A stretch of 64,000 bases of DNA from a virus, in IMG/VR virus record IMGVR_UViG_3300046787_000130, positions 32,001-96,000 of that record. One strand, given 5' to 3'. The number at the start of each line of letters is the position of its first letter. Within the stretch, counting starts at the first letter, position 1. The notes under the pieces were generated by a model. That model worked only from the letters and a program-made list of their open reading frames with translations, did not search any database and was not told where the DNA came from. The position numbers were made by a program, and so were the translations under genes. Of this stretch, positions 1 to 64,000 are shown in pieces.

Positions 1-2
1 CA

Positions 3-719
3 TATGTCCTAGAATCTGAAAAGCAACTTAACGATTTTAATCAGACTATGTTTAACATTGTGCATCCTGCTGGAATGCAGTTAATTGCGCATACAAAGAT
101 AAGTGACGCAGTTGACGCCGCAACAGACCCTGCTATCGGAGAGTATATCAAGGTTCACCAGAATACAGGTAACATTAATGCTGGTGCAATGTTGTTCTCT
201 GGTTACTACGCAGGTAGCAATGCAAACGCAAATCTAAACACTGCAAATACTCGCAACATTACCTCAAACAGCGTATCCACAACCAACTTTAGCACAATGG
301 GACCAAGCGGAGGTTCACTAGCCGCTGGTGACACCATTATTCTAAACTACACAGATACTTACAGACAAGTTACTTTGACTATTGAGAGTGTGGCTTCAAG
401 TACCCGCCTAAATACAACTCAACCTGTAATCATTAGTGGATTTGGATTGCTAAGTCTGAATAGCGCATCTGTATATGCAACTTGCAGTGAGAATGTAGCA
501 GGAAAGATTCTAGTTAATGACTACTTGAGAATCTTTGATAGATTTGACTATGATGTAACCGGAAATGATAATCACGTTGTTGTTCGCAGAGTTGCTGTGT
601 CACCAACTAATAACATCATTCAGTTAGTATCTGCACCGCCAATAAGTAATTCAAATCTGGGATATTGGATTGACCCTGATTTCAGAAACGTACCAATTAA
701 GATTGAGAGAAACATCTAA
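3..719 (+). CDS. Baseplate wedge subunit, gp7-like (C-terminal part; gene starts before the window)
   Basis: Frame is open from base 3 (YVLESEKQLNDFNQTMFNIVHPAG). The YV..S...HPAG motif is typical of T4-like gp7 C-terminal regions. Directly upstream of gp8. Confidence 0.65.
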   Translation, partial: YVLESEKQLNDFNQTMFNIVHPAGMQLIAHTKISDAVDAATDPAIGEYIKVHQNTGNINAGAMLFSGYYAGSNANANLNTANTRNITSNSVSTTNFSTMGPSGGSLAAGDTIILNYTDTYRQVTLTIESVASSTRLNTTQPVIISGFGLLSLNSASVYATCSENVAGKILVNDYLRIFDRFDYDVTGNDNHVVVRRVAVSPTNNIIQLVSAPPISNSNLGYWIDPDFRNVPIKIERNI

Positions 720-2305
720 TGCATAGATATTCCAAATCTACTGCCCTAAACGGGATTGTAATGGCAAGAGCCTATGAAGATGCTCTGACAAATGACACTG
801 GAAATACCTATGTCGGTCTTGGTCAAGTTTCCTCATCATTCGGAACACCAGTTGTAGATGAATCACTTAACAGTTACAGCGACTTGTTCCAGAATTTAGT
901 AGCAATCAAGAAGATTACCTCCTCTGATATCAATCTTGTTGTTCCTGACGTAGTTTGGACTAACTCTACTGTCTATGACCAGTTTAACAGCGGCGATGAG
1001 ATGTATTCTCATGAAACCATTACACAATTAACTGGTAATGTTAATATTAGTTCCGGTTCAACGGGAATGTCAAATGGAACTAGCGCAACATTGTTTACTA
1101 GCGAACTCAGTGTTGGCGATATCATCCAACTATCTGGTATCGGCAATGAAACATATCCGGTTCGCAGAGAGATTGTTATAATTGATTCTGATACGAATCT
1201 AACAGTAAATACATCATCTGAAACTACCTATACCAACAACCTTGCGTATAAGGTTGCAGACGCATATCCATACTACGGCAAGAGTTTCTATGCTAGAAAT
1301 TCATATGACCAAGTATTCATCTGCATTTTTAATAATGGCGATACCGCATCAACAGTTGAACCAGTGCTGCGCCCAGAAAACTTTTCAATGGGCAAACTAG
1401 TGCAGTCTACAACTGATGGGTATATTTGGCGTTACCTTTACACCATTCCATCAGGATTAAAAGAAAAGTTCCTCTTTACTGATGCTGATAGCAATTCTTG
1501 GATGCCTGTTGCTACAGACGCAATCGTATCATCTACTGCAACAGATGGTGCAATTGAACACATTCGAATTCTAGACAGCGGTTCAGGATACAACTCAAAC
1601 ACCGCTTGCACAAGTGCTGACATCATCACTATCTCTGGTGATGGTACAGGCGCAAGTTATGTTGCTAATGTTTATCAGTCTGCTGCGCTAGACTCTACAA
1701 CTATCTCTGAACTACTATCTGCAAATAATGGTGCAGGTTACAGTTTTGCTAATGTCACTTCATCTGATGTTAGCGGAACTGGTGCGTTGTTTGAAGCATT
1801 AATTGGACCTCCTGGCGGGTTCGGATATGACCCTGCTAAGGATTTGGGTGCAAAGTTCGTTGCACTAAGCGTCGAATTTGCATCAAACGTGTCAGGCACC
1901 CTACCAATAAGTTCTTCAGCAGGGTCTGTTGCATTTAGACAGGTTTCCGTTATTCGGAATCCGCAGTATGCTAATAACGCATATATTTCAGTTGGTGAAG
2001 TTGCTCTAACATCAAACCTTGAAGTTGCAGTCAGTTCCACTCCAACAGTTGGAACTCGTGTTGCTCAAAATGATGGTTACGAAGGTACAGTTGTCGCATT
2101 TACCAACCCATATTTGCTACTAAATAACACTAAAGGTACATTTGCAAATACTGGTCCATTTGTTTCAGGAGTTATTGGAAATGCCCAAACTCTGAATACT
2201 TCTGGAGTGAAGCGTTCTGGTGATATCCTGTTTATGGAAAATATCGCAGCTGTTACCAGAACAACTAATCAAGCCGAACAGATTAAACTCGTATTTAAGT
2301 TTTAG
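719..2305 (+). CDS. gp8: Baseplate wedge protein gp8
   Basis: Motifs KKITSSDINLVVP..W, FYARNSYDQVFICIFNN..STVEP, DGYIWRYLYTIP and the C-terminal SGDILFMEN..TRTTNQAEQIKLVFKF match cyanophage-type gp8. Confidence 0.85.
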   Translation: MHRYSKSTALNGIVMARAYEDALTNDTGNTYVGLGQVSSSFGTPVVDESLNSYSDLFQNLVAIKKITSSDINLVVPDVVWTNSTVYDQFNSGDEMYSHETITQLTGNVNISSGSTGMSNGTSATLFTSELSVGDIIQLSGIGNETYPVRREIVIIDSDTNLTVNTSSETTYTNNLAYKVADAYPYYGKSFYARNSYDQVFICIFNNGDTASTVEPVLRPENFSMGKLVQSTTDGYIWRYLYTIPSGLKEKFLFTDADSNSWMPVATDAIVSSTATDGAIEHIRILDSGSGYNSNTACTSADIITISGDGTGASYVANVYQSAALDSTTISELLSANNGAGYSFANVTSSDVSGTGALFEALIGPPGGFGYDPAKDLGAKFVALSVEFASNVSGTLPISSSAGSVAFRQVSVIRNPQYANNAYISVGEVALTSNLEVAVSSTPTVGTRVAQNDGYEGTVVAFTNPYLLLNNTKGTFANTGPFVSGVIGNAQTLNTSGVKRSGDILFMENIAAVTRTTNQAEQIKLVFKF

Positions 2306-2315
2306 GTAGAAATAC

Positions 2316-5300
2316 ATGGCAAACACCAGTTTTAATTTTAACATTGACCCGTACTACGATGATTTTGAGTCATCAGGCGGCGCAAGAGAGCAAAACTACA
2401 TGCGCATCCTGTTTAGACCAGGAAAGGCAGTACAGGCTCGTGAACTAACTCAGATTCAATCTATTCTACAGAATCAGATTAAATCATTCGGTGACCATAT
2501 TTTCAAGGATGGTTCTCCTGTTCAAGGCGGTCATCTAACCCTAGATGCTAATGCCAAGTCTGTCAAATTGCTACCGCAATATAATAACATTGACATTGAC
2601 TTGACCGATTTCAACGGCAACTTAATCAAGGATACTGGAACTGCTAATGTAAAAGCAGTAGTTGTTGCCGTAGATGATTCTCAGGTAAACCCAACTCTAG
2701 TTGTTAAGTATCTAACCGCGAATGAGTTTACCACTAGTCAGAATCTGCAAGTAGCAAACACTACAATTAACGCTACAACAACTGCTTCTGATGCCTCGGC
2801 TTCCGCATCAACAGTTTCTATCAACGAAGGTATTTTCTACGTTGATGGTTATTTCGTATATGTTGCTGCGCAAACAATTGTTCTAGACCCATACAACAGA
2901 ACACCTAGTTACAAGGTTGGTTTGCAGATTGTTGATGGTATCGTCAATGAATCAACTGACTCATCATTGCTAGACCCTGCTCAAGAATCCTTTAACTTCC
3001 AAGCCCCTGGAGCAACTCGCTATCAGTTTGATTTGGAACTAACAAAGCGCACTCTCACTTCTACTGATGATAGCAAGTTTTTTGAATTGCTGCGCGTCGA
3101 GAATGGAATTATTACAAAGCAGATTGAGTATCCAGTCTACTCAGAGATTGAAAAGACTCTTGCTCGTCGCACATACGATGAATCAGGCGATTACACTGTT
3201 AAGCCATTCCGTGTTACAGTATCTGAAAACCAATCAACCGCAAACACCTTCAAGGTTAACGTTGAACCGGGCAAGGCGTATGTTAAGGGTTATGAGTTTG
3301 AAACATTTGGTACAATCTCATTGGTTAATGACAAAGCCAATACTTCTGCTACAACAAAAGACTACAGTTTCTCGCTAGACTACGGCAGTTATGTAATTAC
3401 ATCAAATGTATACTCAGGCGGCGCTAACGGCTTCTTTGACATTGCATCATACGAATCCGTAGACTTACATACTGTTCCGGTAGCAAGCATTAACACTAAG
3501 TCTTCAGCAGTTTATAGCAACACCAAGATTGGTACGGCTAGAGTTCGCAACATTGACCTAGCAAGCGGTACAGATTACTACGCATATCTTGTTGATATTA
3601 ACACTGCTCCAAAGAACATTACTGTTACCACAGTTACCGCAAACGCGCAGTCCGTAAATCTAGGTAGCACATTCTCTGCATTAGATGATGCGTATAAGGG
3701 TGTCAATCTAAGAACTGTGTCAGGTACTGGAACAGACTCGTATACCAGAACAATCACTTCATACAACGGTACAACTAAGATTGCTGTTGTTGACATTCCA
3801 TTTGCAACTGCACTGGATACGTCATCACCATCTATAGTCAGCCTAGTCTACAATATTAAAGATTGCGACTCCATCGTAAGAGCGCCAACTGTATTTACAA
3901 GCAATATGTATGTCGGACAGGATGCCACAACGCCATTCCTACCATCTATGGATATTGCGTACAACGGTAAGAGCGTTGATGGTAAGGCAGTCCTATTTGA
4001 TGGCAATCGTGGTGGAGTGGTGTATCCTCTTCCTGAGACTTATGTTACTGCATCGGCTTTCTCGGATATCACATACTACAAAAAGAAAGTCTTCACCTCA
4101 ACCAGCGCAGTACCAAGCGGAAGTAACGTAACATTTACTCTTGCTGCTACTGGTAATGAAAAGTTCTTCTTTGGTAATGGCGATTTGTCATCAACAACGG
4201 CAAAGGCTAACTTTATTGTTGTTAACCGTTTTGATGGCAAAACTATGGATTTGGGTGCAACACCAAACCTAGTAAGCCAAGTCTCTGATACCTCATTGAC
4301 CATTCGTATCAAGGGCACATATGCTTCAGCGCAAACTGCTGACATCATTGCTACCTTGCAAGTGCTTGATGCGGGTTCTAGCGGTAAGACTCTCAAGGGT
4401 AACACTTCAAACGCAACTCTAATCGTATCTGATACCTACACAACAGGTGCCGCAGTTCTTAGCACCAGCAGCGGTGTCTATATTAACAAGACTAAGGATG
4501 CGCAAGTTTGGTTTAAGAGTCCATCATACATCCAAAAGACTCCCGGTGTTCCGCAGTCTTTGTATGTAACTGACGTAATTCGTCTGATTAAAGCCTTTGA
4601 CTCAGGTAACATTTCTTGGGCGCCAAACTCAACAAATCAAATTGATATTACAGAACGTTATGTTCTAGATGGTGGTCAGCGTGATAACTACTATGACTTT
4701 GCTACTGTAACTTTAAGAAATGGTTACGCAGCACCAACTGGTCAGACAGTATTCTTGCTCCAGTGCTTTGAGCACAGCGGCTCAACTTACTTCAACTCAG
4801 CGTCATACAGCCCTTACTATACTACAAATCAGATTCCAAACTATGCTACTAAGAATGGCGTAATATCTTTGCGTGATGCTGTTGACTTCCGTCCAACAAG
4901 AGCCAACTCAATCACGACAGACCCAACTACATTTGCACTCTCAACTCGCGACATACCTAGCCCAGACTTCTTCTTCCAAGCAACATACAACTACTATGTG
5001 CCTAGAATTGACAAGTTGGTGCTAACTCGCGATAAGGAGTTCAAGATTGTTAAGGGTGTAGCATCTATTGCTCCAGTAATGCCACCAAACTCTGATGATG
5101 GCATGACGCTCTACAATCTCTACATTCCACCATACACAGCAAACGTTGCTGAGATTGGTATTGAATACGTTGAGAACAAGCGTTACACGATGCGTGATAT
5201 TGGCGCACTAGAGAAGCGTGTAGAGAATATTGAATACTACACATCACTAAATGTTCTAGAACTACAAGCAAGAAATGAAACTATTCTTTATGAAGACAAT

Positions 5301-5984
5301 GTTCTAGAAAAGGAAAAGTATGGTATTGTTACTGATGATTTTACTGACTTTACTGTGGCTGATGGAACTAGTGCCGACCTAGTGTGCAACATCTCCAAGG
5401 CTAGACTTGGACCTTATCGCGCACAGAAGCCTTTCAAACTAGATTATCAATCAGTATCAGGTTCAATCAGCATTAATGATAGAACCATTTCGTTAGCATA
5501 TTCACAAGAAGCCTGCATTACGCAGAATACCGCAACCAAGGCAATTACTGTGCAGCCATATGAGTTTGCTCAGTTCTATGGCTCAATGAAGTTGTTCCCA
5601 GAAACTGACTACTGGTACAGCACTCAATTGGTTCCAGAAGTATTAACTGCATCAACGCAGATTTCTCCGCATTTAGAACGACCGCCATCACCGCCAGAGC
5701 CAACCCCAGCACCAGAAATTAATCCTTCTGCAAATTTGGTAAGCGCACCTGTTACAGTTGGTCTACCAAACTTCTGGCAGAATCAGATTAACCCTGTTGA
5801 CGGATTTGGTACTATAGATATCAATAGCAACTGGTTTGGTGCAGGACTTGCTACGCCTTGGATTGCTCCTAGCGTATCCAACTTTGACATAACTTTTGGT
5901 AGCAATATTCCAGGCATAAGTGGTGTTAGCGGCGGTCTTAGTGGAATAAATCGTTTAACTGGCGGCACAGTCGCCCAAGTTTAA
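2316..5984 (+). CDS. Large virion structural protein, VrlC/DUF4815-like (N-terminal part)
   Basis: Motifs FNIDPYYDDF, RILFRPGKAVQARELTQIQSILQNQI, LARRTYDESGDY and NKRYTMRDIGALEKRVENIEYYTSL. Follows gp8. Confidence 0.8.
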   Translation: MANTSFNFNIDPYYDDFESSGGAREQNYMRILFRPGKAVQARELTQIQSILQNQIKSFGDHIFKDGSPVQGGHLTLDANAKSVKLLPQYNNIDIDLTDFNGNLIKDTGTANVKAVVVAVDDSQVNPTLVVKYLTANEFTTSQNLQVANTTINATTTASDASASASTVSINEGIFYVDGYFVYVAAQTIVLDPYNRTPSYKVGLQIVDGIVNESTDSSLLDPAQESFNFQAPGATRYQFDLELTKRTLTSTDDSKFFELLRVENGIITKQIEYPVYSEIEKTLARRTYDESGDYTVKPFRVTVSENQSTANTFKVNVEPGKAYVKGYEFETFGTISLVNDKANTSATTKDYSFSLDYGSYVITSNVYSGGANGFFDIASYESVDLHTVPVASINTKSSAVYSNTKIGTARVRNIDLASGTDYYAYLVDINTAPKNITVTTVTANAQSVNLGSTFSALDDAYKGVNLRTVSGTGTDSYTRTITSYNGTTKIAVVDIPFATALDTSSPSIVSLVYNIKDCDSIVRAPTVFTSNMYVGQDATTPFLPSMDIAYNGKSVDGKAVLFDGNRGGVVYPLPETYVTASAFSDITYYKKKVFTSTSAVPSGSNVTFTLAATGNEKFFFGNGDLSSTTAKANFIVVNRFDGKTMDLGATPNLVSQVSDTSLTIRIKGTYASAQTADIIATLQVLDAGSSGKTLKGNTSNATLIVSDTYTTGAAVLSTSSGVYINKTKDAQVWFKSPSYIQKTPGVPQSLYVTDVIRLIKAFDSGNISWAPNSTNQIDITERYVLDGGQRDNYYDFATVTLRNGYAAPTGQTVFLLQCFEHSGSTYFNSASYSPYYTTNQIPNYATKNGVISLRDAVDFRPTRANSITTDPTTFALSTRDIPSPDFFFQATYNYYVPRIDKLVLTRDKEFKIVKGVASIAPVMPPNSDDGMTLYNLYIPPYTANVAEIGIEYVENKRYTMRDIGALEKRVENIEYYTSLNVLELQARNETILYEDNVLEKEKYGIVTDDFTDFTVADGTSADLVCNISKARLGPYRAQKPFKLDYQSVSGSISINDRTISLAYSQEACITQNTATKAITVQPYEFAQFYGSMKLFPETDYWYSTQLVPEVLTASTQISPHLERPPSPPEPTPAPEINPSANLVSAPVTVGLPNFWQNQINPVDGFGTIDINSNWFGAGLATPWIAPSVSNFDITFGSNIPGISGVSGGLSGINRLTGGTVAQV

Positions 5985-6000
5985 TAGGTAAAAAGCAAAT

Positions 6001-8754
6001 ATGGCTACACAAAATCCAATTACGGTTACTTCAGGTCAGTTTCTAGTTGACACCAGCATCGTACCTTTCATCAGAAAGAACGATGTTGAGTTTGCAGCTG
6101 GTGACCTTAAGCCATACAAAACTGCAAACTTCTTTTTTGATGAAACAGATGTTAGCCGATTTGTTCAGAATCCTTCAGTACTAACAGCAAGTGAAACTAC
6201 AGACCTTGGACTATCTCGCGGCAACAAACTCTACAACCTAACAACTAAAGCATATGCTAGTGTTGTTGATGCCTCCCCAAACAATACAATCTCGCTAAAT
6301 GAAGATTACTTAACGGTCAATATTGCTGGCGTCCTACTAACATCATCATCCTACGCTAGAGGCGATGTTGTTTATCAGAATGGCGCTGCAACTGGTGCTG
6401 CTAATGCTGACTCAAATACCTTTATGGCTAGAGTTGAGTATTGGGATGTTGCAAACACCATTCTAATCCTGACACCGCAGCACGGTACATTAAATTATGC
6501 GTCAGGTGTTGGCAACACTTTGTTTAAGGTTCCTAGCACAAGCGCAACAAGCAATGTTCGTAGTGTTGTTGGTGCTACGCCAAGTGCTAGATTTACAAGT
6601 GGTCAGACTGTAGTAAATCTTGATGCGCCGGCAACAACTCTAACAGTAGCAACATATCAGCACTACTCAGGACAAGTCCTAGTTGTTGATGGTGCAACTA
6701 GCACAATTAATGTAACATCAAATCTAATTAACACTGGAGTTGGTTCTGGTAATCTAATTCGCATTACATCAGGAACTGGCTTGGGTCAACTGCGTAGCAT
6801 TTCTAGCATTGACTCTACTGGTATGAAGATTACCCTAAACTCCGCACTTAGCGTAGCCGTAACTAGCAACTCAAGATACTCCATTGCTACACCTACAGTT
6901 AACCAGTATGGTAGAATCTCTGGTATCTTTACAATTCCAGAAGACTCTTTGCTCAAGTTCAGAACTGGCGAAAGACTGTTCACCATTACTGACGCATCAA
7001 CAGCAACTGACCAAGATGCTGAAATGCGCTCAACAGCAAAGTATGTTGCTTCAGGTCTGTTAAACAGAACTCAAGAACTAAGAATTACTCCAATTGTACA
7101 AGTGCCACCGCCACCAGCGCCAACACCTCCACCAATCGTACAACCTCCAACTCCAGTAATTCCTCGTCTTCGTCGCGACCCTGTTGCGCAAACATTCTTC
7201 ACGCCAAAGCCAAAGAGCCAAAAGCAAAATTACGGTATCTTTGTATCTTCTGTAGACTTATTCTTCAAGAGCAAGCCATCATTAAGCGTTGGTGCACCTC
7301 AACTGCCAGTAACTGTTCGATTGGTTAAAACCGCAAATGGTTTTCCAACACAAGATGTTCTAGCATCCGCAACTGTTTATCCTGCAAGCGTTAATACGAC
7401 AAACGGCATAGATGTATTACCAGACTCAACAAATTCTTCAACATATACCAGATTTACTTTTGGTGACCCAGTATATCTTGAAGCCTCATCTGAGTATGCG
7501 TTGGTTGTTGCATCAGAATCACCTGACTATGAAGTTTGGATTTCTGAACTAGGTCAGAACATTCTTGGCACAAACCGTCGCGTTTCTGAGCAGCCATACG
7601 CAGGAAGTTTCTTCCGCAGTCAGAATGCTTCAACCTGGACACCATTCCAGAACCAAGACTTGATGTTTGTTGTTAACAAAGCAGTCTTTACAACAAGTCC
7701 TGCAACACTAACATACAGCATTCAACCTGCTACAGCAAATTCATATGCCGATGAAATTCTAGTTCACGCATCTGATGTTACCTTCCCAGTAGCAAATGTG
7801 TCTTACTTTGCAAAGACAACGTTGGCAAGTGACCTAAGCAAGGATGCTGCATACTTCCAAATCACTCCTAATGAACTGTACAAGTTTGGTAAGGATTTGA
7901 AGAATTCTTCTAAGAATAACAATCGCAGAAGAATTATTCAGGCTGGTGATAAGAACACGCTAAACGTACAGGTTTCGTTGCTAACAAGCGACTCAGATGT
8001 ATCACCAATCTTTAATGCTGAAAGATTAAGTGTTGTTGCTATTGAGAATCAGATTAATGCTGGCTCACTAACAAGCAACAATGTTACCATTACTAATGGC
8101 GGTGGACAGCACTCAACCAATACTGGAATTGTAGTTACTGTTTCTGCACCGCAGTTGGCTAATGGCACAACCGCAACCGCAGTAGTTCTCAACTCGCAGA
8201 TTGTTGGCGGCAACATTACTGGCGTATTTGTAACAAGCGCAGGTTCAGGATATGTTGAAGCCCCAACAATTACAATTACAGACACTGCTGTAGCATCTCC
8301 ATATGCTAACGCAACCGCAGTAGTTGCTGGTGAGAACTCTAACTATGGCGGTAACGCTAAGGCTAGATATATCACAAGAAAGATTACTCTTGCTGACGGA
8401 TTTGATGCTGGCGATTTAAGAATGTATATTCGCGCAGCACGTCCGCAAGGCACTAATGTTGTGGCATACTATAAGGTTCTTTCAACTGAAGACCCTGCAA
8501 ACTTCTTTGACAAGAAGTGGCAGAGATTAAACTTGGTTAAAGATTTGTATTCTCCTGACCAGGATACAACAGTTGAACTACAGTATCGTCCTTCAACAAA
8601 TAGCGGTAAGTTAGCATACACTGAGAATGGAGTAATCTATCCTCTTGGCGGTAAGTTTAAGCAATTTGCAATCAAACTTGTTCTTCTTGCGGATGACCCA
8701 TCGGTTGTTCCATATGTAAAGAACATGAGAGTGATTGCAACACCTGAAGGCTAA
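6001..8754 (+). CDS. Virion structural protein, VrlC/DUF4815-like (C-terminal part)
   Basis: Motifs IVPFIR, FRTGERLF, DPVAQTF, SVDLFFKSK, QPYAGSFFRSQNASTWTP.Q.QDLMF and FKQFAIKLVL..VPYVKNMRVIA are characteristic of the C-terminal half of this family. Confidence 0.75.
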   Translation: MATQNPITVTSGQFLVDTSIVPFIRKNDVEFAAGDLKPYKTANFFFDETDVSRFVQNPSVLTASETTDLGLSRGNKLYNLTTKAYASVVDASPNNTISLNEDYLTVNIAGVLLTSSSYARGDVVYQNGAATGAANADSNTFMARVEYWDVANTILILTPQHGTLNYASGVGNTLFKVPSTSATSNVRSVVGATPSARFTSGQTVVNLDAPATTLTVATYQHYSGQVLVVDGATSTINVTSNLINTGVGSGNLIRITSGTGLGQLRSISSIDSTGMKITLNSALSVAVTSNSRYSIATPTVNQYGRISGIFTIPEDSLLKFRTGERLFTITDASTATDQDAEMRSTAKYVASGLLNRTQELRITPIVQVPPPPAPTPPPIVQPPTPVIPRLRRDPVAQTFFTPKPKSQKQNYGIFVSSVDLFFKSKPSLSVGAPQLPVTVRLVKTANGFPTQDVLASATVYPASVNTTNGIDVLPDSTNSSTYTRFTFGDPVYLEASSEYALVVASESPDYEVWISELGQNILGTNRRVSEQPYAGSFFRSQNASTWTPFQNQDLMFVVNKAVFTTSPATLTYSIQPATANSYADEILVHASDVTFPVANVSYFAKTTLASDLSKDAAYFQITPNELYKFGKDLKNSSKNNNRRRIIQAGDKNTLNVQVSLLTSDSDVSPIFNAERLSVVAIENQINAGSLTSNNVTITNGGGQHSTNTGIVVTVSAPQLANGTTATAVVLNSQIVGGNITGVFVTSAGSGYVEAPTITITDTAVASPYANATAVVAGENSNYGGNAKARYITRKITLADGFDAGDLRMYIRAARPQGTNVVAYYKVLSTEDPANFFDKKWQRLNLVKDLYSPDQDTTVELQYRPSTNSGKLAYTENGVIYPLGGKFKQFAIKLVLLADDPSVVPYVKNMRVIATPEG

Positions 8755-8758
8755 TATA

Positions 8759-8968
8759 ATGAAGTATATGAAAGTAAAAGATGAAACTCACTTGGTTAGG
8801 GATGTCTATAGTAAAGCAATCCTTAACACTGACAAGGACATCTTAAAGAAACACGACATGAAGATGCGTCAGGTTGAACGAGATAAGCGTCAGAACGAAG
8901 AAATAAATAGTTTGAAAGACGAAATCAATGAGTTAAGAAAACTCATTGAAAATATGCTCAAGAGGTAG
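8759..8968 (+). CDS. Small conserved coiled-coil protein following the VrlC-like gene
   Basis: KVKDETHLVRDVYSKAILNTD followed by a coiled coil, as usually seen at this position in T4-like phages. ATG at 8759 preferred over the 8735 start. Confidence 0.65.
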   Translation: MKYMKVKDETHLVRDVYSKAILNTDKDILKKHDMKMRQVERDKRQNEEINSLKDEINELRKLIENMLKR

Positions 8969-8973
8969 AGTAG

Positions 8974-10089
8974 ATGGCTAATGCAAATATTAGTGAAATT
9001 GTCTTATCAGACACATTTAATACATGGGTGCAAAGACACAATGTAGTAGCAAATACTATCAATGTCCTCCGCAATGGTGCTTACTATAAGGATGGGGGCA
9101 GTCTCACTCTAAATGTTGCTACTACCATTTCTGATAATGGCACCTTAACGTTGTCTAAGACTACCGGTACAGTTCTTTCTGTTGCCGGTAATACCTCCAT
9201 ATCCAAGGATTTGTTCTTAGGACCAACCAGTATTAATGTTAATTCTGTATTAGCAAATACACCTAATACTGCTAGAGTTTCTGCTAACGGCAGCTCAACG
9301 CTATCAGCACAACAAATTAATTTTGTCAATACTGCAACCATTCAAGTATCAGTAGTTTCAGGAGCAGGTGCTGCAGCAGGTAATGCTAATGTATCTTTCT
9401 CTGTTGTTGGCGGTGCTGGAACACAAGGTGCTCAAGGTACTCAAGGTCTTCAGGGTTTGCAAGGGCGCCAAGGTGTTCAAGGAACACAAGGAATAGGTTC
9501 TCAAGGCGTACAAGGTCTTCAGGGTGTTCAAGGAACAGGTTCACAAGGTACTCAAGGCGCGCAAGGTTCTGGCTCGCAAGGTTCTCAAGGTGCTCAAGGT
9601 GCTGGTTCTCAGGGTCTACAAGGTCTTCAGGGCGTTCAAGGAACAACTGGACCAGTAGCAGGTTCAACCGGACAATTAATATACAACAATGCTGGTAGTG
9701 CTGGTGGCGCAAGTGGAACAAGTTTCGATTCATCAACAACTACATTAACAGCAACAGCAAATGTTCGATACACGGGAACAATTGTTGACACTCCAATCGT
9801 CTCTACTAGCGCAAGTGCTACCTATAGCGAAAATGCTGCTGGTAAGGTTGTTATTGTTGATACTTCAATTGGCGCAAGAACAATCACCTTTGCTGCGGCT
9901 GCATATGCTGGATTTAGCACTACAGTAATTCGCGCAGGTACTGGCAATGTAACCATTGCTCCCGGTGCTGGTGTTACAAAGCAAAACAGTTCAAGTTTCT
10001 CAACTGCAAATATCGCAACCTCATATTCAGCTGCAACAGTTATATACTCAGCAACTAATGAAATTATCTTGGTGGGAGATATTCTGTAA
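8974..10089 (+). CDS. Collagen-like fibre protein
   Basis: N-terminal DTFNTW motif typical of T4-like fibre N-termini, a G-X-Q repeat block and a ~100 aa C-terminal module ending LVGDIL. Confidence 0.65.
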   Translation: MANANISEIVLSDTFNTWVQRHNVVANTINVLRNGAYYKDGGSLTLNVATTISDNGTLTLSKTTGTVLSVAGNTSISKDLFLGPTSINVNSVLANTPNTARVSANGSSTLSAQQINFVNTATIQVSVVSGAGAAAGNANVSFSVVGGAGTQGAQGTQGLQGLQGRQGVQGTQGIGSQGVQGLQGVQGTGSQGTQGAQGSGSQGSQGAQGAGSQGLQGLQGVQGTTGPVAGSTGQLIYNNAGSAGGASGTSFDSSTTTLTATANVRYTGTIVDTPIVSTSASATYSENAAGKVVIVDTSIGARTITFAAAAYAGFSTTVIRAGTGNVTIAPGAGVTKQNSSSFSTANIATSYSAATVIYSATNEIILVGDIL

Positions 10090-10541
10090 TGACTTTTTTG
10101 CGACGTGGAGCATCATTTAAGTCTGACAAATATAGAGTTGAACTTGGCGAGTTTATCAGTCCACAAGTTAACTCTTATGGTGCAGGCGGTTCAGGCGGAG
10201 TTGGATTGTACATTTATAATAACGGCTTTATGGATGCTACTGGAACTAAAAGCAGACCTGAAGGTGTAATTTTAAATACTTTTACCAATAGAAAGTGGAA
10301 ATTATCACAAAGTCTTGCAAGCACCTACTACGTTAGAGCCACTGATAATGGAAGTATTGACGTTCCTGGTGGTAGCGGATTTGATACTTGGTTGCAATTA
10401 AATACAACTAGAAGTTGGACATTGTCAACATCAGCAAATGATGTAAGTTCAGATTTTATAATTGAAATTGCAGCTGATTCTGGCGGACAAAGAATACTAG
10501 ATACAGTAGGCGTTCATTTTGAAGTATTTGTATCAGGGTAA
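10089..10541 (+). CDS. Hypothetical fibre-associated protein
   Basis: 150 aa ORF, translationally coupled (TAATG) to the fibre gene; beta-rich composition. Confidence 0.5.
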   Translation: MTFLRRGASFKSDKYRVELGEFISPQVNSYGAGGSGGVGLYIYNNGFMDATGTKSRPEGVILNTFTNRKWKLSQSLASTYYVRATDNGSIDVPGGSGFDTWLQLNTTRSWTLSTSANDVSSDFIIEIAADSGGQRILDTVGVHFEVFVSG

Positions 10542-10544
10542 TCT

Positions 10545-11249
10545 ATGAGACATCAATTATTGTTCGGAACAACTCGCGGATATCAAGTTGACCTTAACCC
10601 AGGTGGAGGTTCGTTTTCTGCTACAACCTATGATACATTAGGTATTGCTGGAACTACAATTGGTACTAGCGGAAGTTTAACTATTCCTTCCGGCGCTGCG
10701 CAGATTGTCGTAGAAATCTGGGGCGGCGGCGGTGGCGGTGCTGGCGGCTATTATGACACTAACGATTATGGTGGCGGTGGCGGCGGTTCTGGTGGTTACA
10801 CTAAGATAACACGCGCTCTTGTTTCTGGAGATGTAGGTAAAAGCGTATCTTGGTCTAGAGGCGCAAAAGGTGTTGCTGGAACAAATGAAATTGCACCTAA
10901 TTCTTCAGTTGTTTGTCCCGGTACTAATGGCGGGCAATCTACCTCTGCTGGCGCTACGTTAACAAATAGTTTTAGCATCACTGCGGGCGGCGGTCAAGGT
11001 GGTCAAATTGATACCACGGCACCATTTACGAGTGGCGGCAGTGCCGGTACTACTTCTGGCGGTGATGCCGGCAGCAGTGCTGGTACAGCAGGAACTACTG
11101 GTAGCACTGATACTATTGGTCTCGGAGGTGCCGCTAAAGTTGGCATTAGTAGCAGAAGTGCTGGTGCTGCAGGTGATGGTGGATTATATTTGGGTGGAGA
11201 TATTCCAACTGATGGTGGAGATGGTAGAGTTATTATCTATCTCACCTAA
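10545..11249 (+). CDS. Glycine-rich domain protein (putative fibre tip/adhesin)
   Basis: VEIWGGGGGGAGG...GGGGGSGGY...GGDGRVIIY pattern of phage Gly-rich tip domains. Confidence 0.6.
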   Translation: MRHQLLFGTTRGYQVDLNPGGGSFSATTYDTLGIAGTTIGTSGSLTIPSGAAQIVVEIWGGGGGGAGGYYDTNDYGGGGGGSGGYTKITRALVSGDVGKSVSWSRGAKGVAGTNEIAPNSSVVCPGTNGGQSTSAGATLTNSFSITAGGGQGGQIDTTAPFTSGGSAGTTSGGDAGSSAGTAGTTGSTDTIGLGGAAKVGISSRSAGAAGDGGLYLGGDIPTDGGDGRVIIYLT

Positions 11250-11280
11250 ATACATGATACTCTAACGCAGAGACGCTATC

Positions 11281-11613
11281 ATGGCATATGTAGAACTTAC
11301 CATCGACCAAGGCACCACATTCGAAACTTCTGTAAGTTTGACGAATGATGACCAGACCGCAATTAATATCACAAATTATGGGTTTGCATCCCAAATTCGC
11401 AAATCATACTACTCAACAAATCCTGTTGCTAACCTTACAGTAACCATTGCGGATGCTGCTACAGGTAATGTTAAACTATCTATGACGGCTGCTAATACCG
11501 CTAATGTTAGGGCTGGTAGATACCTTTATGACCTAATAATGACTGATACTGGCGGCGTAAAAACTAGGGTGATTGAAGGAATTATTACCGTCACTCCACA
11601 GGTTACTAGATGA
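11281..11613 (+). CDS. Small virion structural protein (fibre adaptor-like)
   Basis: LTIDQGTTF...SQIRKSY...GRYLYDL...TRVIEGIITVTPQVT, a common T4-like structural family. Preceded by a TAAATA late promoter. Confidence 0.65.
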   Translation: MAYVELTIDQGTTFETSVSLTNDDQTAINITNYGFASQIRKSYYSTNPVANLTVTIADAATGNVKLSMTAANTANVRAGRYLYDLIMTDTGGVKTRVIEGIITVTPQVTR

Positions 11614-12386
11614 AAATTAATGTAACGAATAACAATAAAGTTGGTGGCGTTACAGTATCAACATCGCCATCAGTAGATAAGGTTAGCCTTAAAAGCGGCG
11701 CACCTGGTCCTGTAGGTTTAACTGGCGCACAAGGCACTCAAGGTACACAAGGTGCTGGTAGCCCCGGTTCTCAGGGCGCTCAAGGTGCTCAGGGCGCACA
11801 AGGCGTACAGGGTTCAGGTAGCCAAGGTATTCAAGGACTACAAGGTGTACAAGGCTTAACAGGCGCTGGTAGTCAAGGCGCTCAAGGAACTGCAGGTTCT
11901 GGTGTTCAAGGCGCTCAAGGTGTTCAAGGGACGTCAATCCAAGGGGCTCAAGGAACAAGCGTCCAAGGCGTTCAAGGAACTTATGGACCCCAAGGAACTC
12001 AAGGAATTCAAGGGATAACTGGAAGCGTCTCTCTTTGGTCAAGAAAAACTAGTAATTATACTACCTCAAGTAAAGATAGAATTATCGCGGATACATCAGG
12101 CGGTGCATTTACTATTACGCTTCCAGCAACTCCTGTAACTGGTGATTTTATTTCTATCTATGATGGTGCAGATTTTAGTGCAAATCCTCCAATAGTAGAC
12201 AGAAATGGTTCTACAATTGAAGGATATGCTGATAACGTTGCGCTGGATATCGGTGGAACAACATACGATTTTGTTTATGACGGGACGACTTGGGAAATTA
12301 CTGCTGCATTAGGAAAACAAGGCATACAAGGTGCTACTGGTACTGGCGGTACTGGATTAGATATTTTTATGCTGATGGGAGTTTAA
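11610..12386 (+). CDS. Collagen-like protein with a gp9/gp10-like domain
   Basis: G-X-Q repeats followed by NYT...IADTSGGAFTITLPATP..GD.I...FVYDGTTW. Confidence 0.6.
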   Translation: MKINVTNNNKVGGVTVSTSPSVDKVSLKSGAPGPVGLTGAQGTQGTQGAGSPGSQGAQGAQGAQGVQGSGSQGIQGLQGVQGLTGAGSQGAQGTAGSGVQGAQGVQGTSIQGAQGTSVQGVQGTYGPQGTQGIQGITGSVSLWSRKTSNYTTSSKDRIIADTSGGAFTITLPATPVTGDFISIYDGADFSANPPIVDRNGSTIEGYADNVALDIGGTTYDFVYDGTTWEITAALGKQGIQGATGTGGTGLDIFMLMGV

Positions 12387-12390
12387 GGGA

Positions 12391-12717
12391 ATGGCAACAA
12401 CATATAAGGTGCTTGGTCAATCTGCACCATCAGCAACAACCAATACAGATTTGTATACCGTTCCGTCAGCAAATTCTGCGGTGTGCTCTACAATAGCAAT
12501 CTGTAATCGCAGCACTTCAGCAAACTATAGAGTAGCAGTTAGACCAGCAGGTGCGGCAATCGCAAATCAGCACTACATCATATATGACAATTATGTAAAT
12601 CAATATGATACGGTATTTTTAACTTTGGGCATAACTCTCGCAGAAACAGATGTTGTTACAGTATATGCTGGTAGCGCAAACCTTTCATTTTCGCTATTTG
12701 GTTCGGAAATAGCCTAA
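12391..12717 (+). CDS. Small virion structural protein
   Basis: YKVLGQSAPSATTNTDLYTVP...LGITL...SFSLFGSEI, a common small beta-sandwich family in phage fibre regions. Confidence 0.55.
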   Translation: MATTYKVLGQSAPSATTNTDLYTVPSANSAVCSTIAICNRSTSANYRVAVRPAGAAIANQHYIIYDNYVNQYDTVFLTLGITLAETDVVTVYAGSANLSFSLFGSEIA

Positions 12718-12718
12718 T

Positions 12719-15187
12719 ATGAGCATTAGAACGGGGCTAACATCTGGATTATCATCTAGACACACGTTCAATGTAACACCGCCATTAGCCGATGGAATTC
12801 CAGCATCCCCCGTAGATACCTGGGTTCGCAATCCATCTTGGCCAACACTAACTGAAGTTGGCGCTAGTGAGCAAAAATTAATTGGGTTAATGGCAGTCTT
12901 TCCAAAATCAAACTTTGCTGCAGTTAATGCTACTGGCAATTACACGGTTGATTGGGGTGATGGTACTGTCACCAATTATAGCAGTGGCGTACAAGCAAAC
13001 TACTCACATAGTTTTGCTAGTGCTGCATTAGCAAATACGGATGCGCCGGTAACACTTACTGCATCAACTGACTTGGTTTCTAGAACTGCTCACGGTTACT
13101 CAAATGGTATGATAGTAACCTTATGGAATCTTAGCGGCGGCGCAGGTCTAACTGATGCGCAACAATATTATGTCGTTAACGCAACCGCAGATACATTTCA
13201 AGTAAGTTCATCCGTTGGCGGAGCAGCCATTGATATTACTACAGATGGCACTGCTACGCTATTACCATATAAGATTGCTATTGTAACAATTACGCCACAG
13301 GCTGGTGCAAATCTTACTACCTTCAATCTTAACGTTAAAAATAGCACTAGCGGATTGTTGTTATATGAAACTGGTTGGTTGGATATTAGCGTAGGAAGCC
13401 CTAATTTTAGCGCAACAATAACTTCGATTAGCATAACTGATGGCGCTGGCGTAGAGAATGTAGCCAAAAATATGCTTGAGCGAGTCTCTGTAGTCAACTT
13501 AGGCTCGGCTACCGCTTGTTCTTTTAGATTGTTACGCGGGTTAAGACGTATTGTTATGGGAAGTACGTCTAACATTACTAGCACGGCTAATATGTTTAAC
13601 GGATGCACGGCTTTACAAACTATCCCGCTGTTTGATACTTCAAAAGTAACCAGTGTTAACAATATGCACAATAATTGTGCGGCATTAACTTCAGTTCCTT
13701 TATATAATCTTCCGCTGTGTACTGACTTCAATCTTATGTTTAGTTCATGCTACTCATTGACGTCAGTACCTGCATATAACACGTCCAATGCAACCTCAAT
13801 GATACAGACGTTTCAAAACTGTTATTCATTAATAACTGTACCCTTATTTGATACCGCAAAAGTCACTACTATGGCTAACATGTTTAGCAATTGCTTTTCA
13901 TTAACGTCTGTTCCGTTGTTTAATACGGCTGCAGTTACAAATATGGGGGCTATGTTTCAAAATTGCCTAACGCTAAAATTAGCACCATTGTTTAATACCG
14001 CAAACGTAACTAGCATGGGTAGCATGTTCTTAAACTGCACTTTGCTAACTACGGTGCCATTATTTGATACCGCAAAAGTTACCAGCATGTCTAGTATGTT
14101 TCAAGGTTGCTTTGAATTAAAGACGGTTCCATTTTTTAACACTGCCGCAGTAACCAGTATGGCTACCATGTTTGCAAACTGCTCAGCATTAACTGAGGTA
14201 CCATTTTTTAGTACTGCAGCAGTTACTGCTATGAATTCTATGTTTAGCGGTTGTAGCGCATTGACTACTGTTCCATTATTTAATACATCTAATGTAACTA
14301 CAATGCAACAGATGTTCCAGAACTGCTATTCTTTATTATCCGTACCATTATTTGACACAGTAAAAGTTAATAATATGGCTAGCATGTTTAGCGGCTGTAA
14401 AACTTTGCTTAATGTTCCTCTATTTAATACAGTTGCCGTAACAAATATGGGAAGTATGTTTAATAGTTGTGCCGTATTATTATCAGTTCCTTCGTTTAAT
14501 ACAGTTGCCGTAACAAATATGGGAAGTATGTTTTTAGGATGTTCTGCGCTATTAACCGTCCCGTTGTTTAATACTTCTCTTGTAACTGATTTTTCGTATA
14601 TGTTTAGCGGTTGCACCACTTTACAATCGGTTCCATTATTTGATACGTCTAAAGCAACAAGTATGCTTGCAATGTTCGTTAGTTGCTATTCTCTTAGAAC
14701 AATACCGCAATTTAACACGCCGCTAGTGTTAAATTGCAATAATATGTTTTTAGGGTGCTATAACCTAATATCGGTGCCATTATTCAACACGGCAAATGTT
14801 ACTACTATGAATTTGATGTTTAATGGATGTGCTGCTCTTAGAAAAATTCCAGCATTTAATACATCAAAAGTTACTGATTTCGGTAATATATTTCAAAACT
14901 GTACTACATTGTTAGAAATACCTGCGTTAAGCGGTGCTGCCGCAACGTCTGCAACAACATATTCAAACATGTTCCTTTCATGTCCCTCTGTTTCTAGGAT
15001 TGCAATTACAGGATTTAAATATACATTTAGCGTTGCAAGTTGCAAACTTAGCGCGACTGAACTGGATGAAATATATACAAATTTGGCAACTGTTGTAGGT
15101 CAAACAATAACCGTAACAGGTAATTATGGGGTAACATCAGATACCCCATCTATCGCTACTGCTAAAGGTTGGACGGTGACAGGATAA
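12719..15187 (+). CDS. BspA/DUF285-like leucine-rich repeat surface protein
   Basis: About 20 tandem 22-aa repeats (VPLFNTxxVTxMxxMFxxCxxLxx); PKD-like VDWGDG near the N-terminus; C-terminal IATAKGWTVTG. Confidence 0.8.
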   Translation: MSIRTGLTSGLSSRHTFNVTPPLADGIPASPVDTWVRNPSWPTLTEVGASEQKLIGLMAVFPKSNFAAVNATGNYTVDWGDGTVTNYSSGVQANYSHSFASAALANTDAPVTLTASTDLVSRTAHGYSNGMIVTLWNLSGGAGLTDAQQYYVVNATADTFQVSSSVGGAAIDITTDGTATLLPYKIAIVTITPQAGANLTTFNLNVKNSTSGLLLYETGWLDISVGSPNFSATITSISITDGAGVENVAKNMLERVSVVNLGSATACSFRLLRGLRRIVMGSTSNITSTANMFNGCTALQTIPLFDTSKVTSVNNMHNNCAALTSVPLYNLPLCTDFNLMFSSCYSLTSVPAYNTSNATSMIQTFQNCYSLITVPLFDTAKVTTMANMFSNCFSLTSVPLFNTAAVTNMGAMFQNCLTLKLAPLFNTANVTSMGSMFLNCTLLTTVPLFDTAKVTSMSSMFQGCFELKTVPFFNTAAVTSMATMFANCSALTEVPFFSTAAVTAMNSMFSGCSALTTVPLFNTSNVTTMQQMFQNCYSLLSVPLFDTVKVNNMASMFSGCKTLLNVPLFNTVAVTNMGSMFNSCAVLLSVPSFNTVAVTNMGSMFLGCSALLTVPLFNTSLVTDFSYMFSGCTTLQSVPLFDTSKATSMLAMFVSCYSLRTIPQFNTPLVLNCNNMFLGCYNLISVPLFNTANVTTMNLMFNGCAALRKIPAFNTSKVTDFGNIFQNCTTLLEIPALSGAAATSATTYSNMFLSCPSVSRIAITGFKYTFSVASCKLSATELDEIYTNLATVVGQTITVTGNYGVTSDTPSIATAKGWTVTG

Positions 15188-15191
15188 AAAA

Positions 15192-15380
15192 ATGGAAGAC
15201 ACATCAGGTTTTTATAAATTAGATGGAACACTGCTATACGGACCAAATTTCGTATATAATGCAAATTATACGCTACTTCGCGAAGAGCACGCTAATCATT
15301 CCTATCCTATAGATGGTTGGTACTGGTTTGATTCAGAAAATGCTGCTCGTTTGTTTTTTGAATTACCTATTGAAACGTGA
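15192..15380 (+). CDS. Small hypothetical protein, companion of the repeat protein
   Basis: 62 aa ORF (SGFYK...GPNFV...YPIDGWYWFDSE) starting 4 nt after the BspA-like gene. Confidence 0.55.
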   Translation: MEDTSGFYKLDGTLLYGPNFVYNANYTLLREEHANHSYPIDGWYWFDSENAARLFFELPIET

Positions 15381-15416
15381 TGGAATAAATAAGTAACCCT
15401 TGTATGGATACCTAGA

Positions 15417-18400
15417 ATGACAATAAACGTTTCAACAATAATCGGAGCAAACATACCAGCAGGTGCGCAAGGTGTTCAAGGCGCTACTGGTAACCAAGGT
15501 TTGCAAGGTTCCGGTGCGCAGGGCGCAACTGGTTCTCAAGGCGCGCAAGGTTTACAAGGGTCTGGCGCTCAAGGTTCTCAGGGCGCACAAGGTCTTCAAG
15601 GTTCCGGTTCTCAAGGAACTCAAGGACTACAAGGCGTTCAAGGTCTACAAGGTCTACAAGGTTTACAAGGGTCTGGCGCCCAAGGAACTACAGGTAGCCA
15701 AGGCACTACGGGTTTTCAAGGCGTTCAGGGTTCTCAAGGACTACAAGGCAACCAAGGCGTTCAGGGTTCTCAAGGACTACAAGGCAACCAAGGCGCTCAG
15801 GGTTCTCAAGGACTACAAGGTTTACAAGGTCTTCAAGGCTTACAAGGTCGCCAAGGACCACAAGGTTCTCAAGGCTTAACTGGCAATCAAGGCTCCCAAG
15901 GTTCTCAGGGTGCAACTGGTAACCAAGGTGCTCAAGGTTCAGGAAGTCAAGGTTCTCAAGGAACTCAAGGCGCTCAAGGCTTAGGTTCTCAAGGTACTCA
16001 AGGTCCAGCAGGAACAGCATCATCTCAAGGTTCTCAAGGAACTCAAGGCACTCAGGGTACACAAGGTTCAGGTTCTCAAGGTACTCAAGGTCCAGCAGGA
16101 ACAGCATCATCTCAAGGTTCTCAAGGAACTCAAGGCACTCAGGGTACACAAGGTTCAGGTTCTCAAGGCACTACGGGTTCTACTGGTAATCAGGGTGCGC
16201 AAGGAACTCAAGGCTTAACTGGCAATCAAGGTGCTCAGGGTTCGCAAGGGTTAACTGGTAACCAAGGTACTACCGGCACTACGGGTTCTCAAGGCGCACA
16301 AGGTCTTCAAGGCAACCAAGGCGCTCAGGGTTTACAAGGAACGCAAGGCGTACAAGGACCACAGGGATTAACTGGCAACCAAGGTACTACAGGCACTACG
16401 GGTTCTCAAGGCGCTCAAGGTTCTCAAGGCAACCAAGGTGCTCAGGGTTCCCAAGGACCGCAAGGTACGCAAGGATTACAAGGCGCGCAAGGTTTACAGG
16501 GCACTCAAGGTCTTCAAGGCAACCAAGGTACTCAGGGTCTTCAAGGTCTTCAAGGTCGCTTAGGTTCTCAAGGCGCTCAAGGTTCCCAGGGACCACAAGG
16601 CGTGCAGGGTCTACAAGGCAACCAAGGCGCTCAAGGTCTTCAGGGTATTCAAGGCGCGCAAGGCGCATTAGGTGTTCAAGGTACTCAAGGCGCAGATGCA
16701 GGTTATACGGCTATTGCCGCTGCTACCGGCGACGTACATGGGGTTGTAAGCAGAAGCGCAGCAACACTATCCTTTAATGATGGTACAAGACAGTTTACAA
16801 TTGCGCCAGTATCTGGCTCTTGGACATTCTATCATAAGGGTGTGCTACACACTATCAGCACCTCTTTGTCAATAACGATTGCCAATACTTCTGGCGCAAG
16901 ATTTATTCGTATTGACCCTAACACCGATACTCTTGTTGAAGGCGGGTCTGTTCCTGACTTTAAGAATGATACTATCGTTGCATACATTTACTACAATGCT
17001 GCAACTGGTAAGGGTTTAATTCTTGGTGATGAACGTCACGGATTTGAACGTGATACAACATGGCACTCAAATCAACATCTAAACGTAGGAACAATCTGGC
17101 GTTCTGGCGGTACGATATCATACACATTAGCAGATGATACTGCTGTTAATATCGGAGTTGGAACACCACTTCTAATTGCTGACGAAGATTTGTTGCATAC
17201 AATTACCCACTCAGCATCTCCATCAGCTGACTATGAACAGATTCTAACGACATCTGCATCATTGCAAGTATTGTATCTTGATGGTAATGGTTACTATGCT
17301 AACACTGCACCAAGTACAACTCCATGGGTTGCTGGTACATCTCTAGCAAGATACAATTCAGTATCAGCAGGATTAGGTTCTCTAGTAGATGCAACTGAAG
17401 GTGAGTATATCACTTACTGGTTGATTGCAACTAATGACACTAGAAATCCTGTTAAGTTGGTAATGGGTCGCGCATCACACGCAAGTATTGATGATGCTTA
17501 CGCTGAAGAATTCCAAGAGTATGGATTGTCATTTGCTGAACAGGTATTCATGTACCAGATTGTTCTGCAAACAAGTTCAGCATTTACTAACAATACACCT
17601 AGAGTAGAGATTGCTGCTGTTCGTAAGGTGCTAAGCAAGTTAGCAACTTCAGCATCTACTGTAACTGCTTCTTCACACGGAAGTTTGACTGGTCGCGATT
17701 CCGCAGACCAGCACCCAACTTCTGCGATTACAGGACTAGACTCTACATTAACTAGCATCTATACTGCGGCAAACGGTGCTGCTAATGCTGTTATGGTATC
17801 GGCTAACAGTGGTTCTACTCTAGCAGGCAAGCAACTAAACTTTGTCAATACATCTACAATTCTTGTTTCTGTTGGAGCAGGAACTGGTAGCAACGCAAAT
17901 ATCTCCTTTACAGTAGATAACACTAATCCTGCACTACTTGGTCCGCAAGGTGTTCAGGGTGTCCAAGGAACACAAGGATTACAAGGTTTACAAGGCGCAG
18001 AAGGACCACCTCCTGCCACTACAACATATACTGCACAGTCAATATCTTTGACAGATGGCGTTTATGTTTCTGGCGCTTTGTCTGACATTCAAACATTTAA
18101 TGATGGTAACCAATACATTCTAACTGACGGTTCAACCGCCGGACCAGCATGGATTGTTACTGTTGGATTTACTGGTGTTACATCCTTCAATCAAGTTGAT
18201 TTGAATATTGCATATACTCAATCTTCCGGTCACACTATCTATATCCAATTATGGAATTACAATACTTCTACTTATGATAACATTGGTTACTATAATGGTC
18301 TTGGCGGATATCAACAATTCCAACTTGGCGTAATCTCTTATACCAATTACATTAGCGGCGGCGCTGTAACTGTAAGATTGTACCACAGCAATACCGGTAA

Positions 18401-20024
18401 TCCTGCGCACCAAACAAATATTGACTTTGTTGCTATCTTAGATACGCCAGCTGGTGGTCAGGGTCTAAGAGGACTACAAGGTACTACTGGTTCTCAAGGT
18501 GCTCAGGGCTTACAAGGAACGCAAGGTAATCAAGGTCTTCAAGGTTTAACTGGCTCTACAGGTTCTCAGGGTTCCCAAGGCGCTCAAGGCAACCAAGGAT
18601 TGCAGGGACTACAAGGACTTCAGGGACGTCAAGGTCCACAGGGACCACAGGGATTACAAGGACTAACTGGCTCTCAGGGTTCCCAAGGTGCTCAAGGACT
18701 AATCGGTACTACGGGCAATCAAGGCGCTCAAGGCACTCAGGGCTTAACTGGTAACCAAGGTGCTCAGGGTACTATTGGTACAACTGGCTCTCAAGGTTCT
18801 CAAGGTACAACTGGTTCTACTGGTAATCAGGGTGCGCAAGGAACTCAGGGCGCTCAAGGTTTACAGGGTCTTCAAGGTTTACAAGGACTAATCGGTACTA
18901 CGGGCAATCAAGGTGCTCAAGGCGCTCAGGGTAATCAAGGACTACAAGGATTACAAGGCGCTCAGGGTAATCAAGGGCTTCAGGGGTTACAGGGGTTACA
19001 GGGACGCCAAGGACCGCAAGGTTCACAAGGGCTACAAGGATTAACTGGCAATCAGGGTGCTCAAGGTTCTCAAGGTACTACTGGTAGCCAAGGTGCACAA
19101 GGCACTCAGGGATTACAGGGTCTTCAGGGTTCAGGCGCTCAGGGGTTACAAGGATTACAAGGTTTAATTGGTACTACGGGCAATCAGGGTGCTCAAGGTT
19201 CTCAAGGTTTGCAAGGCTTAACTGGTGTTGGTAGTCAAGGCGCTCAAGGTACTCAAGGACCACAAGGACTTCAAGGATTGCAGGGTTCTGGCGCGCAAGG
19301 TTCTACTGGTACTACAGGCTCTCAGGGTTCTCAAGGTGCTCAGGGTCTAACTGGTACTGGTAGCCAAGGTTCTCAAGGTCCACAAGGATTACAGGGACTT
19401 CAAGGTTTACAGGGATTACAGGGACTCCAAGGTCTAACTGGTACTGGTAGCCAAGGTTCTCAAGGTCCACAAGGATTACAGGGTTTACAAGGACTACAAG
19501 GCAACCAAGGGCTACAAGGTCTACAGGGACTACAAGGTCGCCAAGGACCACAGGGTCCACAAGGCTTACAGGGATTAACTGGTACTGGTAGCCAAGGTTC
19601 TCAAGGTCCACAAGGCTTGCAAGGTCTACAAGGTCTTACTGGTTCTGGTTCTCAGGGCGCTCAAGGTGCTACTGGTGGTGGCGGCGGTGGCGCAACATAC
19701 TTCACCTTTGGTGGTACAGGAACACCAACAACAGGCACAGACAAGACGCCATATCTTCTCGTGCCAGGAACTCTAACTGCATCATTAGGTAGTTTGGTTG
19801 CTAAGACGGCTCCTAGTGGCGGCAGTTTTACTGCATCAGTACTAAAATCTTCTGACAATGGTGCAACTTTCCCATCTACTGTAGCATATGTTGAAGTGAC
19901 AACTGGTAACAAGGTAAACACTAATACAACAACAATGTCTCTTGCATCTGGTGATTTATTAAGACTAGATATATCTGCGGTTAATGGCGCAGCAGATTGG
20001 ACATTTACGGTATCCTCATCATGA
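15417..20024 (+). CDS. Long collagen-like fibre protein
   Basis: Two G-X-Q blocks of about 400 aa each, flanking globular beta-rich domains; late promoter upstream. Confidence 0.7.
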
Positions 20025-20200
20025 CATTACTAGCAACTAAAATATCTGAACTTGTAGATGCAGCAATAGCAAATAATGAAGTGTCTGTATGGAGAGGTAT
20101 TCTCTCAACTCAAGAGTGGAAAATTCTTGCTCAGTCTGATGGTAGAGAAGTTCATGTTAAAGCAGTGCGTCGGGATGATGGAGAAGGGGAACCTGAATAA
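20021..20200 (+). CDS. Small hypothetical protein
   Basis: ATGA overlap with the upstream stop and TAATG overlap with the downstream gene; 59 aa. Confidence 0.5.
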   Translation: MTLLATKISELVDAAIANNEVSVWRGILSTQEWKILAQSDGREVHVKAVRRDDGEGEPE

Positions 20201-22218
20201 TGGCTATTAGAACAAAAACTATTGAATACGCTTTTCCATTTTCTACTGCTACTAGAGGAACTGCTGCTGCAACATCATTTACTCAAATTGCAGCACTTGC
20301 TATTCCAGAAACAACTAGTAGAACTTTCCGTTCAGTAATCCTTCAATTTTTTGTTCCTGATGCTGATGATACTGCAACAAGTACTACTGCTGTTGCAATG
20401 AGCATTACTCTTGGTGGTGCTGGCGCAAGTGCCGCTACTCTTACGCAGACTTTAACTAATTCTGGCGAAAACTATTCTATGATGTTTTGGAGAGACGTAA
20501 CTGCGTATTTCCAAACTAACTATACAGGCACATCTATGACTTGTGATGCGTCTGTTACTATTACTGGTCCGCAGACTATTAATCATTGCGCAAAACTTAT
20601 CATTACATATGAATATGACGATAGCGCAGCAACAACAAGAATTAAAACAGTTAAGATACCAATTGATGGTAACATTGGCGCATTAACTACCGCATTAACA
20701 ACTGTTGGGCAGGCTAGCCAGATTCCAGCATTAGATACATTCTTACCAGAATCAACTAAAACATATAGAGACATATTTTTTGAAGTTTGGGGGCATACTG
20801 GTACGACGGCAGCGCAGTCTGGTACATTAACAATGCGTTATAATGGCGCAACGTCATTAACATCCGGACAGTACTCTGACGTTACAGGTAACACTAACAC
20901 GCCCAGCCTTAATACTGATAGAACTATTATCCGCATAGATAAATTGCTAGGTACTCTAGGCACAGCAGGCGCAAATACCGTTGAAGCAAGCGTCACTAGC
21001 GTAACAGCATGTCCATTTAACTGTATTGGTGGTGTTTTAGTTGTCACATATGAATATGACCATTCTGCTTCTACTACTATTCTAAACTCTTTACAGATTC
21101 CAATTATTGACGAAGCCGGATGGATAGGCGGACCGACTTCTGCTGACAAGACTAGATTTAAAGCATCATACTTTGTGCAAGAACCTGGTACTATCTCTTT
21201 AGTGCAATCTGGTGTATTGTTTTCATGCACTGATGCTGGCGCAATAACCTATGTTTTTAATGCTGGAGCGCAGGCAGATAGAACATTTGTACACCCAACA
21301 ACCTTAAGGTCTGGTTGCGTTTTTAGCACTAGAAGAGTAGACTCTGGAGCAACTGGTGGTGCTGGTATAACGCTAGCCAGAGGGTTAAATGACTTTACTT
21401 TTGACTACTATGCAACTTCTGCAACCGCAGGTAACATTGGTTCTAATGCTAGCGGATTGTTATATCTAAATTACACTAGCGGCAAGCATGCTAATGGTGA
21501 TGGTGTGCATGCGCATACTACAAGTTGGATTAATAGACCATATCTAACTGGCGGTTTGGTGCAACGATTGCAATATACCCCTAATACAGTACCGATTATT
21601 AACGAAACAAATTATTGGATTGTATCTACAGGTTTTGAACTTATCATGATGACATCTGGCACTGCTGCAGACGCATTTGGTCTATCATTTCAAGCCGAGT
21701 TATTAGCAGGTGAATCTCAAGGAGCAGGTTGGCAAGACTTTTACAGTTCTATATACGCTTCTGACTCTGAAATGGGCACTTCTGTAATTTGGGCTAGAGC
21801 AAGACCAAACTATAAACGTTATCCAAATGATACTGATACCGATAGAATTAACATAGAAACTTCAAGAGACTTTAGGTTTGACATTCCTATTAACACCGCA
21901 GCGATATTCCAAGCACGTCAACTAGCAACTTGGCATAGTATTACATACACAATTGCAGGTACTATCTCAGGGTCTAATGGTGGCACAGTATCCATTTCAG
22001 CATTTAGAACTGACACTGGAGAAAAGATTGATACCACATCAAGAACTGGCGATGGCGCATACTCAATAACTTGGTATGATAACACCATTCCTATTATTGT
22101 AACAGCATATGAAAGCGCAACTTATAAAGGCATATCAGCAAATCAAGTTGCAGAAAACACTTTTGATATTGATTTGGCTAGTGGTGGTGGTGGACCAACG
22201 TATTATTCTTACATCTAG
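20200..22218 (+). CDS. Hypothetical virion protein with a C-terminal Ig-like domain
   Basis: 672 aa, Thr/Ser/Ala-rich. C-terminal YTIAGTISG...TGEKID...DGAYSI resembles small beta-sandwich domains. Confidence 0.5.
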   Translation: MAIRTKTIEYAFPFSTATRGTAAATSFTQIAALAIPETTSRTFRSVILQFFVPDADDTATSTTAVAMSITLGGAGASAATLTQTLTNSGENYSMMFWRDVTAYFQTNYTGTSMTCDASVTITGPQTINHCAKLIITYEYDDSAATTRIKTVKIPIDGNIGALTTALTTVGQASQIPALDTFLPESTKTYRDIFFEVWGHTGTTAAQSGTLTMRYNGATSLTSGQYSDVTGNTNTPSLNTDRTIIRIDKLLGTLGTAGANTVEASVTSVTACPFNCIGGVLVVTYEYDHSASTTILNSLQIPIIDEAGWIGGPTSADKTRFKASYFVQEPGTISLVQSGVLFSCTDAGAITYVFNAGAQADRTFVHPTTLRSGCVFSTRRVDSGATGGAGITLARGLNDFTFDYYATSATAGNIGSNASGLLYLNYTSGKHANGDGVHAHTTSWINRPYLTGGLVQRLQYTPNTVPIINETNYWIVSTGFELIMMTSGTAADAFGLSFQAELLAGESQGAGWQDFYSSIYASDSEMGTSVIWARARPNYKRYPNDTDTDRINIETSRDFRFDIPINTAAIFQARQLATWHSITYTIAGTISGSNGGTVSISAFRTDTGEKIDTTSRTGDGAYSITWYDNTIPIIVTAYESATYKGISANQVAENTFDIDLASGGGGPTYYSYI

Positions 22219-22260
22219 CGCAGATAAATAGTTGCTGAATTCCTTATTTAAGAGCGCATA

Positions 22261-25200
22261 ATGGCAGATTTTCCAGCTGGTCCATATAACGGTCAAACCT
22301 TTACTGCTGATGACAGTACCATTTGGACATGGAACGGATACGCATGGAAGGCAACTGGCTGGTCCGGAACTGGCGGCAGTTCTCAAGGCGTACAAGGTAC
22401 ACAAGGTGCTCAAGGTTCCGGAAGTCAAGGCGTACAAGGTTCTCAGGGACTTCAAGGTTCTGGTGCCCAAGGTTCTACTGGTAATCAAGGCGTACAAGGT
22501 TCTCAGGGACTTCAAGGTTTACAAGGCGCTCAAGGGTTAGGTTCCCAAGGCGCTCAAGGTCCAGCAGGCGCTGCATCATCTCAAGGTGCTCAGGGCGCAC
22601 AAGGGTTAGGTTCCCAAGGCGCTCAGGGTCTTCAAGGTATTCAGGGTTTGCAAGGTCTTCAAGGGTTTGGTGCTCAGGGTACGCAAGGTGTTCAGGGTCT
22701 AACTGGACCTATTGCAGGTAGCAACAAACAACTTATCTTTAATGACGGTGGCACTGCTCAAGGCGTAACTACCCTAACATATGAAAAGTCAAACACTACA
22801 CTGTTCTATACTGGCAATGTAGTATATAATGGTACTACACCAAACATTGCATTTAGAAACGGTTCTAGCACCGAAATCTTAATGAGAATGTATCCGCAGT
22901 CTAACGGAACATTGTCTTTTGAAGGTAATGCTGGTCAATTATTCTCTATTACAAACGATTTAACTGGCTCTATATTTTCAGTTAATGACGTATCTGGTAT
23001 TCCTTCTATTGAAGTGTTTGCTAATGGCGTCATAGAACTTGCGCGTTATAATGGTAACGTCAGACTAGGCAATCTTGCTGTAACATATGAATCGTCAAAC
23101 AACACTACCATCTATTCAAGTAATGTTGTATACACTAGCAATATTGTAGACTTACCAACTGTTACTGTAACTGGTAATTATACTGTAACAGAAAACACTG
23201 CTGGTAAACTTATTATTGTTAACAACGGTTCATCAGATGTAACAATCACCTTCAATTCTGCTGCTACTGCCGGATTTGCTACTAGCGTATTCCGTAAGGG
23301 TACAGGTAACGTAACGATTGCAACTGGTGCTGGTGTTACCAAAATTAACTCAGCCAGTTTCATCTCTAGTAACATTGCAGCAACTAATGCTACTGCAACA
23401 ATTGTATACTCTGCTACAAATGAAATATTATTACTAGGTGACATTCAGACTAATGGTATTGGCGGACCTCAAGGCGTTCAAGGCGTACAGGGTCTACAAG
23501 GTGTTCAGGGTTTTGGTGGCACTTCAGGCGGTACTGGCTCACAAGGTTCTCAGGGCACGCAGGGTTCACAAGGAACTCAAGGCTTACAAGGCAACCAAGG
23601 TGCTCAAGGTAATCAGGGACTACAAGGTTTACAAGGTCTACAGGGTCGCCAAGGACCACAAGGACCACAAGGGTTGCAAGGACTTCAAGGAACACAAGGC
23701 TTAACTGGACCAATAGCAGGGTCTACAACCCAATTTATTTACAATGATGGCGGTGTTGCTCAAGGCACTAATACAGTAAATTACTACCGCGCTAATACCA
23801 CGATGGTATCAACTGGTAATGTTGTATTTACTGGTAACATTGTTGACTTGCCCACTGTTACTGTAACTGGTAATTATACTGTAACAGAAAACACTGCTGG
23901 TAAGTTGATTATCGTTAACAATGGCGTATCAGATGTAACCATTACATTTAACTCTGCTGCTACTGCCGGATTTGCTACCAGCGTATTCCGTAAGGGTACT
24001 GGTAATGTAACCATCGCAGCAGGCGCTGGTGTCACTAAGATTAATTCGGCTTCCTTTATTTCAAGTAATATTGCGGCAACTAATGCTACAGCAACTGTAG
24101 TTTACTCAGCAACTAACGAAATACTATTGCTTGGTGACATTCAAACTAATGGTATTGGTGGACCTCAAGGAACACAAGGTGTTCAGGGTTTACAAGGCGT
24201 TCAGGGTTTTGGTGGCACTTCAGGTGGAACTGGTTCACAAGGTTCTCAGGGTACTCAAGGCTTACAAGGAACTCAAGGTCTACAAGGATTGCAGGGACTA
24301 CAGGGACTTCAAGGTCGTCAAGGCGTTCAGGGTCCACAAGGACCACAAGGGTTACAGGGATTACAGGGTCTACAAGGAAACCAAGGAGCGACTGGTCCGT
24401 CTACTGCAATCAATGCTACACTAACAACTGGCGGTACAAACTATCGTCTAGTTGGCGTTTCAGCAACTGGCTCAAACCAAACACCATTTGCAAACAATTC
24501 AGTATACATTAACGGTGAAGTTCTTACTGCAACAAATCTAACCGCAACACGTATCACTAATGTATATCAAGCCGCAGGTGACGTAAGAACTAATCTTGGC
24601 GCACCATCAGTAGAAGAAAGTGCAATCTTTGACGGAATGTTTAGCAATAAGTTTAGATTCATTGCTCCAACAACGCAAGAAGAATCTAGCGACGGGACAA
24701 CTTGGGTATCTTCTTCTAGAGCAACTGCAACTCAGTTAGCCGATATGATGATTGGTGGCGGGCAAACAACATCATTTAATATTATTCCAGGTGGAACAAT
24801 TGGTGTTGCAGATTATTACAGACTAACTTGGGATGTAACGGCAACAACGTCGTATGTTTTCTTAAACCATTTCTATGCGTATATGTCTACGCAAGGAAAC
24901 ACGCTTACCTTTACCATCGAAGCATTTAACAATACAACTGCGACGTGGTCAACTCTTGCTACCGGTACTGGTTCTTCTTGGCCAGGGCATCACAGCATTA
25001 AGCACACTACTGTTGCTTACAATTCTGGCACGGGTTCTGCATCATATTGCGATAAGGTGAGAGTAACATTCTCCACTACAAGAGCGACAGTTAATTCTAT
25101 AATTCTTGGTGGCATAGAGTGGTTTGGTGGATATCCTGCTGGCAGAAGAACTGTAGAGTCTTACGACAGATACAAGAATATCACTCTTGCTAACGGCATG

Positions 25201-28200
25201 TTCGTAACAGGGTCTACTGCCAACGTCGGTATCAATACAGGAAGTCCAACAGAAAAATTACATGTTGTTGGCAACATTAATGTAACCGGACGAGTTCAAT
25301 CTCCAACTTCAACATACTACTTTGATGCCACTAATGGTAATGCTAATTTTACGAACGCATACTTTGCAAACTGGTATGGTGCAGATTCTGTATTAAGAAT
25401 AGTAGCAGCATCAGGAAGAACTTATTTTCCTGATACAGCAGGTAATGTCGGTATTGGTACTACAACGCCAACTTACACTCTTGACATTGGCGGTTCACTC
25501 AGAGCAAGCGGCAATGTTAATTTTACAAGCAATATTGTTGACCTTCCTTCGGTAACAGTTACAGGCAACTATACTGTAACTGAAAATACCGCCGGTAAGA
25601 TTATCATTGTTAACAACGGTGCATCAGACGCTACAATTACCTTTAATCCTGCAATAACAGCCGGGTTTGCGACATCGGTATTCCGTAAGGGTACTGGCAA
25701 TGTTATAATTGCTGCTGGTGCTGGTGTTACTAAAATTAACAGCGCATCTTTCATTAGCGGCAACATTGCAATTGCTAATGCTACAGCAACTGTTGTATAT
25801 TCAGCAACCAATGAAATTATTCTCCTTGGTGATATTCAAACTAATGGTATTACTGGACCTCAAGGAACGCAAGGTGTTCAGGGCGTACAGGGTCTACAAG
25901 GTGTTCAGGGTTTCGGTGGCACTTCAGGCGGTACTGGCTCACAAGGTTCTCAGGGCGTTCAGGGTACGCAAGGTCTACAAGGCAATCAAGGATTACAGGG
26001 TTTGCAGGGACGTCAAGGCGTTCAAGGACCACAAGGCTTACAGGGTCTTCAAGGTAATCAAGGTCCACAGGGACCACAGGGCTTACAGGGACTTCAAGGC
26101 GTCCAAGGACCGCAAGGATTACAAGGTCTTCAAGGCTTACAGGGCTTGCAAGGTCTGCAGGGACTTCAAGGTCGTCAAGGTGTTCAGGGTCCACAAGGAC
26201 TTCAAGGTTTGCAAGGCGTCCAAGGCTTAACTGGACCAATAGCAGGGTCTACTACCCAATTCATCTATAACGATGGCGGTGTTGCTCAAGGCACTAATAC
26301 AGTAAACTATTATCGTGCTAACACTACGATGGTATCAACTGGTAATGTTGTATTTACTAGTAACATTGTTGACTTGCCTACTTTAACCATTACATCTAGT
26401 TCATCATTTAGTGATAACGTTGCCGGTAAACTTATCATTGTCAACAATGGTGTATCTGATGTGACGTTAACATTTGCAACTGCCTTGGAAGACGGTTTTG
26501 CTACATCAGTGTTTCGCAAAGGAACCGGTAATGTAACCATTGCTGCCGGCGCTGGTGTTACAAAGATTAATTCTGCATCATTCATTAGCGGTAACATTGC
26601 GGCAACAAATGCAACGGCAACAATTGTATACTCTGCTACAAATGAAATATTGCTACTTGGTGACATTCAGACTAATGGTATTGGTGGACCTCAAGGTACT
26701 CAGGGCACTCAAGGCGTCCAAGGTTTTGGTGGCAGTTCAGGCGGCACTGGCACGCAAGGCTCTCAAGGAACTCAAGGTCTGCAAGGATTGCAAGGCGCTC
26801 AAGGTCTACAAGGCTTGCAAGGTCTACAAGGCTTGCAAGGTCTACAAGGTTTGCAAGGACGCCAAGGCGTTCAAGGACCACAAGGATTGCAAGGTATTTT
26901 GGGTCCACAGGGACTCCAAGGATTGCAAGGTCTACAAGGAACGCAAGGATTAGGTTCTCAGGGTCCACAAGGTGCAACTGGTCCTTCAACCCTATTAAAC
27001 GCTACTGCAACAACTGGTGGTACAAATTATTACGTTGTTGGCGTAGCCGCAACAGGTAGCAATCAAACTCCAACTGCCAATACATTATTATCATTTAATG
27101 GTGCAAACGTTGGTATTGGCACAACGTCGGCTGCAGCAAGACTTGATGTTAAGTCTGATGTTCTAGCAGGAACTCACGTTGCCCGAAACATGACAATTTG
27201 GCGCGACATTTATAATGGTGGCGGTAATGGTCAAGACCTTGTATTAAACTCTTTGACTAGTGGCGGCGCTTTTGCTGGATGGAATTTCTCTGCTGACTGG
27301 GATGGTAGACTATCGTTTGGTGCATGGTCTGGTACTACGTTTAATACAACACCAAATGAATTTCTCGTCATTCGTCCTAATGGTAATATTGGTATTGGTA
27401 CAATTTCGCCAACATATAAACTAGATGTACAAAATACTGCCACCCAATTAGCGCAGTTTATGTATGCTGATGGTACATACAATCCTAGAGTACAAATTAC
27501 AGGTTCTGCTGATGGTATCACGTTTAACGAAACGTATACAACACTTGCATCTAACCTTATGTTCTCTATTGCCGGTAGCGAAAAGGTTCGCCTCACTAGT
27601 GGTGGCAATTTAGGTATCGGCACTACTTCTCCTGCTGGCGCATTAGAAGTAATGAATGGCGGTAATCTCTACGTTCGTAGCAGTAAAGCGGCTAGTGCAA
27701 TTTCAGGAGGAAGATTACTTTTTGGAGCATATACCGGAAATCCATTTACAGGCGTATATGGATATGGAGATAGCGCAGATAATCAGGTACTGATAGGTGG
27801 TGGTACATCTGTAGGCGAACCTGCATCTGTTATTAGATTTTTTACTGGAACTATTGGAACTACGAGTACTGGCACAGAACGCGCAAGATTTGATATTAAT
27901 GGTAACTTGGTTATCGGCACATCATCTACGTTATCTAAACTACAAACTACAGGTGCAGCTGCGACAACTTCACCAACTAGCGGAAGTGCCGGAGGTTCTG
28001 GATTATACGTTACAAATGTTGACCCTGCTTATGGCATGATGTTTGGTGTTGCCGGTTCAGGCAAAGGCTGGATACAGCAGCAACGTTCAGATGGAACAGG
28101 TACTCAGTACGATTTGTCAATAAATCCAATTGGCGGTAATGTTGCTATAGGAACAACTTCATATTATGATGCAACGCTTACGCTACTAAAGACTTCTGGT

Positions 28201-28809
28201 AATTTTGTATTTGATATTGTAAACGGCACAGAAGCAGGATTTAAACTTCGCACATTTAATCATGGCAGTGCAACGCTTCAAGATAAAGTATTTACTACAG
28301 GTTTGTATTATGGCACTACGGAAAATGCATCTGTAAGATACAATAGAGGTGGTGGCGGTACTGACGGTTTCTTAACTTTTGCTACTAATGGTTCTGAACA
28401 AGTAAGAATTACTGCAGCAGGAAATCTTGGTGTCGGTACTAGCACTCCTGCATACAAACTAGAAGTTAATGGTTCATTTGCTGCTACAACCAAGTCATTC
28501 GTAATTCCTCACCCAACTAAGCCTGATAAGAAGTTGCGTTATGCATCTCTTGAAGGACCAGAAAATGGCGTGTATATTCGTGGTAGAGAGCAAACAACCA
28601 CCATCCAACTTCCTGACTACTGGGAAGCACTGGTTGATATGAACAGCATTACAGTTAACCTAACTCCAGTTGGACACTTCCAGACGCTTTCTGTTGTTGC
28701 TATATCTAATACGCATATTACGATTGGTTCTTCGCATGATGAGGTAGATTACTACTACACCGTATATGCTGAACGTAAGGATGTAGAGAAACTGCAGGTG
28801 GAAATCTAA
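22261..28809 (+). CDS. Modular collagen-like tail fibre protein
   Basis: G-X-Q blocks alternate with four copies of a ~100 aa module; GNVGIGTT repeats; C-terminal TTKSFVIPHPTK..LRYASLEGPE domain. Confidence 0.75.
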   Translation: MADFPAGPYNGQTFTADDSTIWTWNGYAWKATGWSGTGGSSQGVQGTQGAQGSGSQGVQGSQGLQGSGAQGSTGNQGVQGSQGLQGLQGAQGLGSQGAQGPAGAASSQGAQGAQGLGSQGAQGLQGIQGLQGLQGFGAQGTQGVQGLTGPIAGSNKQLIFNDGGTAQGVTTLTYEKSNTTLFYTGNVVYNGTTPNIAFRNGSSTEILMRMYPQSNGTLSFEGNAGQLFSITNDLTGSIFSVNDVSGIPSIEVFANGVIELARYNGNVRLGNLAVTYESSNNTTIYSSNVVYTSNIVDLPTVTVTGNYTVTENTAGKLIIVNNGSSDVTITFNSAATAGFATSVFRKGTGNVTIATGAGVTKINSASFISSNIAATNATATIVYSATNEILLLGDIQTNGIGGPQGVQGVQGLQGVQGFGGTSGGTGSQGSQGTQGSQGTQGLQGNQGAQGNQGLQGLQGLQGRQGPQGPQGLQGLQGTQGLTGPIAGSTTQFIYNDGGVAQGTNTVNYYRANTTMVSTGNVVFTGNIVDLPTVTVTGNYTVTENTAGKLIIVNNGVSDVTITFNSAATAGFATSVFRKGTGNVTIAAGAGVTKINSASFISSNIAATNATATVVYSATNEILLLGDIQTNGIGGPQGTQGVQGLQGVQGFGGTSGGTGSQGSQGTQGLQGTQGLQGLQGLQGLQGRQGVQGPQGPQGLQGLQGLQGNQGATGPSTAINATLTTGGTNYRLVGVSATGSNQTPFANNSVYINGEVLTATNLTATRITNVYQAAGDVRTNLGAPSVEESAIFDGMFSNKFRFIAPTTQEESSDGTTWVSSSRATATQLADMMIGGGQTTSFNIIPGGTIGVADYYRLTWDVTATTSYVFLNHFYAYMSTQGNTLTFTIEAFNNTTATWSTLATGTGSSWPGHHSIKHTTVAYNSGTGSASYCDKVRVTFSTTRATVNSIILGGIEWFGGYPAGRRTVESYDRYKNITLANGMFVTGSTANVGINTGSPTEKLHVVGNINVTGRVQSPTSTYYFDATNGNANFTNAYFANWYGADSVLRIVAASGRTYFPDTAGNVGIGTTTPTYTLDIGGSLRASGNVNFTSNIVDLPSVTVTGNYTVTENTAGKIIIVNNGASDATITFNPAITAGFATSVFRKGTGNVIIAAGAGVTKINSASFISGNIAIANATATVVYSATNEIILLGDIQTNGITGPQGTQGVQGVQGLQGVQGFGGTSGGTGSQGSQGVQGTQGLQGNQGLQGLQGRQGVQGPQGLQGLQGNQGPQGPQGLQGLQGVQGPQGLQGLQGLQGLQGLQGLQGRQGVQGPQGLQGLQGVQGLTGPIAGSTTQFIYNDGGVAQGTNTVNYYRANTTMVSTGNVVFTSNIVDLPTLTITSSSSFSDNVAGKLIIVNNGVSDVTLTFATALEDGFATSVFRKGTGNVTIAAGAGVTKINSASFISGNIAATNATATIVYSATNEILLLGDIQTNGIGGPQGTQGTQGVQGFGGSSGGTGTQGSQGTQGLQGLQGAQGLQGLQGLQGLQGLQGLQGRQGVQGPQGLQGILGPQGLQGLQGLQGTQGLGSQGPQGATGPSTLLNATATTGGTNYYVVGVAATGSNQTPTANTLLSFNGANVGIGTTSAAARLDVKSDVLAGTHVARNMTIWRDIYNGGGNGQDLVLNSLTSGGAFAGWNFSADWDGRLSFGAWSGTTFNTTPNEFLVIRPNGNIGIGTISPTYKLDVQNTATQLAQFMYADGTYNPRVQITGSADGITFNETYTTLASNLMFSIAGSEKVRLTSGGNLGIGTTSPAGALEVMNGGNLYVRSSKAASAISGGRLLFGAYTGNPFTGVYGYGDSADNQVLIGGGTSVGEPASVIRFFTGTIGTTSTGTERARFDINGNLVIGTSSTLSKLQTTGAAATTSPTSGSAGGSGLYVTNVDPAYGMMFGVAGSGKGWIQQQRSDGTGTQYDLSINPIGGNVAIGTTSYYDATLTLLKTSGNFVFDIVNGTEAGFKLRTFNHGSATLQDKVFTTGLYYGTTENASVRYNRGGGGTDGFLTFATNGSEQVRITAAGNLGVGTSTPAYKLEVNGSFAATTKSFVIPHPTKPDKKLRYASLEGPENGVYIRGREQTTTIQLPDYWEALVDMNSITVNLTPVGHFQTLSVVAISNTHITIGSSHDEVDYYYTVYAERKDVEKLQVEI

Positions 28810-29486
28810 TGGGAACGCGATATAATCCTGGAATTGTTACTAGCGGATTGGTATTGGCGCTAGATGCTGCCAACGTTAAAAGTTATCCCGGAAGCGGCAC
28901 TACTTGGACTGATTTAAGCGGATATAGGCATAATGCTACGTTGTTTAATTCACCAACCTACGCAAACGGTAGATTAACATTTGATGGCGTTAGTACATAT
29001 GCAACAATTCCTTCTACAGCTGCACTAACTACCACAACTCCTACAGTTATTGTTGGTTGTACTACGAATAGCGGCACTGTTTTAGCCAAAGGTGCATACG
29101 GAGTATATTGGAACTACGGTATATTAGGTGCAACTGGTAACAGCAATACAACATTTGCCGCTAGAAATAATGGCGGGGACTTAGTTAGTCCTGCGTTTGC
29201 AGCAACTACTACAGGTAGCATGAACATATACGGTGCTGTATATAATGGTTCTGCTTGTGTGTTCTATAGAAACGGTTCTTCCTCAGGCACTAACTCAACT
29301 AGTTACGGACCAAATGCAACTAACAGCCAAAATATTACTATCGGTTGCGCTAGAAACAATACTAATAGCACTAATTCAGAATTTTACACAGGAAGTATTG
29401 CATTTATATTAGTATATAATCGTGCGCTTTCTGCAGACGAAATGTCGCAAGTGCATTATGCGATGCGCGGGAGATATAGCGTATGA
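28809..29486 (+). CDS. LamG/concanavalin A-like lectin domain protein
   Basis: IVTSGLVLALDAAN.KSYPGSGTTWTDLSG...YNRALS..E..Q...RGRY. Confidence 0.75.
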   Translation: MGTRYNPGIVTSGLVLALDAANVKSYPGSGTTWTDLSGYRHNATLFNSPTYANGRLTFDGVSTYATIPSTAALTTTTPTVIVGCTTNSGTVLAKGAYGVYWNYGILGATGNSNTTFAARNNGGDLVSPAFAATTTGSMNIYGAVYNGSACVFYRNGSSSGTNSTSYGPNATNSQNITIGCARNNTNSTNSEFYTGSIAFILVYNRALSADEMSQVHYAMRGRYSV

Positions 29487-29511
29487 GTACTAAACCAATG
29501 GAGTTTATGTA

Positions 29512-30162
29512 ATGGGACTTGCTCACAGCCCTAGAATAGTCACTAATGGTTTGCGCGTTTGTACAGACATTAACAACGCAAAATCGTACTCTGGAAGCGG
29601 AACTACCATTACTGATATGATAACCAAAGGAAGCGGTTCAAACAACATTCCTAATTCTTATGTTTCTTGGATGAATGCTGGCGTAAACGCCGCATCATTT
29701 GTTGTTGTAATTAAACGGCTCACTAACAATGCCGGTTATGCGCTTAACCCATTCTTTAAGTATGCTGACACTACAAACAACACATTTAACATGTATATGT
29801 TTGGTAATTTTGCTGGCGCTAGTCCTGCTGATGAAGGCAGAATTATGTGGTATGCTAATAGAGGCGGCACTTGGGGTCAAATTTCAGGCAGTTATGTTAC
29901 TGCTATAAATGAAACTGTTATTGTACAGTTGCAATACAATTCCTCTACTGGCGGGCAACTTTGGATTAATGGAACATCAACTGGTTCTAGAACAGGGTCT
30001 GGTATTCTAGGTGGTTCAACAAATACATCAAACTTGACAATCTATACTCCAGGAACTTCTTCAGTTGCTACAATATACTATACTGCCATATATGACAAAG
30101 AACTTAGTTCATCTGAAGTACTACAAAACTATGCAGCACTTAGAGGGAGATTTGGGGTATGA
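29512..30162 (+). CDS. LamG/concanavalin A-like lectin domain protein
   Basis: MGLAHSPRIVTNGL...KSYSGSGT...YDKELSSSEVLQNYAALRGRFGV. Confidence 0.7.
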   Translation: MGLAHSPRIVTNGLRVCTDINNAKSYSGSGTTITDMITKGSGSNNIPNSYVSWMNAGVNAASFVVVIKRLTNNAGYALNPFFKYADTTNNTFNMYMFGNFAGASPADEGRIMWYANRGGTWGQISGSYVTAINETVIVQLQYNSSTGGQLWINGTSTGSRTGSGILGGSTNTSNLTIYTPGTSSVATIYYTAIYDKELSSSEVLQNYAALRGRFGV

Positions 30163-30902
30163 GTGTATACGGTTCTCCTAATATTGTAAAAAATGGATTG
30201 TTTTTATGCATAGACCCGGCAAACCCAAAATCATGGACAGGCAGTGGCACTAGCGTTGTAGATTTAATAAGCAAAAATTCTAATACGCTTGCTGGCACAT
30301 ATGGATATGATACTAGTTCTTATGCTGTACCTGTTATGACTATGAATAATAATGGAACTAATAGCGATGGTACTTTAACAGGAACCCCGTCTGTTAATTT
30401 AGACACTCTTGCGCAATCCTATAATTTTAGCGTCATGTTTGCAGTTAAAAAAAATTATTACGGTATTGGCGGAAATAACACTGGTGATAGCACTTTTTTA
30501 GAAGGTGCTACGAATGGGTATAACACTGGTTGGAGAATTACAGAAGGTCGAACAGGCACTCCAGGAGCAGCATATAGCAGTGCTCACATATTTTACTTCA
30601 ATTTTCCCGGTATTAACACACTATTTCAGATAACGGATAGCGGTTCTACAAACAGAATGTCTGTCGTAGGATTTACTGTTACATCTTCAACCATAACTGG
30701 TTTTATTAATGGGGCTATAACTACGACATCAAATCCGCAAACGTATGTTACGGGAACATCTTCATTTAGGATATCGCGTAATGGATACGGTACTGGTTCG
30801 TGGAACGGATTAGTTGGTTTCATTTATCTCTATTCTAGAGCATTAAGTCAAGCAGAACTGAATCAAAATTTTGCTGCTGTTCGCGGACGTTATGGTCTAT
30901 AA
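30159..30902 (+). CDS. LamG/concanavalin A-like lectin domain protein
   Basis: PNIVKNGLFLCIDPANPKSW.GSGT...YSRALSQAELNQNFAAVRGRYGL. Confidence 0.72.
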   Translation: MSVYGSPNIVKNGLFLCIDPANPKSWTGSGTSVVDLISKNSNTLAGTYGYDTSSYAVPVMTMNNNGTNSDGTLTGTPSVNLDTLAQSYNFSVMFAVKKNYYGIGGNNTGDSTFLEGATNGYNTGWRITEGRTGTPGAAYSSAHIFYFNFPGINTLFQITDSGSTNRMSVVGFTVTSSTITGFINGAITTTSNPQTYVTGTSSFRISRNGYGTGSWNGLVGFIYLYSRALSQAELNQNFAAVRGRYGL

Positions 30903-30905
30903 ATA
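30898..30905 (+). promoter_or_regulatory. T4-type late promoter
   Basis: Perfect TATAAATA 25 nt before the 30930 fibre gene. Confidence 0.8.
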
Positions 30906-30929
30906 AAGTATCTCTGAGAAAAAAAGACT

Positions 30930-33900
30930 ATGCCAACAAGTTATAAAGATATCATCATAACGCCAAATCGGGCATCTGCAACAGACAGCCCGAACATTTC
31001 GTTTAGAAGCGGTAACACTGCATCTAACACGGAAATTACTTTGCGCGTCTATCCTGAATCTAATGGAACATTGTCATTTGAAGGCAATGCAGGTCAGCTG
31101 TTCTCTATTACTAATGACTTGTCAGGTTCAATCTTTTCTGTTAATGACGTATCAGGCATTCCTTCTATTGAAGTATTTGCCAATGGCGTAGTTGAACTAG
31201 CCCGATACAACGGTAATGTTAGACTAGGCAATCTATCACTTGTATATGAAAGTTCAAACAATACCATCCTATATGGCGGTAATGTAACCTATACAAGTAA
31301 TATTGTAGACTTGCCAACGCAAACTATCACTACAAGCACTTCATTCTCAGAAAATTCAGCTGGTAAGATTATCATTGTTAACAATGGTTCATCAGATGTC
31401 ACTTTAACATTTGCTGCTGCTTCTACTTCCGGATTTGCCACCAGTGTGTTCCGTAAAGGAACTGGTAACGTAACTATCAATGCTGGCGCTGGCGTTACAA
31501 AGATTAACTCAGCCAGTTTCATTAGCGGCAACATTGCGATATCAAATGCTTCTGCTACAGTAGTATACTCAGCAACTAATGAAATTATTCTACTAGGTGA
31601 CATTCAGACTAATGGTATTGGCGGACCTCAAGGAACGCAAGGTGTTCAAGGTGTTCAGGGTCTACAAGGCGTACAAGGTTTTGGCGGCACTTCAGGTGGT
31701 ACTGGTAGCCAAGGCTCTCAAGGAACTCAGGGCACACAAGGAACCCAAGGTTTACAGGGATTACAAGGTCTACAGGGTCGCCAAGGACCACAAGGTCCAC
31801 AAGGGCTACAGGGTTTACAAGGCTTACAAGGACTAACTGGCGCAACTGGTTCTCAAGGTGCTCAAGGTCCACAAGGACTCCAAGGTTTACAGGGCAACCA
31901 AGGTCTTCAAGGTTTACAAGGACTACAAGGCGCTCAAGGTAATCAGGGACTTCAAGGTCTGCAGGGACTTCAAGGTCGCCAGGGTGTACAGGGTGCGCAA
32001 GGACCACAGGGACCACAAGGATTACAAGGTCTAACTGGACCAACTGGTAATAACATTATTGTTACTGATACCAGAGCCGGCACTACAACACCAGAAACTT
32101 TTGCAAGTCCAAGACTTGCTGTAGACTTTAAACAACTTTCAGCAGAAAGTTTAACTGATTCTGGTACATATTTTGGTGAGATTAGTTTTCGTCCATATGG
32201 CAGCACTACAGATTGGACTGGTGGACCTGCTCACCAATTAGGTTTTCCCGGCAGCGGTAATGTTTGGCATCGTTGGGGTTCAAGTACCACTTGGGGTTCT
32301 TGGACAAGAATGCTTGATACGCAAGACTTTAGCAGAGGTATGTCACTAACTGGTCCATTGACCGTATCTGCAAATGTTACTGCAACAAGCAACATCTTTG
32401 ACCTGCCTGTATTAACTGTAACTACAAATACTACCGTAGCCGACAATGTAGCAGGTAAGATTATCGTAGTTAACAACGGCGTATCTGATGTTACAATAAC
32501 ATTTGCTACTGCGTTAACTTCTGGTTTTGCAACTAGCGTATTCCGTAAGGGTACTGGTAATGTTATTATTGCTGCCGGTTCTGGCGTCACTAAAACCAAC
32601 TCAGCATCATTCATTAGCGGTAATATTGCAATTTCTAATGCTACTGCAACTGTTGTATATTCATCAACTAGCGAAATTTTATTGCTTGGTGATATTCAAA
32701 CTAATGGTATTACTGGTCCGCAAGGTGTTCAAGGAATTGCAGGAAGTAGTGCCGGTCAGGGAACGCAAGGTGCTCAGGGACCACAGGGTGCATTAGGTGT
32801 TACTGGTAACCAAGGCGCTCAGGGTGCGCAGGGTCTTCAAGGGCTACAGGGATTACAAGGTCGCCAAGGTCCACAGGGTCCACAAGGATTGCAAGGCTTA
32901 ACAGGTACAACTGGTAACCAAGGCGCTCAAGGCGCTAATGGCGCTCAGGGTACTAATGGCGCCCAAGGTACTACTGGTACAACTGGCAACCAAGGCGCTC
33001 AAGGTGCTCAAGGACCACAGGGTCTACAAGGCTTACAAGGATTAATTGGTTCTCAAGGTGCCCAAGGTGCTCAAGGACCACAGGGTCTACAAGGCTTACA
33101 AGGATTAATTGGTTCTCAAGGTGCCCAAGGCGCTCAGGGTTTACAAGGACTCCAAGGTTTACAAGGTTTACAAGGTCTTCAGGGTCGTCAAGGACCACAG
33201 GGACCACAAGGATTACAAGGTCTAACAGGCACTACGGGTTCTCAGGGTTCCCAAGGCGCTCAAGGTAATCAGGGACTACAAGGTTCAGGTTCTCAAGGTA
33301 CTACTGGTACTACGGGTTCTCAGGGAGCACAAGGCGCACAAGGTCTTAATGGCGCCCAAGGCGCTACGGGTACAACAGGTTCTCAGGGTTCCCAAGGCGC
33401 TCAAGGTAATCAGGGGCTTCAAGGCTTACAAGGTCTTCAAGGACGACAGGGACCACAAGGACCACAAGGGTTGCAAGGACTAACAGGCACAACTGGTTCT
33501 CAAGGCGCTCAAGGCTTACAAGGCGCTCAAGGTTCCGGCTCTCAGGGCACTACTGGTACAACTGGTAGCCAAGGTGCTCAAGGCGCTAATGGCGCTCAGG
33601 GCACTACTGGCGCCCAAGGTACTACAGGCACAACTGGCTCTCAAGGTTCCCAAGGCGCTCAAGGTAATCAGGGACTACAAGGTCTACAGGGTCGCCAAGG
33701 ACCACAAGGTTCGCAAGGCACTCTAGGTCCACAAGGACCAACTGTAGTTCCGCGCTCATCGACTACATCAACTCTAGTTGTAGGAGATTCCGGAAAATGC
33801 GTAGACTTAACGGCTGGCATTACAGTTCCTGCCTCAATCTTTACGTCAGGAGACATTGTAAGCCTATACAATAACTCAGCATCAACAATTACTATTACTC

Positions 33901-34034
33901 AAGGTGCATCATTATCATTAAGACTTGCTGGAACAGCAACTAACGGTAGCAGAACCCTAGCGCAAAATGGAATCTGCACTATTTGGTTTGCAAATGCAAC
34001 AACGGCAATTATATCAGGAGCAGGTATTGCATGA
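30930..34034 (+). CDS. Modular collagen-like fibre protein
   Basis: Shares the [17 protein letters not shown] domain and the ~100 aa module (two copies) with 22261..28809; long G-X-Q blocks; perfect TATAAATA upstream. Confidence 0.72.
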
Positions 34035-34609
34035 GTGCGCATCAAACTATGGTTTGGATGAAATATTATAACAGAAGAACATTACAAACTGCTGCTACTA
34101 ATCAAACTGAAACTGTGCCAGCTGGTGCACAAAGTTTGCTAGTGAAGGTTTGGGGTGCTGGCGGCGGCGGCGGTAAAGATGGCAGTGCTTCTGGTCTAGC
34201 CCAAGGTGGTGGCGGTGGTGGTTACATTCAAAAAACTATAACTGTAACTCCAGGTCAAACTATTGGTTACAATGTTGGTGCTGGCGGAACAGGTGCTACA
34301 GGTGGTGCTGGCGGTGATGGTTTAAATGGACGTTCATCTAATGTAACCATTAGCGGTACATTGTATAATGCTGGCGGTGGTGATGGCGGTTCTCAAGATG
34401 GGTTAAATACTCCCGCAGGTGCTGGCGGCACAACTTCCGGAAATGGTGATGTTAATACTAATGGCGATGATGGTCTTATGCCTGATGGTGGTGCTCCAGG
34501 AAATGCAACTGAAATTGTAGGAACTAATGCTCGCGGTGGTGCTGGCGCCGATACTCCTTCTAACGGCACTAATGGTACAGCTGGTGAAATTATTTTTATC
34601 TATACCTAA
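34031..34609 (+). CDS. Glycine-rich domain protein (putative fibre tip/adhesin)
   Basis: ATGA overlap with the fibre gene; [28 protein letters not shown] pattern; paralogue of 10545..11249. Confidence 0.6.
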
Positions 34610-34612
34610 ATA
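34605..34612 (+). promoter_or_regulatory. Late promoter variant upstream of gp13
   Basis: CCTAAATA. The same TAAATA core occurs before other late genes at 8902, 11245, 15384, 22223, 39294, 41064 and 47913. Confidence 0.65.
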
Positions 34613-34636
34613 CAATAAATTGTCTAGGAATCTATA

Positions 34637-35398
34637 ATGGCAAAACCAACATCAAAAACAGAACTAAAAGACTACTGCTTGCGCAGACTAGGCTTTCCTG
34701 TAATTGACATCAATGTCGATGACGACCAAGTTGACGACAGAGTTGATGATGCTATACAGCTTTTTCACGATTTCCATTTTGATGGCTTAAGCCGCGAATA
34801 TCTTGCGATTGCAATACAAGCAGGTGATAAGGCAAACACCTACGTCACGTTACCAGATGATGTTGTTGGTGTAACCAGAATTTTCCGTATTGGTAGCGAG
34901 ACTACTAATAGCAATGGCACTAACTTTAATATGTTTGATATCAACTATCAACTTAGACTTAATGAGTTGTATGACTTTACATCCTCGTCATACATGTACT
35001 ATTGGATTGCAAGAACTCATATTGAAATGCTTGACCAGATTTTAATTGGTCAGAATCCAATTCGCTTTAACAAGAAGATGAATCGTCTATATGTTGATAT
35101 GAACTGGGCTGATGATGAGATTGCTCCTGGCAACTATATGATGGTTGAATGTACTCGCGCACTTGATGCGGATACTTACCCTAAAGTATACAATGATGAT
35201 TGGCTCAAAGAGTATACTACCCAACTCATTAAAAAGCAGTGGGGCGAGAACATGAAGAAGTATAGCAACTATACTCTTCCTGGTGGTATGGTTATTAATG
35301 GACAGCAAATTTACGATGAGGCTGTTGCTGAAATTGCAAAACTGGAAATTAAGTTGAGAGATACTTACGAAGAACCTCCAGAATTTTTGGTAGGCTAA
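34637..35398 (+). CDS. gp13: Neck protein gp13
   Basis: LKDYCLRRLGFPVIDINVDDDQV...WLKEYTTQLIKKQWGENMKKY..LPGG..NGQQIY. Confidence 0.93.
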   Translation: MAKPTSKTELKDYCLRRLGFPVIDINVDDDQVDDRVDDAIQLFHDFHFDGLSREYLAIAIQAGDKANTYVTLPDDVVGVTRIFRIGSETTNSNGTNFNMFDINYQLRLNELYDFTSSSYMYYWIARTHIEMLDQILIGQNPIRFNKKMNRLYVDMNWADDEIAPGNYMMVECTRALDADTYPKVYNDDWLKEYTTQLIKKQWGENMKKYSNYTLPGGMVINGQQIYDEAVAEIAKLEIKLRDTYEEPPEFLVG

Positions 35399-35399
35399 G

Positions 35400-36275
35400 A
35401 TGCCAGTTAGCGTATACTTTAACAACCAAGGCGCTACAAGAGAGCAGTTTCTTGTAGAAGATTTAACCATAGAATCTATTCGGAATCATGGAATAGACAT
35501 CTATTATCTTCCAAGAACATCCCAAAGTACTCTTGATGTTCTCTTTGGCGATGACCCCGTAAAGTATTACAATGTTGCGTACAAAATAGACATGTACCTA
35601 GAGACATTTAATGACTTTGAAGGTCAACAAGAGTTTTTTTCTAAGTTTGGTTTACAGATAGACAAGACCGCAAAGGTTGCTGTTGCCCGTAGAACTTTTG
35701 AAAAATTAGTTCCTTCTGCCATACGCAGAATACCTAAAGAGGGAGATTTAATCTTCCTTCCTGTTCAACAAAAAGTAATGGAAGTACGTTTTGTTGAGGA
35801 AGAAAAGAACTTCTTCCAGTTGGGCAAGATGCAACCTTACATGTTTAGTCTGTCTCTTGAAACCTTTAAGTACAATGGTGAATTGTTTGATACTGGTATT
35901 CAAGAAATTGACCAACTACAAGATGATGTATCCTTTGCTACTGAATTTACTATGGATGATAATGGTCAAACCATATCGTATCAACGCGGAGAAGTTGTGT
36001 ACCAAGGCGTCAGTCTAGAGTTAGCAGTAAATCTAGGTATTGTTGCAAGTTTTGATAGAACCACATTAAAACTTCGCTTGCGCAATATTAAGGGCGATTT
36101 CCACAGCGATGACCCGGTAGAAGGTTCAGAAAGCGGCGCATCCTATAATATCATACCTAACGCGCATGATGAGAGAGATAATGCTGTTACAGTATTTGAT
36201 GATAACAGTTATCTTGAATCACAAGCCGTTAATATTCTAGACTTTTCTGAAACTAATCCTTTTGGTGAACCATAA
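35400..36275 (+). CDS. gp14: Neck protein gp14
   Basis: EQFLVEDLTIESIR.HG.DIYYLPR, FSKFGL, PKEGDLIF, FFQLGK and C-terminal LDFSETNPFG. Confidence 0.93.
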   Translation: MPVSVYFNNQGATREQFLVEDLTIESIRNHGIDIYYLPRTSQSTLDVLFGDDPVKYYNVAYKIDMYLETFNDFEGQQEFFSKFGLQIDKTAKVAVARRTFEKLVPSAIRRIPKEGDLIFLPVQQKVMEVRFVEEEKNFFQLGKMQPYMFSLSLETFKYNGELFDTGIQEIDQLQDDVSFATEFTMDDNGQTISYQRGEVVYQGVSLELAVNLGIVASFDRTTLKLRLRNIKGDFHSDDPVEGSESGASYNIIPNAHDERDNAVTVFDDNSYLESQAVNILDFSETNPFGEP

Positions 36276-37264
36276 TGCTATCTGATACACACTACTATCA
36301 CCGAATTGTTCGTAAAATGGTTATTGGGTTTGGTACCATTTTCAACAACGTTAAGATGTATCGTTACGCTGCGGATGGTACAACAGAAATTGAACGTATT
36401 AACGTGCCACTAACTTACGCGCCAAAAGAAAAGTTCTACACTCGTATAACTGAAGACCCATCATTGGCTAAGACTGTACAAATTACTTTGCCTAGAATGG
36501 CATTTGAAATGACGGGAATTACATATGACCCATTAAGAAAGATTTCGTCAAACATTGATTTGTATAAGAATATGTCTCCTAACAGCGTTAATCGAGTTAA
36601 GGGAACACCATATAATTTTGATTTTAACTTGTATGCGTTTGTTCGTAATACTGAAGATGGTATGCAGATTGTTGAGCAAATTCTCCCATACTTCAATCCA
36701 GACTACACTATTACTGTAGACCTAATGGGATTTGACAGTCTCAAACTTGATATTCCTATTGTGTTTAATAGTGTTACATACGAAACTGATTATGAGGGCA
36801 GTCCTGATTCTACTCGCATCATCACGTGGAATATGAACTTTACGGCTAAGGGATACTTGTTTGGACCAATCACAACATCTAAGGTCATTCGCAAATCAAC
36901 TGCAAATGTATTCAGTTATGTTGGAGAAACTAACAACAAGGGACTAACTCTTGTTAATGGTAATGGTGAGGAGTATCGTCTTGGTGAACTAGTATACCAA
37001 GGTGCTAGCATTGAAGAGGCTACTGCAAAAGCCTACGTCAAGCAATGGGACACTACTGCCAACACGCTCATTTTATGTGATGTTGCCGGTAATCTTGCTG
37101 CCAATAGCATTCTTGTTGGCGCAATTTCAGGGGCTAAATATAACGTCAGCACATTTGCGGTTAGCCCGGCTCAACTCATTAACATTGAAGTTGACCCAAA
37201 TCCATCAACTGCTAATGCTAATACTGATTTTGGATTTACTACAACGGTAACTGAGTTATTCTAA
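36275..37264 (+). CDS. gp15: Tail sheath stabiliser / tail terminator gp15
   Basis: YYHRIVRKMVIGFGTIFN, VPLTYAPKEKF, LPRMAFE and QIVEQILPYFNP. Confidence 0.93.
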   Translation: MLSDTHYYHRIVRKMVIGFGTIFNNVKMYRYAADGTTEIERINVPLTYAPKEKFYTRITEDPSLAKTVQITLPRMAFEMTGITYDPLRKISSNIDLYKNMSPNSVNRVKGTPYNFDFNLYAFVRNTEDGMQIVEQILPYFNPDYTITVDLMGFDSLKLDIPIVFNSVTYETDYEGSPDSTRIITWNMNFTAKGYLFGPITTSKVIRKSTANVFSYVGETNNKGLTLVNGNGEEYRLGELVYQGASIEEATAKAYVKQWDTTANTLILCDVAGNLAANSILVGAISGAKYNVSTFAVSPAQLINIEVDPNPSTANANTDFGFTTTVTELF

Positions 37265-37267
37265 TTT

Positions 37268-37678
37268 ATGTCTAATGTTGATAAGAACCTAAGTGAAATT
37301 CTTGAAACTGAATATGAGGTTCAAGAAACTCCAAAAAATCTTCCTGTAGCAGCTGTTCCGGAAACAACTACACAGGATTACGATTACTCACGCATGAATC
37401 ATTATAGTTTGATTGAGCGCGGTAGTGAAGCATTAGATGGTATTCTTGCTGTTGCTAGAGAATCACAACACCCAAGAGCATATGAAGTTGCTGCCACTAT
37501 GATGAAGAATCTTAGTGACATGACAGATAAACTTATCCAACTTCAAAAGCAAAAACAAGAAATGGAAAGGATTGCTAATCCAACTCCAACGCAAGTGACT
37601 GTTGACAAAGCAGTATTTGTAGGTTCTACAACTGACCTGTTGCGAAAGATAAAGAATGAATCAGCAAATAATCAGTAA
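37268..37678 (+). CDS. gp16: Terminase small subunit gp16
   Basis: DYDYSR.N...A.ESQHPRAYEV...FVGSTTDL. Confidence 0.92.
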   Translation: MSNVDKNLSEILETEYEVQETPKNLPVAAVPETTTQDYDYSRMNHYSLIERGSEALDGILAVARESQHPRAYEVAATMMKNLSDMTDKLIQLQKQKQEMERIANPTPTQVTVDKAVFVGSTTDLLRKIKNESANNQ

Positions 37679-39290
37679 ACTTAAGACATACCTTGGCAAT
37701 CCTAAACTAAAGAAAGTTGGGGTTCCTGTTCAACTTGATGCTGAGCGAGTTGAGGAGTACGTCAAGTGTGCACAGAATCCAATCTACTTTATTGAAAACT
37801 ACGTCAAGATTATCACGCTTGACAAGGGTTTTGTTAAGATTGAGTTGTACCCGTTTCAGCAAAAAGCAATTACCGAAATTAACGACAATCGTCGGGTAAT
37901 TGTAAAAGCAGGTCGTCAGGTTGGTAAGACAACAATGGTTGTTGGTTACATTTTGTGGTACATTCTATTTAATGAAGATAAGACTGTTGCAATTCTTGCT
38001 AACAAGGCTGCTACCTCTCGCGAAATTCTTGCGCGCATCAAGATTGCATATGAAGCACTACCGATGTGGTTACAGCAAGGTGTGCGTACTTGGAATAAAG
38101 GCGACATTGAATTAGAGAACAACTGTCGTATTATGGCAACATCTACTGCTTCAAGTGCGATTCGCGGTTTCTCTATCTCATTGTTGTATCTTGACGAATT
38201 TGCTTTCGTTCCTAGCAACATTGCTGAAGAGTTTTTCACTTCGGTATATCCAACCATTTCTTCTGGTACAAGTTCAAAGATTCTAATCTCATCTACGCCT
38301 AATGGTATGAACCACTATTATAAAATGTGGACTGATGCTGTAGAAAAACGTAATGGGTTTATTGCTATTGAAGCCAACTGGCGCCAGGTTCCCGGCAGAG
38401 ACCAAAGATGGGCTGATGACCAACGTTCTGTTCTTGGTGAGGAGAAATACCTACAAGAAATGGAATGCGAGTTTATGGGCAGTGCTGGTACACTTATCAG
38501 CGGCATGGTGCTTAAATCATTGGTCTTTAGAACTCCAGTTGCACAACCTAACAATATTGTTGGTCTCAAGATACATCAAGAGCCTATTCCAGGCAACAAG
38601 TATGCTATGACTGTAGACACTTCTCGCGGTAAGGGGCTAGACTATTCGGCATTTGTTGTTGTTGATGTTACTGAGATTCCATATAGAGTTGTCTGCACAT
38701 ATAAAGACAATGATATCTCTCCTGTCATATACCCATCTATCATTAAGCGTATTGGCACATATTACAATGAAGCCTTTATACTTGTAGAAATTAACGACAA
38801 TGGTGCGCAGATATCATATAGTCTGTTTGATGACTATGAGTATGAAAATTTACTCTCTACAGTTGAGGCTAGCAAAAAAGTAACTTTGACTTGGGCTAAC
38901 AATAAAGCCGAAAGAGGAATTCGTACAACAAAATCTGTAAAAAGATTAGGTTGTTCATTGATGAAGACTTTGATTGAATCCTATAAACTAATTGTTGAAG
39001 ATTTTGATATTATTGCTGAACTTTCAACATTTATAAATAAGGGTACTAGTTATGAGGCTGATGACGGGTCGCATGATGACCTTGTAATGTGTTTGGTGTT
39101 ATTTGCATGGATGACAAATCAACAGTTTTTTTCTGAACTTTGCAACACGGATATCAGAGAAAAATTGTATAGAGAGCAGATGAATCAGATTGAAGATGAA
39201 TCTCTCCCGATGCCATACTTTGGTCCTGAATATACTGAAGAAGAGCGATTTGTTTCGAATGGAGCCGTCTGGAGTGTTGTAAAACCATAA
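37656..39290 (+). CDS. gp17: Terminase large subunit gp17
   Basis: YLGNPKLK, Walker A region GRQVGKTT, Walker B YLDEFAF, and nuclease motifs VDTSRGKGLDYS and HDDLVM. Confidence 0.96.
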   Translation: MNQQIISKLKTYLGNPKLKKVGVPVQLDAERVEEYVKCAQNPIYFIENYVKIITLDKGFVKIELYPFQQKAITEINDNRRVIVKAGRQVGKTTMVVGYILWYILFNEDKTVAILANKAATSREILARIKIAYEALPMWLQQGVRTWNKGDIELENNCRIMATSTASSAIRGFSISLLYLDEFAFVPSNIAEEFFTSVYPTISSGTSSKILISSTPNGMNHYYKMWTDAVEKRNGFIAIEANWRQVPGRDQRWADDQRSVLGEEKYLQEMECEFMGSAGTLISGMVLKSLVFRTPVAQPNNIVGLKIHQEPIPGNKYAMTVDTSRGKGLDYSAFVVVDVTEIPYRVVCTYKDNDISPVIYPSIIKRIGTYYNEAFILVEINDNGAQISYSLFDDYEYENLLSTVEASKKVTLTWANNKAERGIRTTKSVKRLGCSLMKTLIESYKLIVEDFDIIAELSTFINKGTSYEADDGSHDDLVMCLVLFAWMTNQQFFSELCNTDIREKLYREQMNQIEDESLPMPYFGPEYTEEERFVSNGAVWSVVKP

Positions 39291-39293
39291 ATT

Positions 39294-39301
39294 ACTAAAT
39301 A
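39294..39301 (+). promoter_or_regulatory. Late promoter variant upstream of gp18
   Basis: ACTAAATA in the gp17-gp18 gap. Confidence 0.65.
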
Positions 39302-39337
39302 GAATAACGGATTCTGTCCTTAACAGGAGTATTAAAG

Positions 39338-41068
39338 ATGCCATTTCAAGTATCACCAGGCGTGAACGTAACCGAATATGACCTGACGTCATCCATTCCA
39401 TCTGCTGCTGGCACCTTTGGTGCTATTGCTGGTGAGTTTGACTGGGGTCCAGTAGGTATTGCTCAGCCTATTTCAAGCGAACTAAAACTTGTTGACCGTT
39501 TCGGTAAACCACCGTACTCGTCTTCAAGCAATACAATCACTGATTTCTTTACTGCCGCAAGTTTCTTGCAGTATTCAGGAAGTCTAATTGTATCTCGCGC
39601 TGCACACGGTCAGTCAAATAACGCTGTTTCAAATAACTGGACAGCAGCTGCCGCAACACCTCGCCAAGTAAAGAATTCTAGCGATTACATTGGTAATCCT
39701 ACAATTTCTGGCGGTGTATTTGCTGCTCGTTATCCAGGAACAGTGGGTAATAACCTACAAGTTTCTATGTTTGCAAATACCGTTACCGGTTCTCTTGCAA
39801 ATTGGGCATATGGTTCACTCTTTGATAAGGAACCAGGCACATCTGACTTTATCAAGTTAAATGTAAACACCAATGCTAATGACGAAGTTTACATTGCAGT
39901 TATTGACCGTACTGGTGCAATTTCTGGTGCAGCAAATACAGTTCTAGAGAAGTTTATTGCTTCAAAGGCAACTAATGCTCGTGACCCAAACAACAATAGC
40001 ATGTACTACAAGGACGTTCTATTGAACAAGTCCAAGTATGTATACATGGTTGGTCACCCAAGCAGTTCATACAAGGGCACATTTAGCGCCAATGCATGGG
40101 GTGTTGCTGCTAACTCAACATACATCTTTGCCGACCACGATAGCGCAAACACTTCGTATCCTCTAGCCAACGGTTCTTATGTTGCCGTAACTTCAGGTAA
40201 CGTAACTTCTGCTCTTGACATTCTAAATGACCCAACAGTAGACGTTTCTCTAATCATGACAAGCGCGCACTCTTCAGCTGTCGTACAGTATGCTATTAAT
40301 AGCGTTGCCGAATACCGTAAGGATTGCTTGGTATTTGCTTCGCCAACATACGCAAACTGCACATCAACTCAACCAGAAGTAGACATTCCTGCTTGGAGAA
40401 CTGCAATTGGCGCATACAGTTCATACGCTGTAATGGACTCTGGCTGGAAGTATATCTATGACAAGTATTACGACACCTATCGTTGGGTTCCGCTAAACGG
40501 CGACGTTGCCGGTATGTGCGCAAAGACCGACGCAGAAAGAGAGCCATGGTTCTCACCTGCTGGTCCAGTACGTGGTCAGGTAAAGAACATTGTCAAACTT
40601 GCCTATAATCCAGACAAGAGTGACCGCGACATTCTTTACAAGGCAGACATTAACCCTGTTGTATCTTTTAATGGTGAAGGTACTTACCTATATGGTGACA
40701 AGACAATGCTAGGTCGCGCAAGCGCATTTAGCCGTATCAATGTTCGCCGTCTGTTTATGATTCTAGAAAAGACAATCTCTCGTGCTGCTAAGGCAAGCCT
40801 CTTTGAGTTCAATGATGAATTTACACGCTCACAGTTTGTAAGCATTGTTGACCCATACTTGCGCTCCGTAATGGCAGGTCGCGGTATCTATGACTACCGT
40901 GTAATCTGCGATGAGAGAAACAATCCACCAGACCTCATTGACCGTAATGAGTTTGTTGGCGACATCTACATCAAGCCATCAAAGAGCATTAACTTCATCC
41001 AACTCAACTTCGTTGCTATCCGCACCGGAGTACAGTTTGAAGAAGTAATTGGTCGTGCAACAGTCTAA
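39338..41068 (+). CDS. gp18: Tail sheath protein gp18
   Basis: MPFQVSPGVNV.EYDLT, ARYPG..GN, PWFSPAG..RG, RINVRRLF and SINFIQLNFVA.RTGV.FEE. Confidence 0.96.
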   Translation: MPFQVSPGVNVTEYDLTSSIPSAAGTFGAIAGEFDWGPVGIAQPISSELKLVDRFGKPPYSSSSNTITDFFTAASFLQYSGSLIVSRAAHGQSNNAVSNNWTAAAATPRQVKNSSDYIGNPTISGGVFAARYPGTVGNNLQVSMFANTVTGSLANWAYGSLFDKEPGTSDFIKLNVNTNANDEVYIAVIDRTGAISGAANTVLEKFIASKATNARDPNNNSMYYKDVLLNKSKYVYMVGHPSSSYKGTFSANAWGVAANSTYIFADHDSANTSYPLANGSYVAVTSGNVTSALDILNDPTVDVSLIMTSAHSSAVVQYAINSVAEYRKDCLVFASPTYANCTSTQPEVDIPAWRTAIGAYSSYAVMDSGWKYIYDKYYDTYRWVPLNGDVAGMCAKTDAEREPWFSPAGPVRGQVKNIVKLAYNPDKSDRDILYKADINPVVSFNGEGTYLYGDKTMLGRASAFSRINVRRLFMILEKTISRAAKASLFEFNDEFTRSQFVSIVDPYLRSVMAGRGIYDYRVICDERNNPPDLIDRNEFVGDIYIKPSKSINFIQLNFVAIRTGVQFEEVIGRATV

Positions 41069-41071
41069 ATA
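41064..41071 (+). promoter_or_regulatory. Late promoter variant upstream of gp19
   Basis: TCTAAATA overlapping the gp18 stop codon. Confidence 0.6.
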
Positions 41072-41095
41072 ACCTTATAGGTTCAGGAGAATCAA

Positions 41096-41734
41096 ATGAG
41101 TTTTAATGTAGATGAATTTAGAAAAAATCTAAGATGGGATGGTGCGCGCCCAAATCTATTTGAAGTTGAGGTGCCGTTTATGGACGGCACCATCGACCGT
41201 TCATTCAGATTTATGTGTAAGGCAGCATCAATTCCTGGTTCAAACCTTGGTGTGGTAGAAGTACCATACTTCGGTCGTCAGGTTAAGGTTGCTGGTAACA
41301 GAACATATGATGAGTGGACTGTTACAATCATCAATGACGAAACCTTTGACTTGCGCAACAAGTTTGAAGAATGGCACAAGCGTCTAAATGCTCCAGTTGA
41401 GAATACCCGCGCTGCTCTTAATAGCCTGTTCTATACAAGAGATGCAAAGGTAACTCACTACCGCAAAAATGGCTCAGTCATCAAGACATATAGTCTAGTT
41501 GGCGCCTTCCCTTCAAACATTGCACCAATCGACCTAGATTGGGGTTCAAATGATACGATTGAAGAATTCACCGTAACATTTGCATACCAGTACTGGATTG
41601 ATAGCAAGTTGAGCAAGTCTACGGCTCCTGAACAGCGTCCGTCAAATCAGGAAGTTCCTCAGTCTAATGCTCTACCAGCTGGTCCGACAGGAGATACAAC
41701 TCTTGACGGTCTGACAGCAGCCACTACAGTCTAA
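41096..41734 (+). CDS. gp19: Tail tube protein gp19
   Basis: GARPNLFEV, VPYFGRQVKVAGNRT...WTVTIINDE.F and IEEFTVTFAYQYW. Confidence 0.95.
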   Translation: MSFNVDEFRKNLRWDGARPNLFEVEVPFMDGTIDRSFRFMCKAASIPGSNLGVVEVPYFGRQVKVAGNRTYDEWTVTIINDETFDLRNKFEEWHKRLNAPVENTRAALNSLFYTRDAKVTHYRKNGSVIKTYSLVGAFPSNIAPIDLDWGSNDTIEEFTVTFAYQYWIDSKLSKSTAPEQRPSNQEVPQSNALPAGPTGDTTLDGLTAATTV

Positions 41735-41753
41735 TATATAATTAGACTTTGTT

Positions 41754-41780
41754 GAGGGGAGGGTTTTCCTCCCCTCTTTT
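41754..41780 (+). terminator. Intrinsic terminator after gp19
   Basis: GAGGGGAGG-gtttt-CCTCCCCTC followed by TTTT. Confidence 0.8.
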
Positions 41781-41794
41781 GATATGAGGTACAC

Positions 41795-43408
41795 ATGGCA
41801 GGATTCAATCTATTTGGCTTTGAACTGGTACGCAGTTCTGAATTAGAAAAAATTCAGCAGTCCCAGCAGCCACCAATCGCGCCCCCACTAAACGATGACG
41901 GTGCAATCAGCATTAATGCTAGTGCTGTTGGTGGATATTATGGCACATACTTAAATCTAGAAACAGCATTTAAAGATGAGAATGACCTCATCTCGCGTTA
42001 TCGTGCTATGGCTATGCAGCCTGAAATTGAACAAGCCGTTGATGAAGTAGTTAATGAAGCAATTGTTCATGATGAGAATGGTAAGTCTGTAGAAATTATC
42101 CTAGATGAACTACAGCAACCTGATACAATCAAAGAAATGATTCGTAACGAATTTAAAGAGGTACTGAAGTTATTGGACTTCGGTAATAGCGGCGCTGACA
42201 TATTCCGCCGCTGGTATGTTGATGGAAGATTGTTCTATCAAGTACAAATTAATAATGCAAACCCTAAACTTGGTGTAACTGGACTTGTGTACCTTGACCC
42301 ACGAAAGATTCGTAAGGTTCGTACAGTACAGAAGAGCAAAGACCCAAGAACAGGTATTGAGGTTGTTTCGGCTGATGAAGAGTTTTTCCTTTACAGCGAG
42401 AAGATTCTCAATACAAATAACAACATTGTAACCAATCCTATTGATGCTGCTCTAAAGATTGCTCCAGACGCAGTTGTTAACATCAATTCTGGTTTGATGG
42501 ATGTCACTAAGAATATTGTATTGTCTTATCTTCATAAGGCAATCAAGCCAATGAACCAGTTGCGTATGATTGAAGACGCAGTTGTCATCTATCGATTATC
42601 ACGTGCGCCAGAACGTCGAGTATTCTATATTGACGTTGGCAATCTGCCTAAGCAGAAAGCAGACCAGTATCTACAAAATGTTATGACAAAGTTTCGTAAC
42701 AAGATTGTATATGACTCGAATACTGGCGAAGTGCGCGATGACCGTCGCTTTATGTCGATGATTGAAGACTTCTGGTTGCCTCGTCGCGGTGAAGGTAAGT
42801 CAACTGAAATTACCACTCTGCCTCCTGGTCAGAACCTTGGTGAACTATCAGACGTCAAGTACTTTGAACAAAAACTATACAAGTCGCTTGGCGTACCTAT
42901 TTCACGTCTTGATTCATCAACAACGTCATTCTCTCTTGGTCGCACTAATGAGATTACTCGCGATGAATTAAGATTCTCTAAGTTTGTAGAGAGACTCCGC
43001 AATCGCTTCAGCACTATGTTTGATGAGTTGATGAAGCGTCAACTTGCTCTTAAGGGAATTGCTTCTCCTGAAGAGTGGGATGATATGAAGGAAAGCATTC
43101 ACTATGATTTCCTCAAAGACAATAACTTTGCTGAACTTAAGGACGCTGAACTCCTAACCAATCGTGTTTTGTTACTTAATAGCATGGTTCCTTTTGTTGG
43201 TTCATATTACTCAATGAATTGGGTCAAGAAGAATGTTCTACACTTGACTGAAGATGAAATTAAGCAGATGGACCAAGAGATGGTAGACGAACAAGAGAAG
43301 ATGGCGCAGATTAATCTAATGCAGCAAGCGCAAGCAGCTGCTCTAGGTGCTGCACCTACATCCGGTATAAATACAGGAAGCGCGCCAACTAGCGCACCAC
43401 CACAGTAA
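41795..43408 (+). CDS. gp20: Portal protein gp20
   Basis: IFRRWYVDGR, LSYLHKAIKP.NQLRMIEDAVVIYRLSRAPERRVFYIDVGNLP and EDFWLPRR. Confidence 0.97.
   Translation: MAGFNLFGFELVRSSELEKIQQSQQPPIAPPLNDDGAISINASAVGGYYGTYLNLETAFKDENDLISRYRAMAMQPEIEQAVDEVVNEAIVHDENGKSVEIILDELQQPDTIKEMIRNEFKEVLKLLDFGNSGADIFRRWYVDGRLFYQVQINNANPKLGVTGLVYLDPRKIRKVRTVQKSKDPRTGIEVVSADEEFFLYSEKILNTNNNIVTNPIDAALKIAPDAVVNINSGLMDVTKNIVLSYLHKAIKPMNQLRMIEDAVVIYRLSRAPERRVFYIDVGNLPKQKADQYLQNVMTKFRNKIVYDSNTGEVRDDRRFMSMIEDFWLPRRGEGKSTEITTLPPGQNLGELSDVKYFEQKLYKSLGVPISRLDSSTTSFSLGRTNEITRDELRFSKFVERLRNRFSTMFDELMKRQLALKGIASPEEWDDMKESIHYDFLKDNNFAELKDAELLTNRVLLLNSMVPFVGSYYSMNWVKKNVLHLTEDEIKQMDQEMVDEQEKMAQINLMQQAQAAALGAAPTSGINTGSAPTSAPPQ
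43366..43373 (+). promoter_or_regulatory. T4-type late promoter
   Basis: Perfect TATAAATA at the end of the portal gene, before the core genes. Confidence 0.8.
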
Positions 43409-43417
43409 GGAACTAGC

Positions 43418-43786
43418 ATGAACACTAGAGATTTAATTGATATGATTGCTGATGAAAATGCAGATGGTGCTAATGCTGCGTTTGAAGCATTGTTAAGTGC
43501 AAAACTAGCCGATTCAATTGACGTAAAGAAGATTGAAGTTGCTTCTGCTATGTTCAATGGTCCAGAATCTGTAGCGGAGTCAATGACTAATCGTCAACTT
43601 GTTGCTGCTCTGGGCGCCGACCAACAAGCCAAAACATCTCTTGACAAGATGAACAAGTATGGTGTTGAAAAACTTCCAATGCGCGATAGAACCAATCTAA
43701 TGAAGATTCTTCCCTCATTGCTAAGAGCCAATCAGAAAGTTCTGCCTACAAGTTCAGTGCGCAAAGCACTCAAGGTCGCAGAATAA
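43418..43786 (+). CDS. Putative prohead core protein (gp67 position)
   Basis: Immediately after the portal gene, with TATAAATA at 43366; short helical N-terminal domain. Confidence 0.5.
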   Translation: MNTRDLIDMIADENADGANAAFEALLSAKLADSIDVKKIEVASAMFNGPESVAESMTNRQLVAALGADQQAKTSLDKMNKYGVEKLPMRDRTNLMKILPSLLRANQKVLPTSSVRKALKVAE

Positions 43787-44238
43787 TGGATTTTAAAGAG
43801 TTACGCGAACAACTAACTGAAGGACAAGATGTAGCAAATCCTGCTGCAATGCTAGTTCTGAAGAGAAGAGGAATCAGAGTATTTCCTGATGGTCAACGTG
43901 TTGCTCTGTATACTAACGACAAGTATAACCTAACATTTATGGTGCCATATGGTAAGGGTGTTGAACACAACACTGTTATCAATCCAGTTCCAACTAATGA
44001 AGCGTTTGTTAATGTAATGGGTAGATTGGCTTCTGCTGTTGCTAATATTCCTAAGAATCTTGCTGCAAAAAAGCAGGCTGAATTAAAAGCAGCTGCTGAT
44101 AAGGCTAAAGCCGACAGAGAGAAAGCATCTCAACAGCATAAAGCAAGGCGCCAAAGACAACTTAAGAGAGCAGTACAGAATCGCAGAAAGCGTCAAGTTG
44201 CTGCGATTGTAGCCGCACGGAGTGGTAACCAACCATGA
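43786..44238 (+). CDS. Conserved head-region protein with a basic C-terminal tail
   Basis: P.MLVLKRRGIRVFPDGQRVALY motif; lies between portal and protease; Lys/Arg-rich tail. Confidence 0.55.
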   Translation: MDFKELREQLTEGQDVANPAAMLVLKRRGIRVFPDGQRVALYTNDKYNLTFMVPYGKGVEHNTVINPVPTNEAFVNVMGRLASAVANIPKNLAAKKQAELKAAADKAKADREKASQQHKARRQRQLKRAVQNRRKRQVAAIVAARSGNQP

Positions 44239-44513
44239 ACGAAGAAGCAATCATAGAATCATTTCTATCTGAAGCAAGAGTGCGTGTTGTCAAGGCTAGA
44301 ATTCGTGGCGGCAAGGTTCAACGTCGCAAGAAAGTATCTAATGTTGCTGGTTACAAGATTGCTGGTGGCAAACTACAACGCATGTCTGCTGCTGAAAAGA
44401 TGAAGAGAAAGCGTGCTGGTAAGGTTGCTGCTCGCAAGAGTAAGTCCAAGCAGGCTAGAGCAATGCTTAAGCGTAAGCGTTCACTACAAAAAAGAAAATC
44501 ACTAGGACTATAA
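44235..44513 (+). CDS. Prohead core protein, gp68-like
   Basis: Highly basic 92 aa protein ending RKRSLQKRKSLGL, directly before gp21. Confidence 0.65.
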   Translation: MNEEAIIESFLSEARVRVVKARIRGGKVQRRKKVSNVAGYKIAGGKLQRMSAAEKMKRKRAGKVAARKSKSKQARAMLKRKRSLQKRKSLGL

Positions 44514-44516
44514 GCC

Positions 44517-45161
44517 ATGAAACTAATCACGGAAATGCTAGACCAAGTTCAGTACATTACTGAAGAAAAGAATGGTGTTAAGTCTCTGTTCATTCAGGGT
44601 CCATTCCTAGTTGCTGAGACAAAGAACAAAAACGGTCGCGTATATCAAGCAGATATTATGGACCGCGAAGTAAATCGTTACATGGAAGAATACGTTGGTA
44701 AGAACCGCGCATTTGGTGAACTTGGACATCCAGATGGTCCTTCTATCAACCTAGATAGAGTATCACATCTAATTACTGGTCTTCAGCGTGAAGGCAATAT
44801 CTGGATTGGTAAAGCAAAGATTCTAGAAACTCCAATGGGTAAGATTGCTAAGAGCCTTATGGAAGGTGGCGCAACCCTTGGTGTTTCTTCAAGAGGTATG
44901 GGTTCACTCAAAGAAGTAAATGGAGTGAATGTAGTACAAGATGACTTTTATCTAGCCACAGCGGCTGATATTGTTGCCGACCCTTCTGCTCCTGGAGCAT
45001 TCGTACAAGGCATTATGGAAGGTAAAGAGTGGGTATGGGATAATGGTATCGTGAAAGAAGTGAATGTAGTAGAAATGTACGAAGAAATTAAGATGGCAAA
45101 GCAAAAGCAAATTGAGGAAGTGTCTCTCAAGATATTTGAGAATTTCCTCTCCAAACTTTAA
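44517..45161 (+). CDS. gp21: Prohead protease gp21
   Basis: MKLITE, GELGHPDGPSINLDRVSH, LGVSSRGMGSL and ADIVADPSAP.AFV.GIMEGKEW. Confidence 0.96.
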   Translation: MKLITEMLDQVQYITEEKNGVKSLFIQGPFLVAETKNKNGRVYQADIMDREVNRYMEEYVGKNRAFGELGHPDGPSINLDRVSHLITGLQREGNIWIGKAKILETPMGKIAKSLMEGGATLGVSSRGMGSLKEVNGVNVVQDDFYLATAADIVADPSAPGAFVQGIMEGKEWVWDNGIVKEVNVVEMYEEIKMAKQKQIEEVSLKIFENFLSKL

Positions 45162-45165
45162 AATT

Positions 45166-45173
45166 TATAAATA
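45166..45173 (+). promoter_or_regulatory. T4-type late promoter
   Basis: Perfect TATAAATA upstream of gp22. Confidence 0.82.
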
Positions 45174-45199
45174 AGAATAATCTCTACAGGAGTTTTCAA

Positions 45200-46459
45200 A
45201 TGGGTAAGACATTAGCAGAATCTGCCGCTGAAATTCTAGCCGCATCTGTTGGCAAAAATCAAGAGCCAACAAAGAAGTTGCCTGGCGAAGCAAATGACCT
45301 CGGCGGCGCAACAACAGAAAATCCTGGTGCTGAAGGCGTAGGCAAGAAAGCCTCTGCTGTAAATTCAGAAGCACCTAAGCCAGCCGCCAAGGGTGATGCT
45401 AAGTCAGCAAAGACCCCAAATATGGCTGAAGAAACTTCAGAAGAAGGTGTCAATCTAGAAGACCTTTCTGAAGAAGAACTAGATGAACTTCTAGCATCTC
45501 TATCAGAAGAAGAGATGGCAGAACTAGAAGCATCTCTAGAAGTCTCTGATGAAGACGCAATTAATGAACTTTCTGAAGAAGAACTAGATGAACTTCTAGC
45601 ATCTCTATCAGAAGAAGAGATTGCTGCTCTGGAAGAAGAGATGAAGGAAATGGAAGAGCCTAAGAGCAAGAAGAGCAAAAAGGCAATGCCTACTGCTGAA
45701 GCAATTGACGTCAAGGAATTGGTAAAGGCAAACATGGTCTCCATGAAGGAAGACGTTGATGCCCTATTCAATGGCGAATCGCTATCAGAAGAGTTCCGCA
45801 CAAAGGCAACAACAATCTTTGAAGCAGCTGTACAGGCTCGTGTAGAAGCAGTTGTCGCAACTGTTGTTGCTAAGAACAATGACTACCTATCTGAAGCATC
45901 TGACGCACTACGCGACAATCTTGCAGAACAGGTTGATAGTTACCTAAACTATGTTGTTGAAGAGTGGATGACAGCAAACCAAGTAGCCGTTGAATCTGGT
46001 CTACGTGGCGAGATTGCTGAAGGCTTTATCAAGGGTCTTAAGGGTCTATTTGCTGAACACTACATTGAAGTTCCGGAAGACAAGATTGACCTTGTTGATG
46101 AACTAGCAACAACAGTTAATACTCTAGAAAATGACCTAGCAGAAGAAGTTGCTGCTAAGGCTGTTCTCCAGAAGTCATTAAACGAATCAAAGGCTCAGGA
46201 AGCACTCCGCAAGATTTGCGAAGGTCTAACTGAGGTACAAATTCAGAAGATTAAGACACTCGCAGAGGGCGTCGAATTCACCACAGCAGGTGAGTACACT
46301 GAGAAACTCACGGTAATCCGTGAAAACTACTTCCCAACAAAGAATGCTAAGAGCGAGGCTCCAGCTGCTATTGTTGAGACAGCAGATGCATCTGCTGAAA
46401 ACGTCGCACCAAGAATGGACTTGTACGTCAAGGCAATTACCAAGACACTACCAGTCTAA
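45200..46459 (+). CDS. gp22: Prohead scaffolding protein gp22
   Basis: Acidic; LSEEFRTKATTIFEAAV, VDSYLNYVVEEW and LF.EHYIEVP; between gp21 and gp23. Confidence 0.93.
   Translation: MGKTLAESAAEILAASVGKNQEPTKKLPGEANDLGGATTENPGAEGVGKKASAVNSEAPKPAAKGDAKSAKTPNMAEETSEEGVNLEDLSEEELDELLASLSEEEMAELEASLEVSDEDAINELSEEELDELLASLSEEEIAALEEEMKEMEEPKSKKSKKAMPTAEAIDVKELVKANMVSMKEDVDALFNGESLSEEFRTKATTIFEAAVQARVEAVVATVVAKNNDYLSEASDALRDNLAEQVDSYLNYVVEEWMTANQVAVESGLRGEIAEGFIKGLKGLFAEHYIEVPEDKIDLVDELATTVNTLENDLAEEVAAKAVLQKSLNESKAQEALRKICEGLTEVQIQKIKTLAEGVEFTTAGEYTEKLTVIRENYFPTKNAKSEAPAAIVETADASAENVAPRMDLYVKAITKTLPV
45464..45621 (+). repeat. Exact 53-bp direct repeat inside gp22 (two copies, 105-bp period)
   Basis: ctttctgaagaagaactagatgaacttctagcatctctatcagaagaagagat at 45464-45516 and 45569-45621. 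Confidence 0.9.
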
Positions 46460-46485
46460 TTTAAATTTTAACGGAGATTAACCAA

Positions 46486-47826
46486 ATGTATCTATCAGAA
46501 ACTCATGGTAAGAAGTGGGCTCCAGTATTGGACCACTCTGACCTACCTGCAATTAAAGACCCATACAAGCGTGCAGTTACAGCTGTTGTTCTTGAGAACC
46601 AAGAGCGCGCAATTATGGAAGATGCGCAGAATATGCGTAATCTTTTCGAAGCAACACCTGTTAACGTTGCTCCAACATCACCAACAAGCGGCAACCTTCA
46701 GGGTTTTGACCCAATTCTAATCGGATTGGTCCGTCGCGCACTTCCAAACCTAATGGCATACGACATCTGCGGCGTTCAGCCAATGACTGGTCCAACAGGT
46801 TTGATTTTCGCAATGCGCACACGTTACTCTGCACCAAACGGTACAGAAGCATTCTACGGCGAAGCAAATACCACATTCTCTGGTAATACTGCTACTGCTC
46901 TAACTGCTAACGTTGACGTTGCTCTAGATGTTGGTACACCAAGCGGTAACATTGCTCGCTTTGGCACAGCAAACACCGGCGTACCTATTTCAACGGCAGT
47001 TGGTGAAACCCTCGGTCTAGCAAACATGGCATTCTCAATTGAGCGTGTATCTGTAACTGCTCAGACACGTGGTCTACAGGCTTCCTACACAATGGAACTT
47101 GCACAAGACCTCAAGGCAATCCACGGTCTAGACGCAGAAACAGAGTTGACAAACATTTTGTCAACTGAAATTCTTGCTGAAATCAATCGTGAAGTTGTCC
47201 GTACAGTCTATGCAACTGCAAACGTTGGCGTTGTTGGCGTAAGCACAGCATCAATCAACGTAGCAAACGCTGGTACAGTCTCTGACGGTCTATCAGGTCG
47301 TTGGCAGGTAGAAAAGTACAAGGGTCTATTGTTCCAGATTGAACGTGCTGCTAACAAGATTGCTAAGGATACCCGTCGCGGTAAGGGCAACATGCTAATC
47401 GTCTCTACAGACGTAGCATCTGCACTTGCAATGTCAGGTCTTCTTGACTATAACTCAGCATTGTCTGGCAACACAAACCTAAATGTTGACGACACTGGCA
47501 ACACCTTTGCAGGTATGCTATTCGGTCGCATCAAGGTCTACGTTGACCCATACTCAGTAACAGGCAGCGACTTCGTTGTTGTTGGTTATAAGGGTACAAA
47601 TCCTTACGATGCTGGTCTATTCTACTGCCCATATGTACCTCTACAGATGGTCCGTGCAATCGACCCAGACAACTATCAGCCAAAGGTTGGATTCAAGACT
47701 CGCTACGGCATGGTCGCAAATCCATTCGCAGGTGGCACAAATACGGCTCTCGCTGGTGCAATTACAACAAACACCAACGTTTACTACCGTAAGTTTGCTA
47801 TCTACAACCTAACATCAACTCCTTAA
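46486..47826 (+). CDS. gp23: Major capsid protein gp23
   Basis: KWAPVL, FDPILIGLVRRA.PNL.AYDICGVQPMTGPTGLIFAMR, ELAQDLKAIHGLDAE and YCPYVPL. Confidence 0.98.
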   Translation: MYLSETHGKKWAPVLDHSDLPAIKDPYKRAVTAVVLENQERAIMEDAQNMRNLFEATPVNVAPTSPTSGNLQGFDPILIGLVRRALPNLMAYDICGVQPMTGPTGLIFAMRTRYSAPNGTEAFYGEANTTFSGNTATALTANVDVALDVGTPSGNIARFGTANTGVPISTAVGETLGLANMAFSIERVSVTAQTRGLQASYTMELAQDLKAIHGLDAETELTNILSTEILAEINREVVRTVYATANVGVVGVSTASINVANAGTVSDGLSGRWQVEKYKGLLFQIERAANKIAKDTRRGKGNMLIVSTDVASALAMSGLLDYNSALSGNTNLNVDDTGNTFAGMLFGRIKVYVDPYSVTGSDFVVVGYKGTNPYDAGLFYCPYVPLQMVRAIDPDNYQPKVGFKTRYGMVANPFAGGTNTALAGAITTNTNVYYRKFAIYNLTSTP

Positions 47827-47881
47827 TAGGGTTTGATGCTGGTAATTTGAAGCGACAGACTACAATAATAATAGTCGAATT

Positions 47882-47910
47882 GAGGGGGCTGAAAAGCCCC
47901 CTCTTTTTTT
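47882..47910 (+). terminator. Intrinsic terminator after gp23
   Basis: GAGGGGGCT-gaaa-AGCCCCCTC followed by T7. Confidence 0.92.
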
Positions 47911-47912
47911 AT

Positions 47913-47920
47913 CCTAAATA
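47913..47920 (+). promoter_or_regulatory. Late promoter variant upstream of gp3
   Basis: CCTAAATA immediately after the gp23 terminator. Confidence 0.68.
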
Positions 47921-47936
47921 AAGCAGGAGGACTACC

Positions 47937-48479
47937 ATGACAATTATCAACAGAAATCCTACAAACAAAGACTTGTTGCAGACTACCAAGTTTATGCTGA
48001 CTTTTAGTCGGCTACCTAACTTGTCTTTCTTCTGTCAATCTGCTAATCTTCCTGGCGTATCCCTAAGTGAAGTTCCTTTCAATACACCATTTATTGATTT
48101 GTATGTTCCTGGTGAGAAACTAGCCTATGATATGTTTAACACTACATTTCTTGTAGATGAAGATATCAGTGGCTGGAAACAAATTCACGATTGGATTCGT
48201 GCAATGACCTTCCCAGTTGAATTTAAAGAGTACATGAACCGCGAAAGCCTCTCTGCTGTATCTAATCTGAGAATGAACTCCAGTTTGCCACCGCAGTACT
48301 CAGATGCTATCCTTACAATCTATACAAACAAGAACAATGCAAATTTCAGAGTGCATTTTAAAAACTTGTTTCCTGTAACTCTTGGCAGCATCCTTTTCAA
48401 TACATCAGACAATGCTGAATACATTGCTACATCTGATGTATCATTCCGCTTTGACTACTATGAGATTGAAAAGATTTGA
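47937..48479 (+). CDS. gp3: Tail tube terminator / completion protein gp3
   Basis: FFCQSANLPG.SL, PGEKL.Y, FLVDED..W..IHDW, SDAILTI and F..LFP..L; position after gp23. Confidence 0.85.
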   Translation: MTIINRNPTNKDLLQTTKFMLTFSRLPNLSFFCQSANLPGVSLSEVPFNTPFIDLYVPGEKLAYDMFNTTFLVDEDISGWKQIHDWIRAMTFPVEFKEYMNRESLSAVSNLRMNSSLPPQYSDAILTIYTNKNNANFRVHFKNLFPVTLGSILFNTSDNAEYIATSDVSFRFDYYEIEKI

Positions 48480-48504
48480 CTTTTGAAGTTAGATAGGATA
48501 TACT
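48476..48504 (+). promoter_or_regulatory. Sigma70-type promoter upstream of uvsY
   Basis: TTGACT-17 nt-TATACT. Confidence 0.7.
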
Positions 48505-48532
48505 ATCCTGTCTCTCTTTATAATGGTGATGT

Positions 48533-48988
48533 ATGGCTAATAAACTTGAAACTCCTCCTTTGGAGCAGATTATTGAGCATTGGACCAAGGATTCTGAAGT
48601 AGACTCTACAGAACCTGGCAAGGAAATTCTCCGTATTCCTTTGCTACACAACAAGTACAACAAGTTTCTAACTCTTCATAACCTTTCAGCCAAGAAAGCA
48701 GGTTATGATTATGCCAAAATGAAAAAGACCAAGTGGGCATACTATAGTGGTAGAATGTCGCAGGAAGAGTTGGATAAGTATGGTTGGGAGCCATTTCAAT
48801 TTGTTCTCAAGACCGATATCAATCTCTATCTTGATGGAGATGATGACCTGAATAAGTTAGCCCGAAAGAAAGCCTATCATGAAGAAGCCTCATCTTTCTG
48901 TACTAATGTTATGAAGGAATTAAACAATCGTACTTGGCAGCTGAAGGAATTTATGGCATGGGAGCGATTCATCAGCGGACAATTCTAA
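48533..48988 (+). CDS. uvsY: Recombination mediator UvsY
   Basis: W.KDS.VD, IPLLHNKY, KWAYYSG, ..NRTWQLK..WERF.SG; precedes uvsW. Confidence 0.9.
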   Translation: MANKLETPPLEQIIEHWTKDSEVDSTEPGKEILRIPLLHNKYNKFLTLHNLSAKKAGYDYAKMKKTKWAYYSGRMSQEELDKYGWEPFQFVLKTDINLYLDGDDDLNKLARKKAYHEEASSFCTNVMKELNNRTWQLKEFMAWERFISGQF

Positions 48989-50443
48989 ATGGTTGATATA
49001 GAGATACACCAACTTAATAACAGTTACATAAAGGTTATTTGCGAACCATCTATTAGTCAGGAACTATGTGATTTCTTTACGTTTGATGTTCCTGGCGCAC
49101 AGTTCTCTCCTCAATACAAGAGTAGATACTGGGATGGTAAAATTAGACTCTATTCAATAAAGACTAATCAAGTATACGCAGGTTTGGCTTCTCATGTAGA
49201 AGCCTTTGCTGAATTGCAGGGTTATACTTGCAGTAAAACAATGCTTAATGATACTCCGGTAACATTACCCAACAAAGAGTTCATTAGCAAACTTAATTTA
49301 CCTGTTGAACCTAGAGATTACCAGATTGCTGCTTTCTTGTACTCACTAACCAAGAAGCGCACTGTTCTACTGTCTCCAACAGCATCTGGTAAGTCTCTAA
49401 TCATCTATCTGATAGCAAGTTGGTTGTTATCTCACGGCAAGAAGCAAGGATTGCTAATTGTCCCAACTGTATCTCTTGTTGAGCAGATGTATAGTGACTT
49501 TAAGTCATATGGGCTAGATGTAGACAAGTACTGTCAGAAAATCTATCAGGGTCAGGATAAAGCCCCATCTGCTCCCCTAGTAATCTCAACTTGGCAATCA
49601 ATCTTTGAAATGCCAAAATCATATTTCGCTAAGTTTGATTTCGTTATTGGAGATGAAGCCCATACATTCGCGGCTAAGTCTTTGACGGCAATTATGACCC
49701 GTCTTGTTAATTGTGACTATCGCATTGGTACAACTGGTACACTTGATGGTACTAAGGTCAACAAACTAGTGCTTGAAGGTCTGTTTGGTCCTGTAAAGAA
49801 GTTTATCTCTACCAAGGAACTAATTGACAGAGGGCAACTAGCTGACTTTGGTATCAAGTGTTTAATTCTACAGTATGCTGAGCAAGTGTGCAAAGAATTA
49901 AAAGGAAAGACCTATCAGGAAGAGATTGAATTTCTAATAGGTTGTGATAACAGAAATAAATTCATTACAAATTTGACTTTATCGCTGAAAGGTAATACAC
50001 TAGTACTTTATAGTTACGTTGAGAAGCATGGCAAGGTGCTTTTTGAGTTGATACAACAACAAGTAACTGAAGGTCGCAAAGTGTTCTTTATTCACGGTGG
50101 AGTTGATGCGTTAGACCGTGAAGCAGTTAGAGCAATCACCGAAAAGGAAACTGATGCCATCATCGTTGCTTCCTACGGCACGTTCTCTACTGGCATTAAT
50201 ATACGCAACCTACATAATATAGTCTTTGCATCTCCTACTAAGAGCAAGATTCGTACACTACAATCGATTGGTCGTGGTCTACGATTAGGAGAGAATAAAG
50301 ATAAGGCTATGTTGTATGATATATCTGATGATTTAAGATACAAGACAAACGTAAACTTTACGCTACGTCATTTTGAAGAACGAGTGAAGATGTATAGTGA
50401 AGAGAAGTTTACATTCACTACAAATACGATAAGGATAGCATAA
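48989..50443 (+). CDS. uvsW: DNA helicase UvsW
   Basis: WDGKIRL, PRDYQ, SPTASGKS, DEAH, ASYGTFSTGINI.NLH and LQSIGRGLR. Confidence 0.96.
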   Translation: MVDIEIHQLNNSYIKVICEPSISQELCDFFTFDVPGAQFSPQYKSRYWDGKIRLYSIKTNQVYAGLASHVEAFAELQGYTCSKTMLNDTPVTLPNKEFISKLNLPVEPRDYQIAAFLYSLTKKRTVLLSPTASGKSLIIYLIASWLLSHGKKQGLLIVPTVSLVEQMYSDFKSYGLDVDKYCQKIYQGQDKAPSAPLVISTWQSIFEMPKSYFAKFDFVIGDEAHTFAAKSLTAIMTRLVNCDYRIGTTGTLDGTKVNKLVLEGLFGPVKKFISTKELIDRGQLADFGIKCLILQYAEQVCKELKGKTYQEEIEFLIGCDNRNKFITNLTLSLKGNTLVLYSYVEKHGKVLFELIQQQVTEGRKVFFIHGGVDALDREAVRAITEKETDAIIVASYGTFSTGINIRNLHNIVFASPTKSKIRTLQSIGRGLRLGENKDKAMLYDISDDLRYKTNVNFTLRHFEERVKMYSEEKFTFTTNTIRIA

Positions 50444-50835
50444 TGACACAACAAATCGAGTTTATGCGCCTAACTACAGGCGAAGAGATTGTTGCTTCTG
50501 TAACACATAATGGCGACAAGATTCGTATTGACAATCCGCTTATTGTTGAAGTTGAAACCTTTATGGAAGAAGGTAAGCAGCTGCTATACATGAAGGAATA
50601 TCTCCCACAGTCTATCGTTGATATCAAGAGCGTTGAGATTCCTTCAGATATGGTAATCATTGCTGTTAAGGTCAGCGAAGAATTTCTTGACCAGTACAAT
50701 CAAGCAACTGAGTATTTTTATAACTCAGAAATTAAAAAGCCTTCTAAAAAGAAGGCTAATAAAGTTGATGAGACAGGAAAGGTAGTTGCTTTATTTGAAG
50801 CACTATTGGAGAAGAAGGATAAAACAGTTCATTGA
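50443..50835 (+). CDS. Conserved hypothetical protein between uvsW and gp55 (Sm-like fold suspected)
   Basis: RLTTGEEIVA...NPL pattern; conserved position in T4-like phages. Confidence 0.6.
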   Translation: MTQQIEFMRLTTGEEIVASVTHNGDKIRIDNPLIVEVETFMEEGKQLLYMKEYLPQSIVDIKSVEIPSDMVIIAVKVSEEFLDQYNQATEYFYNSEIKKPSKKKANKVDETGKVVALFEALLEKKDKTVH

Positions 50836-50840
50836 TACTA

Positions 50841-50895
50841 TTAACTAACGAATCAGTGATTGTTAACTAACGACTTGCTTACTAGTAACTAAAGA
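50841..50895. repeat. Three 11-bp direct repeats with a 22-bp period
   Basis: TTAACTAACGA (50841), TTAACTAACGA (50863), GTAACTAAAGA (50885). Confidence 0.75.
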
Positions 50896-50918
50896 ATCAC
50901 TTCACAGCGGACATACTG

Positions 50919-50947
50919 ATTATATACCCTACAGAGAGAAAAGTAAA
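50919..50947 (-). promoter_or_regulatory. Antisense sigma70-type promoter
   Basis: Minus strand reads TTTACT(TTT)-17 nt-TATAAT, the same style as the TTGACTTTT promoters on the plus strand. Confidence 0.6.
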
Positions 50948-50954
50948 GTAAATT

Positions 50955-51479
50955 ATGGCAAAGAATCACTACATTGATAACAAACTATTTCTAGTACACA
51001 TGACTGAATACCGTGCTGCGGTAGATGTTGCTAAGGCTGAAGATAAGAAAAAGCCTCAGATTCCAAGATATGTTGCTGAAGCATTTATGAAGATTGCGGA
51101 GAACCTTTCACACAAACCCAACTTCCTATCCTATTCATTCAGAGATGAAATGGTTGCTGATGCGATTGAAAATTGTGTAATGTATGCTAGCAACTTTGAC
51201 CCGAAAAAGTCATCAAATCCGTTTGCCTATTTCACTCAAATAGCGTATTATGCTTTCTTGAGGCGCATCCATCGCGAGAAGAAGCAGCTGTACGTTAAGT
51301 ACAAGTCTACTGAACAGGCTGGTATCATGGATGAGTTTGAACAACTTGAGTCTGATGATGGTCAGACAAGACAGTTTGAAATGTATGAGAACATCTCTGA
51401 GTTTATTGAAAACTTTGAAACAGCAAAGAAGAACAAGAAACTTAAGAAGATGAATCTGGAGAAGTTTGTAGAGGAATAG
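50955..51479 (+). CDS. gp55: Late-transcription sigma factor gp55
   Basis: HYIDNK.F, KIAENLSHKPNF..Y and NFDPKKSSNPFAYFTQIAYYAFLRRI..EKKQ. Confidence 0.96.
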   Translation: MAKNHYIDNKLFLVHMTEYRAAVDVAKAEDKKKPQIPRYVAEAFMKIAENLSHKPNFLSYSFRDEMVADAIENCVMYASNFDPKKSSNPFAYFTQIAYYAFLRRIHREKKQLYVKYKSTEQAGIMDEFEQLESDDGQTRQFEMYENISEFIENFETAKKNKKLKKMNLEKFVEE

Positions 51480-51480
51480 T

Positions 51481-52545
51481 ATGAAATTATGTATAATCGG
51501 GGACTTGCATTTCGGAATGCGAAATGATAGCCCTATCTTTCATGAACTGTATAAGAACTTCTATCAAAACACCTTGTTCCCCTATTTGGATGAGCATAAC
51601 ATCAATGCCATCTTCCAATTAGGGGACTTGTTTGATAGACGCAAGTTCATCAACTTCCATACACTTGAGCAAGTCAAGTCATACTTCTTTGATGAACTAG
51701 AATCAAGAGGCATTACGTTACATACGCTTCTTGGTAATCATGATGTTTACTGGAAGAATACGTTACAAGTAAACTCTACGTCTCTAGTATTGGGGGAGTA
51801 TGGCAACGTTGTTGTTTATGACACTCCTACTACAGTAGATTTTGGAGGTTTAGCAATAGACGTGATTCCGTGGATTTGCGAAAGTAACGAAGCCCAAGTA
51901 AAGACATTCATATCAGAAACTAGGTCTGAGGTCTGCTTAGGTCATTTCGAGTTGATAGGCTTTGAAATGGACAGAGGAAACGTCTGTCACGAAGGATTTG
52001 ACCCTTCAATGTTGTCTCGCTATGAAACAGTAATGACTGGACACTTCCATCATCCATCATCGAAGAATAACATTGTTTATGTCGGTGCGCCTGGAGAGAT
52101 GACTTGGGCTGATTACAATGACCCAAGAGGCTTCTACATCTATGATACTGATACACGAGAACTAGAATTCATCGTCAATCCGTATACAATCTTCCGTAAG
52201 ATTTTCTATAACGATGATGACTTGTTCCTTAATGATGTACAGAACAAAGACTATTCTGAGTTCAAGGGCAAGTATGTTAAGTTGGTTGTATCAAAGAAGT
52301 CTAATGTATTCTTGTTTGAAACTTTTCTCGACAACCTAACAAAGTCTGGCGCCATAGATGTTTCTGTGGTTGAAGACTTTACGGATGTCAATACATCGGA
52401 TACAATAGGAGAGGTAGACCAAGCAGATGATACTACTACCATCCTTGATAAGTATATTGATGGCATTGAGATTGATTTGAACAAGGTCAAACTGAAGAAC
52501 ATTATTAGAGATATCTACACGGAAGCATTGACTATAGAATCATGA
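51481..52545 (+). CDS. gp47: Recombination nuclease gp47 (Mre11/SbcD-like)
   Basis: Phosphoesterase motifs GDLHFG, LGDLFDRRK, GNHD, GHFE and GHFH. Confidence 0.95.
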   Translation: MKLCIIGDLHFGMRNDSPIFHELYKNFYQNTLFPYLDEHNINAIFQLGDLFDRRKFINFHTLEQVKSYFFDELESRGITLHTLLGNHDVYWKNTLQVNSTSLVLGEYGNVVVYDTPTTVDFGGLAIDVIPWICESNEAQVKTFISETRSEVCLGHFELIGFEMDRGNVCHEGFDPSMLSRYETVMTGHFHHPSSKNNIVYVGAPGEMTWADYNDPRGFYIYDTDTRELEFIVNPYTIFRKIFYNDDDLFLNDVQNKDYSEFKGKYVKLVVSKKSNVFLFETFLDNLTKSGAIDVSVVEDFTDVNTSDTIGEVDQADDTTTILDKYIDGIEIDLNKVKLKNIIRDIYTEALTIES

Positions 52546-54254
52546 TTATATTCCAAAACATTCGATGGAAGAATTTCCTGTCTACAGGAAATGTCTTTAC
52601 TGAGTTAGCACTTAACAAGCATAGCAATACGCTGATTGTCGGTGAGAATGGCGCAGGCAAGTCTACGCTACTTGACGCTGTCACGTTTGCTTTGTTTGGT
52701 AAGCCATACCGCAACATTAACAAGCCTCAACTAGTTAACTCTATCAATAACAAGGATTGTCTTGTTGAACTAGAGTTTCAACTAGGCGAGAAGCAGTATC
52801 AGATTCGTAGAGGCATCAAGCCTAACGTGTTTGAGATTAAGTTAGATGGCGAGTTGCTTAACCAAGACTCAAAGGCTAAAGACTATCAGGACATGCTTGA
52901 GCGGTTAATCCTCAAGATGAACCATAAGTCATTTACGCAGATTGTAATCCTTGGTAGTGCTTCATTCACTCCATTTATGCAACTCAACGCAGCTGACCGT
53001 CGTGCTGTTATTGAAGACTTGCTTGACATCCAAATCTTTTCTAACATGAACTCAATCGTGAAAGATAAGGTGAATGGACTCAAGTCTGAAATTAATGAAC
53101 TCAAGATTCGACTTGATAACGTGAAAGAGAAGATTGAACTTCATAAGAAGCATATTGAGGAGATGAAGAAGAATAATCAAGAGATGATTGATGCTAAGCA
53201 GACTGAGTTTGAACAAAACATTACTGCGGTCAAGGCATATCAGGAAGACCAAGAGAAGATTCAGTCTGAAATTGAAGCACTGGTTGAGCAAGTATCTGAC
53301 CTTGTTGCCGTTAGAAGCAAGAACAACAAGTTGATTAGTTTTGAGGCTAAGATTCAACAGAACATTAGCAAAACAGAAAAAGAGTTTGAGTTCTATCACG
53401 ATAACGATAACTGCCCGACTTGTAAGCAGGTGCTAGAGTCTACCTTTAAAGGCGAAAAGATTGTTGAATGCGAACGCAAGTTTGAAGAATACAATAAGGG
53501 TCTTGAGAAGTTAAAGGCAGAGCAAGAGACTGTTACTGCAAGAATCGCAGAGATTGAAGTGGTTAATAAGACCATTTCAAGTCATCAAGCCAATGTTGCT
53601 AGGACTAGTGTTTCTGTTTCTCACCTTCAGAAGTATAATATCAACCTTCAGAAAGAAATTGAAAGGCTAAGTGAAAGCAAGAGCATTAGTGCTGATACCA
53701 AGGAAGAGTCAAAGAAACTTGTTGAAGAGTATACAGGTTACTTAGAACGTCGCAAGGTAGCAACAGAAGAGAAGCAATACTATGACATTGCTGCTCAACT
53801 ACTGAAGGATGGTGGCATCAAGGCTAAGATTATCAAGCAGTACTTGCCTGTCATCAATAAACTGGTAAATAAGTATCTTGCGTCTATGGACTTCTTTGTC
53901 AACTTTAACATTGATGAAGAGTTCAAAGAGACTATCAAGTCAAGACATCGTGATGATTTCAGTTATGAAAACTTTTCAGAAGGTGAGAAGCAGAAGATTG
54001 ACTTATCGCTACTCTTGACTTGGCGCGCGATTGCGCGTATGAAGAACAGCGTCAATACCAACTTGCTCATCCTAGATGAGACATTTGACTCAAGTCTAGA
54101 TGGTAAGGGTACTGACTCATTGCTACAGATTCTTCAGACTCTACCAGATAACACTAATGTTTTTGTTATCTCGCACAAAGACCAACTGTTTGATAAATTT
54201 GCTAACGCTATTCGCTTTGAGAAAAAGCAAAACTTTTCGAGGATTGCCCCATGA
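52542..54254 (+). CDS. gp46: Recombination ATPase gp46 (Rad50/SbcC-like)
   Basis: Walker A GENGAGKST, zinc hook CPTC, signature FSEGEK and Walker B LILDE. Confidence 0.96.
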   Translation: MIIFQNIRWKNFLSTGNVFTELALNKHSNTLIVGENGAGKSTLLDAVTFALFGKPYRNINKPQLVNSINNKDCLVELEFQLGEKQYQIRRGIKPNVFEIKLDGELLNQDSKAKDYQDMLERLILKMNHKSFTQIVILGSASFTPFMQLNAADRRAVIEDLLDIQIFSNMNSIVKDKVNGLKSEINELKIRLDNVKEKIELHKKHIEEMKKNNQEMIDAKQTEFEQNITAVKAYQEDQEKIQSEIEALVEQVSDLVAVRSKNNKLISFEAKIQQNISKTEKEFEFYHDNDNCPTCKQVLESTFKGEKIVECERKFEEYNKGLEKLKAEQETVTARIAEIEVVNKTISSHQANVARTSVSVSHLQKYNINLQKEIERLSESKSISADTKEESKKLVEEYTGYLERRKVATEEKQYYDIAAQLLKDGGIKAKIIKQYLPVINKLVNKYLASMDFFVNFNIDEEFKETIKSRHRDDFSYENFSEGEKQKIDLSLLLTWRAIARMKNSVNTNLLILDETFDSSLDGKGTDSLLQILQTLPDNTNVFVISHKDQLFDKFANAIRFEKKQNFSRIAP

Positions 54255-54838
54255 GTAAGATGGTTAAGTTTGTTAATGGTCATATGATTTCGTATGAAGT
54301 ACTAAAACTAGTTGATAAGTATGACCCTATCCTACATAAGCCAACAATCCCTGTTGACTTTAACAACTTACAAGAGCAGCAAATAGACACAGCTGAATTG
54401 GCTTATTCGCTTGTAGAAACTATGAATAAGTTAGGTGGTCTGGGTTTATCTGCTAATCAGGTTGGCATCCCTTATCGCGTATGTGCTATTAATGTCGGTA
54501 AGGAAGCACACATACTTTTCAACCCAAGAGTAGTCATGATTTCTGGTAATGTATCTAAGTTAAAGGAAGGCTGTTTGTCATTTCCTGGGCTTTATCTAGA
54601 AGTTGGTAGACCTGAACTGGTAACTGTTGAGTTTTACGGTATTGATGGTGCTAAGCAAATTCAAACTTATGAGGGAGTCCATGCTATTTGTGTACAGCAT
54701 GAGATTGACCACCTAGATGGTATTTGCTACACGAAGAAAGTTTCTCCATTAGTTCTTGAACGTGAGAAGAAAAAGGTCAAAAAGAACATGCGCAAAATCA
54801 AGGAAGCAGCGCAAAGAATAGCCCGAAATTCTAACTAA
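54251..54838 (+). CDS. def: Peptide deformylase
   Basis: All three PDF motifs are present: GLGLSANQVG, EGCLS and QHEIDHLDG. Confidence 0.93.
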   Translation: MSKMVKFVNGHMISYEVLKLVDKYDPILHKPTIPVDFNNLQEQQIDTAELAYSLVETMNKLGGLGLSANQVGIPYRVCAINVGKEAHILFNPRVVMISGNVSKLKEGCLSFPGLYLEVGRPELVTVEFYGIDGAKQIQTYEGVHAICVQHEIDHLDGICYTKKVSPLVLEREKKKVKKNMRKIKEAAQRIARNSN

Positions 54839-54890
54839 TTGATTTTACAGAAGTTTTCTGCATCGACTTTTTATCAGAATCCGGTATTAT
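54832..54890 (+). promoter_or_regulatory. Composite promoter copy 1: IHF consensus plus sigma70-like boxes
   Basis: TAACTAATTGATT (54832), TCGACT (54863), 16 nt spacer, TATTAT (54885). Confidence 0.6.
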
Positions 54891-54943
54891 ATACCTATGA
54901 TGAAAACTTATGAAGTGCTGACGTGGGCGCATGCGCATAATCG

Positions 54944-55002
54944 TAAGTCATTGATTCTTAACGCTTTTTTGACATTGACTTTTACGCAGTTTCCCGTATA
55001 CT
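54944..55002 (+). promoter_or_regulatory. Composite promoter copy 2: IHF consensus plus sigma70 boxes
   Basis: TAAGTCATTGATT (54944), TTGACT (54975), 16 nt spacer, TATACT (54997); GAGGA ribosome binding site before 55027. Confidence 0.75.
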
Positions 55003-55026
55003 TTAAGGGTAACTGAGGAAAACATT

Positions 55027-57234
55027 ATGGAATTAATTCAAAGCAAATCTGTTCTTGCGCGCCTCATGGCTGCTGAGAACATCAACATTCACCACCAGAA
55101 TGTGCCCACGGCATATTTTGACCTCAAGAATCGTTCGCTTGTCCTGCCCATGTGGGGTGAGATGGACGGTTACATGTATGACCTGCTCTGCGGTCATGAG
55201 GTTGGTCACGCGCTGTACACGCCGTTTGATGGCTGGCATCACAATACGCATAGCAATCCTGCTATGAAGCCATTCCTCAATGTGATTGAGGATGCGCGCA
55301 TTGAGAAGCGCATCAAGTCAAAGTTTCCTGGGCTGTCCAAGTCATTTGCTCAGGCTTATGCTGACCTGTATGAGCGTGATTTCTTTGGCATCAAGAAGAT
55401 TGATGACCTCAATACACTGAACCTCATTGACCGCATTAACTTGTATTTCAAGTTGGGCGCGCACGTCATCGTGCCGTTCACCGATGCTGAACGTGTGTTT
55501 GTTCGTGATACCAGCAACGCTGAAACGTGGGATGACGTGGTTGAGATTGCCAACCGCGTGTATGCCTATGTCAAGCAGAATGAATCCGACAAACTGAACA
55601 GCGTTCAGGATTTGATGGACAAGTTGGCTGACATGCTACAAGATGACCTTAATGATGTTGAGTCTGATGGTCAATCTGACGATTCTATGGAGTATGATGA
55701 CGCCGAATCTGATGACAGTGAGGATGATGGCGCGTCTGGCGGCATGTCTGACGAATCTGATGGTGATGGCGACGATGATTCTGACGCTGCTGGTTCTACC
55801 GGTGACGATGAAGATTCTGAAAATAGCGAGACTCCCAGCAGCACTACCGGCATGAATGGCGGCGTCAGCGATGACAAGACGCAGACTGAACCGTCATCCA
55901 TCACGGATGATATTTTCCGTCAGCGTGAATCTGAGTTGGTGTCCAACGGCAAGGGCAACGTGTATATGTTTGACCTGCCAATCCCCAACCTGAAGAACAT
56001 TATTGTTCCTGTTGAAACCACGCTCAAAAAGTTTGAGGCTGAGGCTAATCGTTTCAATCTTGATGAGATGACGCGCCAGTCTGTTTCTGAGTTCAACTCG
56101 CGCAACAGCAAGTACATTGCTATGCTGGTCAAGGAATTTGAGATGCGCAAGAATGCCACAGAATATGCCCGTGCGCAAGTTTCTCGCAGTGGTCAACTTG
56201 ACACCAGCAAACTCCATCAGTTCAAGTTGAAGAATGACCTGTTCAAGCGGGTCACTACTATCGGCAAGGGCAAGTCTCACGGCATGCAACTGGTGTTTGA
56301 CATGTCTGGTTCGATGTATGAAATCTTCAAGGAGACTGTTGAGCAGATTCTTGTGCTTTCGGTGTTCTGTAAGCGCGTCAACATTCCGTTTGAGGTGTAT
56401 GGCTTTACTGACATTCGGCGTCTGAACCCTCATGCTGGTCAGCGTTGGACACGCGGTTATGGTGAATCTGAGGCTGCGCGTAATGCCAAGCCTACCATGT
56501 ATGGTGACCCGCATTTTAGCCTCATCAAGTACCTGTCGTCAGATATGTCGGCTAGCACATACCGTCGTGCGTTTAACATGCTTGCCACCGTTGCCATGAA
56601 GTACAACAAGCACAACAACTATTTTGGTGCTGCTATGAGTTGGGATACTGCTGGCTTTGAACTTGGTGGCACGCCACTGGCTGAGACCATGATAACCATG
56701 CGCACGCTGGCTGAACAGTTTAAGCATCGCACGGGTGTTGACCACGTCAATCTGGTCATCATGACTGACGGTGAAGGGCACGGCAACAGCACCAGTCACT
56801 CTTATAACTACGCACAAGACACTGCTTATGTTGTTGACCCGCAGAACAAGGAACGTCAGAAGATATACGGCAACCAATATGGCATAAATGAAGCCGTTGA
56901 GAAACTTGTACACAAGTCGCTGTCTCAACTAGGCATCAAGGTGATTGGCTACTACATTGCCAAGCATGCTCGCCATCTCGCGTATGCTTGCCGTAGCGTC
57001 AATGCTACTGCTATGAAGGCTGCTATCAAGAAGCAGGGATTCTTTGTTGAAACCAATCGAATTGGTTTTGACAAGTATTTCCTGCTCCCGATTGGTGAGG
57101 CTCAGGCTGAAACTATGGGTGACGTTGACGCCACAAATAAGAATGCGCTGCGCACTGCCTTCAAGCAGATGCAAAAGGGCAAGCAAGCCAACCGTGCACT
57201 CGCAACCAACTTTGCCAAGGAGATTGCACTGTAA
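55027..57234 (+). CDS. HEXXH metallopeptidase-like / VWA domain protein (CobT-like partner of the MoxR ATPase)
   Basis: N-terminal GHEVGHALYT and NVIEDARIE; acidic linker; VWA MIDAS motifs DMSGSM, GGTPL and MTDGE. Confidence 0.85.
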   Translation: MELIQSKSVLARLMAAENINIHHQNVPTAYFDLKNRSLVLPMWGEMDGYMYDLLCGHEVGHALYTPFDGWHHNTHSNPAMKPFLNVIEDARIEKRIKSKFPGLSKSFAQAYADLYERDFFGIKKIDDLNTLNLIDRINLYFKLGAHVIVPFTDAERVFVRDTSNAETWDDVVEIANRVYAYVKQNESDKLNSVQDLMDKLADMLQDDLNDVESDGQSDDSMEYDDAESDDSEDDGASGGMSDESDGDGDDDSDAAGSTGDDEDSENSETPSSTTGMNGGVSDDKTQTEPSSITDDIFRQRESELVSNGKGNVYMFDLPIPNLKNIIVPVETTLKKFEAEANRFNLDEMTRQSVSEFNSRNSKYIAMLVKEFEMRKNATEYARAQVSRSGQLDTSKLHQFKLKNDLFKRVTTIGKGKSHGMQLVFDMSGSMYEIFKETVEQILVLSVFCKRVNIPFEVYGFTDIRRLNPHAGQRWTRGYGESEAARNAKPTMYGDPHFSLIKYLSSDMSASTYRRAFNMLATVAMKYNKHNNYFGAAMSWDTAGFELGGTPLAETMITMRTLAEQFKHRTGVDHVNLVIMTDGEGHGNSTSHSYNYAQDTAYVVDPQNKERQKIYGNQYGINEAVEKLVHKSLSQLGIKVIGYYIAKHARHLAYACRSVNATAMKAAIKKQGFFVETNRIGFDKYFLLPIGEAQAETMGDVDATNKNALRTAFKQMQKGKQANRALATNFAKEIAL

Positions 57235-57245
57235 TGGTGAAAACG

Positions 57246-57304
57246 TAAGTGATTGATTCTACAAAAGAATTTCCCATCGACTTTTTCGCAGATTCCAGTA
57301 TACT
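57246..57304 (+). promoter_or_regulatory. Composite promoter copy 3: IHF consensus plus sigma70-like boxes
   Basis: TAAGTGATTGATT (57246), TCGACT (57277), 16 nt spacer, TATACT (57299). Confidence 0.72.
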
Positions 57305-57341
57305 TTATATATGATGAATAATTCAAGTGAGGTTTGATAGT

Positions 57342-58574
57342 ATGTACGCTCCCAATTTTACTGCTGCTGAGCAGATTGCTCTGCTGGATAAACTTGCCAA
57401 GCACTACAAGAGCAGCGAGTTGACCACCAAGCAGATTCTGGACTATGCTGATGCCAACGGCATCAAGATTCCATACTTCATTTTGAATAGCAAGACTCGC
57501 AAGGTTGGTCGTGGCTTGTTTGACGTATCCACCAGTGGCGCTGCGGCTGCTGGTTCGCGCAAGCCCAAGGCAGACGCTGCGGCATCCCCTGCCGCACCTG
57601 CCCCTGCTGCTGAGGCTCAGGTTGCGATGGTCGCGCAGGTGGTTTCTCTGCCCACCAAGCGTGCTGCCAACGTGACTGAATCCTATGTGCCTGAACTGAA
57701 TCGCACGTATGTGCCGTTTGGTTTCTTCAATGACCTGAAGAACATTATCAAGTCTGGTGTGTTCTATCCGGTGTACATCACTGGCTTGTCCGGCAACGGC
57801 AAGACATTCATGGTGGAGCAGATTTGCGCGCAACTCAAGCGTGAACTCATCCGCGTGAACATCACCAAGCGCAGCGATGAGGATGCCCTGATTGGTTCCT
57901 ATGAACTGATTGACGGCAACACCGTGCGCCGTGAAGGTCCAGTGCTGACTGCGATGCGTCGTGGTGCGGTGCTGCTGCTTGACGAAACGGACTATGGCAC
58001 TGAGGATTTGCTGTGCCTTCAGCCCATCCTTGAGGGCAAGCCATACTTCGACAAGAAGACTGGTGAGGTGATTCACCCTGCCAAGGGTTTCACCGTGCTG
58101 GCTACTGCCAACACCAAGGGCAAGGGTTCAGATGATGGTCGGTTCATCGGTGCTAACACGCTGAATGAAGCATTCCTTGAGCGTTTTGCCATCACCGTTG
58201 AGCAGGAGTACCCGCCTGTTGCGACTGAGCGCAAGATTCTGAGCAAGAATTTTGCTGAACTTAACATCAATGACGACAAGTTCATTGACCATCTCATCAC
58301 CTGGGCTGAGGTCATTCGCAAGACTTTCAATGAGGGTGGTGTTGAGGAAGTCATCAGCACGCGCCGTCTGGTTCACATTGCCAAGGCATACAGCATCTTC
58401 AAGAGCCGCAAGAAGGCTGTTGAACTCTGCCTAAACCGCTTTGACAATGAAACCAAGACGGGTTTTCTTGACCTGTACACCAAGGTTGACCCTGAAGTGA
58501 GCAGCGCAAACACCGCAGCCCCTGAAACGGCGCAGACTGAAGAACACCAGATGGATAGTGACATCCCGTTCTAA
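57342..58574 (+). CDS. cobS: MoxR/CobS-like AAA+ ATPase
   Basis: Walker A GLSGNGKT, Walker B LLLDE, ATANTKGKGSDDGRFIG, LNEAFLERF and ISTRRL. ATG 57342 follows GAGGT; alternative GTG start at 57327. Confidence 0.9.
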   Translation: MYAPNFTAAEQIALLDKLAKHYKSSELTTKQILDYADANGIKIPYFILNSKTRKVGRGLFDVSTSGAAAAGSRKPKADAAASPAAPAPAAEAQVAMVAQVVSLPTKRAANVTESYVPELNRTYVPFGFFNDLKNIIKSGVFYPVYITGLSGNGKTFMVEQICAQLKRELIRVNITKRSDEDALIGSYELIDGNTVRREGPVLTAMRRGAVLLLDETDYGTEDLLCLQPILEGKPYFDKKTGEVIHPAKGFTVLATANTKGKGSDDGRFIGANTLNEAFLERFAITVEQEYPPVATERKILSKNFAELNINDDKFIDHLITWAEVIRKTFNEGGVEEVISTRRLVHIAKAYSIFKSRKKAVELCLNRFDNETKTGFLDLYTKVDPEVSSANTAAPETAQTEEHQMDSDIPF

Positions 58575-58576
58575 GT

Positions 58577-58605
58577 TTGCCTTTTCAAGCATTCAGGCGT
58601 ATAAT
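58577..58605 (+). promoter_or_regulatory. Sigma70-type promoter
   Basis: TTGCCT(TTT)-17 nt-TATAAT. Confidence 0.7.
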
Positions 58606-58608
58606 AAT

Positions 58609-58659
58609 CTTGTTGGATGTAAATGTCACCGCATCCAACAAGGCTTTTTCTTGGTGACA
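58609..58659 (+). other. Predicted H-type RNA pseudoknot in the 5' leader
   Basis: Stem 1: 58609-58620 pairs with 58631-58642. Loop TGTCACC (58624-58630) is complementary to GGTGACA (58653-58659). Confidence 0.65.
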
Positions 58660-58673
58660 AATTGGAGTTGATT

Positions 58674-58955
58674 ATGTCCGCAGTTGAATCGTTTTATACT
58701 TACCTTGCTGAAGGCAATACCGTAACCACTCGCGCTGCCCGCGCAATGTTCAAGGTTGAGCACGTCAGCACTCTAGTGTACCGTTTGCGCAATGCTGGTG
58801 TTCCGGTTTACACCAACCGCTACACGACCAGCCGTGGTGAGCGCACCTTTGCCTATCGCATTGGTCAGCCATCTGAAGCATTTGAGAATGCTCTCAGCAC
58901 TCGTCATAAGGCACGTGCTCGCAAGGCACTCTACCGTCAGGCTGTTGGCGCATAA
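58674..58955 (+). CDS. Winged helix-turn-helix protein
   Basis: YL..GNTVT...A...F.V...STLVYRLRNAG..VYT...YRIG pattern; GGAG ribosome binding site at 58664 supports ATG 58674. Confidence 0.7.
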   Translation: MSAVESFYTYLAEGNTVTTRAARAMFKVEHVSTLVYRLRNAGVPVYTNRYTTSRGERTFAYRIGQPSEAFENALSTRHKARARKALYRQAVGA

Positions 58956-58982
58956 GTATAAGTCACCTTGCTTGTGACTTTG

Positions 58983-59007
58983 GGGGAGCAGAAATGCTCC
59001 CCTTTTT
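58983..59007 (+). terminator. Intrinsic terminator
   Basis: GGGGAGCA-gaaa-TGCTCCCC followed by T5. Confidence 0.9.
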
Positions 59008-59063
59008 ATTTTGTATTCCACATATATAATCTATAATAAGGCTATGTGTAATGGAGATGCTGT

Positions 59064-60404
59064 ATGGTAACTGTAATTGTAGCAAAATCAAAATTGGATT
59101 GTGAACAACTGCTTGGACAGTTTGTAGATGAATCGCATTATGATGTCGTTGTAGATATGGATGTTGATTGCTACATGCCCCGTAACTGTAATGCTGCTGA
59201 GATTCTAGATTGTAACCAAGATTGCAATAATTGCGATAAAGGGCAAGATGAGAGCCGTATTGCTTTCAAGTTCAGAAAGAATTGGTTCACTAAGGAAGAA
59301 CAAGAGCAAGCCTATGAAGGGTTGCGAGATGCCGCTACACCATCAAACAATCGCGGTATTGCTGCTGGACCAAGAGGCAGTTATTCAGGCTCACGTTGGT
59401 ATGTTACTGACTATCAGCAGAAGATTCTAGACTACATTGAACAGGAACCTGAAACATCTTTCACGCCATTCAAAGATATTCTAAAAGAGATTGATGCTAA
59501 AGAATCAAAGGAGCATAGCACTCATGGCGCTGTTTGGCTCACTGCTCAGATTGAAGAAGACAAGTTTGATTTTGATAAGTGGGTCAAGCAAACTATTAAA
59601 ATGACTGTTGCTGAACGCAAAGCAGCGGCTGCTGATGTAGTCAAGAATTATATCTCAGGCACTCACTATGCTAACAAAGTCAATTCAGGTATTGCCGGAT
59701 GGTATGACCGTTATCCCCGCGCACCTTTTGGTCGCGCAACAGCATACACGCAGCATCACTATAGTAAGTTTGAAAAGTCATTTCCATTCCTACAGTCTCT
59801 GAATAGAGGTTTCAAAGAGTTGATGCCACAGCGTTGGAGCAACCAACGTAAAGCCGCTGATACACTTGACCAACGGTTCCTAGTTCCTGACACCGTGTTT
59901 ACAACCATTACAGTAAACAAGACTTTCAGAACGGCTTGCCATCGTGACGCAGGCGACTTCAATGATGGGTTGAGCAACTTGCTTGTACTGTCTAACAACG
60001 GCAAGTACAGAGGCGGCTATCTAGTGTTTCCTGAATACCGAATCGCAGTAGATGTTCGTCCCGGTGACTTATTGCTAGTTAACAATCATGAAATTATTCA
60101 CGGCAATACTCCCATTGAAACATATGATGATGGTGAGCGTATTAGCCTAGTTTGCTATTTGCGTGAAGGGATGCTTGAGTTGGGTTCTAAGGAATATGAA
60201 GATGCGCGGTTCAACTTCGTAGAAGAGCGCAAGCGTAACAAGGAACATCCTGACTGGCGCAAAGGCTGGAATGGCATCAGTCCAGGAATGTGGACACATC
60301 ATGAATGGTATGACTATCTGCGAGAGTTAGATGAGACAATGCTAGCAAAGTATCATCCTGAAGTAATAGCAACTACATCAGCATTAGATTCACTCTGGGA
60401 TTGA
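59064..60404 (+). CDS. TET/JBP-family 2OG-Fe(II) dioxygenase
   Basis: FTTITVNKTFRTACHRDAGD (HxD), distal HGNT and R.SLVCYLRE; upstream SGIAGWYDR. Confidence 0.85.
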   Translation: MVTVIVAKSKLDCEQLLGQFVDESHYDVVVDMDVDCYMPRNCNAAEILDCNQDCNNCDKGQDESRIAFKFRKNWFTKEEQEQAYEGLRDAATPSNNRGIAAGPRGSYSGSRWYVTDYQQKILDYIEQEPETSFTPFKDILKEIDAKESKEHSTHGAVWLTAQIEEDKFDFDKWVKQTIKMTVAERKAAAADVVKNYISGTHYANKVNSGIAGWYDRYPRAPFGRATAYTQHHYSKFEKSFPFLQSLNRGFKELMPQRWSNQRKAADTLDQRFLVPDTVFTTITVNKTFRTACHRDAGDFNDGLSNLLVLSNNGKYRGGYLVFPEYRIAVDVRPGDLLLVNNHEIIHGNTPIETYDDGERISLVCYLREGMLELGSKEYEDARFNFVEERKRNKEHPDWRKGWNGISPGMWTHHEWYDYLRELDETMLAKYHPEVIATTSALDSLWD

Positions 60405-60405
60405 T

Positions 60406-61038
60406 ATGTGCGCAGTAATTGGAGTTGACCTCAAGAATCCTTCAATGGATGACTTGCATCTTGTTATGAATGTCTTCCTTGAATCTAAGATTCGTGGAAT
60501 GCACGCAACAGGCTTAACCTTTCTATGTGATAACAAACTAATAACATTGATTGCGCCATTGCCGGCAGATAAGTTTTCTCCGATTGAAAACCTATTAGAT
60601 ATGGTAGACAACAACGCGCTTAAACTAATTGGTCATTGTCGGTATAGCACTAGTGACCTTGAATATAATCAACCGCTATACAATAATGATGTTGCCATCG
60701 TTCATAATGGCGTTATCTCTCAGGAACTACCTGAGAACTGGGAGAAGTTGTATGGGATTACTACAAAGACTAAAAACGATAGTGAACTGTTATTGCACAC
60801 AGTCGCTGATAGTCCTCTTATGCTATGGTCTAACGCTAGCATTGCTGCTATTGAGTTGCATCGCAGCGGTGTAATGAAGGCTTATCGAAATGGTAAGCGA
60901 CCGCTGTATGTAACTGAACTAGATAATGGTGTTATCTATACGTCAACTGCTGATATCATGTACAGAGCATCTAAAGGCAGGTATGTTGCCAAGCGGCTTG
61001 ATTTTGAAGGAAAGGATTTACAGTGGACTATCGCTTAA
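60406..61038 (+). CDS. Class II (Ntn) glutamine amidotransferase, stand-alone
   Basis: Cys2 nucleophile (MCAVIG), RG.HATG, GHCRYST, HNG, NDSE and RPLY. Confidence 0.85.
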   Translation: MCAVIGVDLKNPSMDDLHLVMNVFLESKIRGMHATGLTFLCDNKLITLIAPLPADKFSPIENLLDMVDNNALKLIGHCRYSTSDLEYNQPLYNNDVAIVHNGVISQELPENWEKLYGITTKTKNDSELLLHTVADSPLMLWSNASIAAIELHRSGVMKAYRNGKRPLYVTELDNGVIYTSTADIMYRASKGRYVAKRLDFEGKDLQWTIA

Positions 61039-62042
61039 AAGAAAATCGACGTGAAGCATTCATCCGTTGGTATGCTTGGGCATTAGAGTACAAAGACTGC
61101 GACCCTGCTGTTTGGCTTACAAACTACCTCAACAAGCGTTATGAACATAATGATGAAGAACGTATTTGGTTATGTTGGTTGTATGGTAATACTTACCAGT
61201 TGCCTACAGCATGGGTACTCAAGAATGAATTTCCAGACTATGAACTTGCTACAGTAGATAGAATCACTGCTTGGAACACTACTAACTATAAGAGACTGCG
61301 ATATCAAACTGACACCAAGTGGAACAAGGGTCATCTGCCTGCGATGTTCGCATCATATCAAGAACTAATCGGCAATCGCAGCCAACGTGAAGTGATGGAG
61401 AGTTATTATGAGGGAACACCTGAAACTAATTTTAATAGCATATGGAATCTATTTCAGAGCAGTCTCCATAAGTTTGGTCGTTATTCTTGCTGGTTCTATC
61501 TACAACATCTTCATCACACTGCTGGTCTTGATGTTGTACCTACTAATCTCATGCTCTCTGATTATAGTGGCTCCCGTTCACATCGTAACGGCTTGCTTTT
61601 CGCCCTTGGACAAGATGACAGTGTCGATGAGCGCCTTTCAAGCGCGAAATATAATAGTCTTGAGTCAGCTGCGGCAGATATTCTCATCGAAATGAAAATT
61701 CGATTCCCTAAGATACGGGATGAGATTAATTTCTTTACGATGGAAACCTGCTTGTGTTCATTCAAGAAACTATTCAGAGAGAAGCATGGACGATATCTTG
61801 GGTATTATCTTGACAGGCAATCTGAAGAGATAGTACAAGCAGAGCAAGATGGTTGGCATGGCATTGATTGGAGTGTACTATGGCAAGCGCGAAATGAGAC
61901 ACTAGACAATCGGTTGGTAGGCAGAAAAGAAATTGAGGATGAAAGGTTTACTTTTTTCCTCCGTTCAGGTAGAATAGACCGATTGGAATGGATGTTTGAT
62001 GATTCCGCTTTGCCTGTAGGCTTGGAGGCATTTTATGATTAG
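61023..62042 (+). CDS. aGPT-Pplase (amino acid:DNA transferase)-like protein
   Basis: DCDPA, W..WLYG.TY, HhH-like KFGRYSCWFYLQ, SRSHRNGL, ETCLCSFKK and RYLGYY resemble alpha-glutamyl/putrescinyl thymine pyrophosphorylase clade 2. Neighbourhood supports the call. GTG start. Confidence 0.72.
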   Translation: MDYRLKENRREAFIRWYAWALEYKDCDPAVWLTNYLNKRYEHNDEERIWLCWLYGNTYQLPTAWVLKNEFPDYELATVDRITAWNTTNYKRLRYQTDTKWNKGHLPAMFASYQELIGNRSQREVMESYYEGTPETNFNSIWNLFQSSLHKFGRYSCWFYLQHLHHTAGLDVVPTNLMLSDYSGSRSHRNGLLFALGQDDSVDERLSSAKYNSLESAAADILIEMKIRFPKIRDEINFFTMETCLCSFKKLFREKHGRYLGYYLDRQSEEIVQAEQDGWHGIDWSVLWQARNETLDNRLVGRKEIEDERFTFFLRSGRIDRLEWMFDDSALPVGLEAFYD

Positions 62043-62616
62043 AGTGATTGCTGTCGGGGGTGAACCTGCTACTGGCAAGACAACCCTGATGTTTAAGTTG
62101 ATTGATATGGCTGATGATTGGGTTACTTGTAAGCCTGAAAAACTTCTTGATGCCTTGTATAGCAAGACATTAAACACTTACATTCTTGGTAAGTATGAAA
62201 AGGGAAGTACATTTCAAGGTACTGATAGGTTGAGCATGGCAGTTCAGCCTGATGCCGAAAAGTTTATCAGTAGCCTTAACTATGAAGACTCTGATGTCAA
62301 TGTAATCTTTGAAGGTGATAGGTTATTCAACAGTAAATTTCTTGAGCACTGCTCCAAGAACACTAAGCGGTTTAATATCATACTGTTGCAAGTTGCCGCT
62401 GATATTGTAAAGCAGCGACACATTAACCGCAATGATACGCAAACCGAAAAATTTATAAATGGTCGCAAGACTAAACTAGACAATATCAGTAGTTCCCTAG
62501 TGTTGATGGACTATATAAGTGTAAGGGAAAACAACACTGTTGTTGACCAGCAGAAGATTATTAGTGATATTGTTAATTACTTTAAGTGGAGTGAGAATAA
62601 TGCAACTGGAATTTAA
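62035..62616 (+). CDS. P-loop nucleotide kinase (hydroxymethyl-pyrimidine DNA kinase-like)
   Basis: GGEPATGKTT, LGKY...FQGTDRLSMAVQP and FEGDRL; adjacent to the aGPT-Pplase-like gene. Confidence 0.78.
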   Translation: MIRVIAVGGEPATGKTTLMFKLIDMADDWVTCKPEKLLDALYSKTLNTYILGKYEKGSTFQGTDRLSMAVQPDAEKFISSLNYEDSDVNVIFEGDRLFNSKFLEHCSKNTKRFNIILLQVAADIVKQRHINRNDTQTEKFINGRKTKLDNISSSLVLMDYISVRENNTVVDQQKIISDIVNYFKWSENNATGI

Positions 62617-63397
62617 GGTTGAAGATTTGAAGAAGAAGAAATTGTTTATTGCTACGCCAATGTATGGCGGGCAGTGCTTTGGTATGTATGCAAAGTCTAC
62701 GCTAGATTTACAGGCACTTTGCATTCAGCATGGAATTGATGTTAGGTTCTCATTTATCTTTAATGAATCCCTAATCACCCGCGCAAGAAACTATCTTGTT
62801 GATGAATTCCTACGTTCAGGGTTCACTCATATGTTGTTCCTTGATGCTGATATCCATTTTGACCCGCGTGACGTTATTGCCATGCTTGGTCTTGACCGTG
62901 ATATCATTGGTGCGCCATATCCTAAGAAGAGCGTTAAGTGGTCTTCTGTAAAGGAAGCAATCAAGCGCAATCCTGATATTACTCATGCTGAACTTGAAAA
63001 GGTTACAGGTGACTTTGTGTTCAATCCAGTTCCTGGTACTGAACGCTTTCAGGTTAATCAGCCTGTTGAGGTACTTGAACTTGGAACTGGCTTCATGATG
63101 ATTAAGCGTGAAGTGTTTGAAAAGTTTGAGAAGCAGTATCCTGAACTTCGCTACAAGCCAGACCACGTTGGTCAGGCTAACTTTGATGGCGCACGTTACA
63201 TTCACGCATACTTTGACACCGTGATTGACCGTGGTAAGTCAGACCGCTATCTCTCTGAAGACTATATGTTCTGTCAGTGGTGGCGTAACATGGGTGGTCA
63301 GATTTGGCTCTGCCCGTGGATGCGTACACATCACATCGGAACCTACGCCTTCACTGGCGACTTGGCTGCTGTAGCAAACTACGTCGGCACTCTATGA
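62600..63397 (+). CDS. GT-A fold glycosyltransferase-like protein
   Basis: IATPMYGG, ESLITRARN, FLDADI (DxD), GTGFMMIKREVF and LSEDYMFC; ATG at 62600. Confidence 0.75.
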   Translation: MQLEFKVEDLKKKKLFIATPMYGGQCFGMYAKSTLDLQALCIQHGIDVRFSFIFNESLITRARNYLVDEFLRSGFTHMLFLDADIHFDPRDVIAMLGLDRDIIGAPYPKKSVKWSSVKEAIKRNPDITHAELEKVTGDFVFNPVPGTERFQVNQPVEVLELGTGFMMIKREVFEKFEKQYPELRYKPDHVGQANFDGARYIHAYFDTVIDRGKSDRYLSEDYMFCQWWRNMGGQIWLCPWMRTHHIGTYAFTGDLAAVANYVGTL

Positions 63398-64000
63398 TTG
63401 TAGGGCTTGTTGGCTTTATTGGGGCTGGTAAAGGTAGTGTGGCGGACATTCTTGTTGAACGCCACGACTACTTTAAAGAAAGTTTTGCCAATAGCGTCAA
63501 GGATGCGGTTTCAGCTGTATTTGGCTGGAACCGCGCTCTTCTTGAAGGTGATACACCCGAGTCACGCGCATGGAGAGAGCAGGATGATGAATTCTGGTCC
63601 AAGAAACTAGGCAAGCCATTCTCCCCAAGACTAGCCTTACAACTTATGGGCACAGAGGCAGGTCGCGATGTATTTCACCCTGACCTCTGGGTTCATACTG
63701 TTCTACGTCGGTGTGAGAATGCACCTTGGAACAACTATGTAATTGCTGATGTTCGTTTCCCTAATGAAGTCAAAGCAATTCATGACGCAGGTGGTATTAT
63801 TGTAAGAGTTAGGCGTGGTCCAGAACCTGAATGGTATAATACTGCGCTTAAAACTAATAAAAAAATTAACTACTATGGTATGGCTGAAAACTATCCTGAT
63901 GTTCACTTTAGCGAATGGGCATGGATTGGTTCTGAAATTGATTTTGAGATTAACAACAACCGTACACTAGATGACCTAATAGAAAGAGTTGACTCTTTGG
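63394..64000 (+). CDS. gp1: Deoxynucleoside monophosphate kinase, gp1-like (runs off the window end)
   Basis: Not in the ORF track. ATGA overlap at 63394 gives MIVGLVGFIGAGKGSVAD...SFA..VKDAVS.VFGW.R.LLEG.T.ESR.WRE...PRLALQLMGTE...DVRFPNE. Confidence 0.88.
   Translation, partial: MIVGLVGFIGAGKGSVADILVERHDYFKESFANSVKDAVSAVFGWNRALLEGDTPESRAWREQDDEFWSKKLGKPFSPRLALQLMGTEAGRDVFHPDLWVHTVLRRCENAPWNNYVIADVRFPNEVKAIHDAGGIIVRVRRGPEPEWYNTALKTNKKINYYGMAENYPDVHFSEWAWIGSEIDFEINNNRTLDDLIERVDSL

Follow-up and report, generated by a model that had tools for sequence, protein, structure and literature searches.

A covarying H-type pseudoknot in the mRNA leader of a small winged-helix gene of uncultured T4-like phages

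The leader of a small winged-helix (HTH) gene in a T4-like phage very probably carries a real, selected, cis-acting RNA pseudoknot, a conclusion that we draw from the comparison of homologous leader sequences. The element was found in a stretch of 64,000 nucleotides (referred to as the window here), which comprises bases 32001 to 96000 of a 161-kb IMG/VR virus record, and all of its parts lie on the plus strand. Stem 1 is formed by the 5′ arm CTTGTTGGATGT (58609-58620) and the 3′ arm GCATCCAACAAG (58631-58642), which pair through 11 Watson-Crick pairs and one U·G pair, bearing out the 12 bp with one G-U of the first-pass annotation of this DNA. The 10-nt hairpin loop between the two arms, AAATGTCACC (58621-58630), consists of the 3-nt loop 1, AAA (58621-58623), and the 5′ arm of stem 2, TGTCACC (58624-58630). 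The exact complement of this arm, GGTGACA, is the 3′ arm of stem 2 and follows at 58653-58659, base for base where it had been placed, after a loop 3 of 10 nt, GCTTTTTCTT (58643-58652). Given that loop 2 has 0 nt, the measured loops of 3, 0, and 10 nt reproduce the H-type geometry proposed earlier (3, 0, and about 10 nt). The Shine-Dalgarno sequence GGAG was also seen at its expected position (58664-58667) and is unpaired in the consensus fold. The 3′ arm of stem 2 ends 15 nt upstream of the A of the start codon of the HTH gene, which occupies positions 58674-58676 and does not begin at 58675.

The energies and the frequency of such structures by chance were assessed for the window sequence by itself. 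The folding energy of the stem 1 hairpin is approximately -17 kcal/mol according to ViennaRNA, which gives the whole 72 nt a z-score of -2.2, and the stem 2 duplex contributes approximately -9.7 kcal/mol. Only two hairpins of at least 12 bp are present on the plus strand of the 64-kb window, one of them being stem 1, and each of 20 shuffled versions of the window contained 0 or 1 of them. For the loop and the 30 nt that follow it, a Watson-Crick match of 7 bp has a probability of 0.005 by shuffling. Two further pairings were considered and dropped: pairing of the 3′ arm of stem 2 with the start codon region is not kept in relatives, and the C-rich loop could pair with the Shine-Dalgarno sequence through only 3 to 4 bp by eye, which show no conservation. 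The stem 1 loop also holds an ATG (58623-58625) in the frame of the HTH gene, from which a reading frame of 110 amino acids would open; a relative of 110 amino acids on record (P0002) was probably called from this loop ATG. Since the loop ATG lacks a Shine-Dalgarno sequence, and since the corresponding frame closes after three codons in L003, the closest divergent relative of the window, we take 58674 to be the real start.

The main evidence for the fold comes from related leaders. Two protein-alignment scans yielded 57 viral and 52 metagenome loci homologous to that of the window, and these collapse to 55 distinct leaders. A simple helix finder detected the same H-type pseudoknot in about 45 of these 55 leaders, in sequences that are quite different from one another. 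In these relatives, stem 1 has 7 to 16 bp and a loop of 8 to 14 nt, stem 2 has 5 to 8 bp and joins the stem 1 loop to a segment 6 to 12 nt past stem 1, and the end of stem 2 lies 13 to 27 nt from the ATG. Some 20 sequence types of stem 2 occur among the leaders, including GCCCC/GGGGT, GCCGC/GCGGT, GTCCC/GGGAC, ATTCCGCA/TGCGGAAT, and GCCCGCAT/ATGCGGGC. The same is seen in L003 (74% protein identity), whose stem 2, TGTTGCC/GGCAACA, differs from that of the window by two double compensations and whose stem 1 contains GGTTAG/CTGACC where the window has GGATG/CATCC. The window's own clade comprises three sequences (window, L002, and L003), and a loose DNA-pattern scan of viral contigs for further members returned about 119 unrelated loci and one distant homologue, none of them belonging to the clade. 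A stem 2 of 5 bp is weak for any single sequence, with p ≤ 0.05 in 15 of 45 leaders, so that the case for this stem rests on its position and on covariation.

Covariation was scored in an alignment (A3) that was made with MAFFT from sequence only, with no structure information; both MAFFT and Infernal misalign the divergent clades (window/L002/L003, L046/L086, L073, and L005). In A3, 86.1% of the cells are paired, compared with 35 to 48% when the partners are slid by 1 to 3 columns, and the covariation score is 0.498, compared with 0.06 to 0.125 for slid partners. Double changes were found in 15 of the 16 pairs, and one pair of stem 2 occurs as CG 18 times, as GC 16 times, and as AU and UA twice each. 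None of 500 shuffles matched the observed number of paired cells, of double-change cells, or of pair types, or the covariation score, and 6 of the 500 reached as high a count of pairs with double changes. RNAalifold independently recovers stem 1 and leaves the Shine-Dalgarno sequence and the AUG open. The first-pass annotation had made its pseudoknot depend on the conservation or covariation of stem 2, and both stems were found to covary. The leaders thus combine compensatory changes with a fixed place before one gene family, as is generally expected of a structured cis-regulatory leader.

The kinds of mismatch that are tolerated indicate in which molecule the fold is selected. In the main clade, G·U pairs outnumber A·C combinations by 42 to 3 in stem 1 and by 27 to 1 in stem 2 (69 to 4 in total), an excess not expected of a DNA palindrome or an antisense transcript; the fold is therefore one of the sense-strand RNA. 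This bears on a DNA-level reading, in which inverted repeats past the -10 box would be bound by the dimeric winged-helix protein for autorepression. Although the inverted repeat overlaps the predicted transcription start, a classic operator position, and the gene is predicted to encode a DNA-binding winged helix, relatives have entirely different arm sequences, whereas the recognition helix YRLRN is invariant among the homologues. In addition, the repeats interleave as a pseudoknot, an arrangement that is meaningless in duplex DNA. Given the invariant recognition helix, the interleaved repeats, and a tolerance for G·U that does not extend to A·C, we reject this reading as highly improbable.

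The element is specific to one gene. A covariance model of stem 1 and its flanks (R1) gave one match over the 161-kb genome, namely, the element itself, with the next candidates at E values of 0.6 and 5, and across the related loci it gave one match each, always preceding the HTH gene. Within the window, a second copy of the stem 1 arm, as expected of a repeated cassette, did not recur beyond chance, and other early promoters of these phages, e.g., that of the next gene, are followed by short unstructured leaders. No family of Rfam 15 reached the gathering threshold in 8 homologous loci, and at E ≤ 10 the window and one main-clade leader returned nothing relevant, only noise at E values of 0.7 to 10. 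Being gene specific and without a match in Rfam, the element stands as an undescribed cis-acting RNA, in line with the "undescribed cis-regulatory RNA" suggested at first pass. Judged by these sequence comparisons, the motif is well supported and apparently uncatalogued, while its general kind, the structured mRNA leader, is already known. Its layout is unusual in combining a promoter start at the base of a stem with a pseudoknot and, among relatives, with a promoter inside a hairpin. With about 40 distinct sequences, both stems covarying, and many members having a third helix, it is a candidate for a new RNA family.

In topology and size, the leader resembles the small pseudoknot riboswitches (preQ1-I/II, SAM-II, and guanidine-III), and like a small-molecule riboswitch of H-type architecture it adjoins the ribosome site. 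It differs from these classes in that Rfam shows no match, even at E ≤ 10 with the window or the main-clade leader, and in that the Shine-Dalgarno sequence lies outside stem 2; moreover, the regulated gene encodes a DNA-binding protein, neither an enzyme nor a transporter. Conservation of the A-rich loop 1 (xAA) is about 80% in the main clade, and outside the window and L002, loop 3 consists of 6 to 12 nt of mixed A/U and is poorly conserved in both sequence and length. Across the homologous leaders, the nucleotides at the junction and in the loops show poor conservation and the loops differ in length, which argues against a small-molecule pocket. The analogy to small riboswitches drawn at first pass is therefore weak, and we consider a riboswitch very unlikely.

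The first-pass annotation had also pointed to the U-rich run after stem 1 and suggested a terminator or attenuator. According to this explanation, stem 1 and the U-run would stop transcripts arriving from cobS, transcripts from the leader's own promoter, or both, and read-through would be regulated. The U-run does follow stem 1 in the window and in L002, where a G+C-rich stem of 12 to 13 bp precedes CTTTTTCTT or TTTTTTCTT, and no other terminator is present between cobS and the HTH gene. However, the U-tract is not conserved: the combination of G+C-rich hairpin and U-tract is absent in L003 and in the main clade, whose loops are mixed A/U and 6 to 12 nt long, so that a terminator-like loop 3 is confined to the window's clade and a terminator role could at best be local to it. 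In addition, the 3′ arm of stem 2 is made after the polymerase has passed the U-tract; termination therefore cannot select for stem 2 and leaves it unexplained. The terminator scan also made no call at stem 1, because its loop exceeds 8 nt. We thus hold termination to be quite improbable as the role of the element.

The position of the fold within the transcript can be predicted from the promoter. A consensus scan gave a sigma-70-type early promoter, TTGCCT-17-TATAAT, at 58577-58605 (TATAAT at 58600-58605), which agrees with the promoter called at first pass, and the layout TTTACT or TTGACT, 17 nt, TATAAT is kept in about 40 homologous leaders. From the usual -10 spacing, transcription is predicted to start at 58612, about 7 nt past the -10 box. 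In relatives, the distance from the -10 box to the first pair of stem 1 is mostly 7 nt (range, 6 to 9), so that the 5′ end of the RNA would fall at the base of stem 1 or 1 nt before it. In the window, the maximal stem 1 begins only 3 nt past the -10 box, and a transcript from about 58612 would contain the 5′ arm of stem 1 from there on and retain about 9 of the 12 pairs.

Such a location raises the alternative that the fold is purely a stability element, which would protect the mRNA against decay that depends on its 5′ end, by RNase E with RppH or by RNase J in hosts with this enzyme, with no trans-acting regulator. The usual spacing of 7 nt supports this idea, since the RNA would begin with the fold, as does the precedent of T4 gene 32: its mRNA has a processed 5′ end beside a pseudoknot and is the most stable T4 message. 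On the other hand, a simple hairpin would be enough for protection, yet stem 2 has been kept by many compensatory changes. Moreover, three relatives (L046, L086, and L073) keep the pseudoknot in the absence of the promoter, where it would be internal to a longer transcript unless this is processed, suggesting that the fold is not only a 5′-end cap. We regard a pure stability element as possible but doubtful and rank it second, after the translational operator proposed below.

In the main clade, a third, covarying hairpin (P0) precedes the pseudoknot and wraps the -10 box. Here, a helix of up to 12 to 14 bp, G·U pairs included, forms between the promoter spacer and a segment made up of the 3′ part of the -10 box (TAAT) and the next 7 to 8 nt, and it ends where stem 1 starts. 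P0 was found at L016:2898-2951 and in about 25 other related loci, and it is absent from the window (58577-58612), L002, and L003. P0 is specific to the promoter of the HTH gene, for which the mean helix score was 18.7, whereas 53 other promoters averaged 7.7 and shuffles 5.9; the idea that P0 is a general property of early promoters was rejected on this account, as the other promoters score like shuffled sequence. Scored in one fixed register, 68% of the P0 cells are paired, versus 29 to 51% when slid, and G·U exceeds A·C by 30 to 1, a ratio that the selection of rows favors somewhat. Since the 3′ arm of P0 lies upstream of the predicted start, P0 would form only in read-through transcripts from cobS. 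If this promoter-in-hairpin layer is real, read-through and promoter-initiated transcripts could be handled differently.

For the function of the leader, we tentatively place first a posttranscriptional mechanism, in which the pseudoknot would act as a translational operator. This ranking rests on two observations made above, namely, that stem 2 is kept although a plain hairpin would protect a 5′ end and that the promoter-less relatives keep the fold. With a terminator and a riboswitch disfavored, the leader would act as an operator for a protein competing with the ribosome, as a 5′ stabilizer, or as both. According to the operator proposal, the segment would form a structured leader at the 5′ end of the mRNA that a T4-like phage makes from a small early winged-helix gene. 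With transcription starting at the base of stem 1, the RNA would begin with the H-type pseudoknot, followed in most members by a short U-rich linker and then by a single-stranded Shine-Dalgarno sequence and AUG. The pseudoknot excludes the Shine-Dalgarno sequence and ends 4 to 10 nt upstream of it, at -15 from the AUG in the window and at -17 to about -24 in relatives, where the 30S binding site has its 5′ edge. Given this position at the edge of the site, a protein bound to the pseudoknot could exclude the ribosome; candidate binders would be the HTH protein, whose basic C-terminal helix would make the contact, or a different factor of the phage. As a secondary effect, the 5′ end of the mRNA may be protected. 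We counted in favor of the operator that the genome encodes a homologue of the translational repressor RegA. Counted against it were that the encoded protein looks, by its model, like an ordinary dimeric DNA-binding winged helix, that a pseudoknot at the 5′ end would also be expected of a pure stability element, and that the window's clade consists of only three sequences. A further such point, the poor conservation of loop 3, fits either a protein that recognizes shape or a purely structural role, and it offers no recognition motif.

Protein-bound operators just upstream of a ribosome site include the pseudoknot of the E. coli rpmI-rplT (L20) mRNA and the thrS operator. The T4 gene 43 hairpin is a further example (PMC3014915). 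As in these three cases, in which the bound protein competes with the 30S subunit, the structure described here adjoins the 5′ side of the Shine-Dalgarno sequence. It differs from them in that each of these operators either resembles the RNA to which its protein naturally binds or was shown by binding assays, while for the present leader only candidate binders can be named.

The closest architectural parallel is the leader of T4 gene 32, in which a 5′ pseudoknot is followed by an unstructured A/U-rich stretch and the ribosome site and which combines autogenous repression with high mRNA stability (PMC3014915). This pseudoknot is possibly the only viral case of pseudoknot-based translational autoregulation (PMC3014915). 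Like the gene 32 leaders of T4, T2, and RB69, the present leader belongs to T4-type phages, is gene specific, and consists of an H-type pseudoknot at the 5′ end and an A/U-rich stretch (PMC3014915, PMC535899); as in the gene 32 type, this unstructured A/U-rich region overlaps the ribosome site. There are also clear differences. The downstream gene encodes a 93-amino-acid winged helix of the HTH_39 family and not the single-strand-binding gp32, stem 1, with 9 to 14 bp, is much longer, only 4 to 10 nt without UUAAA repeats link the fold to the Shine-Dalgarno sequence, and the gene 32 leader has no sequence or Rfam relationship to the leader described here. Leader pseudoknots that control phage genes are rare, and the element is a second, unrelated, well-supported pseudoknot leader, found in a large group of uncultured T4-like phages. 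The small DNA-binding gene that it always precedes is followed directly by a cassette for thymine hypermodification. The element also offers a compact object of 50 nt for asking how a pseudoknot adjacent to a ribosome site sets protein output.

The product of the downstream gene (58674-58955, plus strand) is a winged-helix protein of 93 amino acids that matches Pfam HTH_39 and has a conserved basic C-terminal helix. Its AlphaFold model has a pLDDT of 92 and looks like a generic winged helix of the PadR/MarR/TFE type, resembling that of an ordinary dimeric DNA-binding protein, so that no RNA binding can be deduced for it from the model. A sequence search of the PDB was empty. The C-terminal helix (residues 81 to 93; 58914-58952) is rich in arginine (RARK..YR), with R81 and R83 invariant, and from its sequence it could be a dimerization helix or a nucleic-acid-binding helix. 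This basic helix is the only hint that the HTH protein itself might be the repressor. A stricter version of the operator proposal, in which the winged-helix protein would bind its own leader through the arginine-rich C-terminal helix and the pseudoknot would be the operator of an autogenous loop, is in our estimation unlikely. If true, it would be, to our knowledge, the first case of a winged-helix protein with pseudoknot-based translational autoregulation, and a further viral case besides gene 32.

The genetic neighborhood of the HTH gene is well conserved. Upstream are a cobT-like gene and a gene for a cobS-like ATPase, and downstream is a hypermodification cassette that encodes a Tet/JBP dioxygenase and an amidotransferase; the order cobT-cobS-HTH-Tet/JBP, often followed by the amidotransferase (GATase) gene, occurs in more than 40 related loci (55027-61038 in the window; L002 to L110). 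The HTH gene is therefore part of this conserved block, and it may control the DNA-hypermodification genes or serve them in another way. In a tblastn search of 50,697 phage records with the HTH protein, no cultured phage with this gene was found, and similarity to cultured phages at the DNA level is restricted to the cobS gene. The RegA homologue (E = 2.7e-45) is encoded 2.4 kb past the end of the window (G000:C1:98419-98784). A search of the genome for MotA gave no match, but the controls of this search did not respond either.

Several further structures surround the end of the HTH gene. Directly past its stop codon is a hairpin, AAGTCAC/GTGACTT (58960-58980, plus strand), which shares GTCAC/GTGAC with stem 2; a link between the two was rejected, as they change independently in L002 and L003. 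The hairpin is followed by an intrinsic terminator, GGGGGAGC...GCTCCCC and a T-run (58982-59003, plus strand), which closes a one-gene unit and is conserved in relatives. This G5...C5 terminator is followed by an A/T-rich stretch and then by one or two TATAAT boxes for the Tet/JBP gene (59025-59030 and 59032-59037), and CACATA (59019-59024) and TATGTG (59043-59048) flank these -10 boxes. This terminator-promoter layout (58982-59037) is kept in relatives and resembles the PeSL cassettes of T4-type phages, in which a stem-loop with G/C tracts precedes a promoter, acts as a terminator, and occurs in many copies per genome (PMC2839356, PMC4122927). Like the PeSLs, the pseudoknot leader combines a strong sigma-70-like early promoter with a stem-loop, within a spacer between genes of a T4-like genome, and the PeSL-like unit lies downstream of the same HTH gene. 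It differs from them in that its fold is located downstream of the promoter, is a pseudoknot, and occurs once in 161 kb. Another promoter-in-hairpin layout occurs in L073 (1793-1850), where a promoter, TTTACT-17-TATAAT, is located after the HTH gene inside a terminator hairpin, GAGGATGAT...ATCATCCTC, that is followed by a T-run.

Follow-up and report, generated by a model that had tools for sequence, protein, structure and literature searches.

A predicted post-replicative thymidine hypermodification cassette with a candidate glutamine-dependent nitrogen donor in a T4-like phage

A T4-like environmental phage (genome 96% complete) carries a compact gene cassette that we read as a post-replicative thymidine hypermodification pathway, in which ammonia from a class II glutamine amidotransferase (GATase) would be used to make 5-aminomethyl-2'-deoxyuridine. 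Working from sequence, we put the probability of this reading as a whole at about 0.55. The cassette lies in the 64,000-nucleotide stretch of DNA analysed here (the window) and encodes a TET/JBP dioxygenase, the GATase, an amino acid:DNA transferase (AADT) and a P-loop kinase, followed by a glycosyltransferase and a dNMP kinase. This combination of genes is already published, but Lee 2021 (PMC8989533) and O'Toole et al. 2026 (PMC13229309) named the GATase without a function and left the end product open; the GATase as nitrogen donor is the new, and testable, idea.

Layout and conservation of the cassette

All six open reading frames were found where a preliminary description of this DNA had placed them (Table 1), and its picture of five packed or overlapping genes plus a dNMP kinase agrees with coordinates, Pfam matches, folds and catalytic residues. 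From the TET gene onward, the junctions consist of a 1-nt gap and then overlaps of 16, 8, 17 and 4 nt. The strong intrinsic terminator upstream ends an HTH gene, and the cassette transcription unit begins 3' of it; a terminator scan of the cassette found nothing comparable inside. Two starts were corrected: the glycosyltransferase most likely begins at ATG 62600, 3' of a GGAG, and the dNMP kinase (phrog_139, 1.6e-43 by profile search) begins at ATG 63394, in an ATGA overlap with the glycosyltransferase gene. The sliding clamp, DsbA, clamp loader, RegA and dUTPase genes come next in the genome. Another 59 IMG/VR loci, with GATase identities of 44-87%, show the succession TET, GATase, AADT and kinase as well, so the arrangement is not due to chance.

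Table 1 Features of the cassette region, in window coordinates
Feature	Position	Strand	Remarks
Intrinsic terminator	58982..59003	+	9-bp stem, 6 GC pairs, then T-run
TET/JBP-family Fe(II)/2OG 5-methylpyrimidine dioxygenase	59064..60404	+	446 aa; Pfam Tet_JBP
TET C-terminal tail ALDSLWD	60378..60401	+	family consensus SLExFF(G)
Stand-alone class II (Ntn) glutamine amidotransferase	60406..61038	+	210 aa; Pfam GATase_6
Amino acid:DNA transferase (AADT, formerly aGPT-Pplase2)	61023..62042	+	339 aa; GTG start; Pfam ADDT
AADT C-terminal tail GLEAFYD	62019..62039	+	family consensus GLExF
P-loop 5-hmdU DNA kinase homologue	62035..62616	+	193 aa; Pfam Ploopntkinase3
GT-A-like glycosyltransferase	62600..63397	+	265 aa from ATG 62600; phrog_1574
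dNMP kinase	63394..63999	+	phrog_139; continues past window end

Source and activation of 5-hydroxymethyluracil

The four core proteins all matched the Pfam profiles expected from the preliminary description. The dioxygenase (Tet_JBP, 2.4e-23) keeps H293, D295, H346 and R359 invariant in an alignment of 28 relatives, and the best structural matches of its model (pLDDT 83) are TET2 (Z 19.6) and NgTET1 (Z 18.1), covering residues 1-384. The phage encodes ThyX, and its 96%-complete genome has no match to PF00303 (ThyA-like dUMP/dCMP hydroxymethylase) or PF00145 (C5 methyltransferase), suggesting that the TET protein is most likely a thymine hydroxylase acting after replication, the timing that had been proposed. 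ThyX would make ordinary dTMP, and the dioxygenase would very probably hydroxylate thymine in polymerised DNA to 5-hydroxymethyluracil (5hmU).

Closely similar neighbourhoods have been described for 5mYOX clade C1 T-dioxygenases (PMC13229309; see also sequences 22-25 in Fig. 2 of Lee 2021). They share with the window genes of four Pfam types, namely Tet_JBP, GATase (PF13522), AADT (PF18724) and P-loop kinase (PF18751), as well as nearby AAA ATPase and HTH genes and the lack of an adjacent C5 methyltransferase. Thymine oxidation has been demonstrated for phage 5mYOX enzymes related to the TET protein described here (PMC13229309). Clade C1 is termed 'ParB-dependent', whereas ParB_N had no match in our phage genome, where no ParB was found, and none in the genomes of two complete relatives. 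Tested in E. coli, some clade C1 enzymes that lack ParB showed activity on neither T nor 5mC (PMC13229309), which counts against our reading. The window protein also carries a large insertion and is ~150 aa longer than the clade C1 enzymes, which run to ~300 aa; in 5mYOX176, conservation is given as ending at residue C280 (PMC13229309).

The preliminary description had left the modified base as a 'pyrimidine', and 5-methylcytosine oxidases do exist among TET/JBP enzymes, those of phage clades A and B included (PMC8256090), so that the cassette might instead hypermodify cytosine. We regard this as very improbable: besides the lack of a PF00145 methyltransferase in the 96%-complete genome, the kinase and AADT belong to thymidine-pathway families, a homologous GATase-AADT fusion (below) is encoded next to 5-hmdU DNA kinases and a hydroxymethylase of the ThyA type, and 5mYOX enzymes linked to GATase, kinase and AADT genes have been assigned to the T-dioxygenases (PMC13229309).

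With thymine as the predicted substrate, the next step would fall to the P-loop kinase. Its match to Ploopntkinase3 only just passes (1.5e-6; 28.3 bits, cut-off 27), but the Walker A residues G9, G14, K15 and T17 are conserved, and the family profile also matches the validated kinases M6 gp54 and PaMx11 gp49. By homology, the enzyme would with high probability phosphorylate the hydroxymethyl group to give 5-PmdU. The activated intermediate is this monophosphate (Lee 2021, PMC8989533); the pyrophosphate cited in the preliminary description is dated.

The C-terminal tail of the TET protein copies that of the phage's own DNA polymerase (NSIDDFFG; SLEDFFG or SLEDFF in relatives), and the tail of the AADT resembles it; a strict tail pattern fits only 3 of the genome's 530 ORFs, TET and AADT being two of them. 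The resemblance suggests a tether to the sliding clamp for both enzymes: TET, and probably AADT, has a polymerase-like tail and is likely held on gp45.

A split amidotransferase as candidate nitrogen donor

The AADT matches Pfam ADDT (PF18724) at 1.3e-21. The top PDB matches of its model (pLDDT 84) are 8z2n and 8z2m (prob 1.0, TM 0.5-0.59), both of PaMx11 gp46, the only solved AADT, and the aGPT-Pplase-type fold proposed earlier is thereby borne out. Sequence searches, including profile comparison, did not link the window AADT to gp46, the two being too distant; E241, T242 and C245 align with the metal ligands and catalytic Cys of gp46 (PMC11472151). The GATase (GATase_6, 1e-11) begins Met-Cys, keeps C2, R79, N101, G102 and D125 invariant across 30 aligned relatives, and has the PurF glutaminase domain as its closest solved sequence (E 0.005).

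The two proteins also occur joined. Among the 150 best AADT cluster representatives, at least eight independent ones are natural GATase-AADT fusions; these, like the C. jejuni fusion described next, have Cys2 at their N-terminal end, and seven of the eight begin M-C-G. A 560-aa fusion in many Campylobacter jejuni assemblies (WP_126262916.1 and others) lies in a phage-like element, where its neighbours are a ThyA-like gene and a pair of genes for 5-hmdU DNA kinase 2. Compared with the window proteins, it shows 35% identity over the AADT half (E 2e-68) and 42% over the GATase half. The C. jejuni element resembles the window cassette in its flanking 5-hmdU DNA kinases and in having no other adjacent tailoring enzyme. 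It differs in its fused domains, its HMUD2-type kinases and its 5hmU, which would derive from an intein-containing ThyA-like enzyme and not from TET. Other natural fusion partners of AADTs are kinases, a phosphatase, a PLP enzyme and TET. Because AADTs fuse with so many enzyme types, fusion signifies pathway partnership, but does not prove that the GATase acts before or during transfer, and does not fix the direction of nitrogen flow.

In the chemistry that we favour on balance, Cys245 of the AADT would attack C6, the phosphate would leave, and ammonia drawn from glutamine by the GATase would capture the exocyclic methylene intermediate to give 5-aminomethyl-2'-deoxyuridine, a nucleoside with a mass of 257 u (PMC8989533). 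Together the two proteins would form a split amidotransferase built like PurF (glutamine phosphoribosylpyrophosphate amidotransferase, a class II GATase fused to a PRTase domain), with DNA as acceptor. The likeness lies in the N-terminal-Cys glutaminase, in ammonia displacing a phosphate-type leaving group on an activated carbon, and in a domain order identical to that of the homologous GATase-AADT fusions. Unlike in PurF, the acceptor would be a DNA base and the acceptor domain an HhH-glycosylase-like AADT; the halves of PurF are fused, whereas the window GATase and AADT are separate overlapping genes, and any ammonia channel is putative.

Alternatively, the AADT might transfer a free amino acid (for example glutamine, glutamate or glycine), and the GATase-fold protein, as an amidohydrolase, would then process the adduct already attached to DNA, either deamidating a glutaminyl adduct or cleaving a gamma-glutamyl-type amide to unmask the amine. 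EgtC and similar stand-alone class II GATase-fold proteins are known as amidohydrolases rather than as ammonia donors. AADTs also fuse with later-acting enzymes such as the PLP enzyme, leaving step order unfixed, and in PaP3-like phages a related GATase domain belongs to an amidoligase/ATP-grasp/gamma-glutamyl cyclotransferase cluster, where the region shown has no annotated AADT. Every AADT characterised biochemically takes an amino acid as its substrate (PMC8989533, PMC11472151). We nevertheless think this route doubtful. The complete glutaminase residue set is invariant in the GATase, and the fusions are built as true amidotransferases typically are, with the GATase N-terminal and the acceptor domain C-terminal. 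Further tailoring enzymes are absent from the minimal cassettes (window, L005, C. jejuni element), and with glutamate abundant, making a glutamyl adduct by deamidating a glutaminyl one would serve no purpose. Finally, Lys150 of gp46, the residue holding glycine (PMC11472151), aligns with an invariant Phe158 in the window AADT (MAFFT, ~15% identity). The ammonia supply suggested in the preliminary description is thus independently supported: the recurring fusions, and the GNAT genes beside the GATase in most relatives, favour it, although the fusions leave the direction of nitrogen flow unfixed.

The glycosyltransferase and the final base

The last gene of the five matches Pfam only weakly, as a GT-A enzyme (Anp1, 5.7e-5, searched as 62540-63397), but phrog_1574 strongly (3.7e-62), and carries a D-A-D (DxD) motif. 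That motif and the 17-nt overlap with the kinase gene, without a terminator in between, would suit a pathway enzyme that either glycosylates some of the 5hmU, giving a base-J-like nucleotide alongside the aminated product, or glycosylates the final base. Glycosyltransferase genes occur next to phage 5mYOX genes more often than any other kind (PMC13229309), and phages DLP6 and Cr30 have a TET protein 46-47% identical to ours plus a same-family glycosyltransferase, with no AADT. Such a role is nevertheless unlikely: the gene follows the cassette in only 6 of the 59 loci, and in other T4-like relatives the cassette comes after the gp41 helicase, without it. DLP6, Cr30, phiM12, phiM7 and phiN3 carry homologues (48-54% identity) upstream of gp45; the last three of these phages (48-49%) gave no TET match. 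In the window genome, too, dNMP kinase and gp45 come after the gene. Since it keeps its place ahead of the sliding clamp gene even where TET is missing, it is probably a lineage gene, co-transcribed with the cassette but outside the pathway. The earlier caution that it may be unrelated thus holds up; a glycosylated product, also suggested, found no support. Kinetoplastid base J synthesis (JBP1/2 thymidine hydroxylase and JGT glucosyltransferase) shares with the window the predicted post-replicative TET/JBP thymine hydroxylation and a GT-A glycosyltransferase, which in the window belongs to one operon with the TET gene, but here the glycosyltransferase is not conserved with the cassette, whose conserved partners are instead kinase, AADT and GATase.

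Another parallel is the 5-AcNmdU pathway of Pseudomonas phage PaMx11, comprising gp46 (AADT/PUGT), gp47 (FAD lyase), gp48 (GNAT) and gp49 (5-HMUDK) (PMC8989533, PMC11472151). Common to the two are a kinase that activates 5hmU in DNA (predicted for the window), the AADT fold with its E-T-x-x-C active-site motif, and 5-aminomethyl-dU as the predicted amine. PaMx11, however, makes 5hmU before replication with a ThyA-like dUMP hydroxymethylase, where the window has the TET dioxygenase, and its two-step route to the amine runs through glycine transfer and then FAD-dependent cleavage; the window GATase would replace the FAD enzyme.

The PaMx11 GNAT has counterparts in most relatives of the cassette, though not in the window phage. 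A GNAT gene adjoins the GATase in 41 relatives, paralleling PaMx11, where 5-aminomethyl-dU is acetylated; the resemblance of these GNATs to gp48, which acetylates 5-NmdU and not its glycine precursor (PMC8989533), is generic. An Amidoligase_2-like gene lies near the GATase in 23 relatives. In most relatives, the GNAT and/or amidoligase would acylate the amine made by the cassette, whereas the window phage and its closest relative have the minimal cassette, suggesting that in these two the free amine is probably the final base.

The cassette and its probable source of 5hmU

The cassette lies on a 161-kb IMG/VR phage contig (42.6% GC, rated 96% complete), of which the window covers bases 32001-96000; ORF calls across the region place six near-touching or overlapping genes on one strand. 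The coordinates and domain content of the first five, as put forward in the preliminary description, were confirmed by ORF calls and by Pfam and phrog profiles. A strong terminator lies 5' of the gene for the TET/JBP dioxygenase (TET), and no comparable terminator occurs inside the cassette. Further upstream are a phrog_459 gene, an ATPase gene and a small HTH_39 gene; AAA_5 ATPase and HTH genes also accompany the cassette in the loci of two relatives (L005 and L011), and AAA and HTH genes are drawn in such neighborhoods in PMC13229309.

Coordinates of the cassette, neighboring features and selected loci in relatives
Feature	Position	Strand	Match or content
phrog_459 protein and AAA_5 ATPase	55027-58574		735 aa (phrog_459 protein); MoxR/CobS-like ATPase with CbbQ_C domain
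Small HTH gene	58623-58955		HTH_39; after the AAA_5 ATPase
Terminator	58982-59003		strong
TET	59064-60404	same strand as the other five	Tet_JBP, 2.4e-23
Cys-rich loop of TET	59169-59234		five Cys between residues 36 and 57
C-terminal tail of TET	60378-60401		family pattern SLExFF(G)
GATase (glutamine amidotransferase)	60406-61038	same strand	GATase_6, 1e-11
C-terminal motif of GATase	61015-61023		D-[L/Y]-Q, residues 204-206
AADT (amino acid:DNA transferase)	61023-62042	same strand	ADDT PF18724, 1.3e-21
C-terminal tail of AADT	62019-62039		family pattern GLExF
Kinase	62035-62616	same strand	Ploopntkinase3 PF18751, 28.3 bits (cut-off 27; small margin)
GT-A-like glycosyltransferase (GT)	62600-63397	same strand	phrog_1574, 3.7e-62; weak Anp1; D-A-D motif
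dNMP kinase	63394 onward	same strand	
Small oxygenase in a relative	L026:5402-6001		2OG-FeII_Oxy_5
Phosphatase and amidoligase-like gene in a relative	L043:2169-2591		no GNAT
Campylobacter jejuni phage-like element	L070:10001-15280		contig PQZD01000003.1

A Tet_JBP gene heads the cassette, in place of the pre-replicative supply of 5hmU by a ThyA-like dUMP hydroxymethylase. The preliminary description had the hydroxymethyl group added after replication, and a check of the rest of the genome agrees with it: profile PF00303, which would cover both dUMP and dCMP hydroxymethylases, and PF00145 for C5 DNA methyltransferases had no match in the 96%-complete genome, which does encode ThyX. With this gene content thymine would be made normally, leaving TET acting on DNA as the only candidate source of 5hmU, in agreement with PMC8989533 and PMC13229309. 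In an alignment of 28 relatives, TET H293, D295, H346 and R359, corresponding to the HxD...H iron ligands and the 2OG-binding arginine, are invariant. Modeled at pLDDT 83, the structure matches human TET2 over 259 aligned residues (Z 19.6, rmsd 3.6) and NgTET1 (Z 18.1), and the TET fold spans residues 1-384, so the extra length of the protein is an insertion and not a separate domain. We had considered a fused ParB-like domain in residues 1-215, but the extent of the TET fold (VIA-align) rules it out; this segment has no Pfam match, and an atlas feature search led back to TET only. The Cys-rich loop, modeled at low confidence and present in only about one-third of aligned relatives, may be a metal-binding insertion. 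In some relatives a second small oxygenase gene lies between those for TET and the GATase.

Partnership of the amidotransferase and the DNA transferase

The aGPT-Pplase-like assignment of the AADT, a point on which the preliminary description could have failed, stands: the three best PDB matches of its model (pLDDT 84) are to PaMx11 gp46, the only solved AADT (8z2n, 8z2m; probability 1.0, TM 0.5-0.59). Searching the PDB with the AADT by sequence or by profile gave nothing real, and hhalign of its family against gp46 gave no link; the connection to gp46 comes only from the fold search and from a MAFFT alignment that bridges the two with intermediate AADTs. The invariant AADT residues E241, T242 and C245 pair in that alignment with gp46 E243, T244 and C247, which are metal ligands and the catalytic cysteine (PMC11472151). 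Lys150, which holds glycine in gp46, pairs with an invariant Phe158 in this low-identity alignment. The kinase has a conserved Walker A motif, and its family profile also matches the validated 5-hmdU DNA kinases M6 gp54 and PaMx11 gp49. On such checks TET, AADT and kinase, like the GATase described next, appear to be functional enzymes.

The GATase begins Met-Cys, and its class II glutaminase set (C2, R79, N101, G102 and D125) is invariant in 30 sequences. Among proteins of solved structure, the PurF glutaminase domain is closest to it in sequence; at 210 aa the GATase consists of the glutaminase domain alone by Pfam, the acceptor (synthase) domain being absent from the polypeptide. Within its otherwise variable C-terminal end, a short motif (Q206 invariant, D204 in more than 90% of sequences) might be a docking element. 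No phage record matched the cassette by megablast. Cultured phages in the searched collection hold no close GATase homolog, only PaP3-like phages matching at 25-28% identity, and a scan of GTDB species genomes with the GATase led to no cultured host, its only hits being four short contigs from MAGs. The distant GATase-domain protein of Pseudomonas phage PaP3 (L068) lies in orf42-orf48, a type of cluster annotated with an amidoligase, a COOH-NH2 ligase, a RimK-like ligase and a gamma-glutamyl cyclotransferase; the region shown has no annotated AADT.

Scanning IMG/VR with the GATase recovered 59 loci at 44-87% identity. TET is directly 5' of the GATase in every locus whose contig extends that far, and the AADT and kinase follow downstream in 51 and 47 of the 59, respectively. 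Most relatives carry inserted genes between GATase and AADT, encoding a GNAT (41 loci), an Amidoligase_2-like protein (23) or a low-molecular-weight phosphatase (8). None of the three has a homolog in the window genome, and the window and L005 thus represent a minimal cassette. Eight relatives, L043 among them, have the phosphatase and the amidoligase-like gene without a GNAT; the phosphatase might strip phosphate off unreacted 5-PmdU, the phosphorylated intermediate. The GNATs resemble PaMx11 gp48 at the generic GNAT level only, and are not treated here as its orthologs.

A search for longer homologs recovered a 560-aa fusion of GATase_6 and ADDT (WP_126262916.1 is one example) that is encoded in many assemblies of Campylobacter jejuni. 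It is flanked by two genes annotated '5-hmdU DNA kinase 2' and by a ThyA-like gene with an intein. The AADT portion of the fusion shares 35% identity with the AADT of the window (E 2e-68), a much closer match than the ViI-type AADTs give. The gene content of this element predicts that it makes a thymidine hypermodification. On one C. jejuni contig the fusion, the two HMUD2 kinases and the intein-interrupted ThyA-like gene sit in a phage-like element that adjoins RNR, dUTPase_2, DNA polymerase A and ParM-like genes.

When the full library was searched with the AADT family profile, at least eight of the 150 best cluster representatives proved to be GATase-AADT fusions; seven of these eight start M-C-G, and the two domains come in the order found in genuine class II amidotransferases. 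Such recurrent fusion marks the GATase as firmly tied to this AADT clade, regardless of where the 5hmU comes from. Three more distant AADTs have mixed neighborhoods, one with a TET gene alongside; no intact GATase gene is annotated in any of the three, and one contig starts with a 28-aa truncated ORF just 5' of the AADT. The link to the GATase thus applies to one sub-clade and not to AADTs in general. Other forms of the AADT family (proteins P0102, P0143, P0101, P0146, P0022 and P0093) are TET-AADT fusions, intein-containing AADTs and fusions to a low-molecular-weight phosphatase or a PLP-dependent enzyme.

In PaMx11, glycine is transferred and then cleaved in an FAD-dependent step to give 5-aminomethyl-dU, which the phage GNAT acetylates while refusing the glycine adduct (PMC8989533). 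By analogy, the frequency of GNAT genes among the relatives suggests that the core product here is a primary amine. Together with the GATase-AADT fusions and the low-identity alignment of Lys150 with Phe158, this leads us to favor, at a probability of roughly 60%, the mechanism of the preliminary description, in which glutamine-derived ammonia would capture the AADT intermediate to yield 5-aminomethyl-dU. The main rival has the AADT transfer an amino acid, followed by GATase-type hydrolysis; it draws on the fact that AADTs also fuse with enzymes acting downstream. Besides the GATase fusions, the 150 best representatives include AADT-kinase, phosphatase-AADT, PLP-enzyme-AADT and TET-AADT proteins.

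Polymerase-like tails and the adjoining glycosyltransferase

The DNA polymerase of T4-type phages (gp43) binds the sliding clamp (gp45) through its C-terminal tail. The window phage polymerase ends NSIDDFFG, and both the TET and AADT families end in tails of similar pattern; the polymerases of two relatives (L082 and L083) end SLEDFFG and SLEDFF, near-identical to the TET tails of their own genomes. Only three of 530 ORFs in the genome fit the strict pattern, the TET and AADT tails among them. Judged from these termini, TET is likely to be tethered to the clamp, and the AADT probably is as well, which, if true, would explain how a post-replicative pathway keeps up with replication. Still more tentatively, and in our estimate clearly short of an even chance, the GATase and AADT could form a split PurF-like amidotransferase, the first on DNA, whose acceptor would be a phosphorylated base in duplex DNA; 5-aminomethyluracil made in one step would then be the final base, and TET and AADT would ride on gp45 by tails copied from the polymerase, so that hypermodification follows the fork without a ParB activator.

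The preliminary description had allowed that the GT might be unrelated to the pathway, and its distribution bears this out. It lies 3' of the kinase in only six of the 59 loci, all closest relatives, and homologs 48-54% identical lie just 5' of the sliding-clamp module in DLP6, Cr30, phiM12, phiM7 and phiN3, of which the phiM phages and phiN3 have no TET match. In the window genome the GT is followed by dNMP kinase, gp45, DsbA, gp44/62, RegA and dUTPase; in other T4-like relatives the cassette comes after the gp41 helicase and the GT is absent. Unlike in the base J-type pathway, then, the GT is not a regular companion of the dioxygenase cassette. Most plausibly it is a lineage gene that abuts the cassette by chance, although co-transcription would leave some room for a role.

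Relation to known systems and implications

As in the thymidine hypermodification pathway of Lee 2018/2021, an AADT and a P-loop 5-hmdU DNA kinase are present, but TET stands in for the ThyA-like hydroxymethylase. The group transferred in that pathway is a free amino acid or a polyamine. The T-dioxygenase activity of phage 5mYOX enzymes was shown by O'Toole 2026 (PMC13229309), where one ParB-associated 5mYOX clade is 'consistently linked' with GATases, P-loop kinases and AADTs; the gene combination is thus already published. In gene content and TET fold the cassette resembles these clade C1 clusters, with linked GATase, P-loop kinase and AADT and no C5 methyltransferase. It differs in that no co-located ParB activator was found: PF02195, the profile used in PMC13229309, has no match at E <= 0.1 in the genome, where a very divergent ParB is possible, and five related records, including two complete ones, have none at E <= 0.01. 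The logic leading from 5hmU through the kinase to the AADT is in print, and so is the fact that TET and GATase occur alongside it. Published surveys list GATases in these clusters with a function 'not yet known', and the literature we examined assigns neither a GATase function nor a final base; the ammonia idea may have been stated earlier elsewhere.

The window adds a ParB-less, T4-like, minimal cassette and a predicted, well-supported mechanism for the GATase, along with recurrent natural GATase-AADT fusions and polymerase-like tails on TET and AADT. In its basic outline the pathway was already known, and that outline is left as it was.

Thymidine hypermodifications shield the DNA of phages against nucleases, those of restriction included, and the enzymes that make them serve as tools for DNA labeling and sequencing. 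The cassette makes a GATase annotation amenable to direct experiment. Should ammonia pass from the GATase to the AADT, this would be a new type of reaction, glutamine-dependent DNA amination; thymine would gain a primary amine handle in a single step, and a whole AADT clade, including the natural fusions of the Campylobacter element, would be explained.
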